A stretch of DNA of 64,000 nt from Rubrobacterales bacterium (GCA_038198445.1 JBBPZZ010000107.1:2399-66398), one strand, 5' to 3'. Shown: positions 1 to 64,000, counted from the stretch's first letter. Program-made: numbers and translations. The notes: generated from the sequence alone by a model not told the origin.

Positions 1-1
1 G

Positions 2-649
2 CAGAGCCTGACGCGGCTCGGCACCGACTACATAGACTTCCTACAACTCCACAACACAAAGATGGACGCTATCGAGGACGACGCCCTCTTCGCGCTGATG
101 GAAGCGTTCAAGGCGGAGGGCAAGATCCGCGCTTACGGAATCGCCCTTGGGCCAAAGATCGGCTGGCTCGAAGAGGGCGTGAAGGCCATGCGCGAGCGTG
201 ACATAGCGGGCGCGCAGATGATCTATAACATCCTCGAACAGGACCCCGGTCGCGGTCTGATCGAAGCCGCCCGCGAGACGGACACGAGCCTCATCGTCCG
301 TGTCCCCCACTCCAGCGGGATGCTGGAAGGCAACTACGACCAGAACACTACCTTCGCCCAGAACGACCACCGCCGCCACCGTCCCAAAGAGTGGCTGACG
401 GAGGGACTGAAGAAGGTCGAGCAGCTAGAGTTCCTCACCGAGTCCGGCGAACGCACCCTCGGACAGGCCGCCCTCAAGTTCGTCCTCGCCTCGCCGGAAG
501 TAGTCTCGACCCTCCCAAACATTTACGGTGAGGAGCAAATAGAAGAGTTCGCCGTAACCTCGGAGACCCCGGACCTGACCGAAGAGGAGCTATCCCGCGT
601 CGCGGAGTTGTACGAGAGCAACTTCGGGCTCGAACCCGCGAGGAGGTAG
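2..649 (+). CDS. aldo/keto reductase family oxidoreductase (5' end outside window)
   Basis: The frame is open from the window edge (QSLTRLGTDYIDFLQLH...). The rest of the 195-aa ORF reads as the C-terminal half of an AKR. Confidence 0.85.
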   Translation, partial: QSLTRLGTDYIDFLQLHNTKMDAIEDDALFALMEAFKAEGKIRAYGIALGPKIGWLEEGVKAMRERDIAGAQMIYNILEQDPGRGLIEAARETDTSLIVRVPHSSGMLEGNYDQNTTFAQNDHRRHRPKEWLTEGLKKVEQLEFLTESGERTLGQAALKFVLASPEVVSTLPNIYGEEQIEEFAVTSETPDLTEEELSRVAELYESNFGLEPARR

Positions 650-652
650 AAG

Positions 653-1375
653 ATGACAGAGACCCGCGAACGGCAGCAGCAGGCTCCCGAAGAGAAGCTC
701 CCCGCCCAGTACATAAACTACGTCTTCTTCAAGCTCGACCCTCTGTGGCGGCGTCTGCCAGACGAGGAGCGGGAGCGTGGCAAGAAGGAGTTTCTGGAGG
801 TGACCGAACGCCACTCTGAAGACATGCTCCTGCGCGCCTTCTCGCTGATGGGATTGCGCTCCGACGCGGACTTCATGCTCTGGCGCATAGGCAACGAGCT
901 CGACGCTTTCGAGAAGATGCAGAGCGCCCTGATGAAGACGGGCCTCGGCAAATACCTCACGGTGGCTTACTCGTACTTCGGGCTGGCGCGGCGTTCGATC
1001 TACGTCGGCGAGCATACCCCCGGCTTCGAGAACCGCCGCTACATCGTACCCGGCGAGGGCGAATACCTCTTTGTATATCCCTTCATCAAGACGCGATCCT
1101 GGTACCAGCTCCCGGTCGAAGAGCGCCAGCGCATGATGAACGAACACATGCAGATAGGCCGTAAGCACTACCCCGTAAAGAACAATACAGCTTACTGCTT
1201 CGGCATCGAAGACTACGAGTTCATCCTCTCCTTCGAGGCCGAATCGCCAGAGAAGTTCCAGGACCTCATGATGGAATTACGAGAGAGCGAGGCAAGCTCC
1301 TACACCGAACTCGATACCCCCATTTTTACCTGCCGCCGTAGAGCCTTACCAGAAGTTCTCGAAACCTTAGGATAA
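653..1375 (+). CDS. hemQ: chlorite-dismutase-fold heme biosynthesis protein (HemQ/ChdC-type coproheme decarboxylase)
   Basis: 240-aa ORF starting 3 nt after the AKR stop. The sequence is HemQ-like throughout (e.g. FVYPFIKTRSWYQLP, NEHMQIGRKH). Confidence 0.8.
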   Translation: MTETRERQQQAPEEKLPAQYINYVFFKLDPLWRRLPDEERERGKKEFLEVTERHSEDMLLRAFSLMGLRSDADFMLWRIGNELDAFEKMQSALMKTGLGKYLTVAYSYFGLARRSIYVGEHTPGFENRRYIVPGEGEYLFVYPFIKTRSWYQLPVEERQRMMNEHMQIGRKHYPVKNNTAYCFGIEDYEFILSFEAESPEKFQDLMMELRESEASSYTELDTPIFTCRRRALPEVLETLG

Positions 1376-1423
1376 GTAAACAATTTCTTAACGTTTTGCC
1401 CTAGCGCCGGAATCTTGTACTTC

Positions 1424-1431
1424 TGTATAAT
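1424..1431 (+). promoter_or_regulatory. extended -10-like box TGTATAAT (copy 1)
   Basis: Exact TGTATAAT in the AT-rich spacer, 19 nt upstream of the 1451-1484 hairpin. It may be fortuitous. Confidence 0.2.
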
Positions 1432-1450
1432 GCGCGCATCGCACCAACCT

Positions 1451-1484
1451 TAGCCGAAAGGCCGCTTCCTTGGCCTTTCGGCTA
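1451..1484 (+). terminator. 13-bp perfect hairpin downstream of hemQ
   Basis: tagccgaaaggcc-(8 nt loop)-ggcctttcggcta, checked base by base. The trailing T-tract is weak (cagctttgg). Confidence 0.5.
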
Positions 1485-1540
1485 CAGCTTTGGTCTAGAA
1501 TCCTCATTTCCTTATCCGTGTGGACGTACAAGACCGAGCC

Positions 1541-1548
1541 TGTATAAT
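1541..1548 (+). promoter_or_regulatory. extended -10-like box TGTATAAT (copy 2), candidate promoter of a leaderless cysM
   Basis: Exact TGTATAAT with 9 nt between it and the cysM ATG at 1558. There is no SD in between. Confidence 0.35.
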
Positions 1549-1557
1549 AATCCCGAC

Positions 1558-2484
1558 ATGATTACTAGGATTAACGAACGTACAGGAACGAACGTAGCGG
1601 ATCTCGTCGGAAACACCCCTCTGCTGGAGCTTCCGAGCATAAGCCGTGAGGTTCCTGGAGTCTCTATCTTCGGCAAGGCCGAGTGGCGCAACCCCGGCGG
1701 CTCGGTAAAGGATCGGCCCGCCCTATGGATGATCCGGGACGGCGAGAGGAGCGGCGCGCTCACCCCCGAGAAGACCATCCTCGACGCGACCAGCGGGAAC
1801 ACGGGCATCGCCTACGCCTGGATCGGGGCGAGCCTCGGATACAAGGTAAAGCTCTGCATGCCAAAAAACGCGAGCGAAGAGCGCAAGAAGATACTACGCG
1901 CCTACGGCGTGGACTTCGTGCTGACGGACCCCGGCGAGGGTTCCGATGGCGCGATCCGGGAAGCACGCAAACTGTACGCCGAAGACCCGGAGCGGTACTT
2001 CTACCCAGACCAGTACAGCAACCCGGCCAACCCCAGGGCGCACTACGAGTCAACGGCCCCGGAGATCTGGGAGCAGACTAACGGCGAGGTCACCCACTTC
2101 GTCGCCGGGCTCGGCACCAGCGGGACGTTCGTGGGAACCGCGACGCGCCTCAAGGAGTTCAACCCGGACATACAGGTTATCTCGTTCGAGCCGGACTCTC
2201 CGTTCCACGGCCTCGAAGGCATGAAGCACATGGAGAGCGCCATAGTCCCCGCCATCTACGACCCGAGCATCGCAAACGAAAACCGCCGCACCGCCACCGA
2301 AGACGCATACGCGATGGTCAAGCGCGTAGCGCGTGAGGAGGGCGTTTTGGTCGGCATCTCCGCCGGGGCGGCCATAGCGACGGCGCTTCAGGTAGCGCGG
2401 GAGATCGAGTCCGGCACCATCGTGACCATCCTGTGCGACGGGGCGGACAAGTACCTCTCCGAGAGCTTCTGGGAAGAAGACTAG
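1558..2484 (+). CDS. cysM: PLP-dependent cysteine synthase, CysM type (sulfur-carrier-protein dependent)
   Basis: 308 aa with the PLP-lysine motif GGSVKDR and the SGNTG loop. It is followed directly by JAMM, MoaD-like and MoeZ genes. Confidence 0.85.
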   Translation: MITRINERTGTNVADLVGNTPLLELPSISREVPGVSIFGKAEWRNPGGSVKDRPALWMIRDGERSGALTPEKTILDATSGNTGIAYAWIGASLGYKVKLCMPKNASEERKKILRAYGVDFVLTDPGEGSDGAIREARKLYAEDPERYFYPDQYSNPANPRAHYESTAPEIWEQTNGEVTHFVAGLGTSGTFVGTATRLKEFNPDIQVISFEPDSPFHGLEGMKHMESAIVPAIYDPSIANENRRTATEDAYAMVKRVAREEGVLVGISAGAAIATALQVAREIESGTIVTILCDGADKYLSESFWEED

Positions 2485-2485
2485 C

Positions 2486-2905
2486 TTGCCGCTGAAGATC
2501 GGGTCGGGAGACGTGGGCCACATCCACGATCACGCCAGGGAAGGCTATCCCGAAGAGGTGGCCGGGGCGATGGTCGGGATGAACCTGGACGGCATGAAGA
2601 TAGTGGTAGACGTGTGGCGGGCCGAGAACACGCACGAAGAAGAGCGCAGTCGCCGGTTCCTCATAGACCCGCTGGTGTACAAGAAGTTCGAGGAGCAGGC
2701 CGACGAGCGGGACATGGAGATCCTCGGTTTCTACCATTCGCACCCGGACCATCCGGCCGAACCGTCGGAGTACGACCGGGACCACGCCTGGCCGGGTTAC
2801 TCTTACGTCATCGCTTCGGTTAGCGAAGACGGAATTCAGGACATGCGCTCGTGGGCGCTCAAAGATGACCGCTCGGGCTACGACGAAGAGCCTATCGTAG
2901 GCTAA
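2486..2905 (+). CDS. mec: JAMM/MPN+ zinc metalloprotease (Mec-like)
   Basis: 139 aa with a TTG start 1 nt after the cysM stop. Carries the JAMM motif HSHPDHPAEPSEYD plus an upstream Glu (PEEVAG). Confidence 0.8.
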   Translation: MPLKIGSGDVGHIHDHAREGYPEEVAGAMVGMNLDGMKIVVDVWRAENTHEEERSRRFLIDPLVYKKFEEQADERDMEILGFYHSHPDHPAEPSEYDRDHAWPGYSYVIASVSEDGIQDMRSWALKDDRSGYDEEPIVG

Positions 2906-2931
2906 TTTTCTACCAGTAGAAGGAGTTTCAC

Positions 2932-3222
2932 ATGCCGAAGGTAAAGATCCCAACGCCCCTCCGTCAGTACACGGGCGGCGATAAAGAAGTCGAAGTCGGC
3001 GGCGCTACCGCCGGTGAAGCCCTCGGCAACTTAGCGGCAGAGCACCCGGACCTCAAGCAGCACCTCTACACCGGCGACGGCAAGCTCCGCTCTTTCGTCA
3101 ATGTCTACAAAGGCGACGAGGACATCCGCTACCTCGAAGGACAGGACACCGAGGTCTCCCAGGGCGACGAGCTCTCCATCATCCCCTCCATCGCCGGCGG
3201 TTCCGAAGGCCGATGTAGGTAA
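2932..3222 (+). CDS. cysO: MoaD/ThiS-family sulfur carrier protein (CysO-like) with a 6-aa tail after the Gly-Gly
   Basis: 96 aa with an AAGGAG SD. Beta-grasp-like sequence ending ...IIPSIAGG-SEGRCR. Confidence 0.75.
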   Translation: MPKVKIPTPLRQYTGGDKEVEVGGATAGEALGNLAAEHPDLKQHLYTGDGKLRSFVNVYKGDEDIRYLEGQDTEVSQGDELSIIPSIAGGSEGRCR

Positions 3223-3272
3223 TCTCCAGAACCAGGATTCACACTAAAATTTCTAACAAAGAGGTTTAAAAC

Positions 3273-4457
3273 ATGCAGACACGCCAGCCATTGGTTCCGT
3301 CGCCGAACGGCGAAGTCCAGCTCTCGAATGATGAGATCGCCCGTTACAGCCGGCACTTGATCATGCCCGAGGTCGCGCTCGACGGGCAGAAACAACTCAA
3401 GAACGCGAAGGTGCTCACGGTCGGCACCGGCGGGCTTGGTAGTCCGCTCGCGCTATATCTGGCCGCCGCCGGTATCGGCACTCTGGGGATCGTGGACTTC
3501 GACGTGGTGGACGAGTCAAACCTGCAACGCCAGATCCTTCACGGCACCTCCGACGTGGGCCGTCCGAAGGTCGAGAGCGCCCGCGATAAGATAAAGGACA
3601 TCAACCCCAACGTGAACGTCGTGGTCCACGAAGAGGCGCTCACCAGCGAGAACGCCCTCGAAATCCTGGCGGACTACGACGTGATCGTGGACGGCACGGA
3701 CAACTTCCCGACCCGCTACCTGGTAAACGACGCCTGCGTCCTGCTCGGCAAGCCGAACGTGTACGGGTCCATCTTCCGCTTCGAGGGTCAGGCGAGCGTG
3801 TTCTACGCCGAGGAAGGCCCGTGTTACCGTTGCCTCTACCCCGAGCCACCGCCTCCGGGCCTCGTCCCGAGCTGCGCCGAGGGCGGGGTGCTCGGGATAC
3901 TGCCGGGAGCCATCGGGACCATCCAGGCGACGGAGACCGTAAAGCTCATACTTGGTGCCGGGGAGCCGCTCATCGGACGGCTCCTGCTCTACGACGCACT
4001 TGGAATGAGCTTCCGCGAGATGAAGCTCCGCAAGGACCCGAAGTGCCCCATCTGCGGCGAAAACCCGACGGTGACGGAGTTGATCGACTACCAGGAGTTC
4101 TGCGGTATCCCGCAAGCTCAGGCCGCCGAGCAGGAGAACGGTGTACCGGAGATCACCGTGACCGAGCTCAAGCAGAAGATGGACAATGGTGAGAGCATCA
4201 ACGTACTCGACGTGCGCGAGCCGCACGAATACGAGGTCGCCAACATCGGCGTAAAGCTCATACCTCTCGGCGAGCTCCCGCAGCGCCTCGCGGAGTTGGA
4301 CCAGAGCGAGAACTTCGCCATCCACTGCAAGACCGGCGGGCGCAGCGCGAAGGCCGTGAAACTATTGCAGGACGCGGGCTTCCAGAATATCTACAACGTC
4401 AAAGGCGGCATCACCGCCTGGAGCGAGGAGATCGACCCGAGCGTCCCCAAGTACTAG
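3273..4457 (+). CDS. moeZ: MoeZ/MoeB-type adenylyltransferase-sulfurtransferase with C-terminal rhodanese domain
   Basis: 394 aa with the E1-like GTGGLGSP nucleotide loop and CxxC pairs (CYRC, CPIC). The C-terminal rhodanese carries active-site HCKTGGRS. Confidence 0.85.
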   Translation: MQTRQPLVPSPNGEVQLSNDEIARYSRHLIMPEVALDGQKQLKNAKVLTVGTGGLGSPLALYLAAAGIGTLGIVDFDVVDESNLQRQILHGTSDVGRPKVESARDKIKDINPNVNVVVHEEALTSENALEILADYDVIVDGTDNFPTRYLVNDACVLLGKPNVYGSIFRFEGQASVFYAEEGPCYRCLYPEPPPPGLVPSCAEGGVLGILPGAIGTIQATETVKLILGAGEPLIGRLLLYDALGMSFREMKLRKDPKCPICGENPTVTELIDYQEFCGIPQAQAAEQENGVPEITVTELKQKMDNGESINVLDVREPHEYEVANIGVKLIPLGELPQRLAELDQSENFAIHCKTGGRSAKAVKLLQDAGFQNIYNVKGGITAWSEEIDPSVPKY

Positions 4458-4562
4458 TGACGGAGAACTTCTCACAGCGGGAATGCGTAAAGATCGACCC
4501 TCGACAGAGCTATGAGACAGGCGCTATTTGTGCAGGTGGAAGCAGGCAATAAAACCGGATTG

Positions 4563-5330
4563 TCATGGCAGCACGCACAGTTTCGCCACGAGCGCGGGGT
4601 CCCGCATCGCAGCCTCTCCCACCAGCACGGCGTCGGCTCCGGCATCCCGCAAGCGAGCCCCATCATCGACCGCCTTTATGCCGCTCTCGGCGATGAGCGT
4701 GGCGCCTGGGAGCTTTGGGGCAAGCCGCTCGAAGGTCCCGAGATCCACGGTGAAGTCGCGCAGGTCGCGGTTGTTGACGCCGACGACCCGAACGCCGGAC
4801 TCAAGCGCCATCTCCGCCTCCCGCTCGTCGTGAACCTCGACTAGCGGCGTCAGGCCAACCTCGACTGCCAGGGAGATGTAACGGGCGAGAGATTCAGCGC
4901 CGAAGAGCGCCGCTATGAGCAGGACGGCGTCGGCGCGGGTAGCGGCTTCGAGGACCTGCGCCTCGTCGACGGTGAAGTCTTTGCGGATGACGGGCAGCGT
5001 GGTGTTCCAGCGGGCGGCGTCGAGGTCTTCGAGGCTTCCCTTGAATTGGTCCGGTTCGGTTAGTACGGAGAGGCAGGCCGCGCCTTCCGTCTCGTAGCGC
5101 GCACCCCACTCCGCCGGGTCGGCTTCGCGGATGAAACCAGCTGATGGCGAGGCTCGTTTTATCTCGGAGATGACGGAGAGGCCGGGAGCCCTGAGCGCGG
5201 CGGCGAAGTCTCGTTTCTGGAAGTGGATCGCCTTTTCGTAAAAGGAGTCCAGGTCTGTTGCTCGGCGTAGCTCCTCGGCGCGGCGGCGGGCGGCGGCGGC
5301 GAGATCGTCGAGGACGGTCGGGATGCTCAC
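4563..5330 (-). CDS. trpC: indole-3-glycerol-phosphate synthase
   Basis: 255 aa, typical TrpC (VISEIKRASPS, VIRKDF). Overlaps the trpD stop by 4 nt. Confidence 0.9.
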   Translation of the reverse strand: MSIPTVLDDLAAAARRRAEELRRATDLDSFYEKAIHFQKRDFAAALRAPGLSVISEIKRASPSAGFIREADPAEWGARYETEGAACLSVLTEPDQFKGSLEDLDAARWNTTLPVIRKDFTVDEAQVLEAATRADAVLLIAALFGAESLARYISLAVEVGLTPLVEVHDEREAEMALESGVRVVGVNNRDLRDFTVDLGTFERLAPKLPGATLIAESGIKAVDDGARLRDAGADAVLVGEAAMRDPALVAKLCVLP

Positions 5331-6370
5331 GCGCCTCCTCCCATGCTCGCGCCGGTGGCGAGGCGGCGGGTAGTCTTGACGAACGTTTCGAGCGCCTCGA
5401 GAGCCGCTCCGGTGTCTATGGACTGCTCCGCGCTCCGCACGCCATCTTCGAGGGTCCCGGCTCTTCCGGAGACGAAGATCGCCGCTCCGGCGTTCATCAG
5501 GATCACGTCTCGCGGCGCCCCCTCTTCCCTGCCGGACAATACGTTCCGCAGGATGCGGGCGTTGAGGTGGGCGTCGCCGCCGAGAATTCCGTCCGGGGCG
5601 TGGCGCGGCAGGCCGAAGTCCTCCGGGGAGATCTCGTACTCCTCGATGCCGCCGTCCGAGACCTCGGCGACCTTCGTGGGGCCGCTCACCGTGATCTCAT
5701 CCATCCCGTCCGCCCCGTGGACGACGAGCGCCTTCTCCGCTCCGAGCTCCAGCAACGCCTCCGCGACCGGCCGCACGTAATCTCCGCTAAAGACCCCGAT
5801 GAGCTGGCGGCGCGCTCCGGCCGGGTTGGTTAGAGGGCCGAGCAGGTTGAAGACCGTGCGGAACGGCAGCTCGGCGCGCACCGGAGCCACGAACCGCATC
5901 GCCGGATGGTGGGTGCGGGCGAACATGAACCCGATCCCGGCCTCCGCGATGCAGCGGGAGACCTGCTCCGGCCCAAGCTCTATCTCCGCGCCAAGCGCCT
6001 CCAGCACGTCCGCGCTCCCGGCCTGGCTCGTCGCGGCCCGGTTTCCATGTTTGGCGACGGTTACTCCGGCCCCGCGCGCTACGAACGCCGCCGCCGTGGA
6101 GATGTTGATAGTACCCTTCGCGTCGCCGCCGGTGCCGCACGTATCCACCACGTCATCCGGGGCCTCGACCTTTGCGGCGAAGCGGCGCATCGCGCGGGCG
6201 AAGCCGACTATCTCCCCCACCGACTCGCCCCTAATACGCATGGCGGTCAGGAGCGCCGCTGTCGCCGCCTGCGGCACGGTCCCCTCCATGATCGTCTCCA
6301 GCGCCCGCTCCGCCTCACCCTCGGAGAGCGCCTCTCCCGACGCTACCTTTCGTAAGGGGTCGCGTAGCAT
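5327..6370 (-). CDS. trpD: anthranilate phosphoribosyltransferase
   Basis: TrpD sequence (DTCGTGGD, KHGNRA). I take the start as the ATG at 6370, 2 nt after the trpG stop. The longer 397-aa ORF would overlap trpG. Confidence 0.9.
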   Translation of the reverse strand: MLRDPLRKVASGEALSEGEAERALETIMEGTVPQAATAALLTAMRIRGESVGEIVGFARAMRRFAAKVEAPDDVVDTCGTGGDAKGTINISTAAAFVARGAGVTVAKHGNRAATSQAGSADVLEALGAEIELGPEQVSRCIAEAGIGFMFARTHHPAMRFVAPVRAELPFRTVFNLLGPLTNPAGARRQLIGVFSGDYVRPVAEALLELGAEKALVVHGADGMDEITVSGPTKVAEVSDGGIEEYEISPEDFGLPRHAPDGILGGDAHLNARILRNVLSGREEGAPRDVILMNAGAAIFVSGRAGTLEDGVRSAEQSIDTGAALEALETFVKTTRRLATGASMGGGA

Positions 6371-6372
6371 CC

Positions 6373-6936
6373 TTAAAGCCCCAGGAAGTTCTTGAGCAGT
6401 TCGTGGCCGCTGCGCGTCATGATGCTCTCCGGGTGGAACTGCACGCCCTCGACCGGGTACTCGCGGTGCCGGACGCCCATGATCGTGCCGTCCTCGGTAC
6501 GGCTGGTTACGACCAGGCACTCCGGCAGGGACTCGGGTTCGATCACGAGCGAATGGTAGCGCGTCGCCTCGAAGCCCTGCTCGACCCCGGCGTAGACGCC
6601 CTCGCCGTCGTGCAGGATCTTCGCGGTCTTGCCGTGGACCGGCTCCCCGCGCACGACCTTCGCCCCGAAAGCCTGCCCGATGGACTGGTGACCGAGGCAG
6701 ACGCCCAGCAGCGGAACCTCTCCGGCGGACTCCGAGATCAAATCGACCGAGATCCCCGCCTCGTTCGGCGTGCAGGGACCGGGCGAGACGACTATCCTGT
6801 CCGGGTGGAGGTCGAGGACTTCCTGGGGCGTCAACTCGTCGTTGCGCCGCACGATCACCTCGGCCCCAAGCTCGCCCAGGTACTGGACGAGGTTGTACGT
6901 GAATGAGTCGTAGTTGTCTATGACGAGGACCCGCAT
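6373..6936 (-). CDS. trpG: anthranilate synthase component II (glutamine amidotransferase)
   Basis: 187 aa class-I GATase (GVCLGHQ, HPES). Confidence 0.9.
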
Positions 6937-6987
6937 GAGTGGACGGATTTTAGCCGATATACCAGGCTCTTACAGAGAGGAGACGCC

Positions 6988-7938
6988 ATGACGCTACTGC
7001 TCACCGAGAACGAGGTGGAGAACCTCCTCGATATGTCCTCGACGCTCGACGCCGTGGAAGACATACTGCGCCAGCACGCCGAGGGCCGCGCCACCAACCG
7101 CGCCCGCCGCCGGGTCTCGCTCCCGACCGGCGGCCTGAACGTGATGTTCGCCGGAGCGCCGGAGATCGGCGCTCTCGGGCTCAAGGCGTACACCATAGCC
7201 AGGAGCGGCGCCCGCTTCTACACCATGCTCTTCGACCCCGAGGGCGGAGACCTCCTCGCCATCATCCAGTCGGACAAGATGGGCCAGCTCCGCACCGGAG
7301 CGGCGTCCGGCGTTGCCACCAAGCACCTCGCCCGCGAAGACGCCACGACTCTGGGCGTCTACGGTGCGGGCTGGCAGGCGGAGAGCCAGCTAGAGGCCAT
7401 CGCCGCCGTGCGCGACCTCGAACGGGTGATCGTCCACAGCCGCTCGGAGGAGAAACGCAAGGCGTTCGCGGAGAAGATGGGCGAGAAGCTCGGCATGGAG
7501 ATAGAGACCACGAGCGCCCCGGAGGAAGCCGCCGCGCAGGACATCGTCGTCACCGTTACATCGTCGAAGGAGCCGGTGCTGCTCGGCGAGTGGCTCCGTC
7601 CGGGGGCGCACGTCAACGCCGCCGGGTCGAACATGCTGTTCAAGGCCGAGATCGACCGCGAAGTCGTAAAGCGCGCGAGCTTCGTCTGCGTGGACTCTCG
7701 CGAGGAACTGGGCCTGGAGGCTGGCGACCTCATGCCCTCTCTGGAGACCGGAGTGATCCTGCCGGAGGAGGTCCGCGAACTGGGACAGGTTATTGCCGGA
7801 CAACTACCCGGCCGCCACGGCCCGGAGGACATAACGCTCTTCGCCAGCCAGGGTCTCGCCCTCGAAGACATGGCCGCCGCCCGAATCGTGTATGATCGGG
7901 CCGTCGAGCAGGACGTGGGACGGGACATCGAATTCTAG
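6988..7938 (+). CDS. ornithine cyclodeaminase / mu-crystallin family protein
   Basis: 316 aa with OCD-family sequence and the Rossmann loop GVYGAGWQA. Confidence 0.8.
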   Translation: MTLLLTENEVENLLDMSSTLDAVEDILRQHAEGRATNRARRRVSLPTGGLNVMFAGAPEIGALGLKAYTIARSGARFYTMLFDPEGGDLLAIIQSDKMGQLRTGAASGVATKHLAREDATTLGVYGAGWQAESQLEAIAAVRDLERVIVHSRSEEKRKAFAEKMGEKLGMEIETTSAPEEAAAQDIVVTVTSSKEPVLLGEWLRPGAHVNAAGSNMLFKAEIDREVVKRASFVCVDSREELGLEAGDLMPSLETGVILPEEVRELGQVIAGQLPGRHGPEDITLFASQGLALEDMAAARIVYDRAVEQDVGRDIEF

Positions 7939-7974
7939 GGTACTCGTGGGCGTCACGAGCACGGCGGCCACCCG

Positions 7975-9180
7975 TTGTATCGCCATGGTCCTTCTCATCA
8001 GCAAAAGAGTTTTGCGAAACCTAGAATGCGGATGGTGAGAATGATGGGAGAATTGCGCGCCGCCCGGCTGGCGGTGCTTGCCGTGTTCTTTCTCAACGGC
8101 TTCGCGTTCGCGAGCTGGGTAGTCCGTATACCGGCGGTTAAAGAGAAGCTGTCTCTTAGCGAGGGTCTGCTGGGACTGGCTCTGTTGGCGATCGCGGTCG
8201 GGGCGCTCACGGCGATGACCGCCGTCGGATGGCTCATAACGCGCTTCGGCAGCCGCCCGGTGGTGGGAATGACCGTCCTCCTCTTCTGTCTGACGCTGCC
8301 GCTACCGGCGTTGATGCCGAACCTTCCGCTACTGGTGGCCGCTCTTTTCGTATTCGGCGCTTCGGGAGGCGCGCTCGACGTATCCATGAACTCGCAGGCC
8401 GTGGCGGTCGAAAAGGAGTACGGGCGTCCGATCATGTCCTCCTTCCACGCGGCGTTCAGCTTTGGCGGTCTCGCGGGCGCGGCGAGCGGCGGTTTCATCG
8501 CTTCTCTCGGAGTCGGAGTCTCGCTTCATCTCCTGGGGATCGCGGCGCTGTCCGCCGTCGTGGCGGGTCTGGCTTACGGATTCCTCCTCCCCTCTAGCGT
8601 GGACGCGGGTGAACCCGGCGCACCGGCGTTCGCGCGTCCGACGAAGGCGCTCGCCGGACTGGGGATCATCGCCTTCTGCGTCCTGCTCGGAGAGGGCGCG
8701 ATGGCGGACTGGAGCGCGGTATATCTGAAGGGTACGCTGGAGACCGGAGCGGGGTTCGCGGCGGCCGGATACGCCGCGTTCTCGCTCGCGATGGCCTTCG
8801 GGCGACTATTCGGCGACCGGTTTACGGAGCGGTTGGGTCCGGCCCGGCTCGTCCGGCTCGGGGGCGCTCTGGCCGCTGTGGGACTCGGGATCTCTCTGGC
8901 CGTGGCGCAGCCCGCGATCGCTCTCGTCGGCTTCGCCAGCGCGGGACTGGGTTTCTCCATAGTCTTTCCGACCGCGCTAAGCGCCGCCGGACGCACGGAG
9001 AGCGTGGCGCCGGGTCCGGCCCTGGCGGCCGTCTCCAGCGCCGGCTACTTCGGCTTCCTCATTGGCCCGCCCATCATCGGGTTCGTGGCCGAGTTGATCG
9101 GCCTCGGAGGCGCCCTCTATATAGTCGCCATCCTCAGCGCCGCCATAGTCCTGCTCGCCGGGACCGTGCGGTCCAAGTAA
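7975..9180 (+). CDS. MFS transporter (start uncertain; ATGs at 8026-8044 are more likely)
   Basis: About 12 hydrophobic segments. The first 17 residues of the maximal ORF are not MFS-like. Confidence 0.75.
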   Translation: MYRHGPSHQQKSFAKPRMRMVRMMGELRAARLAVLAVFFLNGFAFASWVVRIPAVKEKLSLSEGLLGLALLAIAVGALTAMTAVGWLITRFGSRPVVGMTVLLFCLTLPLPALMPNLPLLVAALFVFGASGGALDVSMNSQAVAVEKEYGRPIMSSFHAAFSFGGLAGAASGGFIASLGVGVSLHLLGIAALSAVVAGLAYGFLLPSSVDAGEPGAPAFARPTKALAGLGIIAFCVLLGEGAMADWSAVYLKGTLETGAGFAAAGYAAFSLAMAFGRLFGDRFTERLGPARLVRLGGALAAVGLGISLAVAQPAIALVGFASAGLGFSIVFPTALSAAGRTESVAPGPALAAVSSAGYFGFLIGPPIIGFVAELIGLGGALYIVAILSAAIVLLAGTVRSK

Positions 9181-9239
9181 GATGTAGCCTGGCGTCCCGG
9201 AGAACACAAACCGGTAAACTGACGATCCGACACCAACGA

Positions 9240-11714
9240 ATGGGAGGGGTACACGTGACGGAGCTTTTCGAGAAGAGTCCCGAGACCGGGGGAGACTACG
9301 AGCCGCTCGGCGCGGCGGAGCTGCTGGACCACGACGACCGGGGAGTAAGGCTGAAGGCCGGCTCGACCACCGTCGAGGTCTCCGCGCTCGCGCCGGATCT
9401 GTTCCGGGTCGGGGCGTTTCCAGAGGGCCGGACGGCGCGCTACGATTCCGAGGCAATAGCGAAGGGTGAGTGGGAGCCGGTCGAGGTCTCGATGTCGGAG
9501 TCGGAGGCAGAGATCACGCTCTCCACCCCGGATGCGACGGCGCACATAGCCCTGAACCCCCTTCGCATCCGCTTTACCGATGCGGAGGGCCGCGAGTTCG
9601 CGGCCGACGACCCGGACCTCGGCATGGGCTTCGTGGCGGGCCGCAAGCAGAGCGTCATCACCACTCCGCTCGGAGACCCCGCGCGGCTGTACAAGAAGCG
9701 TCAAGAAGGTGAACGGTACTTCGGCTGCGGAGAACGCACGAGCGGCCTGGAGAAGACCGGTTCCTACCAGGTCTTCTGGAACGTGGACCCGCCGGCGGGA
9801 CACACCGCCACGTTCGAGAACCTCTACACCTCCATCCCCTTCACCCTCTCGATGGTCGCCGGAGAAGCCCACGGCCTGTTCTTCGACAACACGCACCGGG
9901 TCGAGTTCGACCTGGCGAAAGAGGCTGCGGGCCGCGCCTACTATGGCGCCGAGGGCGGGGACATCGTCTACTACGTCTTCGCCGGCCCGACACCCCGCGA
10001 GGTACTCGACCGCTACACCGAGCTAACCGGCCGCACCCCAATGCCGCCGATGTGGTCTCTCGGAAACCAGCAGTGCCGGTGGAGCTATGAGACTGACGAA
10101 GAGGTGCGAGAGCTTGCCCGTCAGTTCCGGGAGCGGGACATACCGTGCGATGTGATCTTCCTGGACATCGACTACATGGACGGATACCGCGTCTTCACCT
10201 GGGACAAGGACCGTTTCCCCGACCCCGAGAAGCTCATCTCCGACCTCCGCGAGCAGGGCTTCCGCGTCGTGACCATCGTGGACCCCGGCGTGAAGACCGA
10301 CGAAGACTACCCGGTCTACGTCGAGGGCCGGGCGCGCGACCTGTACTGCAAGACCCAGGAGGGCGAGGAGTTCCACAACATCGTCTGGCCGGGGATGTGC
10401 GCCTTCCCGGACTTCACGAACCCCGAGACGCGCGAGTGGTGGGGCGAGAACCACACGGCGCTCACCGAGGCGGGAGTCGCGGGGATCTGGAACGACATGA
10501 ACGAGCCGTCGCTCTTCGTACCGCAGCAGTCCACGATGCCGGGGGACGTGGTGCATCCTGGCGGCGGCGACCCGAAGTGGCACGCCCAGATCCACAATAC
10601 CTACGGCTCCCTGATGGCCCGCGCCACCCGCGAGGGTCTGCTGAAGCTAAACCCGCACGAGCGCCCGTTCGTAATCACGCGCGCCGGATACGCCGGCCTG
10701 CAGCGGCACGCGATGCAGTGGACGGGCGACAACTCCGCGTGGTGGGAGCACCTGTGGATGAGCATGCCGCAACTCCAGAACCTCGGCCTCTCCGGGGTGG
10801 GTTGGGCCGGCGTGGACATCGGCGGCTTCTTCGACGACTCGAACGGCGAGCTGTTGGCGCGCTTCACCGAGTTCGGCGTCTTCCAGCCGTTCTGTAGGAA
10901 CCACTCGGCGAAGGGGACCATCAGCCAGGAACCGTGGTCCTTCGGGGAGCCCTACGAGTCCGTGTGCCGGGAGATGATCAAGCTCCGGATGCGGCTCCTC
11001 CCTTACCTCTACACCGTCTTCGAGGAATGCCACCGAACCGGCGCCCCGATCCTGCGTCCCCTGCTCTTCGAGTACCCCGGCGACGAGACGACCTACACGG
11101 CGGACGATGAGTTCCTGTTCGGCGGCGATCTGCTCGTCGCCCCGATCACGCGTCCCGGCATCGAGCACCGCCACGTCTACCTGCCCAAAGGAACGTGGTT
11201 TCACTACTGGACGGGCGAGCGCTTCGACGGCCCGGCGCACATACTCGCACACGCCCCGCTCGGCCAACCGCCGCTGTACGTCAAGGCCAACAAAGCCGTT
11301 CCGATGGGACCGGCGTTCAGCCACACGGACAAGAAAGCGGATCTCCTAACTCTCCTCCTGTATCCAGCGGAAGGTACAGGCGAGTCCACGCTGTACGAGG
11401 ACGCGGGCAACGGCTTCGGATATCAGAGCGGCGAGTACGCCCGGCGGACCATCGCCTGCGAGGTTATGGGCGGCGGCATCACGGTTCGCATCGGGGAGCG
11501 CGAGGGTTCCTTCGTGCCGGAGCGCAAATCGGTCCACCTGGAGCTACGGCAGGTAAACACCCGTCCCGAGAACGTGCTGGTGAATGGCGAGGAGGCCGAC
11601 TGGGACTATGAGGAGTCCGGCGGGAGCATCACGGTGCGGCTGGCGGAGACGGCTGACGAAGTCTCGGTGGAGGTGCGTGTTCCCGTCCCGGACCTCGATC
11701 CCTCCTCGCGGTAG
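9240..11714 (+). CDS. glycoside hydrolase family 31 alpha-glucosidase
   Basis: 824 aa with the GH31 nucleophile motif GIWNDMNEPS. An alternative GTG start at 9255 has a GGAGG SD. Confidence 0.9.
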   Translation: MGGVHVTELFEKSPETGGDYEPLGAAELLDHDDRGVRLKAGSTTVEVSALAPDLFRVGAFPEGRTARYDSEAIAKGEWEPVEVSMSESEAEITLSTPDATAHIALNPLRIRFTDAEGREFAADDPDLGMGFVAGRKQSVITTPLGDPARLYKKRQEGERYFGCGERTSGLEKTGSYQVFWNVDPPAGHTATFENLYTSIPFTLSMVAGEAHGLFFDNTHRVEFDLAKEAAGRAYYGAEGGDIVYYVFAGPTPREVLDRYTELTGRTPMPPMWSLGNQQCRWSYETDEEVRELARQFRERDIPCDVIFLDIDYMDGYRVFTWDKDRFPDPEKLISDLREQGFRVVTIVDPGVKTDEDYPVYVEGRARDLYCKTQEGEEFHNIVWPGMCAFPDFTNPETREWWGENHTALTEAGVAGIWNDMNEPSLFVPQQSTMPGDVVHPGGGDPKWHAQIHNTYGSLMARATREGLLKLNPHERPFVITRAGYAGLQRHAMQWTGDNSAWWEHLWMSMPQLQNLGLSGVGWAGVDIGGFFDDSNGELLARFTEFGVFQPFCRNHSAKGTISQEPWSFGEPYESVCREMIKLRMRLLPYLYTVFEECHRTGAPILRPLLFEYPGDETTYTADDEFLFGGDLLVAPITRPGIEHRHVYLPKGTWFHYWTGERFDGPAHILAHAPLGQPPLYVKANKAVPMGPAFSHTDKKADLLTLLLYPAEGTGESTLYEDAGNGFGYQSGEYARRTIACEVMGGGITVRIGEREGSFVPERKSVHLELRQVNTRPENVLVNGEEADWDYEESGGSITVRLAETADEVSVEVRVPVPDLDPSSR

Positions 11715-11724
11715 GAGCAACCGT

Positions 11725-11766
11725 GGAGAGTGGTCTACGGTCGCGCTGCGCCGTAGACCACTCTCC
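11725..11766. terminator. 16-bp perfect hairpin between convergent GH31 and HAD genes
   Basis: ggagagtggtctacgg-(10 nt)-ccgtagaccactctcc. It overlaps the last codons and the stop of the HAD gene. Confidence 0.5.
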
Positions 11767-12394
11767 GCAGGTTCGGGTCGGTAAAGTCTTCCGCCACCAC
11801 GAACGCGCTCGCCGCGCGCAGCGTCTTTGGCTGTTGGGTCGAGGCGATACCGATGGTCGGGATACCGGCCCCGACCGCTGACGAGATACCGGAGGGCGAG
11901 TCCTCGAAGGCGAGCGCGTCTTCGGGCGCGATGCCGAGCCTCTCGATGGCCGTACGGTAGGGCGCCGGGTCCGGCTTTCCGATGCCCACCTCGTCGGTGA
12001 CGATTACCGGGTCGAAAGCGTCGTGCAGACCCAGGGCGGCGAGAATGGCGAGGACGTTGGCCTTCGGGGCGTTGGTGACGAGTGAGATCCTCAAACCCCG
12101 CTCCCTGGCCGTCCCCACAAAGTCCACCAGGCCGGGGAGGGGTTCGAGGTCCACGGCGCGCTCCCGGAAGTCTTCCTCTTTCGCGTCGGCGATGGCCTGT
12201 ATCTCCTCGGCACTCAGGCCCGGCACGAGGTCTTTGGCGATCTTCGCGTTGCTCCGGCCGCTGATCCTCTCCCGGTAAAGCTCCTCGTCCACCTCGATGC
12301 CGTGCGGCTTCAACACGGTCGCCCACGTCGGCAGGTGCAGCGAGTCGGTGTCGGCGAGAGTGCCGTCGAGGTCAAAGAGAAGAGCTTGGTACAA
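11735..12394 (-). CDS. HAD-IA family hydrolase (beta-phosphoglucomutase-like)
   Basis: 219 aa with the N-terminal motif LFDLDGTLADT and a later GKPDP motif. Confidence 0.85.
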   Translation of the reverse strand: MYQALLFDLDGTLADTDSLHLPTWATVLKPHGIEVDEELYRERISGRSNAKIAKDLVPGLSAEEIQAIADAKEEDFRERAVDLEPLPGLVDFVGTARERGLRISLVTNAPKANVLAILAALGLHDAFDPVIVTDEVGIGKPDPAPYRTAIERLGIAPEDALAFEDSPSGISSAVGAGIPTIGIASTQQPKTLRAASAFVVAEDFTDPNLRRVVYGAARP

Positions 12395-12398
12395 GCTA

Positions 12399-12737
12399 CT
12401 ACCCGTAGTAGAGGACCATGTTCAAGGCGCGGGTGACGATGAGCAGCGCCCCGATATACAGGAGTATAAACAGGTGGCCGCGCTCCCGGCCCTTCCGCAG
12501 CGGGCTCGTCTTGTACTCGGCCATCCCGAGCAAGATGCCGACCGCGCAGAGACCCCAGATCCAGTAGAAGAGGAAGTACCGCGCCGTGTTGCCGGGGTCC
12601 GGGTTGAGCGACGCCCACCCAAACGCCGCCGTCACGAAGGAAGCGAGCGAGACCGAGAGCGTGAACAGCACCTTGTTCGCCCGGCTCCGGCGCCTCCACG
12701 CGAGCCAGCCGGTAACGGCTTTAGAGATGGCTTTCAT
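12399..12737 (-). CDS. small hypothetical membrane protein (about 3 TM segments)
   Basis: 112-aa version starting at the ATG at 12737. The upstream part of the 246-aa ORF is Arg-rich antisense of ybaK. I recognise no family. Confidence 0.5.
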   Translation of the reverse strand: MKAISKAVTGWLAWRRRSRANKVLFTLSVSLASFVTAAFGWASLNPDPGNTARYFLFYWIWGLCAVGILLGMAEYKTSPLRKGRERGHLFILLYIGALLIVTRALNMVLYYG

Positions 12738-12787
12738 GGGACCAATATTAGCAGCCGGAACCCGGCCCGCCGGTGAAAGTTCCCAGT

Positions 12788-13267
12788 TCATTTCAACGGG
12801 ATCACCACCCCACCCGTCACCTCCACCAGTTCGCCAGGATGAAGCCCGAAAACGACGTGCGTATGTCCCGCCGCGGCCCAGACCTCTTCCTGCCTCGCGA
12901 GGTCTTCGTCGACGAAAGTAACCGGCGCCTGCGCGTGTCCGATGGGCGGCACGCCGCCTATTGCGTACCCGGTCTTGTCGCGCACGAAAGCGGCGTCGGC
13001 CTTCGCCACCGGCTCGGAGACGAGTTCGGATATCCTTTCCTCGTTCACGCGGTTCGGACCGCTGGCGAGGACCAGTATGGATCTCCCGGTATCCTCTCCT
13101 CTGAAGACGAGCGACTTGACGATCTGCTCCACCCCGCAACCGAGCGCTTCCGCGGCATCGACCGCGCTCCGGGCGGTCCGTTCCAACTCCACCACCTCCA
13201 CCCGGACACCTCGCTCTTCCAGCGCCTCGCGCACCCTCCTTACACTGGCCCTATCCGCGTAAGCCAT
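12788..13267 (-). CDS. YbaK/EbsC-type aminoacyl-tRNA editing (deacylase) domain protein
   Basis: YbaK-like sequence (KSLVF, GYAIGGVPPIGH). The ATG at 13267 has a GGAAGG SD. The maximal ORF extends to 13300. Confidence 0.8.
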   Translation of the reverse strand: MAYADRASVRRVREALEERGVRVEVVELERTARSAVDAAEALGCGVEQIVKSLVFRGEDTGRSILVLASGPNRVNEERISELVSEPVAKADAAFVRDKTGYAIGGVPPIGHAQAPVTFVDEDLARQEEVWAAAGHTHVVFGLHPGELVEVTGGVVIPLK

Positions 13268-13329
13268 CCCCTGACCTTCCAGTCTCAAACACCCGAGCAT
13301 TGTAGTACCGGGGCGTTAGAATAACCGCC

Positions 13330-14457
13330 GTGCGCCGACTCCTAGCCCTCACCTGCGCGATAGTCCTCGTCGATACGATCTTCTACGCCGCGCTCGTCCC
13401 GTTGGTTCCTTATTTCAGCGACGAGTTCGGACTCTCCAAGTCGACCGTCGGTATTCTGAGCGGGGCGTTCGGAGCGGGTGTGCTGATCGGCGCGGCGCCA
13501 GGAGGTTTCCTGGCGTCCCGCATCGGCGTGAAGGTAACGGCCCTGGCCGGGCTGGCGCTAATGTCCGCAACCAGCCTCGCTTTTGGCCTCGTGGATACGG
13601 CGCCTTTGCTGGTGCTGGTTCGGTTCGCCGGGGGGTTCGGAAGCGCGCTCTCGTGGGTCGCGGCTTTCACGTGGCTCGTGCGGCGGGCGCCGGAAGAGCG
13701 GCGGGGAGAGTTGATCGGGTTGATGTTGAGCGCCGCCGTCTTCGGGGCGCTGCTCGGGCCGGTACTCGGAAGCGTCGCGGCGGTTGTGGGCATCTTGCCC
13801 GCTTTCGCATCCGTCGCGGCGGCGGGGGTTGGCATCTCGATCTGGGCCGCTCTAGAGCCGGAGCCGGCGCTCGTGCAGCGGCAGTCGCTCTTCGGGGCGC
13901 TACGAAGCGTTTGGAGACCGCAGCTTCTGACCGGGCTCTGGTTCATCGCGCTCTCGCCCCTGATCTTCTCCGCCCTCGCCGTCCTTGTCCCTCTGGAGTT
14001 GAATAGCTTCGGATGGGGCGCGGCGGCCGTCGGGGCGGTCTTTCTAACGAGCGCCGCCTTCGAGGCCACGGTCCATCCCCTGCTCGGACGCTGGGCCGAC
14101 CGCAGCGGCTACCGGCCGCCGATCCTGGCCGGCCTACTGGCCTCGATAGCCATCCTCATCGCCCTTACCATCGCCGCAAACCCCTGGCTGCTGGCGCTGC
14201 TCGTCGTACTCGCCGCGGGAGCTTTCAACGCAACCCTCGTCCCCGGCACGGCGCTCTTCTCCCGCGGGACGGAGAAGATCGGCATGGATCAAGCGATAGC
14301 TTTCGCCATGGCCAACTTCGCCTGGGCGATGGGGTACGCAGTGGGCGCCCCTCTAGGCGGCGCTCTGGCCGACCTGCACGGCGATGCTCTCTCGTATGTC
14401 GTACTGATGTCGGCATGTCTGCTGACGCTGTTGCTAATCCGGCGAGGGCCAGGTTAA
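13330..14457 (+). CDS. MFS transporter
   Basis: 375 aa with a GTG start and about 12 hydrophobic segments. Confidence 0.8.
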   Translation: MRRLLALTCAIVLVDTIFYAALVPLVPYFSDEFGLSKSTVGILSGAFGAGVLIGAAPGGFLASRIGVKVTALAGLALMSATSLAFGLVDTAPLLVLVRFAGGFGSALSWVAAFTWLVRRAPEERRGELIGLMLSAAVFGALLGPVLGSVAAVVGILPAFASVAAAGVGISIWAALEPEPALVQRQSLFGALRSVWRPQLLTGLWFIALSPLIFSALAVLVPLELNSFGWGAAAVGAVFLTSAAFEATVHPLLGRWADRSGYRPPILAGLLASIAILIALTIAANPWLLALLVVLAAGAFNATLVPGTALFSRGTEKIGMDQAIAFAMANFAWAMGYAVGAPLGGALADLHGDALSYVVLMSACLLTLLLIRRGPG

Positions 14458-14532
14458 AGGCTTCAGGTATGATGGTCAGGTATTGAGAACTGGTTGGCGT
14501 CAATCGAATATTTCGACTGAATAGGGGATGCT

Positions 14533-15642
14533 TTGGATGTAAAGGCGGCGGTGGCGTTTGGGGCGGGCGAGCCCCTGAAGATAGAGACGGTGCAGCTTGA
14601 GGGACCGAAGGCCGGGGAGGTGCTCGTGGAGATCAAATCGACCGGCGTCTGCCACACGGATGAGTACACCCGCAGCGGCGCCGATCCCGAAGGACTTTTC
14701 CCTTCGGTATTGGGACACGAGGGCGCCGGAATCGTCGTAGAAGTCGGGCCGGGCGTGACGAGCGTCGCGGAGGGAGATCACATCATCCCACTCTATACGC
14801 CAGAGTGCCGCGAATGTGAATACTGCCTGAACCCGAAGACGAACCTCTGCCAGGCGATCCGCACTACTCAAGGGCAGGGCCTGATGCCCGACGGCACCAG
14901 CCGCCTCTCCCTGAACGGAGACCCACTCTACCACTACATGGGTACCTCGACCTTCGCCGAGTACAGCGTCGTACCGGAGATAGCGCTGGCGAAGATCCGG
15001 GAGGACGCACCGTTCGAGAAGGTCTGCTACATCGGCTGTGGCGTGACCACCGGCGTCGGGGCGGTCGTGAATACCGCGAAGGTCGAACCGGGCTCGAACG
15101 TCGTGGTCTTCGGTCTCGGTGGCATCGGGTTGAACGTGGTGCAGGGCGCGAGGATGGCCGGGGCGGACAAGATCGTGGGCGTGGACCTCAACCCCGCGCG
15201 CAAGGAACTCGCCGAGAAGTTCGGGATGACCCACTTCATCAACCCGAAGGAAAGCGAGGGCGACCTCGTCCCGTACCTCGTGGACCTTACCGGCGGCGGG
15301 GCTGACTACAGCTTCGAGTGCATCGGGAACGTGGACGTGATGCGTCAGGCTCTGGAGTGCTGCCACAAGGGCTGGGGCGTCTCGGTCATCATCGGGGTGG
15401 CGGGATCGGGGGAGGAGATCTCCACCCGGCCGTTCCAACTCGTCACGGGCCGTAGCTGGCGGGGCAGCGCCTTCGGCGGGGCGCGCGGCCGGACAGACGT
15501 GCCGAAGATAGTTGACTGGTACATGGACGGCAAGCTCAACATAGACGACCTCATAACCCACACCATGCCCCTGGAGGACATAAACACCGCCTTCGACCTG
15601 ATGCACCGGGGCGAGTCCATCCGCAGCGTCATCAACTTCTAG
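14533..15642 (+). CDS. frmA: class III alcohol dehydrogenase / S-(hydroxymethyl)thiol dehydrogenase
   Basis: 369 aa with a TTG start after an AGGGG SD. Carries GVCHTDEY and GHEGAGIV zinc-ligand motifs typical of class III ADH. Confidence 0.9.
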
Positions 15643-15651
15643 GGAGAAGCT

Positions 15652-16515
15652 TTGTCGAAAGAAATCACCACCCAGAGCGAACACGCCTGCTTCGGCGGCA
15701 CTACGAGCTTCCACGAGCACCCCTCGGAGACCTGTGACGCCCCGATGCGCTTCGCCGTCTACACACCGCCGCAAGCTACCGAGCGACCGGTCCCGGTCCT
15801 CTACTACCTCGCGGGTCTGACCTCTACCGAAGAGAACTTCATGACGAAGAGTGGCGCGCAGCGGTACGCCGCCGAACATGGCCTGATGCTCGTCGCCCCG
15901 GACACCAGCCCGCGCGGCGTCGGGATACCCGGTGAGGACGATGACTGGGACTTCGGCTCCGGCGCGGGCTTCTACGTAGACGCGACCGCCGAGCCCTGGT
16001 CGCGACACTACAGGATGTACAGCTACGTGACGGCGGAGCTGCCAGCCATAGTGCAAGAGCACTTCCCCGCTCGTCCCGGTGCGCGAGGCATCTTCGGCCA
16101 TTCTATGGGAGGTCACGGCGCGCTGACTATCGCCCTGAAGAACCCGGATCTCTACAAGAGCGTCTCCGCCTTCGCGCCCATAGCCGCGCCGATGCGCGCG
16201 CCCTGGGGCAAGAAGGCATTCTCGGGCTATCTAGGACCCGAAAAGGAAGAGTGGCGCGAGCACGACGCGAGCAAGCTAGTCCGCGAACATCCTTTCTCAG
16301 ACCAACGCACCATACTCGTGGACCAGGGAACAGGCGATCAATTTCTGGAGGAGCAACTCTATCCGGAAGTCTTCGAGAGGGCCTGCGCCGAAGCCGGACA
16401 ATCCCTGACCCTCCGCCGGCACGAGGGCTACGACCACGGCTACTACTTTATCTCAACGTTCATGGAGGACCACATCAAGCACCATGCGGAGGCGCTCGGA
16501 GAATCCGTCGCATAA
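15652..16515 (+). CDS. frmB: S-formylglutathione hydrolase / esterase D family
   Basis: 287 aa with a TTG start and the serine-hydrolase motif GHSMGGHGAL. Lies directly downstream of frmA. Confidence 0.9.
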   Translation: MSKEITTQSEHACFGGTTSFHEHPSETCDAPMRFAVYTPPQATERPVPVLYYLAGLTSTEENFMTKSGAQRYAAEHGLMLVAPDTSPRGVGIPGEDDDWDFGSGAGFYVDATAEPWSRHYRMYSYVTAELPAIVQEHFPARPGARGIFGHSMGGHGALTIALKNPDLYKSVSAFAPIAAPMRAPWGKKAFSGYLGPEKEEWREHDASKLVREHPFSDQRTILVDQGTGDQFLEEQLYPEVFERACAEAGQSLTLRRHEGYDHGYYFISTFMEDHIKHHAEALGESVA

Positions 16516-16557
16516 ACGGGACTTGCGGTGAGGCTAAATCCTCACCGCAAGTCCCGT
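16516..16557. terminator. 18-bp perfect hairpin, bidirectional terminator between frmB and the glcG-like gene
   Basis: acgggacttgcggtgagg-(6 nt)-cctcaccgcaagtcccgt, located between two convergent stops. Confidence 0.7.
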
Positions 16558-16576
16558 CCGGTAGCCGAATACCAGT

Positions 16577-16996
16577 CTAGAAAGCCGCTGCTCCGGCCTC
16601 GGCTACCTCCTGGTCCTGCTCCACGGTGCCGGTGGAGACCCCGATGGCCCCGACGATGACGCCGTCGCGAACCAGCGGGATGCCGCCGGGGAACACAACC
16701 AGCCGGCCGCCGTGAGAGTCGCTCAGGCCGAAGATCGGTCCATCCGGACGGGTCGGTTCCTGCAGATTCTTCGTCTCCTGCTGGAAGGCGATGGCGGTGT
16801 AAGCCTTGTTGATGGAGATCGTTATGCTCCCGACGAACGCCCCGTCCATCCTGACGTGGGACTTGAGGTTGCCGCCGGCGTCGGTGACGGCTATGTCCAT
16901 CGGACAGCCGATCTCCTGGGCCTTTTTCTCGGCCGCCTCGATCACCCTCTTCGCGTCCTCCAGCGAGATAGTCTCCGCGGTCTTTGCGTCTGCCAT
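16577..16996 (-). CDS. GlcG/HbpS-like (DUF336) heme-binding/degrading family protein
   Basis: 139 aa with DUF336-like sequence (AVTDAGGNL, GGIPL..DG..VGAIGVSG-like) and a GGAAAGGAG SD. Confidence 0.8.
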   Translation of the reverse strand: MADAKTAETISLEDAKRVIEAAEKKAQEIGCPMDIAVTDAGGNLKSHVRMDGAFVGSITISINKAYTAIAFQQETKNLQEPTRPDGPIFGLSDSHGGRLVVFPGGIPLVRDGVIVGAIGVSTGTVEQDQEVAEAGAAAF

Positions 16997-17033
16997 AATG
17001 GTTCTCCTTTCCCGTTGTTTTCGCTTCCCTGTC

Positions 17034-18663
17034 CTACGAACCGTTGCGGCGCGACCAGTGCTCTTCGTTCACCTCCGTTTCGGCCAGTTCGAAGGTTGTG
17101 GCGTAGCCGACGAAGTTCACGTGTTTGTTTACGGCGTACAGTGCCTGTGGGTAGACCAGGAACACCGAGAGCGCCTCATCGTAGACGAAGCGGTCGATCT
17201 CGGCCGACAGCTCGCCCTGACGCCCGGCGTCCACTTCCACGGCGAACTGGCCCAATAGCTCCTCGAATTTCTCGACCGGCGGTCCTATGCGGAACGGACC
17301 CGTCGAACTGTAAAGCTCGCCGTGCATGAACGCGGCCGGGGCGTCGGATGTCAGATCGATCCAGGCGAACAACAGCACGTCGAACGGCAGCGGCAGCACC
17401 TTCTCGACCAGCTTGTGCTGGGCGGCGAGCGCCTCCTCGGCCGGGATTACCGTAACTTCCACCCCTATGCCCAGACCATCGCGCAGGTCTCCGGCGAGCA
17501 TGTTCGCTATGGGCTCGGTATCCGGGAAGGTCGCGAGCCGCAAGGCCCGTCCCTTGGGCCAGCCGGCCTCGGCGAGCAACCGCCTGGCCTCTTCGGGGTC
17601 GTGCGGATAGGGCTCCAGGCCCGAAAGGCCGCCCGTGGCGTAGGGCGGAGTCACGCCCGATGCTGGATAGGCGTAGCCGCCAAATCCCTCGCGGACCATA
17701 CGGTCGCGGTCCACGGCCATGTTGAGCGCCCTGCGGGTGCGCGCGTCGTCCAGAGGCGCGTCCTCGACGCCACGGTTCACGAGGCCCAGGAGCACGCGCA
17801 TCGCGTCGATGGCGTGCAGGCGGGCGTGCTCGCTGCCCTCTACCCGTCCGACGTCCGCCGGGGAGATCTCGGTGACGATATCTACCTCGCCCTCGGTGTC
17901 GCACACGAGGTCCAGGCCCTTGGAAGGTGAGATGTCGTTGTGAAAGACGACCCTCTCCAGGCGCGGGCCACGCTCTTTGTTCCAGTGGTCGGTGTTGGCG
18001 GTTAGCACGACCTTATCCGTGCGGTCCTGCTTGGTGTCGAGCCATGTGCAGGCTAGAGGTTCGGCGCTCATGATGGCGATCTCGTTGTACAGAGAGGAGT
18101 AGCCCTCGGTGAGGGTGAAAGGACCGGTGCCCCACGGGCCCGGAGCGTCGATCACTCACCAGTGTCCCTCGCCTCTTCCGAGCTTCCTGTAACCGAAGCC
18201 CTCCTCTTCCCAGAAGCGCGTGCTCGGGATATGCATCCCCCGCATCTTGCCCAGGACGAGCCCGTCCGGCGCGGGGAAGTCGATCCGCAGCTTGTATTCG
18301 TCGAGGATCTCGACCCGCGTGTCCTGGTGTATGTTGAGGTTCGACCCCGGCGGGTGTGGAGCCCTCCACCGCTGCATCTCCTCGAAGGCGCGCTTGACGT
18401 TGTGCGCGGTGCATTTCTTCCCCGTCCTGAAACCGGATGCCGCGCCGCACGTCTATCTCCAGCGTCTTATCGTCCGTCCAACGCGAGTCTTCCATTACCG
18501 CCCCGACCATGTGGCCCCGCTCGTCGGTGCGTACGGGCTCCTCCATCGTGTTCCACGTAATGTACAACCAGTTCAGCGGATGCGGGTCCACGACGTGAAC
18601 CGTACCCACGGGGGTATGCCCCTCCTGCCCGGCGGCAGCCTGCGGGGAGACTTGACTGGTCAT
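17034..18663 (-). pseudogene. family-5 (peptide/nickel type) ABC solute-binding protein, disrupted
   Basis: Three collinear pieces all read as SBP_bac_5. A 1-nt frame break lies near 18409-18412 (GIRFQDGEEM | TAHNVKRAFEEM). An in-frame TGA lies at 18156-18158 (GEGHW*VIDAPGPWGTGPF). There is no signal peptide and no permease or ATPase neighbour. Confidence 0.75.
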
Positions 18664-18761
18664 GCTTCTCCTTTTTCCTTATCCCTTGTGTCTCCAGAAT
18701 GCTACCAGAGCCGGCGCCCCGCGCAAGCACCCGTGGGGACGCTCATCGTGGTGGCGGACTT

Positions 18762-19979
18762 CTAGCGGTTGCGAACCGCTGTCCGGTAGCGGACGACGAG
18801 CATCGGAGCGGACCAAATCACCGCAGAGACTCCGACCAGGCAGACACCTGGTACGAGGAACGGTGCGCCGAACCCGAGAGACGAGGCCAGAAGACCACCC
18901 GTTAGCGGGCCTATGGCGTTGCCTACCGAGGTCGCCGTCCCCGCGACTCCGAAAGCCGCGCCCTGGCGGTTGTGATGCACGGACTCCCGGATCGCGAGGT
19001 TGGCGACCGGTACGGCAACGCCGAGGAACAGGCTCGCCAGGACGCGCAGAGCCCAGAGCTCGCCAACGGAGACGACTTCCGCCTGCGGAAGTGCCGAGAG
19101 ACCGGCGAGCAACAGGCTCCACACGATGACCCGCCGCGCCCCGAACTTCGCGGCCAGCCGTCCACCGAGCATGGAGCCAAGAGAAGCCGCGAGAGCGCCG
19201 GTGGCAATGATCCAACCGGCGAGCGTCGCCACCCGGCCCGGCTCCTCCATCAGCGCCGAGATGAATCCGGGCAGCGCCGGGGCGACGCTCATGATCGCAA
19301 GCTGCACCACGAATAGCGCCAGCAGACTCGGCGCCAGCTTCCGCATCGGGAGCGGCCCGGACTCCTCCACTGAATCCTCTCCCTCTTTAGCCACGGCGGT
19401 CCGCTCCTCCTTGACCCAGAACAGTATCAAGCCGGACGACATCGCGAGCAACGCCCCCGTCACCGCGAAAGACACGCGGATGCCTACCAGGTCCGCGAAC
19501 AAGCCACCGAAGAACGGCCCCGCGGCGGCGGCCAGGAAGATCACCATCTGCAATGTCCCGAGCCTCGCGCCCGCCCTCTCCGTCGGAGCGGTAGCCGCCA
19601 CCAGCACCGTCGCCGCCGCAACCGTCCCTGTCAGACACCCCTGCAAAGTCTTCAGCGCAAGAAGCTGCCACGGGCTCGTCACCAGGCCCATCAGACCGAT
19701 CACCACGGACCCGGCGATGGTCGCCCGCAGGAGCATCGGCTTCAGCCCAACCCGATCCCCGAGACGCCCCCAAAGCGGCGCCGTGAGCCCCATCGTCACG
19801 GCCGTAGAGCTATTGATAACCCCAGCCCAAGCCGCTGCGTGCCCCGCATCGGATACACCAAGATCCTGCACATAGAGCGGCGTAAACGGCAGCACGAAAG
19901 TGAACCCCATCGTCGCCGCAAGCTGCGATACCAGCAGCACGATGAACGACAACCGCCCATCAGTCCGCAAAGACTTCAT
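18762..19979 (-). CDS. MFS transporter
   Basis: About 12 TM segments. I take the start as the ATG at 19979 (MKSLRTDGRLSF...). The maximal ORF (TTG at 20084) adds 35 non-MFS residues with low GC3. Confidence 0.8.
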   Translation of the reverse strand: MKSLRTDGRLSFIVLLVSQLAATMGFTFVLPFTPLYVQDLGVSDAGHAAAWAGVINSSTAVTMGLTAPLWGRLGDRVGLKPMLLRATIAGSVVIGLMGLVTSPWQLLALKTLQGCLTGTVAAATVLVAATAPTERAGARLGTLQMVIFLAAAAGPFFGGLFADLVGIRVSFAVTGALLAMSSGLILFWVKEERTAVAKEGEDSVEESGPLPMRKLAPSLLALFVVQLAIMSVAPALPGFISALMEEPGRVATLAGWIIATGALAASLGSMLGGRLAAKFGARRVIVWSLLLAGLSALPQAEVVSVGELWALRVLASLFLGVAVPVANLAIRESVHHNRQGAAFGVAGTATSVGNAIGPLTGGLLASSLGFGAPFLVPGVCLVGVSAVIWSAPMLVVRYRTAVRNR

Positions 19980-20110
19980 CGGCGGCCCACAGATGTTTTC
20001 TCGAAATCGTCCGCCCTGGGGACAGACGGCAATACAATCAGATGTAGCGTAACTCTCCTTCCCGGATTCTCCGGGGCTCACCAACTCTGTCGAAGACCAC
20101 CAATAAAGAT

Positions 20111-20127
20111 GCGGCCTCTTGGGCCGC
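20111..20127 (-). terminator. short GC hairpin followed by AUCUUUAUU on the minus strand
   Basis: gcggcc-(loop)-ggccgc. It lies 212 nt downstream of the LarA-like stop and upstream of the MFS gene. Confidence 0.3.
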
Positions 20128-20339
20128 GGAACTCCGGGTAAGGTTCTGGGCGTTGAACGTTGTCGCCAGTGCGCCTCTCAAAGCTGCTCAATTAAAATCT
20201 CGCTCCAGATACTCTTACCAAAACCTTCGTAACCGAGTGTAGCAAAGCCTCCGCAATAAAATCGGTTTTTGTAACGAGCTATAAGCACTTCGTGGTGAAA
20301 GGGATCACGCCACCTACGGTCCGCCAAAGCCAAACGCTA

Positions 20340-21917
20340 TCAGCTCACCTCGCACATGAAGAGCGGTGGGATGTGCATGTAGGTCTTGCTCGGGTTCGGC
20401 CCCACGATGTCCTGCGCTATCTGGAGGGCTTCGGCTACGGTATCTGCGCGTTTGTAGCCCATGCGTTTGGTGGTTACCGGGGCGCCGCCGACGAAGATTA
20501 CGGCTCCCAGGTGATCTAACGCGTGGGCGCCCCACTGCCAGGTCGTGAAGGGGTGGAAGCCGTGGTAAGCGTAAGAGCTTCGGTACAGGGTCCGGTACCA
20601 GGGGTCTTCGGCGTACTTGTCCTGGAACAGCCTCTCCGCTTCGGCGGGGTCCGTGGTCTCCGCGAGCACTTCGTTGAAGAATGGTTCGTAGCTCGGGTGG
20701 TGAACCCCATCGAACTCATAAGGGACGGGGTGGGTCGCTATTAGGACCCCGCCCTTCCGAACGAGCGGCTTGCCCTTGTAGAGGTTGAAGAGGTATCCGA
20801 GGACCATGTTGTGGACGAGGATGGGGTTCATTATAGAGTTCACGTTGTACGGCCCGATGTACGGGACGCCGAGCATGAGTACGTCGGACTGTCCCTCAAC
20901 TAGGACTAGCTGCTGGCGGTGGAGGTGACGGGTCGTCTCGGCGTGGACGGGGTCGGTGGCGCCGGCCTGTACGCTGGTCATGCTGTGCGGGGCGACGATC
21001 GACTGGAATATCTTGCGCGCGGCTTGACGGGGCATCGTGCTCGTCGCCTTGTGGTTGAAGAGGAAATTGGCCTTCGTTACAGCGTTCCACTCCTGCTCGG
21101 GCTGACCCATGAAGTTGAAGACCGCGGGAAACGTGGCATTGTTCAGGGTCGTCTCGATGTGGAAGACCTTCACGTTGGCGTCCAGGATCTCGCCCATCCG
21201 GTTCACCGAACCGTGCAGGGCGCTGTTCGGCGGGTCCATTAGAGACTTCGTGTTCCTGAGCGTGTGGGCGTTGTGGTGGTGGCGGATGGAGCTGTAGGGT
21301 GAGATGCCGGTGTGGACGGACTTGTGGCCGCCGTTCATGGCGACCAGGTTGATGTTCACGTAGACAACCAGGTCGCTCTCGGCGGCGCGGCGGCTGATTC
21401 GGACCTGTTCCCCGTGCTCGGTTTCGCCGATGACGACGTTGGACGCCTCATCTTCGGCGTCGTAGTTATACAGGCGGTCGGGATAGTAACCTGTCATGAT
21501 CTTCTTGCCCAGCGCCCAACGAAGCTCCTTCTCTGTCATCCGGCGGTGCAGCCCCAGTGCCGCGATGAGGTGGATGTCTTCCACACCCTTCGCGGCGGCT
21601 TTTTCAAGGACCTTCTCTATAACGAGCTGGCGGTTGTCCGGCGGCTTCATCGGCGGCAGCGGACACGACACGTCGTCGAAGACAATGGTCAGCTTCATGC
21701 CGGGCTTCAGAAGCTCGTGCAGGGGTTCCATGCCCATCGGTTCCAGCAGCGCCCGCTCGATGGCGACGTTCGGATCGGTGAGCGGCTCAACGGGACCGGG
21801 AGGATATATGACGCGCGTCCCCTCCGGCAGCTTCTCGTAGTGGAAGCCGTCGCCCGCGTTGAACATCATCGGCGGGCTGTCTTTTTCGAGTATAGTCGTG
21901 AAGCCCGGACGGCTCAT
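20340..21917 (-). CDS. LarA-like (DUF2088, nickel-pincer-dependent racemase/epimerase superfamily) protein
   Basis: About 525 aa; the ATG at 21917 has a GGGAGG SD. Motifs ALGLHRRMTEKE and NGGHKSVHTG...IRHHH resemble the LarA G-x-HR and GGxK...H signatures. The assignment rests on motif recall. Confidence 0.65.
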   Translation of the reverse strand: MSRPGFTTILEKDSPPMMFNAGDGFHYEKLPEGTRVIYPPGPVEPLTDPNVAIERALLEPMGMEPLHELLKPGMKLTIVFDDVSCPLPPMKPPDNRQLVIEKVLEKAAAKGVEDIHLIAALGLHRRMTEKELRWALGKKIMTGYYPDRLYNYDAEDEASNVVIGETEHGEQVRISRRAAESDLVVYVNINLVAMNGGHKSVHTGISPYSSIRHHHNAHTLRNTKSLMDPPNSALHGSVNRMGEILDANVKVFHIETTLNNATFPAVFNFMGQPEQEWNAVTKANFLFNHKATSTMPRQAARKIFQSIVAPHSMTSVQAGATDPVHAETTRHLHRQQLVLVEGQSDVLMLGVPYIGPYNVNSIMNPILVHNMVLGYLFNLYKGKPLVRKGGVLIATHPVPYEFDGVHHPSYEPFFNEVLAETTDPAEAERLFQDKYAEDPWYRTLYRSSYAYHGFHPFTTWQWGAHALDHLGAVIFVGGAPVTTKRMGYKRADTVAEALQIAQDIVGPNPSKTYMHIPPLFMCEVS

Positions 21918-22159
21918 CTGCTCTTCCTCCCGTGGGGTCAATAAATCAGCTTCGGATACTTTACTCGATCGGCCGATGATTGACCCGCGCGGGAGCTGCT
22001 AAAGATACCATCCCGCATACCGCTGCCGCATAGCTTCGAGAGATGCCGCAGCTCGTCACCTACCGAGCCGCCCAAACTTCCAGGAAAGCCCGCTACGCCT
22101 CCAAGAGGACAGACCGTAAAGACCGCCAGAAGGCCACCGAAGCCTGACTGCTGAAACCG

Positions 22160-23368
22160 TCAAGAACGCATGTCGAAGGCGACCTTTAAGTGTCCCTCGC
22201 GCCCGGCGCTCCGGGCGGCGGCGATAGCTTCGCGGTACCCCTCCAGACCAAATAGTGGGCCGACCATCGTCTGTAACCGTATCTCCGGCGCGATACGCAG
22301 CGCCAGGTCGAAGCTGCTCACACGCTCGCCTTCGTAATCCTCGATTCCATAGGCGTAAGTCCCGGCGAGGGCGACCTCCTTGTACCACAGCGCCGTGAGG
22401 TCCAGGCTGCTCTTAGCCCCCGGCATCCCCACGAGCGCGACCTCGCCGCCGGGGCGGGCCAGCCGCAGCGCGTCCTCCATCGTCCCCGGAGAACCCACGC
22501 ACTCGAAGACCTTCTCCGCCCCGCCCATCACGACCGGCTTCCCAAGCTCCGGCTTATGTACCTCGGTACCCAGCAACGCCGGCAGTTTCGTATAGGTCTC
22601 TTTCGGATGCATCACCTCGTCGGCCCCGAGCCGGAGCGCCTCCCGACGCTGCCGCTCGTGCTTGGCGACGCAGATGATACGGCCCGCCCCGGTCAGCCGC
22701 CGGAGCGCCGCGACCGTGAAGAGCCCGACACTCCCCGCCCCGATAACGAGCGTCGTATCATCCGGGCCGGGATCTACTTTCAGAGCGGCGTGGACGGCGC
22801 AGGCGAGCGGCTCGATAGCCACGGCGGCCTCGTCGGAGACGTGGTCCGGGACCCGGTGGAGCTGCGTTGGATGGGCGACGAGCGTCCGCCGCGACCAACC
22901 GCCGCCCGTATCGCGGCAGAAGCCAGTCTGGATGCCGGGGGAGACGTCGCCCTTGGTGACGTTCACGCACAGCGCGTGGCGTCCCGAAGCGCAGAACCCG
23001 CACGGCGGTTCGATGCCGCGCACGGCGCAGCCCAGGGCCGGCTCCAGCACGACCCGCTCCCCGGCGTGGAAGCTGGAATTGTCATCCGTCACGATGCCGA
23101 CCACCTCGTGACCCATAACAAAGGGCGGGGAGGTGATCGGTGAGAAATACGGTGAGTTCTCCGAGGAGAGCGTGCCGAGGTCAGATCCGCAGATGCCGGA
23201 GAGCAGCGGCCTAACCCGCACCCAGTCCGGGGTCGGCAGCGCGGGCTCCGGCGCTTTTTCTAACTGGAGTGGAGCGAAGCGGCCGGTTTCGAGGTTCTTG
23301 ATGCGTTTCGAGCCCGCTCGCATGAGGAGGTAGCGCGGGATGGACTTGCGGTAGCGGAGGGCGAGCAT
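22160..23368 (-). CDS. zinc-dependent medium-chain dehydrogenase/reductase (alcohol/polyol dehydrogenase-like)
   Basis: 402 aa with GICGSDL and GHEVVGIV catalytic-Zn motifs. Has a CGFCASGRHALC structural-Zn lobe and a VIGAGSVGL Rossmann loop. The ATG lies 1 nt after the upstream stop. Confidence 0.85.
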   Translation of the reverse strand: MLALRYRKSIPRYLLMRAGSKRIKNLETGRFAPLQLEKAPEPALPTPDWVRVRPLLSGICGSDLGTLSSENSPYFSPITSPPFVMGHEVVGIVTDDNSSFHAGERVVLEPALGCAVRGIEPPCGFCASGRHALCVNVTKGDVSPGIQTGFCRDTGGGWSRRTLVAHPTQLHRVPDHVSDEAAVAIEPLACAVHAALKVDPGPDDTTLVIGAGSVGLFTVAALRRLTGAGRIICVAKHERQRREALRLGADEVMHPKETYTKLPALLGTEVHKPELGKPVVMGGAEKVFECVGSPGTMEDALRLARPGGEVALVGMPGAKSSLDLTALWYKEVALAGTYAYGIEDYEGERVSSFDLALRIAPEIRLQTMVGPLFGLEGYREAIAAARSAGREGHLKVAFDMRS

Positions 23369-23369
23369 A

Positions 23370-25655
23370 CTAGACTTTCTTGGTGGCGCCGTTCTTGCCC
23401 CAGGTCTGGATCTCCCAACCTCGCTCCTTCGCCTCGGACTCTAATCTACGATCAGGGTTGACGGCGACGGGGTTCCCGACGGCCTCCATCATCGGCAGGT
23501 CTGAGATGGAGTCGGCATAGGCGTAGGAACGTGAGAGGTCCAGGTTCCTCCGGCGGGCGAATGAGGCGAGCATCCTGGCGCGCGCGTCGCCCGCGACCGG
23601 GGCGCCCGACAGCTCTCCCGTGTAGACGCCGTTCTCCTGGGCGAGTGTGGCGCAGAGCACGTCGTCCACCATGTCCTTCATCGGCTCCAGTAGGAAATCC
23701 AGAGCGCCGGAGAGGAGGACGACGTGGTGTCCGGCCTCCTTGTGCTCGCGCAGGCGGGCGAGGGCGGCGGGGTAGATGCGGTCCAGGGTGAACCCGGCGA
23801 AGGATTCGTGGCCGAGGTGGCGAGCGCGGGAGGGTTTCCAGCCGGCGTAGTTCTTGTAGAAGGCGCGGTTGAAGTGGGCGCGGCTGATCTTGTCCAGTCC
23901 CCAGTAGTACGGGATTTTGGTCAGGAACGCCGCGAGCCACAGGGGACGCGCCGCGCGCGGCAACTCCTGCATCCTCAGCCACGCGTAGTAGGAGACGACG
24001 TTCGAGCCGACGAGCGTCCCGTCAACGTCGAAGATCGCCGCTACCTCTCCCGGCTTCTCGTCCGTCACCTTCTTCCGCTTCTTCCGGTTCGGGCGGGTCG
24101 TGAGAGCCGGAAGGTGCGTCTCCTGGAGCCACTTCCTCCAATCCAACTCCGTAATGTCGAAGGGGAATTCTTCGCGGTCCTCCTCCGGCAGCCGCTCGTA
24201 CAGCCCGAACGTCCGCCGCGCCGAGAACGTGGACTCCATGCTCCCGTAGGCACCGTAGATGCGACTGAAATACAGGCTCATGCGGGCGCGTTTCTCGGCC
24301 CGCGCTATCCGCTGCCGAGCGTCGGAGGCCATGTGTCCCTCCGGCATCCAGGCGGCTAGTTTGCCCGCTACCTTGAGCCCCGCCAACTCTACCTTCAGTC
24401 CGTTCTCCACCCTCTTGCGGCCGGGGAAGCTCCACTCCGGCACCGGCGTCGGACGCCCGCCGGAGTCGCGCAGCGGATGCTCGACGAAGTAGCCCCGCAC
24501 GAAATCGTAGAAGTCCCGGTATCGGATGGGGTTACGCTCCCCGGAGGCGACCTGGAAGACTTCTGGGTCCTCGGGGCGCAACACCCCGGCGGCGAGGATG
24601 GCGTTTACCACGTGGTCCACGGGCACGATGTCCACCAGGCTCTCGGGATCGCCCGGGAACTCGCGCAAGATGCCCTTCGCGAACGCCATTATTATGGGAT
24701 CTGCCATACGGGAACCCTGGATCCAACCAGGATAAGGCTCCCGGAAGCTGCTCTCGATGATCGCCGGCCGCAATATGACGAGCGGCGTCTCGCCCCTCTC
24801 CCGCAAGACCATCCGCTCCGCGAGCGATTTCGTAAAGGTGTAGACGTCGTTCCATCCCAATTCTCGTGCCCGCTCCGTCCCCCGCTCTACGAGGCGTTCT
24901 CGCATCCAGGCCCGCCGGAGTTGGTCTATCCTACCGGCGACCTCCTCCTCCTCACCGACCATCCCCAGCTCTCTGTGCGCCTCCGTCTCGAAGCGGCGCA
25001 AAAGTCCCCGCTCGTGAGACGCCCGCTCCACCTCCGCGACGACCGCATCGAGACTCAAGACCTCATCGCGCGGGTCGAGCGACGTCCCGTTCGGAGTGAT
25101 GTCCCCCGGCGCCTCCTCCGGCACGAGCCCCTTTTGCGTCCCGGCAACGTAAGAGGTCGAGATGTGCATGAAGAGCGGACTCTTCTCCCATCCGCGAGCG
25201 AGCTTCAATAGCCCCAGCGTCCCCCGCACGTTCGAATCGACGGCGGCGTCCAGCGGGGCGTCGAAGACCACCGAGGCGGCGGAGTGGATGACGATGTCCA
25301 CCTCGCGCGAAAGCTCCAAGAGGTCCTCGTCCCCGAGCCCGAGAGACGCAGCGTGTACGTCCCCTTCGAGGATACGCACCTTCTCGGAGACGTGCTCCTC
25401 GAAGCCGTCGCCGAGCTTCTCGCGAAGCCCCCGGAATGCGGCGGAGCCGAGTACGTCTTTCTCGAAACGTTCCGTGGCGCTCTTCTCGCGGGAAGGCCGA
25501 ACGAGGAGGTAGAGCTGCCCGAGTTCGGGGAGGCTGCGAAGGATCTTCTCGACCAGCGCCGTGCCCAGGAAGCCCGTCCCCCCGGTGAGCAGTATGGTTT
25601 TCCCATTATAAGCCTCGCGGAGCACTCTACGAAGCCCTCCCTGTTCGCTGTCCAA
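23370..25655 (-). CDS. fusion protein: N-terminal fatty acyl-CoA/ACP reductase (extended SDR) plus C-terminal HAD-IB phosphatase-like domain
   Basis: 761 aa. The N-terminus has LLTGGTGFLGTAL and YTFTK (YxxxK). The last ~228 aa have the HAD motif FDVDGTL and SISDLPMM. The start is TTG at 25655 or GTG at 25625, overlapping or abutting the plsY stop. Confidence 0.75.
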   Translation of the reverse strand: MDSEQGGLRRVLREAYNGKTILLTGGTGFLGTALVEKILRSLPELGQLYLLVRPSREKSATERFEKDVLGSAAFRGLREKLGDGFEEHVSEKVRILEGDVHAASLGLGDEDLLELSREVDIVIHSAASVVFDAPLDAAVDSNVRGTLGLLKLARGWEKSPLFMHISTSYVAGTQKGLVPEEAPGDITPNGTSLDPRDEVLSLDAVVAEVERASHERGLLRRFETEAHRELGMVGEEEEVAGRIDQLRRAWMRERLVERGTERARELGWNDVYTFTKSLAERMVLRERGETPLVILRPAIIESSFREPYPGWIQGSRMADPIIMAFAKGILREFPGDPESLVDIVPVDHVVNAILAAGVLRPEDPEVFQVASGERNPIRYRDFYDFVRGYFVEHPLRDSGGRPTPVPEWSFPGRKRVENGLKVELAGLKVAGKLAAWMPEGHMASDARQRIARAEKRARMSLYFSRIYGAYGSMESTFSARRTFGLYERLPEEDREEFPFDITELDWRKWLQETHLPALTTRPNRKKRKKVTDEKPGEVAAIFDVDGTLVGSNVVSYYAWLRMQELPRAARPLWLAAFLTKIPYYWGLDKISRAHFNRAFYKNYAGWKPSRARHLGHESFAGFTLDRIYPAALARLREHKEAGHHVVLLSGALDFLLEPMKDMVDDVLCATLAQENGVYTGELSGAPVAGDARARMLASFARRRNLDLSRSYAYADSISDLPMMEAVGNPVAVNPDRRLESEAKERGWEIQTWGKNGATKKV

Positions 25656-26226
25656 CCTTCCGTTCCGTACCCCTCAAGAGCGCCCGCGCGTTCTCCCGGT
25701 GCCGCCACAGCACCAGAGCGCCCCCGATTATCGTGTAGAGCACGTAAGGCAGCGGCTGTCCCGTCAGGATGAACACGAACGGACTAACGACCATCACCGC
25801 GATGGCGCCCAGAGAAGTGTAGCGGCTCACGAGGACCACAGCCCACCAGAACGCGAAGAGACCAAGTCCCACGACCAGCGCGAGCCCGATGCTCGTCCCG
25901 GCTCCGGTGGCGACCGCCTTCCCGCCTTTGAAGCGCAGGAAGACCGGCCAGCAGTGTCCCACTACGGCGGCGAGCGCGACCACGGCATGCAACCACAGGT
26001 TATCCGAGAGCGCCCGAGCCAGGACCACGGGGATCAAACCTTTAAGCATGTCCCCGATGAGCGTCGCGACAGCCGCCCACTTGCCCGCCGCCCGCAGCAC
26101 GTTCGCCGTCCCGATGTTCCCGGAACCGACTTTCCGCACGTCCACGCCCGCGGCCCGTCCGACCAGATACCCGGTCGGAACGGAACCCAGCAAGTATCCG
26201 AAGAAGATAAGAAGGACCGCTGACAT
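25627..26226 (-). CDS. plsY: acyl-phosphate:glycerol-3-phosphate acyltransferase
   Basis: 199 aa from the ATG at 26226. Carries the PlsY motifs GSVPTGYL and GSGNIGTANVLR. The upstream part of the 257-aa ORF is not PlsY-like. Confidence 0.9.
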   Translation of the reverse strand: MSAVLLIFFGYLLGSVPTGYLVGRAAGVDVRKVGSGNIGTANVLRAAGKWAAVATLIGDMLKGLIPVVLARALSDNLWLHAVVALAAVVGHCWPVFLRFKGGKAVATGAGTSIGLALVVGLGLFAFWWAVVLVSRYTSLGAIAVMVVSPFVFILTGQPLPYVLYTIIGGALVLWRHRENARALLRGTERKVGQRTGRAS

Positions 26227-26413
26227 GGCCGAGAGTATAGCGGAACAGATAGATTTTGGCCCGCCCGCCGGGTCCATATCCGGTACGCCGCGCCAGGTGA
26301 GCAAACGGTGCTCCACCGGCCCTAGACTTTCTGGAAAATGCGCGCTTATACCACTCTTTGCTATCCTTACTCCAGTAGCTATTGTCGATGGATTTCGCAC
26401 GGGAGGCCCGGCG

Positions 26414-26770
26414 ATGAAGCGTGTATTGCTCGTAGAAGATCACTCCGCCTTCGCGAAATCTCTGGCGCTCGTTCTGGAGAGGATGAGCGACATGAAGGTC
26501 ACCGCCCTTGCCGGTACCGTCGCGGAAGGCAGGGAACTAATCTCCGGCAACGAACCGTTCGACCTCGCGGTCCTGGACATAATGCTGCCGGATGGCGAAG
26601 GGATAGAGTTGATCCCCGCGCTCAAAGAACGCCGCCCCGGTATGCCGGTCGCGGTGTTGAGCGCCCAGAGCGACCTGAACGTAGCCCTGGAAGCGGGCGC
26701 GGATCAGGCAATAAACAAGGATTCTTCCCTCCCGGAGATCGTCTCTTCTCTCAACCAGCTTTTCGTCTAG
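26414..26770 (+). CDS. stand-alone response-regulator receiver domain (CheY-like)
   Basis: 118 aa with a GGGAGG SD. Has the acidic pocket LLVEDH, phospho-acceptor context VLDIMLPDG, and a conserved Ser and Lys (LSAQ, INKD). There is no output domain. Confidence 0.85.
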   Translation: MKRVLLVEDHSAFAKSLALVLERMSDMKVTALAGTVAEGRELISGNEPFDLAVLDIMLPDGEGIELIPALKERRPGMPVAVLSAQSDLNVALEAGADQAINKDSSLPEIVSSLNQLFV

Positions 26771-26772
26771 TA

Positions 26773-26988
26773 ATGTTAGGATGGGAAATACTGATCGGGA
26801 CAATCAGGAGCCGTTTGGAGCTTGAGGAGCGGGTGGAGAGTACGTTGCGGGAGGATCGGAACCGGCTCCGGTCGGAGTTGGAACTGGGATGGGAGCGTGT
26901 GGAGAAGTACACGCTGATGTTGTCGTGCGGTTTTCAGTGCAGAGAGCAAAGAACTAGTTTCTGTCTCACCAAAACAGGTGATCCCTGA
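26773..26988 (+). CDS. hypothetical 71-aa charged/coiled-coil-like ORF
   Basis: The ATG lies 2 nt after the receiver-domain stop, with no clear SD. The ORF has intermediate GC and I recognise no family, so it may be non-coding. Confidence 0.25.
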   Translation: MLGWEILIGTIRSRLELEERVESTLREDRNRLRSELELGWERVEKYTLMLSCGFQCREQRTSFCLTKTGDP

Positions 26989-27023
26989 GAACGAACATAA
27001 GAAGCCATCTGAGGAGCGGGTAT

Positions 27024-27902
27024 TTGAGTAAACCAATTTTAGACGTGCTGTTTGATTATCAACTCCGAGCGTTCGCTACTAATTACGCGGATGCTTCTCG
27101 CGAAGTGTTCTCTGATCCATTATCAGGAAAACTCTTGCATCCAGGGGAGTTTGGTGGGTTGCGGGAAAGTCTTGTAAGGAACCTACTGAAAAACTTTCTG
27201 CCTGAAAGCTTCGGTATCTCGGAAGGGTTCATCATAGCCCCAAACGGCGATATAAGTGCTCAGTGTGATGTAGTTGTTTACTCTCGACAACACTGTCCTA
27301 TCATTCAGACTGCCGAGCGGCAACGCTTCTTTCCGGTAGAAGCAGTTGTAGCAGTTGGGGAAGTGAAATCGAATGCTGATAGCAGAGATCTACGAGATGC
27401 TCTAGAGAAGATTGTAAATATAAAGAAGATGAGGGCAGAACTAACCAATGGTTCAATAGCCCGCAGCACCTTTAAGGATGTCGGTGTTTACCGACCGCGT
27501 GACCTTCTTCTAGATCAACTTGGCACATTCGTCATCGCCGAAAGCTTTTCTTGTACGGAGGCTACAGTGGCGAAACTAGTTAAGGAGACGGCGAAAGGTA
27601 AACACCCTACCTTCCAAGTCAATATGATAGTAAGCATAAACGAGTACTGTGCGCTATACCGAGATAAACAAAATCTGATCTGGATGTTTCCCGTTGATGT
27701 GGACCGTGCTAGTAATGAGATTATTCCAGTGCCTCTGCCGTTATTGTTCGCCAAGAAGAACTCAGATCGACCGCAGCATTTAAAGCTCTTCTTGAGGCAC
27801 TTGGCACTTATCACCGAGCGTGCGACGATTTTGCACACTGACTTCCTTAATTACTTCGGAAACTTGCCAGAACTGACTTACATAACTGAGTCAGATTTGT
27901 AG
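27024..27902 (+). CDS. PD-(D/E)xK nuclease-fold protein (DUF6602-like by recall) with an uncharacterised C-terminal half
   Basis: 292 aa with a TTG start 7 nt after a GAGGAG SD. Motif SAQCD82VVVY ... VGE113VK115S fits D...ExK. Codon usage is AT-rich. Confidence 0.65.
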   Translation: MSKPILDVLFDYQLRAFATNYADASREVFSDPLSGKLLHPGEFGGLRESLVRNLLKNFLPESFGISEGFIIAPNGDISAQCDVVVYSRQHCPIIQTAERQRFFPVEAVVAVGEVKSNADSRDLRDALEKIVNIKKMRAELTNGSIARSTFKDVGVYRPRDLLLDQLGTFVIAESFSCTEATVAKLVKETAKGKHPTFQVNMIVSINEYCALYRDKQNLIWMFPVDVDRASNEIIPVPLPLLFAKKNSDRPQHLKLFLRHLALITERATILHTDFLNYFGNLPELTYITESDL

Positions 27903-27985
27903 ATGTGTACGATGTAGTTCGCTTCGGTAGTCCTGATAACGGTAATCCTAATAAATAGACACCCACATTTCCGAGAGTCATCACT

Positions 27986-29506
27986 CTACAGCCACATACC
28001 CCGGTCCCGAGCGACCTCCAGCGCCCGCGCCATCGCTTGCGCCTTGTTGCGAGACTCTTCGTACTCCAACTTCGGAACGGAGTCGGCCACGACGCCGCCG
28101 CCGGCCTGGAAGTAGGCGGTTCCATCTTTTAGCAAGGCGGTGCGGAGGGTTATGCAGGTGTCAAGGCGGCCGTCCACACCGTAGTAGCCGGTGGCTCCGG
28201 CGTAGGGGCCGCGGCGGGTGGACTCTAGCTCGTCGATGATCTCCATCGCCCGGACCTTCGGCGCGCCGGAGACCGTCCCGGCGGGGAAGGCGGCGGCCAG
28301 AGCATCCAATGCGGTGAGGTCTTCGCGCAGGTCCCCCTCCACGGTGGAGACGATGTGCATGACGTGCGAGTAGCGCTCTATCTCCATGAAGTTCGCAAGC
28401 TCGACCGTCCCGATCTCACTGACGCGACCCAGGTCGTTGCGTCCGAGGTCGACCAGCATTACGTGCTCGGCCCGCTCCTTCTCGTCCGCCAGCAGCTCCT
28501 CCGCCAGCGCGGCATCCTCCTCCGGGGTCGCGCCGCGCCTCCTCGTTCCGGCGACAGGGCGGGTCATCACGCGGCGGCCTTCGACGCGGACGAGCGGCTC
28601 GGGCGAGGCCCCGACGAGGGCCATGTCCCCGATCTTCAGGTAGGTCATGTACGGCGAGGGGTTGATGGTGCGGAGGCCCCGGTAGAGGAGGAGTGGGTCG
28701 AGGTCACCGATCTCGGCCTGGAAGCGTTGCGACGGTACGATCTGGAACGCATCTCCGGCCCGGATGTATTCCTTGGCCTTCTCGACAGCCTCCGCATACT
28801 GGGTCTCGGTAACGTTCGAGGAGATCTCGAAACTACCGCTTCCGTGGGGCAACGCGCCGCGAACGAGCGGAGCGGCCAGCCTCTCGGAGATCCTTCGCAC
28901 ATCGTCCGCAGCCCGGCGGTAGGCGGCCGAGAAGCCTTCACCCTCCACGTCTCGCAGGTTGCTCGCGTCCACGAGCGCTATGACGAGCACCTTATGGCGA
29001 GCATGGTCGAAGACGATCAGCGTATCCGTAATGACGAAGTACGCCTCGGGGACGCGCAAGTCATCTGGGGGAGCATCGGGCAGACGTTCCAGATAGCGCA
29101 CGGCGTCGTAAGAGAAATATCCGACCGCGCCCCCGACGAAGGCGGGCAGGTTCGGCAGCGGGGCGACGCTCTTCTCGCCGACTATCTCCGCCAATCCCCG
29201 GAACGGGTCTCTGGCCGGGAGCTCGCGCACGCCATCGGCGTCCACGATCGTGTAGACGCCGTTCCTATAGGAGAGGGTGCGCCTGGGATTGCAGCCGAGG
29301 AAAGAGTAACGGCCGAAACGCTCGGGTGTCTCGGCGCTCTCCAGGAGGAAGACGTTCTCCTCGTCCGCAAACTTTAGGACCGCTGAGATCGGAGTCTCAA
29401 GGTCCCCGATAAACTCGGCGTAGACCGGCACCACGTCGTAGTCTCTGGCGAGCCTCCGGGCTTCGTCCAGCGTGGGCGTGAGGTGCTGTCTAGCCGTGGC
29501 GGTCAC
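27986..29506 (-). CDS. trpE: anthranilate synthase component I
   Basis: 506 aa with a GTG start. Typical TrpE C-terminal chorismate-binding domain ([19 protein letters not shown]). Confidence 0.9.
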
Positions 29507-30131
29507 GCAGCACCTTCGCCACCTCGTCGATCCCCACTCCCCGCTCCTCCAGCAGCACCAGCAGGTGGTAGACGAGGTCCGCCGTCTCCTCGGCCAGGCG
29601 GTCGTCCCGGAGCGCGGAGATCACGACCTCCACCGCCTCCTCTCCCACCTTCTGCGCCACCCGCTCGGTCCCGCGACGCATCAGGCTCGCCGTGTATGAC
29701 TCCTCCGGCATGTCCCGATGGCGCTCGGCTATCGTCCCGGCGAGGTGCTCCACCATCACCCCGAAGCTTTCGAGGTTCTCACCGCCACCAACCCCGACAC
29801 CCACTCCCTCACCGGCGAGGGTGGTAAAGAAGCAGGTCTTCTCCCCCGTGTGGCAGGCCGGGCCACGCGGCTCGACCCTGTAGAGCAGGGCGTCGGCGTC
29901 GCAGTCCAGACGCGCTTCGGTTACGCGCTGGGTGTTGCCGCTCGTGGCCCCCTTGCGCCAAAGTTCCTGGCGGGAGCGCGAGTAGTAGTGAGCCTCGCCG
30001 GTCGAGAGCGTTTTCTCCACTGCTTCCCGATTTGCGTAGGCGAGGGTCAGCACGTCGCCGGTATCCGCGTCCTGGGCGACTACGGGTACGAGCCCGTTCT
30101 GGTCGAATTGGATCTTCTCCGCCGCGCTCAC
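29490..30131 (-). CDS. hisIE: bifunctional phosphoribosyl-AMP cyclohydrolase / phosphoribosyl-ATP pyrophosphatase
   Basis: The GTG at 30131 overlaps the hisF stop (GTGA). HisI part: [26 protein letters not shown]. HisE part: the C-terminal helical domain. The upstream part of the 341-aa ORF is junk. Confidence 0.85.
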
Positions 30132-30886
30132 CGGACCGGTATCCCCGCCTGCGTCATGTGCTCCTTTACCTCCCGTATGCTCCACTCTCCGAAGTGAAAG
30201 ATGCTCGCGGCGAGGACCGCCCCGGCCCCGGCGTTGACGGCGGCGATCATGTGCTCCGGGCTCCCCGCTCCACCCGAAGCGATGATCGGCACGCTCGTTC
30301 GTCCCGCCACCTCGGAGATCAAATCCAGGTCGTATCCGCTCTCCATGCCGTCGGAGTCCATGCTGTTCAACACGAACTCCCCTGCCCCCCGCCGCTCTCC
30401 CTCGACGAGCCACTCGATGGCGTCCATCTCCGTGTTCAGCCGTCCGCCGTTCAGGTAGACCTCCCAGCCGGGCGCGAACTTCCGGCGCTTCACGTCCACG
30501 CTCAGGACGACGCACTGGCTCCCGAAGCGTTCAGCGCCCCCGTCTATGATGTCCGGGGTCTTCACGGCGGCGCTGTTTATCGAGACCTTGTCCGCCCCGG
30601 CGCGCAGCATGGCGCGCATGTCATCAACCGTCCTCACCCCGCCGCCGATGGTGTAAGGGATGAACACCTCTTCGGCCGCGGCGCGGGCGAGGGCGGAGGC
30701 GGTTTCGCGTTGCTCGTGGGAGGCGGTGATGTCGTAGAAGACGATCTCATCGGCCCCTTCCCGATCGTATAGCGCGGCAAGTTCGACCGGGTCTCCGGCG
30801 TCCCTGAGGTCCTTGAACTGCGTCCCCTTCACGACCCGCCCAGCGTCAACGTCGAGGCACGGGATGATGCGAACTCGCAGGCCCAT
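30128..30886 (-). CDS. hisF: imidazole glycerol-phosphate synthase cyclase subunit
   Basis: 252 aa from the ATG at 30886 ([21 protein letters not shown]...). Confidence 0.9.
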
Positions 30887-30887
30887 G

Positions 30888-31745
30888 CTAGACGTAAGGC
30901 ACCTTTGCGGCGCGGCACTCCTCGGTGATACGCTCGCGCAGCCCATCGCCAGCCGGCAAGAGAACCGAACCCTGGTCCCCCGTCCCAACGACCATGGAGC
31001 CGTCCCGACCCTTCCAGTGACGATGGACCGTGTACGCGGCGAGAGCTCCCTCGACCAGGCTAACGGCCCGGTCGAGTTCGGCGTGAGAGAGCGAGGCGGA
31101 TATGTCCAGCTTCGAGAGGTCCACGTTCTCCGGCGCGGAGAGGTCCGCCAAGAGGTTTCCGGTTCGCAACCGCAGCCCTGGAGTGTTCCACAGGATATCC
31201 ACGGCCTCCTTCAACGCCGCCGCCCGGACTTCCTTATTCCCCTTGCGAAGTTTAGGCTCCGGCATGGCTCGCAGCTCTTTCGAAAGGTCTCCATCCTTCT
31301 TCCCGTTCCCGCGTTCGAGTGTCAGCACCTTCAGTGTCGCGGACGAATCCACCTCGGTTACGGCCCACTGGTCCCGCTGCCTCGGGAAAGGATAATCCGT
31401 GTACTGGACGTTGTTCGTCTCCAGGGCCGCGAGCACCTCCTCGGCGTAAGGTTCGCCGTCGAACATGCTACGGCTCGCGGAGTGAGCCGGCAGGGAGATC
31501 TTTGCGAGTATCCGGTGGATCCATCGCGTACCACGTTCGTTCGGCACCGCGAGCGGCGCGTCCACGCCGACGATGACCCCTCGACGGTCGGAAGCGTAGC
31601 GCTCGACGGCGCCCGCTATCTCCTCCGCGCTCCCGACGAACGAGTTGGCGATGATGCTCCCGCGCTCGTCCATCACCACCAGACACGAGGGTTTCTCCCT
31701 GGCTTCGCCCGGCCTCCACGCAAGAGCGCAGCCTATAAACCTCAT
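30888..31745 (-). CDS. DUF429/COG2410-like (RNase H-fold) hypothetical protein
   Basis: The ATG at 31745 overlaps the glmM stop (ATGA). [10 protein letters not shown]..., [16 protein letters not shown] and a C-terminal LDRAVSL..ALAA resemble DUF429. The family call is from recall. Confidence 0.55.
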
Positions 31746-33073
31746 GCCCTGACCTCCGTTCCGGCGTCCGAGACAACCTCCGAGACCTCCTCGCAGACCT
31801 CCCGGCACACGCCCTCATCCACATGCTCCACCATCACCCGCACCACCGGCTCCGTTCCACTCGGCCTGAGCAGGATGCGTCCCTCCTCGCCGAGCCGCTC
31901 CTCAGCCGCCGCGACCGCCCTGGATACCGCCTCCGACGCCGCTACGCTCTTCGCCGCGCCCGGCTCTTCCACGGCGACGTTTATGAGCGCCTGCGGATAC
32001 ACGTCCATCACCCCTGCAAGCTCTGAAAGCGGCCTGCCGCCGCGGGCCATCACGTCCAGAAGGGCGAGCGCGGTGACGAGCCCGTCTCCCGTCGTGGCGT
32101 ACCGCGAGAGGATCACATGTCCCGACTGCTCTCCGCCGACGGACGCCCCGCGCCTCCACATCGCCTCCGCGACATGCCGGTCTCCCACCGGGGTCACCTC
32201 GTATGGAATCTCCAGCGCGTCCATCGCCTTGAAGAAGCCGAGGTTGCTCATCACCGTCACGACGCCGCCGCCCGCAAGCGCGCCGCGCTCCTTCAGGTCG
32301 CGGGCGAGGATCGCAATGATCTTATCCCCATCCACCACGTTGCCCTTCTCGTCTACCGCCAGGACCCGGTCCGCGTCCCCATCGAAGGCGAACGCCACGT
32401 CATGCCCGGAAGCATCGAGGCTCTGTATATGCGTGGAACCGCACTGTTCGTTGATGTTGATCCCCGTCGGCCCGTCTCCGACAACTGTCAGATCCACGTC
32501 CAGCTCCCCGAAAGCCATCGGGGCGGCCTCGTAGGCAGCCCCGTTCGCGCAATCTAGGAATACCCTCATCCCGGCGGCCTCTGGACGCAAGCGCTTCAGC
32601 ACGCTCGCGGCGTATAGCCCCGCGGCGTCCTCCAGCTTCTCTATCGACCCGACGCCATCCGCCGTCGGGCGGTCTGAGTCTTCGCCGGTCAACCTCTCTA
32701 GCTCGTATTCCTTCTGGGAGGAGAGCTTACGTCCCTCGCCGGAGAGGAACTTTATGCCGTTGTCCGGGTAGGGGTTATGCGAGGCGCTAACGACGACCGC
32801 CGCCGCGGCCCCGAGTTGAGGCGCGAGCGCGGCGATACCCGGTGTTGGCAGGATGCCGAGGTCGATGACTTCGGCTCCGCCGCTCGCGGCTCCGGCGGCT
32901 AGAGCGCCGGAGAGCATCCCGCCGGAGAGCCGGGTGTCGCGGCCGATGAGTATCGGCCCGCCGAAAGCCTGGGCGGCGGCGAGCCCCAGCCGCAGGGCAT
33001 CCTCGGGCATGAGTCCCTTGTTGGCGACCCCGCGCATGCCGTCGGTTCCGAACGAGATTTCCCTTCGCTCCAA
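31742..33073 (-). CDS. glmM: phosphoglucosamine mutase
   Basis: 443 aa with the active-site context VVVSASHNPYPDNGIKF. Confidence 0.9.
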   Translation of the reverse strand: MERREISFGTDGMRGVANKGLMPEDALRLGLAAAQAFGGPILIGRDTRLSGGMLSGALAAGAASGGAEVIDLGILPTPGIAALAPQLGAAAAVVVSASHNPYPDNGIKFLSGEGRKLSSQKEYELERLTGEDSDRPTADGVGSIEKLEDAAGLYAASVLKRLRPEAAGMRVFLDCANGAAYEAAPMAFGELDVDLTVVGDGPTGININEQCGSTHIQSLDASGHDVAFAFDGDADRVLAVDEKGNVVDGDKIIAILARDLKERGALAGGGVVTVMSNLGFFKAMDALEIPYEVTPVGDRHVAEAMWRRGASVGGEQSGHVILSRYATTGDGLVTALALLDVMARGGRPLSELAGVMDVYPQALINVAVEEPGAAKSVAASEAVSRAVAAAEERLGEEGRILLRPSGTEPVVRVMVEHVDEGVCREVCEEVSEVVSDAGTEVRA

Positions 33074-33148
33074 ATGACCTCCTCGAATAGCAGCGGGTCC
33101 CTCCCGACCAACGGAAAGGACCCGCTTTTTGAAGCTGGTTTGTCTGAC

Positions 33149-33541
33149 CTAGCGCTTGGAGAACTGCGGGCGCTTGCGGGCCTTCTTGAGACCGTACTTC
33201 TTGCGCTCGACGGCGCGCGAGTCACGGGTAAGCATCCCGGCGTTCTTCAGCTCGCCCCTTGCGTCCTGCGACTCCTCGGCCAGGGCGCGGGCGATGCCGT
33301 GGCGGAGCGCCTCGGCCTGGCCGGTAAGACCGCCGCCGGAGATCTGGGCGACCACGTCGTAGCGGCTGGCGGAATCCAGCAACTCAAGCGGCGAGGCCAC
33401 GGTTATCTGATAAGTAGGACGCGGGAAGTACTCCTTATAGTCCTTGCCGTTCACCGTGATCTTGCCGTCTCCCGGAAGCAACCGCACCCGCGCGACGGCG
33501 GTCTTGCGGCGTCCCGTACCTCTATACAGAAGGTCTGCCAT
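33149..33541 (-). CDS. rpsI: 30S ribosomal protein S9
   Basis: 130 aa with the conserved uS9 C-terminus ...[12 protein letters not shown]. Confidence 0.95.
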
Positions 33542-33542
33542 G

Positions 33543-33974
33543 CTACTTCACCTCGTAGGGTTGCGGGGTCTGGGCGGCGTGCGGATGCTCGGCCCCGGCG
33601 TAGATCTTCAACTTCTTGAACTGCTGGCGGGCGAGCCGGCTCTTCGGCATCATCCCCCAGACGGCTTTACGCAAGACCTCGGTAGGCTTGCGCTCCATCA
33701 TGACCTCGTAGCTCGTCTCCCTGAGACCGCCCGGATAGCCCGTATGCCGCCGGTAGACCTTTTGCTCCGCCTTCCGGCCCGTAACCTCCACCCTGTCCGC
33801 GTTCACCACGACCACGAAGTCGCCGGTATCCACGTGCGGGGTGTACTGCGGCTTGTACTTGCCGCGCAGCACTTTCGCTATCTCCGCCGCCAGACGACCG
33901 AGGGTCTGCCCCTCCGCGTCAACGACATGCCACTTACGCTCGACCTCCTGGGGCCGCGCCATGTAACTTTTCAT
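33543..33974 (-). CDS. rplM: 50S ribosomal protein L13
   Basis: The ATG at 33974 has a GGAGG SD. N-terminus [20 protein letters not shown] is typical uL13. Confidence 0.95.
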
Positions 33975-34121
33975 TATCCTCCGGAGTCCTTGCAAAGTTC
34001 AACGGAATTCCAAACGCATCAAATAGTAGCATACATCTACTGGAAGTATAGCTCCCAAGACGTTTCCGCTCTCGGAAGATAGGTAAATAATCTACCTTTA
34101 GAATACGGCTATTTGATCGTA

Positions 34122-34130
34122 TTCTTGACA
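34122..34130 (+). repeat. 9-bp direct repeat TTCTTGACA (left copy)
   Basis: Exact copy of 35033-35041. Lies 25 nt upstream of the islet ORF-A GTG. Confidence 0.4.
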
Positions 34131-34155
34131 TTAGAGAACGAAAAGGAGGAGTGGC

Positions 34156-34641
34156 GTGTACCGAGATTTCATCTATATGGACATCAATCGAGTTCAGTCG
34201 ATTATCGCCCAATTGCAACAAGGGTTGTTGAATGAAGTGTTGGAGGGAAAGACGAAACAGACAACGGGACGGATGCAGATGGCTACGAACCTGCTAGCCA
34301 TGCTACTTCCTGTCAGCGTCTCTGGGTCTGCGGAACACAGTCGGGGGTCGAGCCTTAGCGAAAGTCGAGTTCTCCACGACTATGCATTTGAGGTAGCCCG
34401 GCTTTCCCTCAAAGAAGGAGGGCTGCTTATAGAGCGCGAAAACCTCGACAGAGAAGACATTTTGGAGGAGGGTTTCGTGCTAGTACGGGGCGTCTCGCAA
34501 ATCCTCGATTATGAAACGTTTCGGAAGATAGCCGAAAACTTCGACAAACTTGATGAAAAAACCTTCAACCCCACGGTGAGCAATACAGAAAAAAGAAGCG
34601 AAGGAAGGAAAATAGCTGGGCTACCGAAGCGGGCATGTTAA
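34156..34641 (+). CDS. hypothetical protein, islet-2 ORF A (unrecognised family)
   Basis: 161 aa with a GTG start 6 nt after an AGGAGG SD. AT-rich codons. N-terminus MYRDFIYMDINRVQSIIAQLQQGLL. Confidence 0.55.
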   Translation: MYRDFIYMDINRVQSIIAQLQQGLLNEVLEGKTKQTTGRMQMATNLLAMLLPVSVSGSAEHSRGSSLSESRVLHDYAFEVARLSLKEGGLLIERENLDREDILEEGFVLVRGVSQILDYETFRKIAENFDKLDEKTFNPTVSNTEKRSEGRKIAGLPKRAC

Positions 34642-35015
34642 TCGACACATTCTATCAAGATGCGATACGGGTGAGGATTACTAATCAACAAGATTGTAGC
34701 TTCATCGGACCGCTGGCTAGAGAACACCTGCGCGAAGATATAAAGGATCTAATCTACAAGTACGGCTCCCAGCCGGAAGGTGAGTGGACCATGTTAGCGG
34801 AGATAAGTCGCGTTCCTCTCCCCAGCGACCCACTTGAAGAGTTGCCTGTTGGAGCAATGGTGCCTGAAGAGGATAGTTCGGTATCGAACCAGTTTGATCA
34901 AATAATCACGATATTCAACATGTTCCAGGAGTTTGTTGGTTCCGCAGCGTATCCAGACTTCGCTGTATCGCCTGTGGCCGTCTATAGGGAGATCTCAAAC
35001 CGCAACGAATCCTAG
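34635..35015 (+). CDS. hypothetical protein, islet-2 ORF B (unrecognised family; possibly the C-terminal part of one frameshifted gene)
   Basis: 126 aa. Its ATG overlaps the ORF-A stop as ATGTTAA. There is no clear SD in the 15 nt upstream. Confidence 0.5.
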   Translation: MLIDTFYQDAIRVRITNQQDCSFIGPLAREHLREDIKDLIYKYGSQPEGEWTMLAEISRVPLPSDPLEELPVGAMVPEEDSSVSNQFDQIITIFNMFQEFVGSAAYPDFAVSPVAVYREISNRNES

Positions 35016-35032
35016 CGGGCGATAGTTCCGAG

Positions 35033-35041
35033 TTCTTGACA
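35033..35041 (+). repeat. 9-bp direct repeat TTCTTGACA (right copy)
   Basis: Exact copy of 34122-34130. Lies 17 nt downstream of the ORF-B stop. Confidence 0.4.
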
Positions 35042-35055
35042 GCCCGAAGTCGTGA

Positions 35056-35730
35056 TCAAACGTCCAGCACGCGGGCGATGGTGAGACCGTCAATGCGCTC
35101 CCGGATCAAGGGCAACACTATGGACGAGAGCCGGGGATCTCGGGCCATGCGCTCGTTGAACTCCCTGGTAGCCCGCGCCGACTCGTCTTTCGGATCAAGG
35201 ACGCTCCCGCCCCGGATGGTGTTGTCCGCCAGGATTAGCGTTCCGGGCCGTGAGAGCCGCAAGGCGAATTCCAGGTACTCCGGGTAGCCTTCCTTGTCGG
35301 CGTCTATGAAGGTCAGGTCGAAGGGCTCGACTCCATCTTCGACCATGGCGGCGAGCAGCTCTCTCGCGTCACCAACGCGAACCTCGACCTTTCGCGACAA
35401 TCCGGCGCGTTCGATGTTCTCGCGGGCGACTTCGGCGTGGCGTTCGTCGAGTTCCAGGGAGAGCATGGTTCCTCCGTCCGGCAGGGCGCGGGCGAAGTGG
35501 ATGGCGCTGTAGCCTCCGAGGGTTCCGATCTCAAGTATCCGCCGCGCGCCAGCTATTTCCGCGAGCAATTGCAACAGCTTGCCCTCGCTCGGCGAGACGC
35601 TGATCTCCGGCAGACCAGCCTCCCGCGAGTCCCGCAGGGCAGCTTCGAGCGCCTCATCCGGCGGGGCGTAAAGGGCTTCCACGTAGGAGTTTATGTCGCG
35701 TAGCAGTTTTCCAGAATTATCTTCGCTCAT
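35056..35730 (-). CDS. class I SAM-dependent O-methyltransferase (caffeoyl-CoA OMT-like family 3)
   Basis: SAM motif ILEIGTLGGYS and metal/substrate motif FIDADKEGY. The ATG at 35730 overlaps the truA stop (ATGA). The maximal ORF starts at 35745. Confidence 0.85.
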   Translation of the reverse strand: MSEDNSGKLLRDINSYVEALYAPPDEALEAALRDSREAGLPEISVSPSEGKLLQLLAEIAGARRILEIGTLGGYSAIHFARALPDGGTMLSLELDERHAEVARENIERAGLSRKVEVRVGDARELLAAMVEDGVEPFDLTFIDADKEGYPEYLEFALRLSRPGTLILADNTIRGGSVLDPKDESARATREFNERMARDPRLSSIVLPLIRERIDGLTIARVLDV

Positions 35731-36485
35731 CTCGTGCCTTTCCATAGATCTATATCGTATTCCACGCCAACGAGCGTAAGGCCCCGGCTCGGGACGGCCG
35801 CTCCGGCCTCGCTCCGCTTTCCCCCGTAGAGTAACCGCTCGAAGTCAGCGAGGTCCCGCTTGCCGCTGGCGACTTCCAGCATGGTCCCGACCAGCGCGCG
35901 GACCATCCCGTACAGAAACGAGTTGGCGACAATATGGTAAGTCAGGAGATCCCCGCTTTGCTCCCAGCAGGACTCCGTGATTGTTCGCTCGAAGCGGATA
36001 TGGTAGCTCTTCGATGGCGTAAAAGCTCGAAAATTATGCGTGCCTATAATGAGCCGCGCGGCCTCCTGAAGCACTTCGATATTCAGCTTCCGGGCGACGT
36101 AGTTCGCGCGGTTTCTGCTCAGGGGGGACCGGATCTCATCGTTTACGATCCGGTATTCGTAGCCTCGGGTCCGAACGTCTCCGCGGGCGTCGAAACCGGC
36201 GGGTACGGCTACGCAGCGCCGCAAGGCCAGGTCTTTTGGGAGCACGGCGGTTGTCTTGTAGGAGATGAGTGATGGTGAAAGGTCCGTCTCCGCCGTGAAA
36301 GAGACGACCTGTCCGCTCGCGTGGACCCCGGCGTCCGTCCGTCCCGCGACGCTCAACTTGACCGGCTGGCGCAGCACGGTCTGGAGCGCATCAGCGAGCG
36401 TGCCTTCTACTGTCCGGCGATCCGGCTGCGCGGCCCATCCGGCGAACCCGGCTCCGTCGTACTCGATGAGGCCCGCGAACTTCAC
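35727..36485 (-). CDS. truA: tRNA pseudouridine(38-40) synthase
   Basis: 252 aa. The GTG start overlaps the ecfT stop (GTGA). Catalytic-Asp context AGRTDAGVHA. Confidence 0.9.
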   Translation of the reverse strand: MKFAGLIEYDGAGFAGWAAQPDRRTVEGTLADALQTVLRQPVKLSVAGRTDAGVHASGQVVSFTAETDLSPSLISYKTTAVLPKDLALRRCVAVPAGFDARGDVRTRGYEYRIVNDEIRSPLSRNRANYVARKLNIEVLQEAARLIIGTHNFRAFTPSKSYHIRFERTITESCWEQSGDLLTYHIVANSFLYGMVRALVGTMLEVASGKRDLADFERLLYGGKRSEAGAAVPSRGLTLVGVEYDIDLWKGTR

Positions 36486-37276
36486 GCGAGGATTCCTCCT
36501 ACCAGGACGAGCGCCGTCACCACGAGCGCGAGCGCATCCCGCCTTCTGAAGCGCAACTCACGGTAGCGGGTGCGGCCCTCGCCTCCCCGGTAACCCCGGC
36601 TCTCCATCGCCTCGGCCAGTTCGTCCGCCCGGCGGAAGGCGCCCACGGTGAGCGGCACAAGCACCGGCACCAGCGCCCGAACACGCCGGACGAGCCCGCC
36701 CTCGGTGAAGTCCGCCCCGCGCGCGGCTTGGGCTTTGATGATCTTCTCGGCTTCCTCCTGGAGCGTCGGAATGAAACGCAGGGCTATGGTCATCATCATC
36801 GCCACCTCGTGCGCCGGGAACCGGACTCTCTTCAATGGCGAGAGCAAGTCTTCTATACCATCCGCCAGGGCCACGGGCGCCGTCGTCGCCGTTAGCAGAC
36901 CCGCCGCAGAGACCAGGAGCAATATCCTCAGGGCGAAAAAGAAGCCCAGCAGGAGCCCGCCGCTATGCACCTCCAGAATCCCCCACCGGAACAGTACCGT
37001 CCCTTCCCGCGAGAAGAATATTTGAAAGACGGCCGTCAGCGCCACAATAAATACCACCGGACGCAAGAGCCGCAGGAAATTGCCAACGGGTATGCCACCG
37101 ACGGCCACCAGCGCCGCAACCGCCGTGGCAACCACGAGGAAACCGGCTATCGAATCGACCAGGAAAAGCCCGGCCACCAGAAACATCGTTGCCAGTATCT
37201 TTGACCGGGGATCGAGCGCGTGTAGCGGAGACGCCACCGGATAGAACTGTCCTAAACCCTTGCTCGCGCCCATCAT
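36482..37276 (-). CDS. ecfT: energy-coupling factor transporter transmembrane component
   Basis: 264 aa. CbiQ/EcfT-like multi-TM protein with the C-terminal ARG-containing coupling helices (QAARGADF). Confidence 0.85.
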   Translation of the reverse strand: MMGASKGLGQFYPVASPLHALDPRSKILATMFLVAGLFLVDSIAGFLVVATAVAALVAVGGIPVGNFLRLLRPVVFIVALTAVFQIFFSREGTVLFRWGILEVHSGGLLLGFFFALRILLLVSAAGLLTATTAPVALADGIEDLLSPLKRVRFPAHEVAMMMTIALRFIPTLQEEAEKIIKAQAARGADFTEGGLVRRVRALVPVLVPLTVGAFRRADELAEAMESRGYRGGEGRTRYRELRFRRRDALALVVTALVLVGGILA

Positions 37277-37277
37277 C

Positions 37278-38093
37278 CTAAACTCCCAGAAGGCCCCTGA
37301 TCGCGGCGAGCGTTTCGCCGTAGCGCACCGGATTCCCGATCTCCGGATGCGCTTGTTTCAGAGAAGCAGCGGCCCGTACCGTGGCTGGAGCCGGCTCGCT
37401 GCCTCCGTAAAAGACCTCTTCCGGTGTCCCGAGAGCCCGGACCTCGCCTCTCTCCAGTACGCAGACCCGGTCAGCGACCTCGGCCACCTCATCCAGGTCG
37501 TGGGAGACGAGCACGACCGACACGCCCGCCTCCCGCAACCCGCGTACCACGTCGAGCAGTTCACTCCTGGTCGCGGGGTCGAGGCCGGCCGTTGGTTCGT
37601 CCAGCACGAAGATCTCCGGTCCCATCGCAAGCATCCCGGCGATAGCCACCCTCCGCTTCTCGCCTCCCGAGAGCGCGTGCGGCGGACGCCCCGCGAGATG
37701 ACCGGCGCCGAGCATCCCGAGCGACTCCCGCACCCGCTCGCGCACCTCATCCTCGCCAAGCCCGAGCTGGCGCGGCGCGAAGGCCACGTCCTCCTCTACT
37801 GTCGGCGCGAAGAGCGCCTGCTCCGGAAATTGAAACACCAGCCCGACCCTCCGCCGCAAATCGCTCTTATTGAGAGTAGTCGCATCCACGCCGTCCGCCA
37901 GCACCTCTCCACTCGCCGGTACGAGCAGCAAGTTCATGTGCTGGACCAGCGTGCTCTTCCCCGAGCCGGTCCCCCCAAGTATCCCCAGTACCTCGCCCGG
38001 CTCGACCGAAAGGGACACTCCTCGCAGAGCCTCGACCTCGAAAGGAGTGCCAGGCGAGTAGACGTGCCGCACGTCTCTTAGCTCCAGCTTCAC
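37278..38093 (-). CDS. ecfA2: ECF transporter ATPase component 2
   Basis: The GTG at 38093 overlaps the ecfA1 stop (GTGA). Has Walker A GGTGSGKST, the signature LSGGEKRR and Walker B FVLDEPT. Confidence 0.85.
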   Translation of the reverse strand: MKLELRDVRHVYSPGTPFEVEALRGVSLSVEPGEVLGILGGTGSGKSTLVQHMNLLLVPASGEVLADGVDATTLNKSDLRRRVGLVFQFPEQALFAPTVEEDVAFAPRQLGLGEDEVRERVRESLGMLGAGHLAGRPPHALSGGEKRRVAIAGMLAMGPEIFVLDEPTAGLDPATRSELLDVVRGLREAGVSVVLVSHDLDEVAEVADRVCVLERGEVRALGTPEEVFYGGSEPAPATVRAAASLKQAHPEIGNPVRYGETLAAIRGLLGV

Positions 38094-38899
38094 AGTGCGT
38101 TCGACCTCCGCGCCGCGTTCTCCAGGACGACGCCCGCCAGATCCTCCGGCGTTCGGCACGGTGGTAGTCCAAGCTCCAGAGCAAGCCGCGGCGCGGGTGG
38201 CAACACGAGGCGATTTTCGCGCAGGAGATCAAAGTCCGAGAACAAACGTTCCGGCGTGACGTCAGCGATGAGCCTTCCGCTGTTCAGCACGAGTACGCGG
38301 TCGGCGTCGAACAACTCCTCCAGGTGATGCGTGACGTGCAGGATGGTCTTCTTTCCCCACAAGGCTTCGAGCCGCTCCAGCACCTCCGTCCGTCCGTCGG
38401 TGTCGAGCATCGAGGTCGGCTCGTCGAGAAGGAGTATCTCCGGCTGGGCGGCCAGGAGGCCTGCCAGGGCCACACGCTGCTTCTCGCCACCGGAGAGGGT
38501 ATGAGGCTCGCGGCGCTCGTACCCTTCCAGGCCCACGGCTCCTATAGCCTCCGCGACCCGCCGCCGCATCTCCTCGCGCTCCACGCCGAGGTTTTCGAGC
38601 CCGAACGCCACGTCGTCCTCCACGAACGGAGCGACGAGGCCGTTCTCCGGGTTCTGGAACAACATCCCGACGCGCCGGCGTACCTCGAATGGGTACGTGG
38701 CGGGGTCTTGCCCCATCACCCGGACGTTGCCGGAGTCTGCCTGGAGCAAACCATTCAGGAGACGCACCAGAGTAGATTTGCCCCCACCGTTAGGCCCGAC
38801 CACGCCGATGTACTCCCCGGCGCGGACCTCGAAACTCGCGCCGGTTAGCGCGGGGCGCTCCGCTCCGGGGTACGAGTAGGTCAGGTCCTCGCAAGATAT
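38090..38899 (-). CDS. ecfA1: ECF transporter ATPase component 1 (start codon unresolved)
   Basis: Walker A GPNGGGKST, LSGGEKQR, LLLDEPT. ABC-like sequence (SCEDLTYSYPGAERPAL...) continues upstream of the first canonical start (GTG 38803). See findings. Confidence 0.8.
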   Translation of the reverse strand: MSCEDLTYSYPGAERPALTGASFEVRAGEYIGVVGPNGGGKSTLVRLLNGLLQADSGNVRVMGQDPATYPFEVRRRVGMLFQNPENGLVAPFVEDDVAFGLENLGVEREEMRRRVAEAIGAVGLEGYERREPHTLSGGEKQRVALAGLLAAQPEILLLDEPTSMLDTDGRTEVLERLEALWGKKTILHVTHHLEELFDADRVLVLNSGRLIADVTPERLFSDFDLLRENRLVLPPAPRLALELGLPPCRTPEDLAGVVLENAARRSNAL

Positions 38900-38901
38900 G
38901 A

Positions 38902-38929
38902 CAAGGGACCCGTCATGACGGGTCCCTTG
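38902..38929 (-). terminator. perfect 28-nt palindrome (12-bp stem, 4-nt loop) between rplQ and ecfA1
   Basis: caagggacccgt-catg-acgggtcccttg, checked base by base. The U-tract is weak, so it could act as a partial terminator or processing site. Confidence 0.45.
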
Positions 38930-38958
38930 CTCGGAAGTCGTTGCGTGTGGCGTTACGG

Positions 38959-39324
38959 TTACTCCGTGGTGTGGTTTACCAGCTCCAGGTATACAGTTTC
39001 GGCGCCGTCTCCCAGACGCGGACCTAGCTTCAGGATGCGGGTGTAGCCCGAGTCGCGGCCGTCCAGGTCGGGGGCCACGTCCTCGAAGAGCCTGCGGACG
39101 ATGGTCTTGTCCTTCAGGACCTTCACCGCCTGACGGCGGGCCGCCAGATCGTCCTTCTTGGCCGTGTTTATGAGCTTGTCGACCACGCCGCGAAGTTCCT
39201 TGGCCTTCTGGGTTGTCGTCTTGATGCGGCCGTGTTGGATCACCTGCCCGGCCATCGTGCCGAGCATCAGGTTGCGGTGCTGGGCGTCGCGGCCGAGCTT
39301 GCGTCCTCTCTTAGCGTGCCTCAT
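38959..39324 (-). CDS. rplQ: 50S ribosomal protein L17
   Basis: 121 aa from the ATG at 39324 (MRHAKRGRKLGRDAQHR...). Overlaps the rpoA 3' end by 14 nt. Confidence 0.95.
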   Translation of the reverse strand: MRHAKRGRKLGRDAQHRNLMLGTMAGQVIQHGRIKTTTQKAKELRGVVDKLINTAKKDDLAARRQAVKVLKDKTIVRRLFEDVAPDLDGRDSGYTRILKLGPRLGDGAETVYLELVNHTTE

Positions 39325-40264
39325 ATTCCTCACTCTCCAACTCGTACCCGATCTCCGAGAGCTTCGACCGGATCTCATCGACGCTCTTCATGCCGAGGTT
39401 GCGGATGTTCATCAGCTCCTCCTCGGTCATCGTGGCGAGCTGGCCGACGGTGTCCACGCCCTCGCGCTTGAGGCAGTTGTACGACCGGACGGTAAGCTCC
39501 AGATCCTCCACCGGACGCTCGTCCTGGATGACCGCCCGCCCGCTGCTCCGCCGGACTTCTCCACCGCTGCTGGACCCCTGGTATCCATCCGTGAAAAGCC
39601 CGAGGATATCCGTAAGCTGCCGGGAAGCGTCCTGCAATGCCTCCCGCGGCTCGATGCGGCCGTCGGTGAAGACCTCGATGGTAAGCGAATCCAGGTCCGT
39701 CCGGGCGCCGGCGCGAGTCTCGGCGACCGAGTAGTTCACGCGCTGGACCGGTGAAAACAGCGAATCGATCGCGATGACCCCGATGGGATCCGCGTCGCTC
39801 TTGTTCTGTTCGGCCCGCGCGTAGCCCTGCCCGCGCTCTACCGTGAGGCGCAGGTCGAGATGACCGCCTTCGGAGACGCTCGCTATGTAGTGGTCCGTGT
39901 TGATAACCTCGACATCGGCCTTCAGGTCTATGTCCGAGGCGCGGACCTCGCCAGGGCCGTCTTTCTGGATCTCCAGCTCTATCGGTTCGTCGCGCTCCAG
40001 CTTGAACTTCAGGCCCTTCACGTTGAGGATGATGTCCACGACGTCCTCTTTTACACCGGAGATCGTCGAGAACTCGTGCGAGACGCCCTCTATACGGATC
40101 TTGGTCGCCGCGGCGCCCGTCAATCCGGAGAGCATCACCCGCCGGAGCGAGTTGCCCAGAGTATGTCCGAGCCCGCGCGGCAACGGCTCCGCGACGAAGA
40201 TCGCGCGCTGCTCGCCTTCTTCTTCCACCCTGAAACGGGGTGGTGCTATATCTAACATCGTCAA
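39311..40264 (-). CDS. rpoA: DNA-directed RNA polymerase subunit alpha
   Basis: 317 aa with a conserved N-terminal domain and C-terminal domain (VEDLELTVRSYNCLKREG). Confidence 0.95.
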   Translation of the reverse strand: MTMLDIAPPRFRVEEEGEQRAIFVAEPLPRGLGHTLGNSLRRVMLSGLTGAAATKIRIEGVSHEFSTISGVKEDVVDIILNVKGLKFKLERDEPIELEIQKDGPGEVRASDIDLKADVEVINTDHYIASVSEGGHLDLRLTVERGQGYARAEQNKSDADPIGVIAIDSLFSPVQRVNYSVAETRAGARTDLDSLTIEVFTDGRIEPREALQDASRQLTDILGLFTDGYQGSSSGGEVRRSSGRAVIQDERPVEDLELTVRSYNCLKREGVDTVGQLATMTEEELMNIRNLGMKSVDEIRSKLSEIGYELESEEYEAR

Positions 40265-40299
40265 ATTACCACCTGCTGAATATGGGTTTCGGCTACTGA

Positions 40300-40902
40300 C
40301 TAACGGCTGTAGAACTCGATTATGAGCTGTTCCTCGACGGGAGCGTCGATCTCGTCGCGGCCCGGCGCGTGCAAGACTCGCCCGGTGAAGTTGTCGTGAT
40401 CCGCCTCAAGCCACGCGGGAACGGCGACGACGTTCTCGACGGCATTCTGTATCGGCTCCAGGCTCCGGCTCTTCTCGCGCACTGTTATAACGTCTCCCGG
40501 CTTGACTATCGCCGAGGGGATGTCGTGCTTACGGCCGTTGAGCTGAAAGTGTCCGTGAACCACGATCTGCCGCGCCTGCGGCCGGCTCGTCGCGAAACCG
40601 AGACGGTAGATCACGTTGTCCACCCGTAGCTCCATGAGCCTGAGAAGGTTCTCACCGCTAACGCCCTGCATCCGGGTCGCCTTGTCGTAGGTCCTCCTAA
40701 ACTGCTTCTCGGAGACGCCGTAGTACCAGCGGGCCTTCTGTTTCTCCATGAGCCGCAGTCCGTACTCCGTCTGCCTCTGCCGGCCCCGGCCATGCTCGCC
40801 GGGCGGATAGGGCTTCCTCTCCAGCGGGTTCTTCCGCATCGAGGAGATCATCACCCCGGCACGCCGGTCTCGCCGGCCTCTTGGTCCTGTATAACGCGCC
40901 AC
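40300..40902 (-). CDS. rpsD: 30S ribosomal protein S4
   Basis: 200 aa, MARYTGP..., with an S4 RNA-binding domain. Confidence 0.95.
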   Translation of the reverse strand: MARYTGPRGRRDRRAGVMISSMRKNPLERKPYPPGEHGRGRQRQTEYGLRLMEKQKARWYYGVSEKQFRRTYDKATRMQGVSGENLLRLMELRVDNVIYRLGFATSRPQARQIVVHGHFQLNGRKHDIPSAIVKPGDVITVREKSRSLEPIQNAVENVVAVPAWLEADHDNFTGRVLHAPGRDEIDAPVEEQLIIEFYSR

Positions 40903-40925
40903 TGCTCTCTAGTACCTCCTGATCT

Positions 40926-41336
40926 CTAACCGCGCCGACGTTTCGTGGGCCGGCAACCGTTGTGCGGCTGGCCCGTGACGTCCTTTATGGAGAGGACCTC
41001 TATGCCCATCGACTGGAAGGTCCTCGCGGCCATGTCCCGGCCCGAGCCGTGGCCCTTGACCTCGATGTCCGCGCGCCGCACGCCCTGGTCCATCGCCTTG
41101 TTCGCGCAACTCTCGGCCGTCATCTGGGCGGCGTAGGGCGTGCTCTTGCGGCTACCCTTGAAGCCTAAAGCCCCCGCCGACTCCCAGGCTATGACGTTGC
41201 CCTCCTGGTCCGAGACGCTGACGATGGTGTTATTGAACGAACTCTTGATATGAACGATGCCCGTCGTGACGTTCCGCCGAACTCTCCGGCGGCTGCGGCT
41301 CGCCCCGCCCCGACGCTGCTGACGCTGTCTACCCAT
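40926..41336 (-). CDS. rpsK: 30S ribosomal protein S11
   Basis: 136 aa; [18 protein letters not shown] is typical uS11. Confidence 0.95.
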
Positions 41337-41708
41337 CTACTTCTTCTTCCTCCCGCCTATGGACGGCTTCGGACCCTTGCGCGAGCGGGCGTTCGTCTTC
41401 GTCCGCTGCCCGCGCACGGGGAGTCCCCGGCGATGCCGGATACCCCTGTAGCTCCCGATCTCTATGAGCCGCCGGATGTTCTGGTTCGTCTCACGCCTGA
41501 GGTCGCCCTCGACCTCGATGTTCTGGTCGATGTAGGTCCGGATCTTGGCGACCTCGCCCTCGGCCAGGTCCCGCACCTTCGTATCCGGATCAACGTCCGT
41601 CTCGGCGCAGATCTTCTTGGCCGTCGAACGGCCGACGCCGAAGACGTAGGTGAGTCCTATCTCGACCCTCTTCTCCCTGGGCAGGTCTACCCCTGCTACA
41701 CGCGCCAT
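41337..41708 (-). CDS. rpsM: 30S ribosomal protein S13
   Basis: 123 aa, [21 protein letters not shown]. Confidence 0.95.
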
Positions 41709-41709
41709 A

Positions 41710-41823
41710 CTAACCCTGCCTCTGCTTGTGCCGGGGGTTGGAACAGATGACCCGCACCACTCCGCGCCGGCGTATTACCTTGCACCGTTCGCATATCGGT
41801 TTCACACTCGCCCTGACCTTCAA
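41710..41823 (-). CDS. rpmJ: 50S ribosomal protein L36 (zinc-binding type)
   Basis: Hand-translated 37-aa ORF absent from the ORF track. It has a TTG start after AAGGAG. Sequence: [37 protein letters not shown]. Confidence 0.9.
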
Positions 41824-41833
41824 CGCTCTCTCC

Positions 41834-42055
41834 TTAGTTCCTGAACCTGTAAGTTATTCGTCCCCGGCTCAAGTCGTAGGGGCTCAACTCCACCTTCACC
41901 CGGTCGCCCGGCAATATCCGGATGTAGTTCATCCGCATCTTGCCCGAGATGTGCGCGAGAACGTTGTGCTCGTTCTCCAGCTCGACCCGGAACTGGGTGT
42001 TCGGCAACGCTTCCGTCACCGTCCCCTCGACCTCTATGACATCTTCTTTAGCCAA
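41834..42055 (-). CDS. infA: translation initiation factor IF-1
   Basis: 73 aa, [19 protein letters not shown]..., with a TAAGGAGG SD. Confidence 0.95.
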
Positions 42056-42157
42056 GGACCTCCTTACTGCCTTCGTGCTTTACTGTTACAAAGTGGTTGG
42101 AGCCAAGCAAATATGCTACCACGCACGCCCCGCTTTTCCCACTCTCTACGGCTATTG

Positions 42158-42922
42158 CTACCAACCCGGTACTCCTTCTCCGGTGAGTACCTCGGGGCCG
42201 TCCTCGGTAACGGCGATGGTGTGCTCGTAATGTGCGGCGAGGGAGCCGTCGGCGGTGTAGATGGACCATCCGTCCCGCTCGTCTATACTGATGTCGTAGC
42301 TACCCAGCGTTATCATGGGCTCTATCGCGAAGACCATTCCCACCTGCAGGCGCGGTCCGGTCCCCGGCTCTCCGTAGTTGGGGATCTGGGGGTCTTCGTG
42401 CATCTTGCGCCCGACCCCGTGCGAGACGAGGTCCCGGACCACCCCGTAGCCACGCGCCTCGGCCACGGACTGTATGGCGTATCCGACGTCTCCGAGATGG
42501 TTCCCGGCCCGCATCTGCTCGGTGGCCGCCGCCAGACATTTTCTGGTGGTCCGCAAGAGCCCGTCGGCGTCGGGGGCAATCTCGCCTACCGACACCGTAG
42601 TCGCGGAGTCGGTGACGAAGCCGTCGTAGCGGACACCAACATCGAGGGAGATTACATCGCCGTCCTTCAGGCGGTAAGCGCCGGGGATACCGTGAACGAT
42701 CATCGCGTTAGGCGAAGCGCAGATAGAGGCCGGGAAGCCCTGATAGCCCTTGAACTCCGGCTTGCCGCCGTGATCGTAGATAAACTCCTCGGCCAGATGG
42801 TCGAGTTCCTCCGTGGTGATACCCGCCCGGACGTTATCCGCGAGCACCTTCAAGCAGGCGGCCGTGATCTCGCCGCCTTCGCGCATCGTTTCGAGTTCCC
42901 CCTTACTCTTGCGTACGATCAA
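42158..42922 (-). CDS. map: type I methionine aminopeptidase
   Basis: 254 aa with metal-ligand contexts DVISLDVG, HGVGR and FAIEPM. Confidence 0.9.
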   Translation of the reverse strand: MIVRKSKGELETMREGGEITAACLKVLADNVRAGITTEELDHLAEEFIYDHGGKPEFKGYQGFPASICASPNAMIVHGIPGAYRLKDGDVISLDVGVRYDGFVTDSATTVSVGEIAPDADGLLRTTRKCLAAATEQMRAGNHLGDVGYAIQSVAEARGYGVVRDLVSHGVGRKMHEDPQIPNYGEPGTGPRLQVGMVFAIEPMITLGSYDISIDERDGWSIYTADGSLAAHYEHTIAVTEDGPEVLTGEGVPGW

Positions 42923-43551
42923 GCGCCTTCTCCAACCGCCTTCAGGATGTCTTCGGTGATAACGGAGATCTCCCGGTTGGCGTCCACCGTTACGAGGATG
43001 CCACGCTCGGCGTAGTAATCTTTCAGAGGTTCGGTTTGCTCATGGTAGATCCTGAGCCGGTTGCGGATCGCTTCCTCCGAGTCGTCTTTGCGCTGGACGA
43101 ACGGGCCGGGGTCGTCGCCGTTCTCCGGTGGCGGATCGTACTGTACGTGATAGATCTCTCCCGTCGCCTCGCTCTGGCGGCGTCCCGAGAGCCTCTCGAC
43201 TAGCGCCTCGTCCGGCGCTTCGAGAGCGATTGCTTTATCCAGCCGCGCGTCTATTTCTTTTAGGGCCTCGTCCAGGGCCTCCGCCTGAGCCTCGGTGCGC
43301 GGGAAGCCGTCGAGCAGCCAGGAGTCTGTCTGCTCAAGGTGCGGCTTCGCCATCTCGACGATTATCTCGTCCGGGACCAACTCGCCCCGGTCGTTGTAGT
43401 CCTGGACCTTCTGACCAAGTTCCGAGCCGGATTTAATCTCGGCGCGCACGATATCCCCCGTGGAGATATGTTTCGCACCGGTCTTCTCCGCGACCCGGCC
43501 CGCCTGCGTTCCTTTTCCAGCCCCTTGAGGGCCAAGCAAGATAACTCTCAT
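42919..43551 (-). CDS. adk: adenylate kinase
   Basis: 210 aa with P-loop GPQGAGKGTQ. Confidence 0.95.
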   Translation of the reverse strand: MRVILLGPQGAGKGTQAGRVAEKTGAKHISTGDIVRAEIKSGSELGQKVQDYNDRGELVPDEIIVEMAKPHLEQTDSWLLDGFPRTEAQAEALDEALKEIDARLDKAIALEAPDEALVERLSGRRQSEATGEIYHVQYDPPPENGDDPGPFVQRKDDSEEAIRNRLRIYHEQTEPLKDYYAERGILVTVDANREISVITEDILKAVGEGA

Positions 43552-44834
43552 CGTTTCCTCAAAAACCCTTCGTAGTTTCGCATCATCAACTGACTTTCGA
43601 GCTGGCGCACCGTATCGAGCGAGACGCCGACAACGATGAGCATCGAAGTACCGCCCAGAAAGATCGAATTCGGTATGCCAGGGATGGCGTTCGTGATCAG
43701 GTACGGCAGCACCGCTATCGCAGCCAGGAATAACGCCCCGAAGAGCGTGATCCTCGTCAGCACTCCGTTTAGATACAACGCCGTCGGCTGTCCCGGACGG
43801 ATGCCCGGTATGTAACCGCCGCTCTTCTTCAGGTTGTCGGCATGCTCAATCGGGTTGAACTGCACGGCCGTGTAGAAGTAGGTAAACATCAGGATCAACA
43901 TCGCGAACAGTATCAGGTACGGCGTGGTACCCGGCGAGAAGAAGTGGGAGATCCTGTACAGGATCCCGTCCTGATTGCTACCCGCCGCGAGCTGCCCGAG
44001 CACGACCGGGAAGATCAAGAGCGACGAGGCGAAGATGATCGGTATTACGCCGGCCATGTTGACCTTGAGCGGCAGATAAGTCGTCCCGCCCTGGCTCATC
44101 CTGCGCCCGACCTGGCGCTTGGCGTAGGTGATCGGGATACGCCGCTGCCCCTCGTTGACGAACACGATAGCCGCCACGATGAGGACCGCGATTATGAGTA
44201 GTAGGACGACGTTCAGGACACTGCCGTTCTCGTACAACGTCTGAATGGCGGTAGGCGCCCGCGAGATGATCGAAGCCGTAATTATCAGCGAGATGCCGTT
44301 CCCGAGTCCGCGCTCGGTTATCAACTCCCCGAGCCACATCGTAAGCATCACGCCGGTCGTCAGGGTAAGGATTATCAGGAATATGTCTATCGGCGTCGAC
44401 CCCGAGACCACGTCACCGAGTTGTCCGGATCGCAAGTACAAAGATAAGGCTATCGACTGGAGAAACGCAAGCACGAGCGTGAAGTACCGGGTGTACTGCG
44501 TGATCTTCTGCTGCCCGGCATCTCCCTCCTTGGCGAGCTCCTGGAGCCTCGGTATCGCCACGGTCAAGAGTTGCATCACGATGGCCGCCGTTATGTACGG
44601 CATGATCCCCAGCGAAAATATGGAGAAGTGGTTGAAAGCCCCGCCGGTGAACACCCCGAAGAGACCCGTTATGGCGTTCCCCCCGGTCTGGGCTCCCGTA
44701 GCCAGGGCCTCCCGATTAATGCCCGGAAGCGGGATCCAGGCTCCAAGCCGGTACAGGGCGATCATGACCGCCGTGAAGACTAATTTCTGGCGCAGCTCGG
44801 GGACGCGCCACGCATTTGCCAGGGCTCCTAACAT
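43548..44834 (-). CDS. secY: preprotein translocase subunit SecY
   Basis: 428 aa, 10-TM SecY sequence. Confidence 0.95.
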   Translation of the reverse strand: MLGALANAWRVPELRQKLVFTAVMIALYRLGAWIPLPGINREALATGAQTGGNAITGLFGVFTGGAFNHFSIFSLGIMPYITAAIVMQLLTVAIPRLQELAKEGDAGQQKITQYTRYFTLVLAFLQSIALSLYLRSGQLGDVVSGSTPIDIFLIILTLTTGVMLTMWLGELITERGLGNGISLIITASIISRAPTAIQTLYENGSVLNVVLLLIIAVLIVAAIVFVNEGQRRIPITYAKRQVGRRMSQGGTTYLPLKVNMAGVIPIIFASSLLIFPVVLGQLAAGSNQDGILYRISHFFSPGTTPYLILFAMLILMFTYFYTAVQFNPIEHADNLKKSGGYIPGIRPGQPTALYLNGVLTRITLFGALFLAAIAVLPYLITNAIPGIPNSIFLGGTSMLIVVGVSLDTVRQLESQLMMRNYEGFLRKR

Positions 44835-44836
44835 AT

Positions 44837-45298
44837 CTACCGCTCCAGTATCTCGACGCTCCCGCCGGCCGCCTCTATCTTCTCCTTCGCCGAGCCGGAG
44901 AAAGCGTGGGCCTTGACCGTAACGGAACGTCCGACCTCCCCGTCGCCGAGGATCTTGACGAGCCCTTCTTTCTTCCCGACGAGCCCGGCGGTCCGCAACT
45001 CTTCGAGGCCTATCGTATCATCCGAAACGTCCGCGAGTTGGCCTACGTTGACCGCCGAATAAACGGTTGGACGGGCTACGGTGTGCCTGCCCCGCGCCAT
45101 GCCCTTCAGACGCGGCAAACGACGCTGCAGCGGCATCTGCCCGCCCTCGTAAGTGGGGTGCGTCGAAGCGCCCGAGCGGGCGCCAGCGCCCTTGTGGCCG
45201 CGCCCGCTGGTCTTGCCGTTTCCCGATCCCTTGCCGCGGCCGAGCCGCTTGCGGTCCCTCGTGGAGCCTGGGGCCGGAGAGAGTTCATTGAGTCTCAT
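44837..45298 (-). CDS. rplO: 50S ribosomal protein L15
   Basis: 153 aa, MRLNELSPAPGS...GRGKGSG. Confidence 0.95.
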   Translation of the reverse strand: MRLNELSPAPGSTRDRKRLGRGKGSGNGKTSGRGHKGAGARSGASTHPTYEGGQMPLQRRLPRLKGMARGRHTVARPTVYSAVNVGQLADVSDDTIGLEELRTAGLVGKKEGLVKILGDGEVGRSVTVKAHAFSGSAKEKIEAAGGSVEILER

Positions 45299-45484
45299 TT
45301 ACTCGTCCACCTCCTCGACGCGGACCAGGTGGCGCACCTTGTGAAGCATGCCCCGGATAGCGGGCGTGTCTCCGTGGACCCGCTCGTCGCGTATCCGCTT
45401 CAAGCCCAGCGCCTTTATCGTCCGCTTATGCGGCTCCTTCGAGCCGATAACGCTCTTCATCTGCGTAACCTTCAGTGGGCTCAT
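45299..45484 (-). CDS. rpmD: 50S ribosomal protein L30
   Basis: 61 aa in the conserved position between rpsE and rplO. Confidence 0.9.
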
Positions 45485-46119
45485 GATGTGATCTTGACCC
45501 CCCGCTCCTGCTCGATCTGGGCTTTCGTCCGCAGGCTCTTGAGGCCTTGCTCCGTGGCCTTGACCAGGTTCACCGAGGTCGTCGATCCGAGCGCCTTGGT
45601 CAGCACGTCCTTGATGCCCGCAAGCTCCAGGACCGCCCGGACGCCGCCGCCCGCGATCACTCCCGTACCCTCGGAGGCTGGCTTCAGCAGCACGTCGGAA
45701 CTCTCGAACTTGCCGATTACCCCGTGAGGGATCGTGGTGTTCCGCATCGGCACGTCGAACATCTCGCGCTTGGCCTTGTCCTGGCCTTTGGCGATAGCGG
45801 CAGGCACCGTGTTGGCCTTACCCAACCCGATACCGACACGTCCCTTGCCGTCTCCGACGACTACCAGCGCGCTGAAGTTGAAGCGCCGACCGCCCTTGAC
45901 TACCTTGGAGACGCGCCGGATCTCGACGACCCGGTCCTGGAACTCCGAGTTCTCGCGCTGCCGGCCACCGCGTCCGCCTGGACCGCCACCGCGACCACCG
46001 GGTCCGCCGCCACGCCCACCAGGCCCGCCGGGGCCACCACCGCGTCCACCTGGACCACCACCGCGTCCACCGGGTCCGCCCGGTGCTCCGCCTCTATTAT
46101 CGTTTCTTGGACGACCCAA
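45481..46119 (-). CDS. rpsE: 30S ribosomal protein S5 with N-terminal Gly/Arg/Pro repeat extension
   Basis: 212 aa with a TTG start 7 nt after an AGGAGG SD. The uS5 core starts near ...[18 protein letters not shown]. Confidence 0.95.
45964..46092 (-). repeat. in-frame tandem repeat encoding (G)GPGGRG units in the S5 N-terminus
   Basis: Protein residues 10-52 read [43 protein letters not shown]. The DNA shows reiterated ccaccgcg/ccacc(t/g)gg units. Confidence 0.7.
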
Positions 46120-46137
46120 GATAAATCCTCCTAAGCT

Positions 46138-46488
46138 CTAAAGTTTCAGTCCGCCCTCGCGTGCGCCCTCGGCGAGCGCCGCGATGCGGCCGTGGTATCT
46201 GTTTCCGCCCCGGTCGAAGACGACCGTCTCGATACCGGCCTCCGACGCCTTCCGGGCGATCAACTCTCCGACCTTCCGCGCCGACTCCTTGCGGTTCTCG
46301 GCCTCCCCGACCTCGCGGGAGTCGGCCGACGCGAGCGTGTGGCCCGCATAATCGTCGATGAGTTGGGCGTAGATGTGTACGTTCGAGCGGTATACCGAGA
46401 GGCGTGGGCGTTCCGCTGTGCCGGTCAACTTGCGCCGGACGCGCTTACGCCGCTTCTCCCTGTGCGCTCTCTTCTGTAGAACAGCCAT
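46138..46488 (-). CDS. rplR: 50S ribosomal protein L18
   Basis: 116 aa with a conserved uL18 C-terminus ([27 protein letters not shown]). Confidence 0.95.
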
Positions 46489-46499
46489 TACTTCCTCCC

Positions 46500-47033
46500 T
46501 TAGCCGGCCTTGCCGACCTTGCGCCGGATCTGCTCGTCGCTGTAGCGGATGCCCTTGCCCTTGTAGGGCTCCGGCGGACGGACCTTCCTTATCTCCGCGG
46601 CCGTCTGTCCGACCCGCTGCTTGTCTATCCCGCGCACGATGATCGTCGTCGCGTTCGGGACCTCGAAGTCTATCCCTTCGCGAGGCGTTATAGCCACGGG
46701 ATGCGAGTACCCGACCTGCAGGTTGATGTCCTGCCCCTGCAAGGCCGCCCGGTATCCAACGCCCGCGATCTGAAGCGTCTTCGTGAACCCCTCCGTCACA
46801 CCCGTTACGGCGTTCTGGATCAGGGATCGCGTAAGCCCGTGCATCGCCCGGTGCTCCGGCGCGTCCGAGGCCCGCTCGACGAGGACACTGCCATCGTCCT
46901 GCTTCACCTCGACCCCGCGCCCGATAGGCACGTTCAACTCACCCTTCGGCCCCGTTACCTTAACGTTCCGGGCCGAGAGTTCGACGTTGACGCCACCCGG
47001 CACTTCGACCGGCGCTTTTCCGATTCTAGACAT
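46500..47033 (-). CDS. rplF: 50S ribosomal protein L6
   Basis: 177 aa, [15 protein letters not shown]. Confidence 0.95.
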
Positions 47034-47050
47034 AAGCTACTCAAACCTCC

Positions 47051-47449
47051 CTAGTACACGAAGCAGAGGACTTCGCCGCCGATGCCCTGCCGCCGTGCGG
47101 CGTGATCGGTCAGGATTCCCCGCGAGGTCGAGAGTATAGCCACCCCGAGTCCATCCAGGACGCGAGGGATCTCCGCCTGCTTGCGATAGACGCGCCGGCC
47201 CGGACGGCTCATGCGCCGCAGGCCCATTATTCCGCGCCGCCCGTCGGGACCGTACTTCAGTTCTACGACGAGTGTCGCCTCAGCGCCGCTACCCTTCTCG
47301 GAGAAGTCGTTGATGTAGCCCTCCTCCTTCAGGATGCGGGCGACCTCGCGCTTCATCTTTGAGTGCGGCATCTGGACCGTATCGTGCTTCGCCATCTGCG
47401 CGTTGCGGATACGGGTAAGGAAATCCGCTATTGGATCGTTAACCGACAT
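47051..47449 (-). CDS. rpsH: 30S ribosomal protein S8
   Basis: 132 aa, DPIADFLTRIRNA. Confidence 0.95.
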   Translation of the reverse strand: MSVNDPIADFLTRIRNAQMAKHDTVQMPHSKMKREVARILKEEGYINDFSEKGSGAEATLVVELKYGPDGRRGIMGLRRMSRPGRRVYRKQAEIPRVLDGLGVAILSTSRGILTDHAARRQGIGGEVLCFVY

Positions 47450-47453
47450 CTCG

Positions 47454-47639
47454 CTACCAACTCGCTTTCGTTACGCCGGGGATCTTCCCCTCGTGCGCCA
47501 GTTCCCGCAGACAGATCCGGCACAGGCCAAACTTCCGATAGTAGCCGCGAGCCCGGCCGCACCGCTGGCACCGGCTGTACTCCCGTACCGAGAACTTCTG
47601 CTGTTTCTGCTGCTTTACGAGCAACGCTTTCCTCGTCAT
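47454..47639 (-). CDS. rpsN: 30S ribosomal protein S14, zinc-binding type Z
   Basis: 61 aa with CQRC...CRIC zinc-ribbon cysteines. Confidence 0.95.
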
Positions 47640-47649
47640 CTAAAACCCC

Positions 47650-48192
47650 TTAACTCTGCCTGAAGGGCATGCCGAGCAGCCTTAGCAACTCCCGCCCCTC
47701 TTCGTCGGTCTCCGCCGTCGTAACCACCGCGACGTCGAGGCCGCGGGTCGCGTCTATCGAGTCGTAGGAGATTTCCGGGAAGATGAGCTGCTCCCTGAGA
47801 CCCAGCGCGAAGTTTCCGCGCCCATCGAACGAGGTCGGGCTGATCCCCCGGAAGTCCCTCGTCCGCGGCAGGGCTATCGACACGAGACGGTCCAGGAACT
47901 CCCACATCCGCTCACCACGCAGCGTTACCCGCGCTCCGACCGGCATCCCTTCACGGATCTTGAACCCCGCGATGCTCTTGCGGGCGCGTCGGATCTGCGG
48001 CTTCTGGCCGGTGATCTTGGTGAGGTCCTCCACCGCGCCGTCCATCGCTTTGCTGTTCACGACAGCCTCTCCGACGCCCATGTTCACCACGATCTTCTCG
48101 ACCTTCGGTATCCGCATCGGGTTCTGGATGTCGAACTTTTCCTTCAACGCCGGGGCGACTTCCTCCCGGTACCTGTCCTTCAACCTAGCCAT
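47650..48192 (-). CDS. rplE: 50S ribosomal protein L5
   Basis: 180 aa, [12 protein letters not shown].... Confidence 0.95.
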
Positions 48193-48502
48193 CTATTTCC
48201 TTCCCGGACTTCTTCCCGACCCGGACCTTCTCCCCCGAGTCCGTGAACCGGTATCCGACCTTCGTCGGCTCCCCGGAGTTCGGATCGACCAGCATCACGT
48301 TCGAGATGTGTATCGGCGCCGCGAACTTGAACAGCCCTTCCTGATTGTTCTGGCTCGGCTTGGCGTGCCGCGTGCGGACGTTTACGTTGCCCACGACGAC
48401 CCGGTTCTTCGCCGGAATGACCCGCTCGACCTCGCCGCGCTTGCCTTTCTCTTTACCGGAGACCACCATCACGGTGTCCCCGCGCTTTATCTTGAGAGCC
48501 AT
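48185..48502 (-). CDS. rplX: 50S ribosomal protein L24
   Basis: 105 aa with a KOW motif ([19 protein letters not shown]). Confidence 0.95.
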
Positions 48503-48871
48503 CTACAACACCTCCGGGGCCAGCGAGATGATCCTCGTGTAGCCCTTGTCTCTTAGCTCGCGGGCGACGGGACCGAAGATACGCGTCCCGCGCGGAGCCC
48601 CATCGGGGTTGATGATGACGCCCGCGTTCTCTCCGAACCGGATGTACGAACCGTCGTCGCGCCGCGTCTCTTTCGCCGTCCGAACGACCACGGCCCGCAC
48701 GACCTCGCCCTTCTTCACCGCGCCGCCCGGCGTCGCTTCCTTCACCGCGGCCACGATGACGTCCCCAATACCCGCGCTGCGGCGCTTGCTGCCGCCCAGG
48801 ATGCGGATGGTCAGGATACTCCGCGCGCCGGAGTTGTCCGCGACCTTTAGCCTTGTCTCGTTCTGTATCAT
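48503..48871 (-). CDS. rplN: 50S ribosomal protein L14
   Basis: 122 aa from the ATG at 48871 ([16 protein letters not shown]). Shares 1 nt with the rpsQ stop (TAATG). Confidence 0.95.
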
Positions 48872-49347
48872 TACTCCGCCCTCGATATGACGGTCCCGAG
48901 CCTCCAACGCTTGCGCGCGGAGAGCGGGCGGGTCTCGACGATCCGGACTGTATCCCCAATATGAGCCTCATTTTGCTCATCGTGAGCCATGAACTTCTTG
49001 GTGCTCCGCACGCGCTTCTTGTACCTCTTGTGCCGCACCAGAGTCTCGACCGCCACCGTGACGGTCTTGTCCGACTTGTCAGAGACGACCAGGCCGACCC
49101 GCTCCTTGCGCCGGTGGCGCTCGGCGTCGGTCTGTATCTGGCCCTCGTCCTGATCCAGCGCCGGCCCTTTGGCGGCGCTCGCACCAAGGTCCTCGGAGAC
49201 TTCGGATTCCGCCACCTCTTCGGTGTCGGCGAGCGTCTCGACGCTCTCTTCCTCAGGCGCCTCGGCGGGTGCCTCGGTCTCTGGAGCCTTGCTCTCGGCA
49301 GGCTCCCGGAGCTCCTCGGGCGTTTGGGTATCTTTCTCTTCTGCCAT
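48871..49347 (-). CDS. rpsQ: 30S ribosomal protein S17 with about 76-aa acidic N-terminal extension
   Basis: 158 aa. The ATG lies 3 nt after the rpmC stop, with GGAG upstream. The uS17 core begins near [19 protein letters not shown]. Confidence 0.9.
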
Positions 49348-49350
49348 ACG

Positions 49351-49545
49351 CTAGTTCTCCTGCTTCTTCTGGTTCAGGACGGTGAGGAGCCGGGCGATGT
49401 TCTTCCGGACTTCCTTGAGCTGTCCCGTATTCTCCAACTGTCCCGTCGCGTGCTGGAAGCGCAGGTTGAACAGCTCGCGCCTGGTGGCGGCGATTCGGTC
49501 CTCTAGCTCCTGCACGTCCAACTCGCGGACTTCGGCGACCTTCAT
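49351..49545 (-). CDS. rpmC: 50S ribosomal protein L29
   Basis: 64 aa in the conserved position. Confidence 0.9.
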   Translation of the reverse strand: MKVAEVRELDVQELEDRIAATRRELFNLRFQHATGQLENTGQLKEVRKNIARLLTVLNQKKQEN

Positions 49546-49961
49546 TACTGACTACCTCCCCGGATGAGGAAGCGGGTCTTTATCGGGAGCTTCTGGGCGG
49601 CGAGGCTCATAGCCTCCCGCGCCAGCGTCTCGTCCACTCCGCTCATCTCGAACATAACGCGGCCCGGCTTTACGACCGCGACGTAGCCCTCGGGCGAACC
49701 CTTACCGGAGCCCATACGGGTCTCGGCGGCTTTCTTGGTAACCGGCTTGTGGGGGAAGATGTTGATCCAGACCTTCCCTCCGCGCTTTATCTTCCGCGTC
49801 ATCGCAATACGGGCGGCCTCTATTTGACGGTTGGTGATCCAGGCCGCTTCGAGCGCCTGCAATCCGTAATCGCCGAAATGGACCTCGGTGCCGCCCTTCG
49901 CCAGGCCCCGCCTACGGCCCCGGTGGGGCTTGCGGTACTTGAGCTTCTTGGGTACCAACAT
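49545..49961 (-). CDS. rplP: 50S ribosomal protein L16
   Basis: 138 aa, [16 protein letters not shown]. Confidence 0.95.
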
Positions 49962-49964
49962 TGC

Positions 49965-50627
49965 TTATCTCCTGCCTTCGCCGTCTTCGTGGACGCCGTG
50001 GTTGATCCAGACTTTCACACCGATCTGGCCCATCTGCGTCTTGGCTTCACGGAAACCGTAATCTATGTCCGCATCCAGCGTGTGCAACGGCACCCGCCCC
50101 TCGGAGATGGTCTCCTCGCGGCTCATCTCGATACCGCCGAGACGCCCGCCGCACCGGATACGGCAACCTTCGGCCCCGCTCCGCATCGCGCTGGTGAGCG
50201 CACGCTTCATGGTCCGCCGGAATGCGGCTCGGCCAACGAGTTGCTCCGCTATGGACTCGGCTACGAGAGCGGCGTTTAGCTCCGGCCTCGACACCTCACG
50301 CACGTTGACCTGAACCTTTTTCTTGGTCAGGCGCTCCAGTTCGCCGCGGAGGGCGTCTACCTCGGAGCCACCCTTGCCGATTACGATACCGGGACGCGCG
50401 GTGTGAATATCCACGGCGATTTCACCCTGCTCGGCGGCCTTCCGAATCTGGACGTCCGAAATGCCGGCCCGAGTGAGCTTCTTCTCGATGTGCGCCCGGA
50501 TCTTGAGGTCCTCGCCGAGCAACTCGGCGAAGTCGCGATCCGAATACCAACTGCTCTTGAAATCTACCTTCTCGCCCTTGCGCTTCACGCCCAGGCGGAA
50601 GCCCTCTGGATGTACTTTCTGGCCCAT
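49965..50627 (-). CDS. rpsC: 30S ribosomal protein S3
   Basis: 220 aa, [13 protein letters not shown]. Confidence 0.95.
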
Positions 50628-50993
50628 CTATTCCTCCTCGTCTCCGGGCGTGCCCACAAGGACTCCCGCTGGAGCGCCGAGCTCAACGCTAATGTGGCTG
50701 GTGCGCTTGCGGATCATGGTCGCCCGGCCCATCGCCCTCGGACGATAGCGCTTGATGGTCGGTCCCTCGTCCACCCGGATTTCCCTGACGAAAAGCTCGT
50801 CGGGGTCCACGTCGAGGTTGTGGTCCGCGTTGGCTGCGGCGCTGTTGACCACGCCGCTAACGATCTTCGCGGCGGCCTTGTTCGTGAATTGTAGGATGGA
50901 GACGGCCTCCGGGACGCTCTTGCCCCGGATCTCATCGGCCACCAGCCGCGCCTTGCGGGGGGCGATGCGGACGTATTTGGCTACGGCCTTCAT
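50628..50993 (-). CDS. rplV: 50S ribosomal protein L22
   Basis: 121 aa with conserved uL22 sequence. Confidence 0.95.
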
Positions 50994-51274
50994 TATCGCC
51001 TCCTCGCTGTCCGGTCGTCCTTGCGGTGCGTGCGGAAGGTGCGGGTCGGGGCGAACTCACCGAGCTTGTGGCCGACCATCGACTCCGTGCAGTAGACGGG
51101 TACGTGCTTGCGCCCGTCGTGGACGGCAATGGTGTGACCGACGAACTCGGGATAGATCACACTGGCCCGGCTCCACGTCTTGAGCATCCGCTTCTCGTTG
51201 TTCTCGTTCATCCTGAGGATGCGCTCCATAAGGCGCTCCTCTACGAATGGATCCTTTTTCGAGGACCGCGTCAT
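50993..51274 (-). CDS. rpsS: 30S ribosomal protein S19
   Basis: 93 aa, [16 protein letters not shown]. Confidence 0.95.
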
Positions 51275-52114
51275 CTAGCGCCTCCTTCCTTTCCTGCGAC
51301 GGCGCACGATCATGGCGTCCGACCGCTTGTGCTTCTTCCTGGTTGGCGACCCTTGAGTGATCTGACCCCACGGCGTAACCGGCGCCCGGCCCGGCGTGCT
51401 CTTGCCCTCGCCACCGCCGTGCGGGTGATCGACCGGGTTCATGACCGTACCACGCACCGTCGGCCTGATGCCGAGATGCCGCTTGCGGCCAGCCTTGCCC
51501 CAGCGCACATTCTGGTGCGACTGGTTACCGACGACCCCGACGGTCGCCCGGCACTCGCTCCTCACGCGCCGCCGTTCCCCTGAAGGCAGCCTCAGCGTAA
51601 CGAGACCTCCCTCGCGGGCGACGAGCTGCGCGCTGGTCCCGGCGCTGCGGGCCATCTGCGCGCCCCGGCCCGGCTCAAGCTCCACGTTATGGATCACCGT
51701 ACCCACCGGGATACGGTTCAACGGCAATGTGTTGCCCACGTCCACCTCGGCGTCCGGCCCGCTCTCAACGATAGAGCCAACCGTCAGGTTGCGCGGCGCG
51801 AGGATGTAACGCTTCTCGCCGTCGTGATAGTGGAGGAGGGCTATGTTCGCCGAGCGGTTCGGGTCGTACTCGATAGCCGCAACCGTCGCCGGCACGCCGT
51901 CCTTCGTGCGCTTGAAGTCGATCATCCGGTAGCGCCGCTTGTGGCCGCCACCTATGTGCCGGGTCGTGATGCGGCCGTGGTTGTTCCGTCCGCCGGTCTT
52001 GTGTAGCTTCACGAGCAGCTTCTTCTCCGGCTTGTTCTTCGTAACCGTATCGCGTGTCAGGACCGAGGAGTTCCTACGGCCCGCGCTCGTCGGCTTGTAA
52101 CGTCTCGCAGGCAC
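51275..52114 (-). CDS. rplB: 50S ribosomal protein L2
   Basis: 279 aa, [10 protein letters not shown] ... [13 protein letters not shown]. Confidence 0.95.
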
Positions 52115-52402
52115 CTAGACCCCCTCGAACAGTTCTATGCGCTCGCCCTCGGCCAGCTTCACGACGGCCTTCTTCCACGTGGCCGTCCGGCCCCTGGTGA
52201 GGCCCTGGCGCTTGGGCTTGCTCTTTACGTTAGCGGTATTGACCTTCGCCACCTGCACGTCGAACGCGCCCTCGATGGCTTTCTTGATCTGGTTCTTATT
52301 CGCCCGCCGGTCCACCTGGAAAGTGTACTGTCCCTCGGTTTCGATGAGATTGTAACTCTTCTCGGATATAACCGGCCGAACTATCACCTGGTGCGGGTCC
52401 AT
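52115..52402 (-). CDS. rplW: 50S ribosomal protein L23
   Basis: 95 aa in the conserved position with conserved sequence. Confidence 0.95.
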   Translation of the reverse strand: MDPHQVIVRPVISEKSYNLIETEGQYTFQVDRRANKNQIKKAIEGAFDVQVAKVNTANVKSKPKRQGLTRGRTATWKKAVVKLAEGERIELFEGV

Positions 52403-52403
52403 A

Positions 52404-53033
52404 TTAGTTCTCCTCCCCCGCCAGCTTCGAATACGCCGCCCGCGAGAACACGACCTCCCGAGCCCTCAACAGCTCGTAGACCCCGTACTCCCTCGGTCCC
52501 AAGACCGTAACCTGCGGCAGGTTCCTGAACGAGAGCGCCGCGTTCGCGTCGTCCTCCGTCAACACCACGAGAACCGGTCCCTCGACCTCCATCTTCCCGA
52601 GCAAGTCTTTCGCCTGCTTAGTGGAAGGCGCGTCGAAAGCCAGCGAGTCCAGAACGAACAGCTCTCCATCGGCGGCTTTGGCCGACAGCGCCCCGTGGAA
52701 CGCCGCGAGCGCCTCCTTGCGGTTTATGCGCTTGCGGGAACGCTCGCCTTTCGGCTTCGGACCGCCCCAAGTCCCGCCTCCGACGCGAACCGGCGACTTG
52801 ATGTCTCCCGCCCGCGCCCGGCCCGTACCCTTCTGACGGTACAGCTTGCGGCCGGAGCCCTGTATGTCGCCGCGGCCCTTCGTCGCAGCCGTGTAGCGTC
52901 GCCGGGAGTCTAGCTCCGCGACGACGGCCCGGTGTATGACGTGCTCCCTGGGTTCCGTCTCGAACTTCGGACCCTTCAGGTCCAGCGAGGACTTCTGCCC
53001 GCTGCGCGCGTCGAATACCTGCGCCTGCGCCAT
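52404..53033 (-). CDS. rplD: 50S ribosomal protein L4
   Basis: 209 aa from the ATG at 53033, 1 nt after the rplC stop. The longer ORF would overlap rplC. Confidence 0.95.
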   Translation of the reverse strand: MAQAQVFDARSGQKSSLDLKGPKFETEPREHVIHRAVVAELDSRRRYTAATKGRGDIQGSGRKLYRQKGTGRARAGDIKSPVRVGGGTWGGPKPKGERSRKRINRKEALAAFHGALSAKAADGELFVLDSLAFDAPSTKQAKDLLGKMEVEGPVLVVLTEDDANAALSFRNLPQVTVLGPREYGVYELLRAREVVFSRAAYSKLAGEEN

Positions 53034-53034
53034 C

Positions 53035-53652
53035 TTACTCACCCGCCTTTCGGATAGTAACGACAGCGCCCTTACCGCCCGGCACCCCGCCGCGCACCCA
53101 GATCTCACCTTTGTCGGCGTCCACGTTCGCCACGCTCAGGTTCTTGACCGTGACGCCGTGGTTGCCCATCTGGCCGGGCATCTTTTGCCCTTTAAAGATG
53201 CGGGCCGGGTCCGCCGAAGCGCCCACCGAGCCCGGAGCCCGGACGTTGTGCGAGCCGTGCGAGACCGGGCCGCGACCGAAACGGTGCCGCTTGATCGTCC
53301 CCTGGAAGCCCTTGCCCTTCGAGGTAGCGGTCACGTGTACCTTGTCACCAATCTCGAAGACGTCCGCGCCGATGCTCTCGCCAACCTCGCCCGTAACGCC
53401 GCGCAACTCCTTGAGGTGGCGGCGCGGCGGAGTCTCCAGCTTCTCGAAGACGCCCGCGTGAGCCTTGTTGACCTTGCGCGAGGGCACGGTACCAAAACCA
53501 ACCTGCACGGCGTCGTAGCCGTCCTCCCCGGCGGTGCGGACGGCGGTTATGAAGTTCGGCTCTACCTCGATCACGGTAACGCTCACGAGCGTACCGTCGT
53601 CCTGGAAGGCCTGCGTCATATGCTTCTTGCGTCCTATAACTGCCGTTGCCAT
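53035..53652 (-). CDS. rplC: 50S ribosomal protein L3
   Basis: 205 aa with conserved uL3 sequence (KGKGFQG). Confidence 0.95.
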
Positions 53653-53655
53653 AAC

Positions 53656-53967
53656 CTAGTTCGCCTTTATCTCTATATTCACGCCCGCCGGCAGGTCGAG
53701 CCGCTGAAGCGAGTCGACCGTGCGCGGCGTGGGCTGCTGGATGTCTATGAGCCGCTTGTGCGTGTGCATCTGGAAGTGCTCGCGGGAGTCCTTGTCCTTG
53801 AAGGGACCCCGGATCACGGTGTAGCGGCTCTTCTTCGTCGGCAGCGGGATGGGACCAAACACGAAGGCCCCAGTCCGCTCCGCTGTTTCGACTATGGACT
53901 TGGCTGTCTTGTCTATGACCTCGTGGTCATAGGCTTTCAGCTTGATCCGTATCTTGGAGACGGCCAT
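53656..53967 (-). CDS. rpsJ: 30S ribosomal protein S10
   Basis: 103 aa, [10 protein letters not shown]. Confidence 0.95.
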
Positions 53968-53974
53968 ACGTCAC

Positions 53975-55177
<1,203 letters not shown>

Positions 55178-55187
55178 CTCTTTCCTC

Positions 55188-57338
55188 CTAGTTTTCGGCT
55201 ATCTCGGTCGCGATGCTCTTCGGCACCTCGGCGTAGTGATCGAACTGCATCGTGAACGTCGCGCGGCCCTGCGTCTTGCTCCGAACGGTGGTCGCGTAAC
55301 CGAACATCTCGGAGAGCGGGACCATCGCCTGGATGACCTGACCGCTGCCGCGGGCGTCCATACCCTGGATCTGGCCCCGGCGGCTCGAAAGGTCGCCCAT
55401 GACGTCGCCCATGAACTCCTCGGGCATGACGACCTCGACGGCCATGATCGGCTCCAGAAGAACCGGGTTCGCGCGCTTGAGGGCCTCCTTGATCGCCATG
55501 CTGCCCGCGATCTGGAACGCCATCTCGTTTGAGTCAACCTCGTGGAAAGATCCATCGACGAGCTCGACCTTGACGTCCACGACCGGGAATCCGGCCACGA
55601 CGCCGCTATCCAGCGCCTCCTTGATACCCTTGTCAACGCTCCCGATGTACTCCCTCGGGATGACGCCGCCGACGATCTTGTTGTCGAATTCGTAACCCTG
55701 CTCGTCGTTGTGCTCGGCGTTGATGACCGCGTGACCGTACTGACCGCGGCCACCCGTCTGACGCACGAACCGGCCGTTGATGCCCTCGACGCGCTTGCGA
55801 ATCGTCTCGCGGTACGCCACCTGCGGACGACCGATGTTCGCGTCCACCCGGAACTCGCGCAGGAGCCTATCCACGATGATCTCCAGGTGAAGCTCACCCA
55901 TGCCGGAGATGATCGTCTGCCCCGTCTCCTCGTCACCGCGCACGGAGAACGTCGGGTCCTCCTCGGCGAGACGCTGGAGCGCACCGGTGAGCTTCTCCTG
56001 GTCGGCCTTCGTCTTAGGCTCGATGGCCTGCGAGATGACCGGCTCCGGGAAGATCATCTCCTCCAGCACGATCCGCTCGGGGTCGTCCGCCGAGATGAGC
56101 GTGTCACCCGTCCCGGTATCCGACAGCCCGATAGCCGCCACCAACTCACCCGCGTACACTTCCTCGCGCTGCTCCCGGCTGTTGGCGTGAAGCTGCAAGA
56201 GACGTCCGATGCGTTCGCGCTTGCCCTTCGTGGTGTTCATGACGTAGGAGCCGGACTTGAGCGTACCGGAATACACCCGCATGTACGTCAGCTTCCCGAC
56301 GTGCGGGTCGCTCTGCACCTTGAAAGCGAGTGCTGACAGCGGGCCATTCTCGTCGGCCTCGCGCGTCACGATCTCCTCGCTGTCCAGCGTCTTGCCCTGG
56401 ATTGGCGGTACATCGAGCGGACTCGGCAGGTAGTCGATCACACCGTCCAGCAACGGCTGGACACCCTTGTTCTTGAACGCGGAACCGACGAATACCGGCG
56501 TCATCTGATTATCCAGTGTCGCTTTGCGAATCGCCGCCCGGAGCTGCGGAACGTCTATGTCTTCGCCTTCGAGATAGAGCTCCATTAACTCTTCATCCTG
56601 ATCGGAGACCGCTTCGAGCAGCTTGTCCCGGAACTCCTCGGCCCGCGTCTTCATGTCTTCGGGGATCTCCGTGATCTCGAACGTCGCGCCCAGGTCATCC
56701 GTGTAAACGGTCGCCTTCATCTCGACGAGATCCACGATGCCCTGAAACTCGCTCTCGGCGCCGATCGGCAACTGCACCGGAACCGCATTCGCCCCGAGCC
56801 GGTCCACCATCGTATCCACGGCCTTGTAGAAGTCCGCGCCGATCCGGTCCATCTTGTTGACGAACGCGATCCGCGGCACACCATACTTGTCAGCCTGCCG
56901 CCACACCGTCTCCGACTGCGGCTCAACACCCGCCACCGAGTCGAACAACGCTATCGAACCGTCCAGCACCCGTAGGCTGCGCTCCACCTCGACCGTGAAG
57001 TCCACGTGTCCGGGCGTGTCTATAATGTTGACACGGTGCTGTTCGGGGATACGGCTGTGAACACCCTCCTTGGCGCCCTTGCCATTCTTACCGGAGCCTT
57101 CGATGCCGCCCCAGAAGACGGTCGTCGCGGCGGACGTGATCGTGATGCCGCGCTCGCGCTCCTGGGCCATCCAGTCCATAACAGCGTTGCCGTCATGGAC
57201 CTCGCCCAGCTTGTGGGTGAGGCCGGTGTAGAGCAGGATGCGCTCGGTCGTCGTCGTCTTACCGGCGTCGATGTGTGCCATGATGCCGATGTTTCTTACC
57301 CGCTTTAGCGGGATCTTTTTAGCTACTTGTACAGCCAT
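55188..57338 (-). CDS. fusA: elongation factor G
   Basis: 716 aa with [14 protein letters not shown] and NKMD motifs. A Gly/Lys-rich insertion sits before DTPGH. Confidence 0.97.
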
Positions 57339-57349
57339 TCTCTACCTCG

Positions 57350-57820
57350 TCACCACCTGTAATGCGCGAATGCGCGGTTGGCCTCTGCCATCCGGTGCGT
57401 ATCTTCCTTACGCTTCACGCTGGATCCGATATTGTCCTTGGCGTCGAGCAACTCGCCCGCGAGCCTCCGCCCCATCGTCTTCTCCCGCCGCGCCCGCGCG
57501 AAACCGACGAGCCAGCGGAGAGCGAGAGTGTTTGCCCGACGCTGATCCACCTCGACCGGCACCTGATACGTCGCTCCTCCGACCCTGCGGCTCTTCACTT
57601 CCAAACGCGGCCGGATGTTGTCCAGGGCGTTGTTCAGGACGACCACGGGGTTCGTGCCGGTCCTCTCCTCGACCTGGGCGAGGGCGTCGAACACTATCTT
57701 CTCGGCCGTGCTCTTCTTACCGTCGAGCATGATCTTGTTGATGATCTGCTGGACTACCACGCTCCCGTATACCGGGTCTGGTTCTATCTTCTTCTTTGGG
57801 GGCGCTGCTCGTCTCGGCAT
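57350..57820 (-). CDS. rpsG: 30S ribosomal protein S7
   Basis: 156 aa with conserved uS7 sequence. Confidence 0.95.
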
Positions 57821-57831
57821 CTCTTACCCTC

Positions 57832-58200
57832 CTACGACTTCTTCGTACCGTACTTGGAACGGCCCTGCTTGCGGTTGTTCACGCCCAACGTATCGAGCGC
57901 GCCGCGCACTACCTTGTAGCGCACGCCCGGCAGGTCCTTCACACGCCCGCCGCGCACCAGCACCACGGAGTGCTCCTGCAGGTTGTGCCCCTCACCCGGA
58001 ACGTAGGCCGTGATCTCCATGCCGTTGGTCAACCTCACGCGCGCGATCTTACGCAACGCCGAGTTCGGCTTCTTCGGGGTAGTGGTCGAGACGCGGGTGC
58101 AGACACCCCGGCGCTGGGGCGAACCCTGCAAACCCGGAGTCGCCGTCTTGTCTTTTTTCAACTTGCGCTCGTGGCGCACGAGTTGGTTCGTCGTCGGCAT
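57832..58200 (-). CDS. rpsL: 30S ribosomal protein S12
   Basis: 122 aa, MPTTNQLVR ... [10 protein letters not shown]. Confidence 0.95.
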
Positions 58201-58306
58201 GGCCGCGCCTTCCTCTCTACTACCTGGAAAAGGGAACTTCTACAAAGCTACGCGCCGCAGTCCCGAGCCTTGCTACCACTCGTAACCGCGACGCGTAATT
58301 TTAGGC

Positions 58307-61300
58307 TCAGGAAGCCGCTATGTCAAGCTCGTCGACCTCACGCGCCTTGTAGCCTTCGATAGCCACCTGAAGCTGACGGTAATGCGGCAGTCCGGTAGCA
58401 GCCGGGATTAGCTTCCCGATGATGACGTTCTCCTTCAGGCCCGCGAGGTTGTCCACCTTACCCTCGATGGCCGCGTCGGTCAGGACGCGCGCGGTCTCCT
58501 GGAATGAAGCCGCCGAGAGGAAGCTATCGGTGGCGAGCGAAGCCTTGGTTATTCCCATCAGGACGGTGTGGGCCGTGGCGGGCTTGCCGTCCTCCTCCTC
58601 GACGCGCTCGTTCTCGGCGCGCAGGGAGAACCTGTCGGCGACCTGCTCCGGCAGGAAGTTCGTGTCTCCGGGGTCGTCGACGACGACCTTGCGGAGCATC
58701 TGGCGGACGATGACCTCGATGTGCTTGTCATGGATGTCCACGCCCTGAGTCCTGTAGACCCTCTGCACGCCCTCGACCAGGTAACGCTCGGTTGCGGTCG
58801 TGCCGCGGTCGTAGCGCAGGTCGTTTTCGAGGATCTCGTGCGGGTAGATCGAACCCTCCGTAATCGGGGTGTTCGCCCGGATCTCCGCCCCCTCGACAAA
58901 CTCGGATCGCAGAAGCTGCCGTTCGACCTTATACTCCCGGCTCTCCGTTCCGTCAGGCGAGGTCAGGACGACCTTTATCATCCGGTCGGATTCGGCCTCT
59001 TCGAGGGTGACGCTGCCGTCGATACCGGCGAGAGTCGCCTCCGCCTTCGGGTGACGAGCCTCGAACAACTCGACCACCCTCGGCAGACCGGCGGTGATGT
59101 CCTCGCCGGCGATACCGCCGGTGTGGAAGGTACGCATCGTAAGCTGCGTACCCGGCTCGCCAATCGACTGGGCCGCGATAATGCCGACGGCCTCGCCGAT
59201 GTCCACCGGACGATAGGTCGAGAGTGCGCGCCCATAGCACGCCTGGCAGACGCCGTGCGCGTTCTCGCACTTGGAAGGCGTGCGTACAGGGACCATAGTC
59301 TCGCGCGGCAACTCCTCGCGCCAGCTATCGAGCAGCTTGCGCGTGATGTCCGTGCCGGCCTCGGCGAAGACCTCGCCTGTCTCCGGGTTCATCAGGTCGC
59401 GCGCCAGGTAGCGGGCGGCGACGGAATCGTTCGCGTCGCCCCGGCCGCCGTCCAGGTAGAGCGGTATTTCGATGTAACCAACCGAGCCGCAGTCCTCGCC
59501 ATTCACGACTACGTCCTGAGAGACGTCCACGAGGCGGCGAGTCAGGTATCCGGAGTCGGCGGTACGCAGGGCCGTGTCGGCCTGGCCCTTCCGGGCGCCG
59601 TGGGTCGAGGTGAAGTATTCGAGAACCGAGAGGCCTTCCATGAAGTTAGACTTCACGGGCTCGGGGATGATCTCACCCTTCGTATTCGTCATAAGTCCGC
59701 GCATCCCGGCGAGCTGAGTGATCTGGGAGTAGTTCCCTCGCGCACCGGAGTTAGCCATCATGAAGATCGGATTCAGACGATACAGGTTGTCCTTCATCGC
59801 CTGCTCGACCTCGTTCTTTGCCTCGGTCCAGAGAGATATAGTCCGCTCCAGGCTCTCGTCGTCGGAGATAAAGCCCTGGTTCCACTGGTCCTCGACCTCA
59901 TCGACCATATCCTGATAACGGACCATGATGCCCTCTTTTTGCTCCGGCACCACGATGTCGTTCTTGCCGACGGAGATACCGGCGCGGGTGGCCGTGTGGA
60001 ACCCGATCCTCTTCAGGGTATCGAGCAGCTTGCTGACAAGCTCCGTCGGATAGCGATCCACATAATCCGAGACGAGGTCCTTGATCTCACCCTTCTTCAA
60101 CACCTCGTTGACGTACGAGTAAGAAGCGGGATCGTAGGAGTCGCCCAGGTAGTCCCTGAGCGTCTGCTCGATGTTCTCGTTGAACAAGACGCGGCCCAGC
60201 GTGGTCTCCAGCCGCTCGCCATTGCGGCGAGTGATGACCTTGTGATGGAGCTTGAGCGTGCCTTCCTTATAAGCCGCCTCCGCCTCGTCGTAGGACGAGA
60301 TGAGGCCCTTGATCTCCTGCCCCTCGAAGTCCTCGTCAGTGTAGGTGATGTAGTAAAGACCCAACACCATGTCCTGCGAAGGTACCGCGATCGGGAAGCC
60401 GTTCGCCGGCAGCAGGATGTTCTGCGTCGAGAGCATCAAGACCCGCGCCTCGGCCTGAGCCTCGGGACTAAGCGGCACGTGAACGGCCATCTGGTCGCCG
60501 TCGAAGTCCGCGTTGAACGCGGAGCACACCAACGGATGCACCCTTATGGCCTTACCCTCGACCAGCACCGGCTCGAAAGCCTGGATACCGAGGCGGTGGA
60601 GCGTTGGGGCGCGGTTCAGGAGCACCGGGTGTTCCTTGACCACGTCCTCCAGCACGTCCCACACCTCGGGGCGCAGCCGCTCGACCATCTGCTTCGCGCT
60701 CCGGATGTTCGGAGCAAGCGCCCGGTCCACGAGCACCTTCATCACAAACGGCTTGAATAGCTCGACCGCCATGAGACGCGGCAGGCCGCACTGATGCATC
60801 TGGAGGTTCGGACCGGCCACGATGACCGAACGGCCCGAATAGTCCACGCGCTTGCCGAGCAGGTTCTGCCGGAACCGGCCCTGCTTGCCCTTGAGCATGT
60901 CCGAGAGCGACTTGAGCGCCCGGTTGCCGGCGCCGGTTACGGCGCGTCCGCGACGACCGTTGTCGAACAGGGCGTCGACGGCCTCCTGGAGCATCCGCTT
61001 CTCGTTGTTGACGATCACGTCCGGCGCGCCCAGGTCGAGCAACCTACGCAGACGGTTGTTACGGTTGATGACCCTGCGGTACAGGTCGTTCAGGTCGCTC
61101 GTGGCGAAACGTCCGCCATCGAGTTGCACCATCGGACGCAGGTCCGGCGGTAGCACCGGGACAGCGTCCATGATCATCCACTCCGGTTTGTTGTTGCTGG
61201 TGCGGAAAGCGTCGACTACCTTCAGGCGCTTTATCGCTTTCTGGCGCTTCTGGCCCTTGGAGTCGCCTACTACGTCCCGAAGCTCGGCGGCCTCATCTTC

Positions 61301-62191
61301 GAGGTCCACCTGGATTATGAGATCCCGTATCGCCTCCGCGCCCATGCCACCGCGGAAGTACACGCCGTAGCCGTACTCGTCGCCGAAGCGGTCCTTCATC
61401 TCGCGGAAAAGCTCCTCGTCGTCCACGATCTGTCGCGGCTCCAGCGTCTGGAACTCCTCCCAGGCACGGCGGATAAGCTCTATCTGCTCCTGCACCGACC
61501 GCTGGATGTCCTGGACGGCCTCTTCGGCCTCCTTGTGGACCTTTGAGATGGCGCTGTCGCGATCCTCCTCGGCAATGTCCTCGAACTCCTCGGTCAACTC
61601 GTCCGCTGAGGACTCGCCCTTGATGACGCTCTCGCGCTTGGTGCGGAGCGCCTGGGTCTGCAGGATCTCCTCGTCCCGGTCCTCTTCGAACTGACGAATC
61701 TCCTCATCGACCCGCTCCCGGAGCATGTCGATGTCGTTCGCCCGCTCCTCCCGGTCTACCCAGGTGACGATGGACGAGGCGAAGTACAGTACCCGGTCCA
61801 AATCCTTCGGGCTGATGTCGAGCAGGTAACCCATCCGGCTCGGCACGCCCTTCACGAACCACACGTGCGCTATCGGGGCGGCTAGCTCAACGTGGCCCAT
61901 CCGGTCGCGCCGGACACGGGCACGCGTAACCTCGACGCCGCAGCGCTCGCAGATGATGCCCTTGAAACGAATCCTCTTGTACTTACCGCAGTAGCACTCC
62001 CAGTCCTTCGAGGGACCGAAGATGCGCTCGCAGAACAGACCGTCCTTCTCGGGACGGAGGGTACGGTAGTTGATGGTCTCCGGCTTCGTAACCTCGCCGC
62101 GGGACCATTCCCGGATCTCCTCGGCAGACACGAGGCCGATGGAGATCTTCTCCAGTTTATTTATGTCTATATCGCGCTCTAATCCCTGCAA
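58307..62191 (-). CDS. rpoC: DNA-directed RNA polymerase subunit beta'
   Basis: 1294 aa with a zinc finger ([20 protein letters not shown]) and the catalytic NADFDGDQM motif. Confidence 0.97.
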
Positions 62192-62194
62192 CGC

Positions 62195-64000
<1,806 letters not shown>

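Follow-up and report, generated by a model that had tools for sequence, protein, structure and literature searches.

The analysed stretch, 64,000 nt of DNA from a Rubrobacterales bacterium (hereafter the window), carries two overlapping open reading frames (ORFs) on the plus strand between two native genes that are both encoded on the minus strand. On one side lies rplM, the gene for ribosomal protein L13 (33543-33974, minus strand; Pfam Ribosomal_L13, E 9.7e-51), whose product is 86-96% identical to 143-aa homologues from Rubrobacteraceae, and on the other side lies an O-methyltransferase (OMT) gene of the Methyltransf_3 family (35056-35745, minus strand; Pfam E 6.8e-48), which overlaps truA and is located beside truA in all relatives examined. 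ORF A (34156-34641, plus strand; 161 aa) starts with a GTG, 6 nt downstream of the Shine-Dalgarno motif AGGAGG (34144-34149, plus strand), and its GTG is separated from the ATG of rplM by 181 nt. ORF B (34635-35015, plus strand; 126 aa) starts with an ATG that precedes the ORF A stop by 4 nt, the two ORFs sharing the 7 nt ATGTTAA, and the OMT gene is convergent with them at a stop-to-stop distance of 40 nt.

The region is clearly distinguished by its base composition: the G+C content is 0.48 in 33996-35055 vs 0.63 in the whole window, and in 200-nt windows it ranges from 0.41 to 0.55 over 33900-35100 vs about 0.62-0.70 around it; at 34161-34220 the exact count is 25/60. At third codon positions the values are 0.55 for ORF A and 0.54 for ORF B, compared to 0.75-0.86 for rplM, rpsI, glmM, the OMT gene, truA and ecfT. 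The first-pass annotation of this DNA had reported the length, GTG start and AGGAGG of ORF A, as well as ORF B, the 25/60 count and the 181-nt spacing, all of which were confirmed. It had also noted the lack of a mobility gene; there is no integrase, transposase or other mobility ORF in the ORF list of the islet, no tRNA in the tRNA scan and no family in the Rfam scan, while the repeat search in its flanks returned only chance-level matches of 10-18 nt. Promoter and terminator scans did not exceed the shuffled expectation, and the window contains no prophage.

Neither ORF had been assignable to a known family in the first-pass annotation, a view that has to be abandoned: they are almost certainly the N- and C-terminal parts of one gene of the DUF6414 family (PF19952), split by a deletion of 1 nt. 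ORF A matches positions 1-136 of the 283-position profile (47.5 bits, E 2.5e-12) and ORF B matches positions 178-283 (26.5 bits, E 6.5e-6), while the 286-aa protein encoded by the whole interrupted gene (34156-35015, plus strand) with one base restored matches the profile from end to end (1-283, 76.9 bits, E 2.8e-21); all three exceed the gathering score of the family, which is 25 bits. Alignment to the homologues P0004, P0005 and L003 reveals that ORF A comprises family residues 1-146 followed by an out-of-frame tail of 15 aa (RSEGRKIAGLPKRAC), and that ORF B comprises residues 161-286, with 51-60% identity to the C-terminal halves of intact homologues. When intact homologues were compared with the window by tblastn, two frames were matched, overlapping at 34557-34641 in the lysine-rich middle of the protein, and the frame of ORF B is open only from 34557. 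A single frame of about 275-330 aa, which is the norm in the family, is absent from the window, where ORFs of 161 and 126 aa are found instead.

The protein search with ORF A yielded 42 relatives, most of them 275-282 aa long and several originating from metagenome-assembled genomes of Rubrobacter or other Rubrobacteraceae, and the protein searches as a whole brought the number of homologues to about 170, the majority being full-length at 275-327 aa. At the DNA level, a check with the repaired protein found 18 loci, chiefly from Rubrobacteraceae, in which the homologue is encoded in one frame (the whole protein in L018-L020, L022 and L029-L033, among others); in the same check, the exceptions were the window (together with its Logan copy, L002), the locus L001 and the low-coverage contig L021. 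In a set of 99 homologues, 58 positions show a conservation of 90% or more, and the window copy retains 57 of them, the sole deviation being P103L. Searches of ORF A, ORF B and the repaired protein against PADLOC and NCBIfam gave no match, those against Pfam revealed no DNA-binding or known toxin domain, and a scan of viral contigs found no relatives.

The site of the frameshift could be narrowed down to a run of six adenines (34589-34594, plus strand) in the lysine-rich, length-variable linker, where the codon alignment shows one base fewer than in intact homologues. The window reads GAA AAA AGA AGC GAA, preceded by ACA, and with the base restored it reads GAA AAA AAG AAG CGA, i.e. EKKKR; the corresponding linker in relatives follows the pattern E-K/R-K-K-R-K-K and is EKKKRKK in both L003 and P0005. 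An extra base in this run restores TEKKKRRKENSWATEAGMLIDTFYQ, which is nearly identical to L003 and P0005. All of the other complete copies inspected at the linker (10/10) are in one frame and have no A-run there, and among the copies compared at this site the frameshift is shared by L001 only.

We are confident that the islet is an insertion at a hot spot between the OMT gene and rplM. Contigs of relatives were chosen by a search with the L13 protein, and the closest ones were fetched. In L026, whose L13 is 95% identical, the OMT gene is followed by rplM across a 97-nt gap without an insert, and the gaps in L027 and L028 (L13 86% identical) are likewise empty (234 and 117 nt, respectively). 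The existence of relatives with 86-95% identical L13 in which the two genes adjoin directly, 97-234 nt apart, indicates that the islet is a real insertion and not a fluctuation of composition. In three further contigs (L023, L024 and L025; L13 96% identical) the same gap is filled by a different gene, which encodes a 367-aa PDDEXK_4 protein (called as 294 aa in L024), has a G+C content of 0.50 and matches the PADLOC candidate system PDC-S26 (E 9e-85). The first-pass annotation had proposed a foreign insert with a single cargo in a conserved junction, and this proposal is borne out by the absence of the cargo from the closest relatives and by its non-native codon usage; the survey of the junction that it had suggested reveals empty sites in L026-L028 and other cargo in L023-L025. 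It had also considered that the ORFs could be conserved here across the whole lineage with native codon usage, which is at odds with both their absence from the closest relatives and their GC3.

The left border of the insert differs from that originally drawn at 33975. Homology of the window to its relatives reaches 34039 on the rplM side and resumes at about 35067 on the OMT side, so the insert, about 1.0 kb with one interrupted gene, extends from about 34040 to 35055, as judged from the G+C content and the junctions of relatives. Hence 34040-35055 is indeed foreign, but the 65 nt at 33975-34039 (minus strand) are a native leader/promoter segment of rplM, with 93-94% identity to L026 and L023 and 87% identity to L027 according to blastn. 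At this boundary the alignment of relatives displays a promoter-like motif, CTGACC-17-TGcTACTAT, whose -35-like hexamer is replaced in the window by sequence of the insert. If the motif is a promoter of rplM, as the alignment suggests, this replacement may bear on the expression of rplM. On the other side of the boundary, the segment at 34066-34155 (plus strand), which includes the AGGAGG, shares the motifs CTCTCGGAAGaTaGGtaAATAG and GTtCGTATtCTTaC with the upstream regions of the homologues in L003, L004 and L031. As these loci are unrelated in context, a putative promoter/leader of about 110 nt appears to travel with the gene.

DNA around the homologues was drawn from genomes, metagenomes and exact-protein look-ups, and the contexts are all different in their flanking genes, with the exception of one recurrent site shared by L031 and L021. 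In these two loci the homologue occupies the position X in the arrangement MurJ / X / Metallophos-DUF2203-Dtd, a second recurrent site in addition to the OMT-rplM spacer. Elsewhere it is found between phaC and a gene for an XRE-type HTH protein (L003), near an element that encodes a primase-polymerase together with an OLD-type nuclease (L018), among HicB and Phd/ParE genes (L019), in a region resembling an integrative element (L022) and after a hydrogenase operon (L029). In a metagenome-assembled genome of Acidithiobacillus (L030) it directly follows a restriction-modification pair (Eco57I-type methylase, BsuBI/PstI restriction enzyme) and precedes a SLFN_AlbA_2 gene. Very distant homologues were also identified directly 3' of the integrase in temperate Bordetella phages and on a haloarchaeal plasmid. 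The G+C content of the gene is below that of the host DNA in all ten homologue loci tested, and in the loci examined the homologues show no association with ribosomal genes. The analysis of neighbourhoods, which had been recommended in the first-pass annotation, thus finds toxin-antitoxin genes, a restriction-modification pair, an OLD nuclease and a phage integrase among the neighbours of this family.

For the repaired protein, AlphaFold with an alignment of 100 sequences produced a model with a mean pLDDT of 79.4 and a pTM of 0.75, whereas a shallow alignment of 30 sequences led to an unusable model (pLDDT 48). The protein is predicted to adopt an alpha/beta fold with strands contributed by both halves, and the break would fall in the variable linker, within residues 143-152, for which a helix is predicted. 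A Foldseek search with the model against PDB and BFVD returned nothing below E 0.01 (best values 0.5 and 0.05, respectively) and TM-scores below 0.25. The sole match of the sequence profile in the PDB, to a designed helical repeat (E about 1e-3), was judged spurious. The combination of AlphaFold and Foldseek suggested in the first-pass annotation therefore provides a confident model without a structural match: the predicted alpha/beta fold is without a solved relative, and there is no mechanism to borrow.

The DUF6414 family is known from the Dodola defence system, of which Millman et al. (2022) are reportedly the source; the text of the Millman et al. preprint contains neither the name Dodola nor DUF6414. 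Dodola combines a DUF6414 protein with a ClpB-related protein (bioRxiv 10.1101/2024.10.26.620412; PMC11514479), and this two-gene system protected Bacillus against phage SPP1 by a mechanism that is not known (PMC11514479). The window gene shares with Dodola the PF19952 domain, which the repaired protein matches from end to end, and the status of a small accessory gene of variable, defence-rich regions. It differs in that it has no ClpB-like ATPase as a neighbour, being flanked by the O-methyltransferase gene and rplM, in that it is interrupted, and in that it belongs to an actinobacterial (Rubrobacteraceae) clade. Nor was an AAA+ or ClpB-type neighbour found in ten homologue contexts (L003, L018, L019, L021, L022, L029-L031, the phage and the plasmid), so the clade is best described as orphan DUF6414, a part of the family but outside of Dodola as defined. 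Scans against the models of PADLOC-DB v2, a release that presumably includes those for Dodola, identified none for the two halves (E<=1), for the repaired protein, P0005 and P0015 (E<=10), or for P0223, P0225 and P0237 (E<=0.01). Since the mechanism of Dodola itself is not known, none can be transferred to the window gene.

Two other comparisons are instructive. The PD-(D/E)XK gene of PDC-S26 in L023-L025 resembles the window insert in its location in the OMT-rplM spacer, its size of roughly 1.1 kb, its low G+C content (0.50) and its single-gene character, but it represents an unrelated family with a nuclease fold, it shares the orientation of the flanking genes, and its junction with the rplM leader is situated at least 11 nt further out, leaving the -35-like hexamer in place. 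Among phage proteins, the repaired protein exhibits full-length similarity to phrog_9699 of the PHROGs collection, a group of unknown function (E 8.6e-20), and in tblastn it displays 23% identity over 97% of the query to a hypothetical protein of the Bordetella phages vB_BaM-IFTN, encoded beside the integrase in a position typical of prophage accessory ('moron') genes. Both are, however, very distant in sequence, and the window is devoid of a prophage.

The first-pass annotation had regarded the two ORFs as the strongest candidate in the window for a function not described so far, possibly in defence or abortive infection. What the islet carries is an accessory gene whose family is known, and not a new kind of system; the family is already catalogued, but its mechanism is blank, so this view retains part of its force, and what appeared as a two-ORF cassette of no recognizable family is now an interrupted orphan of a catalogued, mechanistically blank family. 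As for defence, membership in the family of a Dodola component, the presence of PDC-S26 at the same junction, and the toxin-antitoxin, restriction-modification and prophage-moron contexts of homologues make an accessory role of the phage-defence or abortive-infection type the most plausible one for the DUF6414 clade. On this assignment, which derives from the family and its genomic company, we are evenly divided.

The explanation that we favour, with some reservation, is that a horizontally acquired orphan DUF6414 cassette entered the OMT-rplM hot spot and that its gene has since been broken by the loss of one base. The cassette would have consisted of its own upstream region of roughly 110 nt and one DUF6414 gene without a ClpB-like partner, and it would have entered a spacer which, within this Rubrobacteraceae lineage, behaves like a hot spot where small cargo of the defence type is taken up. 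Given that no integrase, repeats or tRNA are present, the most likely route of entry would be homologous recombination via the conserved flanks. One base would have been lost later from the A-rich run of the variable lysine-rich linker, upon which translation from the GTG would stop at 161 aa and the C-terminal 126 codons would be readable only from the internal ATG. A recently inactivated gene is the most likely description of the present state, and a hypomorphic protein in two pieces a less likely one; we lean, by a modest degree, towards the gene being non-functional at present owing to recent inactivation. The preservation of 57 of the 58 conserved positions suggests either that the lesion is recent or that constraint has been retained.

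The second of these possibilities is brought into focus by L001, a 1934-bp contig of the assembly GCA_030154625.1, in which the DUF6414 copy is about 70% identical to the window copy in amino acids and 0.73 in nucleotides, and has GGAAAAAAGAAGC, the missing base, the ATG and the position of the stop all as in the window. A random recent lesion would not be expected to hit the identical base twice, and the coincidence may indicate maintenance of the split form. An N-terminal part (146 native residues) and a C-terminal part (126 residues), the latter translated by termination-reinitiation at the ATGTTAA overlap, would then reassemble into the DUF6414 fold. We consider such a maintained split allele unlikely, though it is the most serious competitor of recent inactivation. 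In its favour, the two split copies share the lesion although the window copy is as divergent from L001 (dS about 1.4) as from the intact homologues, and omega between them is 0.11 in the N-terminal and 0.15 in the C-terminal half, similar to intact pairs; moreover, apart from the frameshift neither half of the window copy is damaged, 57 of the 58 conserved residues being in place, and the break falls in the segment whose length varies most across the family. A third locus, in which P0024 and P0247 are encoded on one 4488-bp contig, is also broken in the linker, and a search of the whole library with ORF B retrieved ORFs of 120-134 aa from other lineages that correspond to the C-terminal half only; among them are P0260 (86-kb contig), P0277 (542-kb contig) and P0370 / MCS7289962.1 from Roseiflexus (1.15-Mb contig).

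Several observations weigh against long persistence of the split. In the protein neighbour-joining (NJ) tree the window and L001 are sisters in only 28.5% of bootstraps, a value at which neither shared descent nor long persistence is established; saturation (dS >1) affects the nucleotide NJ tree. If the two events were independent, omega would mostly reflect history before the lesions, and an A-rich linker is an obvious target for mutation and slippage. L001 itself looks decayed, because homology ends after residue 259 in every frame and two conserved positions are substituted, including the otherwise invariant A81. The intact L003 already has both the ATG (M161) and the off-frame stop, which led us to reject the idea that the ATG/stop overlap is an adaptation to the split. 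There is no good Shine-Dalgarno motif ahead of the ATG of ORF B, and in the predicted structure both halves contribute strands and the break lies within a helix. The many truncated family members, considered as a sign of frequent decay, were given less weight, since at least one of them, L021, derives from a long-read contig at 2x in which the frame changes several times. Recent inactivation of the window gene thus remains our preferred reading.

In a bolder version of the maintained split, the orphan DUF6414 protein would suffice on its own, as a single gene, for anti-phage defence or abortive infection, and its fold would be unrelated to all solved structures; a sub-lineage (the window, L001 and perhaps the ORFs of Roseiflexus and others that are limited to the C-terminal half) would keep a split or slipping form. 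We regard this as a long shot; if true, the A-run of the linker would switch a costly defence gene on and off or set its dosage.

It is improbable, to a still greater degree, that the organism has an intact gene and that the missing A is an error of the consensus. The window does come from a metagenome-assembled contig, homopolymers are error-prone on some platforms, and members of the family at low coverage, such as L021 (2x), display multiple frame changes. However, the Logan assembly of SRR24807094, which is separate from the NCBI contig, has the same two ORFs, and this comparison of assemblies rather than reads makes an assembly error unlikely; besides, the unrelated assembly GCA_030154625.1 carries the same A6, and a run of 6 bases is not a typical site of short-read errors.

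Slightly less credible again is programmed recoding, in which a -1 ribosomal (or transcriptional) slip on the A-run (GA A AAA AGA) would generate products of 161 and 286 aa. A -1 slip of tRNA-Lys on the AAA at 34591-34593 would give exactly the family sequence TEKKKRRKENSW, the site is identical in L001, and the next codon, AGA, is rare in the window, whose native genes use it for 6 of their 129 Arg codons; a single-tRNA slip before it could conceivably occur. As in the -1 sites of dnaX and IS3-type elements (A AAA AAG), the break coincides with an A6G run on which a -1 slip would restore the protein. Unlike in those sites, the run in the window is out of phase for tandem slippage, the in-phase heptamer being A AAA AGA and not the canonical X XXY YYZ, and it lacks a stimulatory structure: the 85 nt downstream are no more stable than shuffled sequences (z +0.87 in the window and -0.13 in L001), and there is no Rfam match. 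Six adenines are also short for transcriptional slippage, and the other complete DUF6414 relatives are in one frame, with no A-run at the site and no recoding. The first-pass annotation had further mentioned a toxin-antitoxin-like pair or a regulator of neighbouring expression, in this case of rplM and the ribosomal operon, and although the ORFs are small and overlapping, diverge from rplM and may have displaced the -35-like hexamer of its promoter, we dismiss both ideas as highly implausible, given that both ORFs belong to one domain family, whose members are single proteins in nearly all relatives, that homologues occupy many unrelated loci away from ribosomal genes, that no DNA-binding or known toxin domain was found in the ORFs, and that no result points to regulation of rplM.

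Irrespective of the fate of the window copy, DUF6414 is widespread in the absence of a ClpB-like protein, which raises the question of whether the family depends on the Dodola partner for its activity, and the repeated finding of a break in the DUF6414 linker is a point worth keeping. Furthermore, the OMT-rplM spacer and the MurJ/tRNA/Metallophos site behave as hot spots at which Rubrobacteraceae exchange single genes of the defence type, and they could be mined for further candidates. At the latter site, inspection by eye of L021 revealed a tRNA-like sequence adjoining it.

The spacer between the O-methyltransferase (OMT) gene and rplM, which in the window holds the interrupted DUF6414 (PF19952) gene, is occupied by different cargo in a closely related lineage. 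In three loci of relatives whose L13 protein is 96% identical to that of the window, it is filled by a PDDEXK_4 gene (L023, 3824-4927; L024, 2076-2960; L025, 772-1875), which was recognized by both Pfam and PADLOC, has a GC content of 0.50 and matches the PADLOC defence candidate PDC-S26 with an E-value of 9e-85. The presence of this gene at the same position argues that the OMT-rplM spacer is a hot spot of cargo exchange. A promoter-like element, CTGACC-17-TGcTACTAT, precedes rplM in the relatives (e.g. L026, 4920-5000); in the window (33975-34050, minus strand) the boundary of the DUF6414 insert deletes the -35-like hexamer, while the extended -10-like element is retained.

A second recurrent site of DUF6414 in Rubrobacteraceae is the interval between MurJ and the Metallophos-DUF2203-Dtd genes, where homologues were found in three loci (L031, 6001-6918; L021, 2691-3730; L019, 4807-5643). 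In L019 the same site also carries HicB and Phd/ParE genes, and in L021 it is adjoined by a putative tRNA-like element, as read from the sequence. The L021 copy exhibits several frame changes, which may be sequencing errors, since the contig from which it comes is labelled 2x. Copies located in unrelated genomic contexts share the short motifs CTCTCGGAAGaTaGGtaAATAG and GTtCGTATtCTTaC 5' of the DUF6414 start (window, 34066-34140; L003, 5895-5980; L004, ~200-280; L031, ~5990-6040), and these motifs may represent a promoter, operator or leader travelling together with the gene. Bordetella phage vB_BaM-IFTN2 (OM293951.1; L032, 4965-5813) encodes a distant relative with 23% identity across 97% of the query, and in eight related temperate phages of Bordetella avium the gene lies directly 3' of the integrase, a typical place for prophage accessory genes.

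The split form of the gene has also been identified elsewhere: a divergent copy in assembly GCA_030154625.1 (L001, 1113-1934), with ~70% amino acid identity to that of the window, exhibits exactly the same missing base, the same ATG and the same stop overlap, and all homology is gone from ~70 nt short of the contig end. ORFs of 120-134 aa that comprise only the C-terminal half of DUF6414 (P0260, P0277 and P0265/P0370, the last being MCS7289962.1 from Roseiflexus sp.) reside on long contigs (86 kb to 1.15 Mb) and therefore are not contig-end fragments.

A 306-aa ORF 3' of glmM (30888-31808, minus strand) has no Pfam match, and neither do the ORFs of 283-284 aa that relatives carry at the same position; these counterparts suggest a conserved gene specific to the lineage. 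The window contains another low-GC islet (27024-27902, plus strand; GC 0.45, GC3 0.46), which encodes a DUF6602 protein of 292 aa (Pfam E-value 1.9e-25). This protein matches the PADLOC models PD_DExK (E-value 1e-34) and NucC endonuclease (3e-24) and is a standalone NucC-like nuclease, since no CBASS or CRISPR partner is apparent in its vicinity; its gene neighbours a chorismate-binding (trpE-like) gene.
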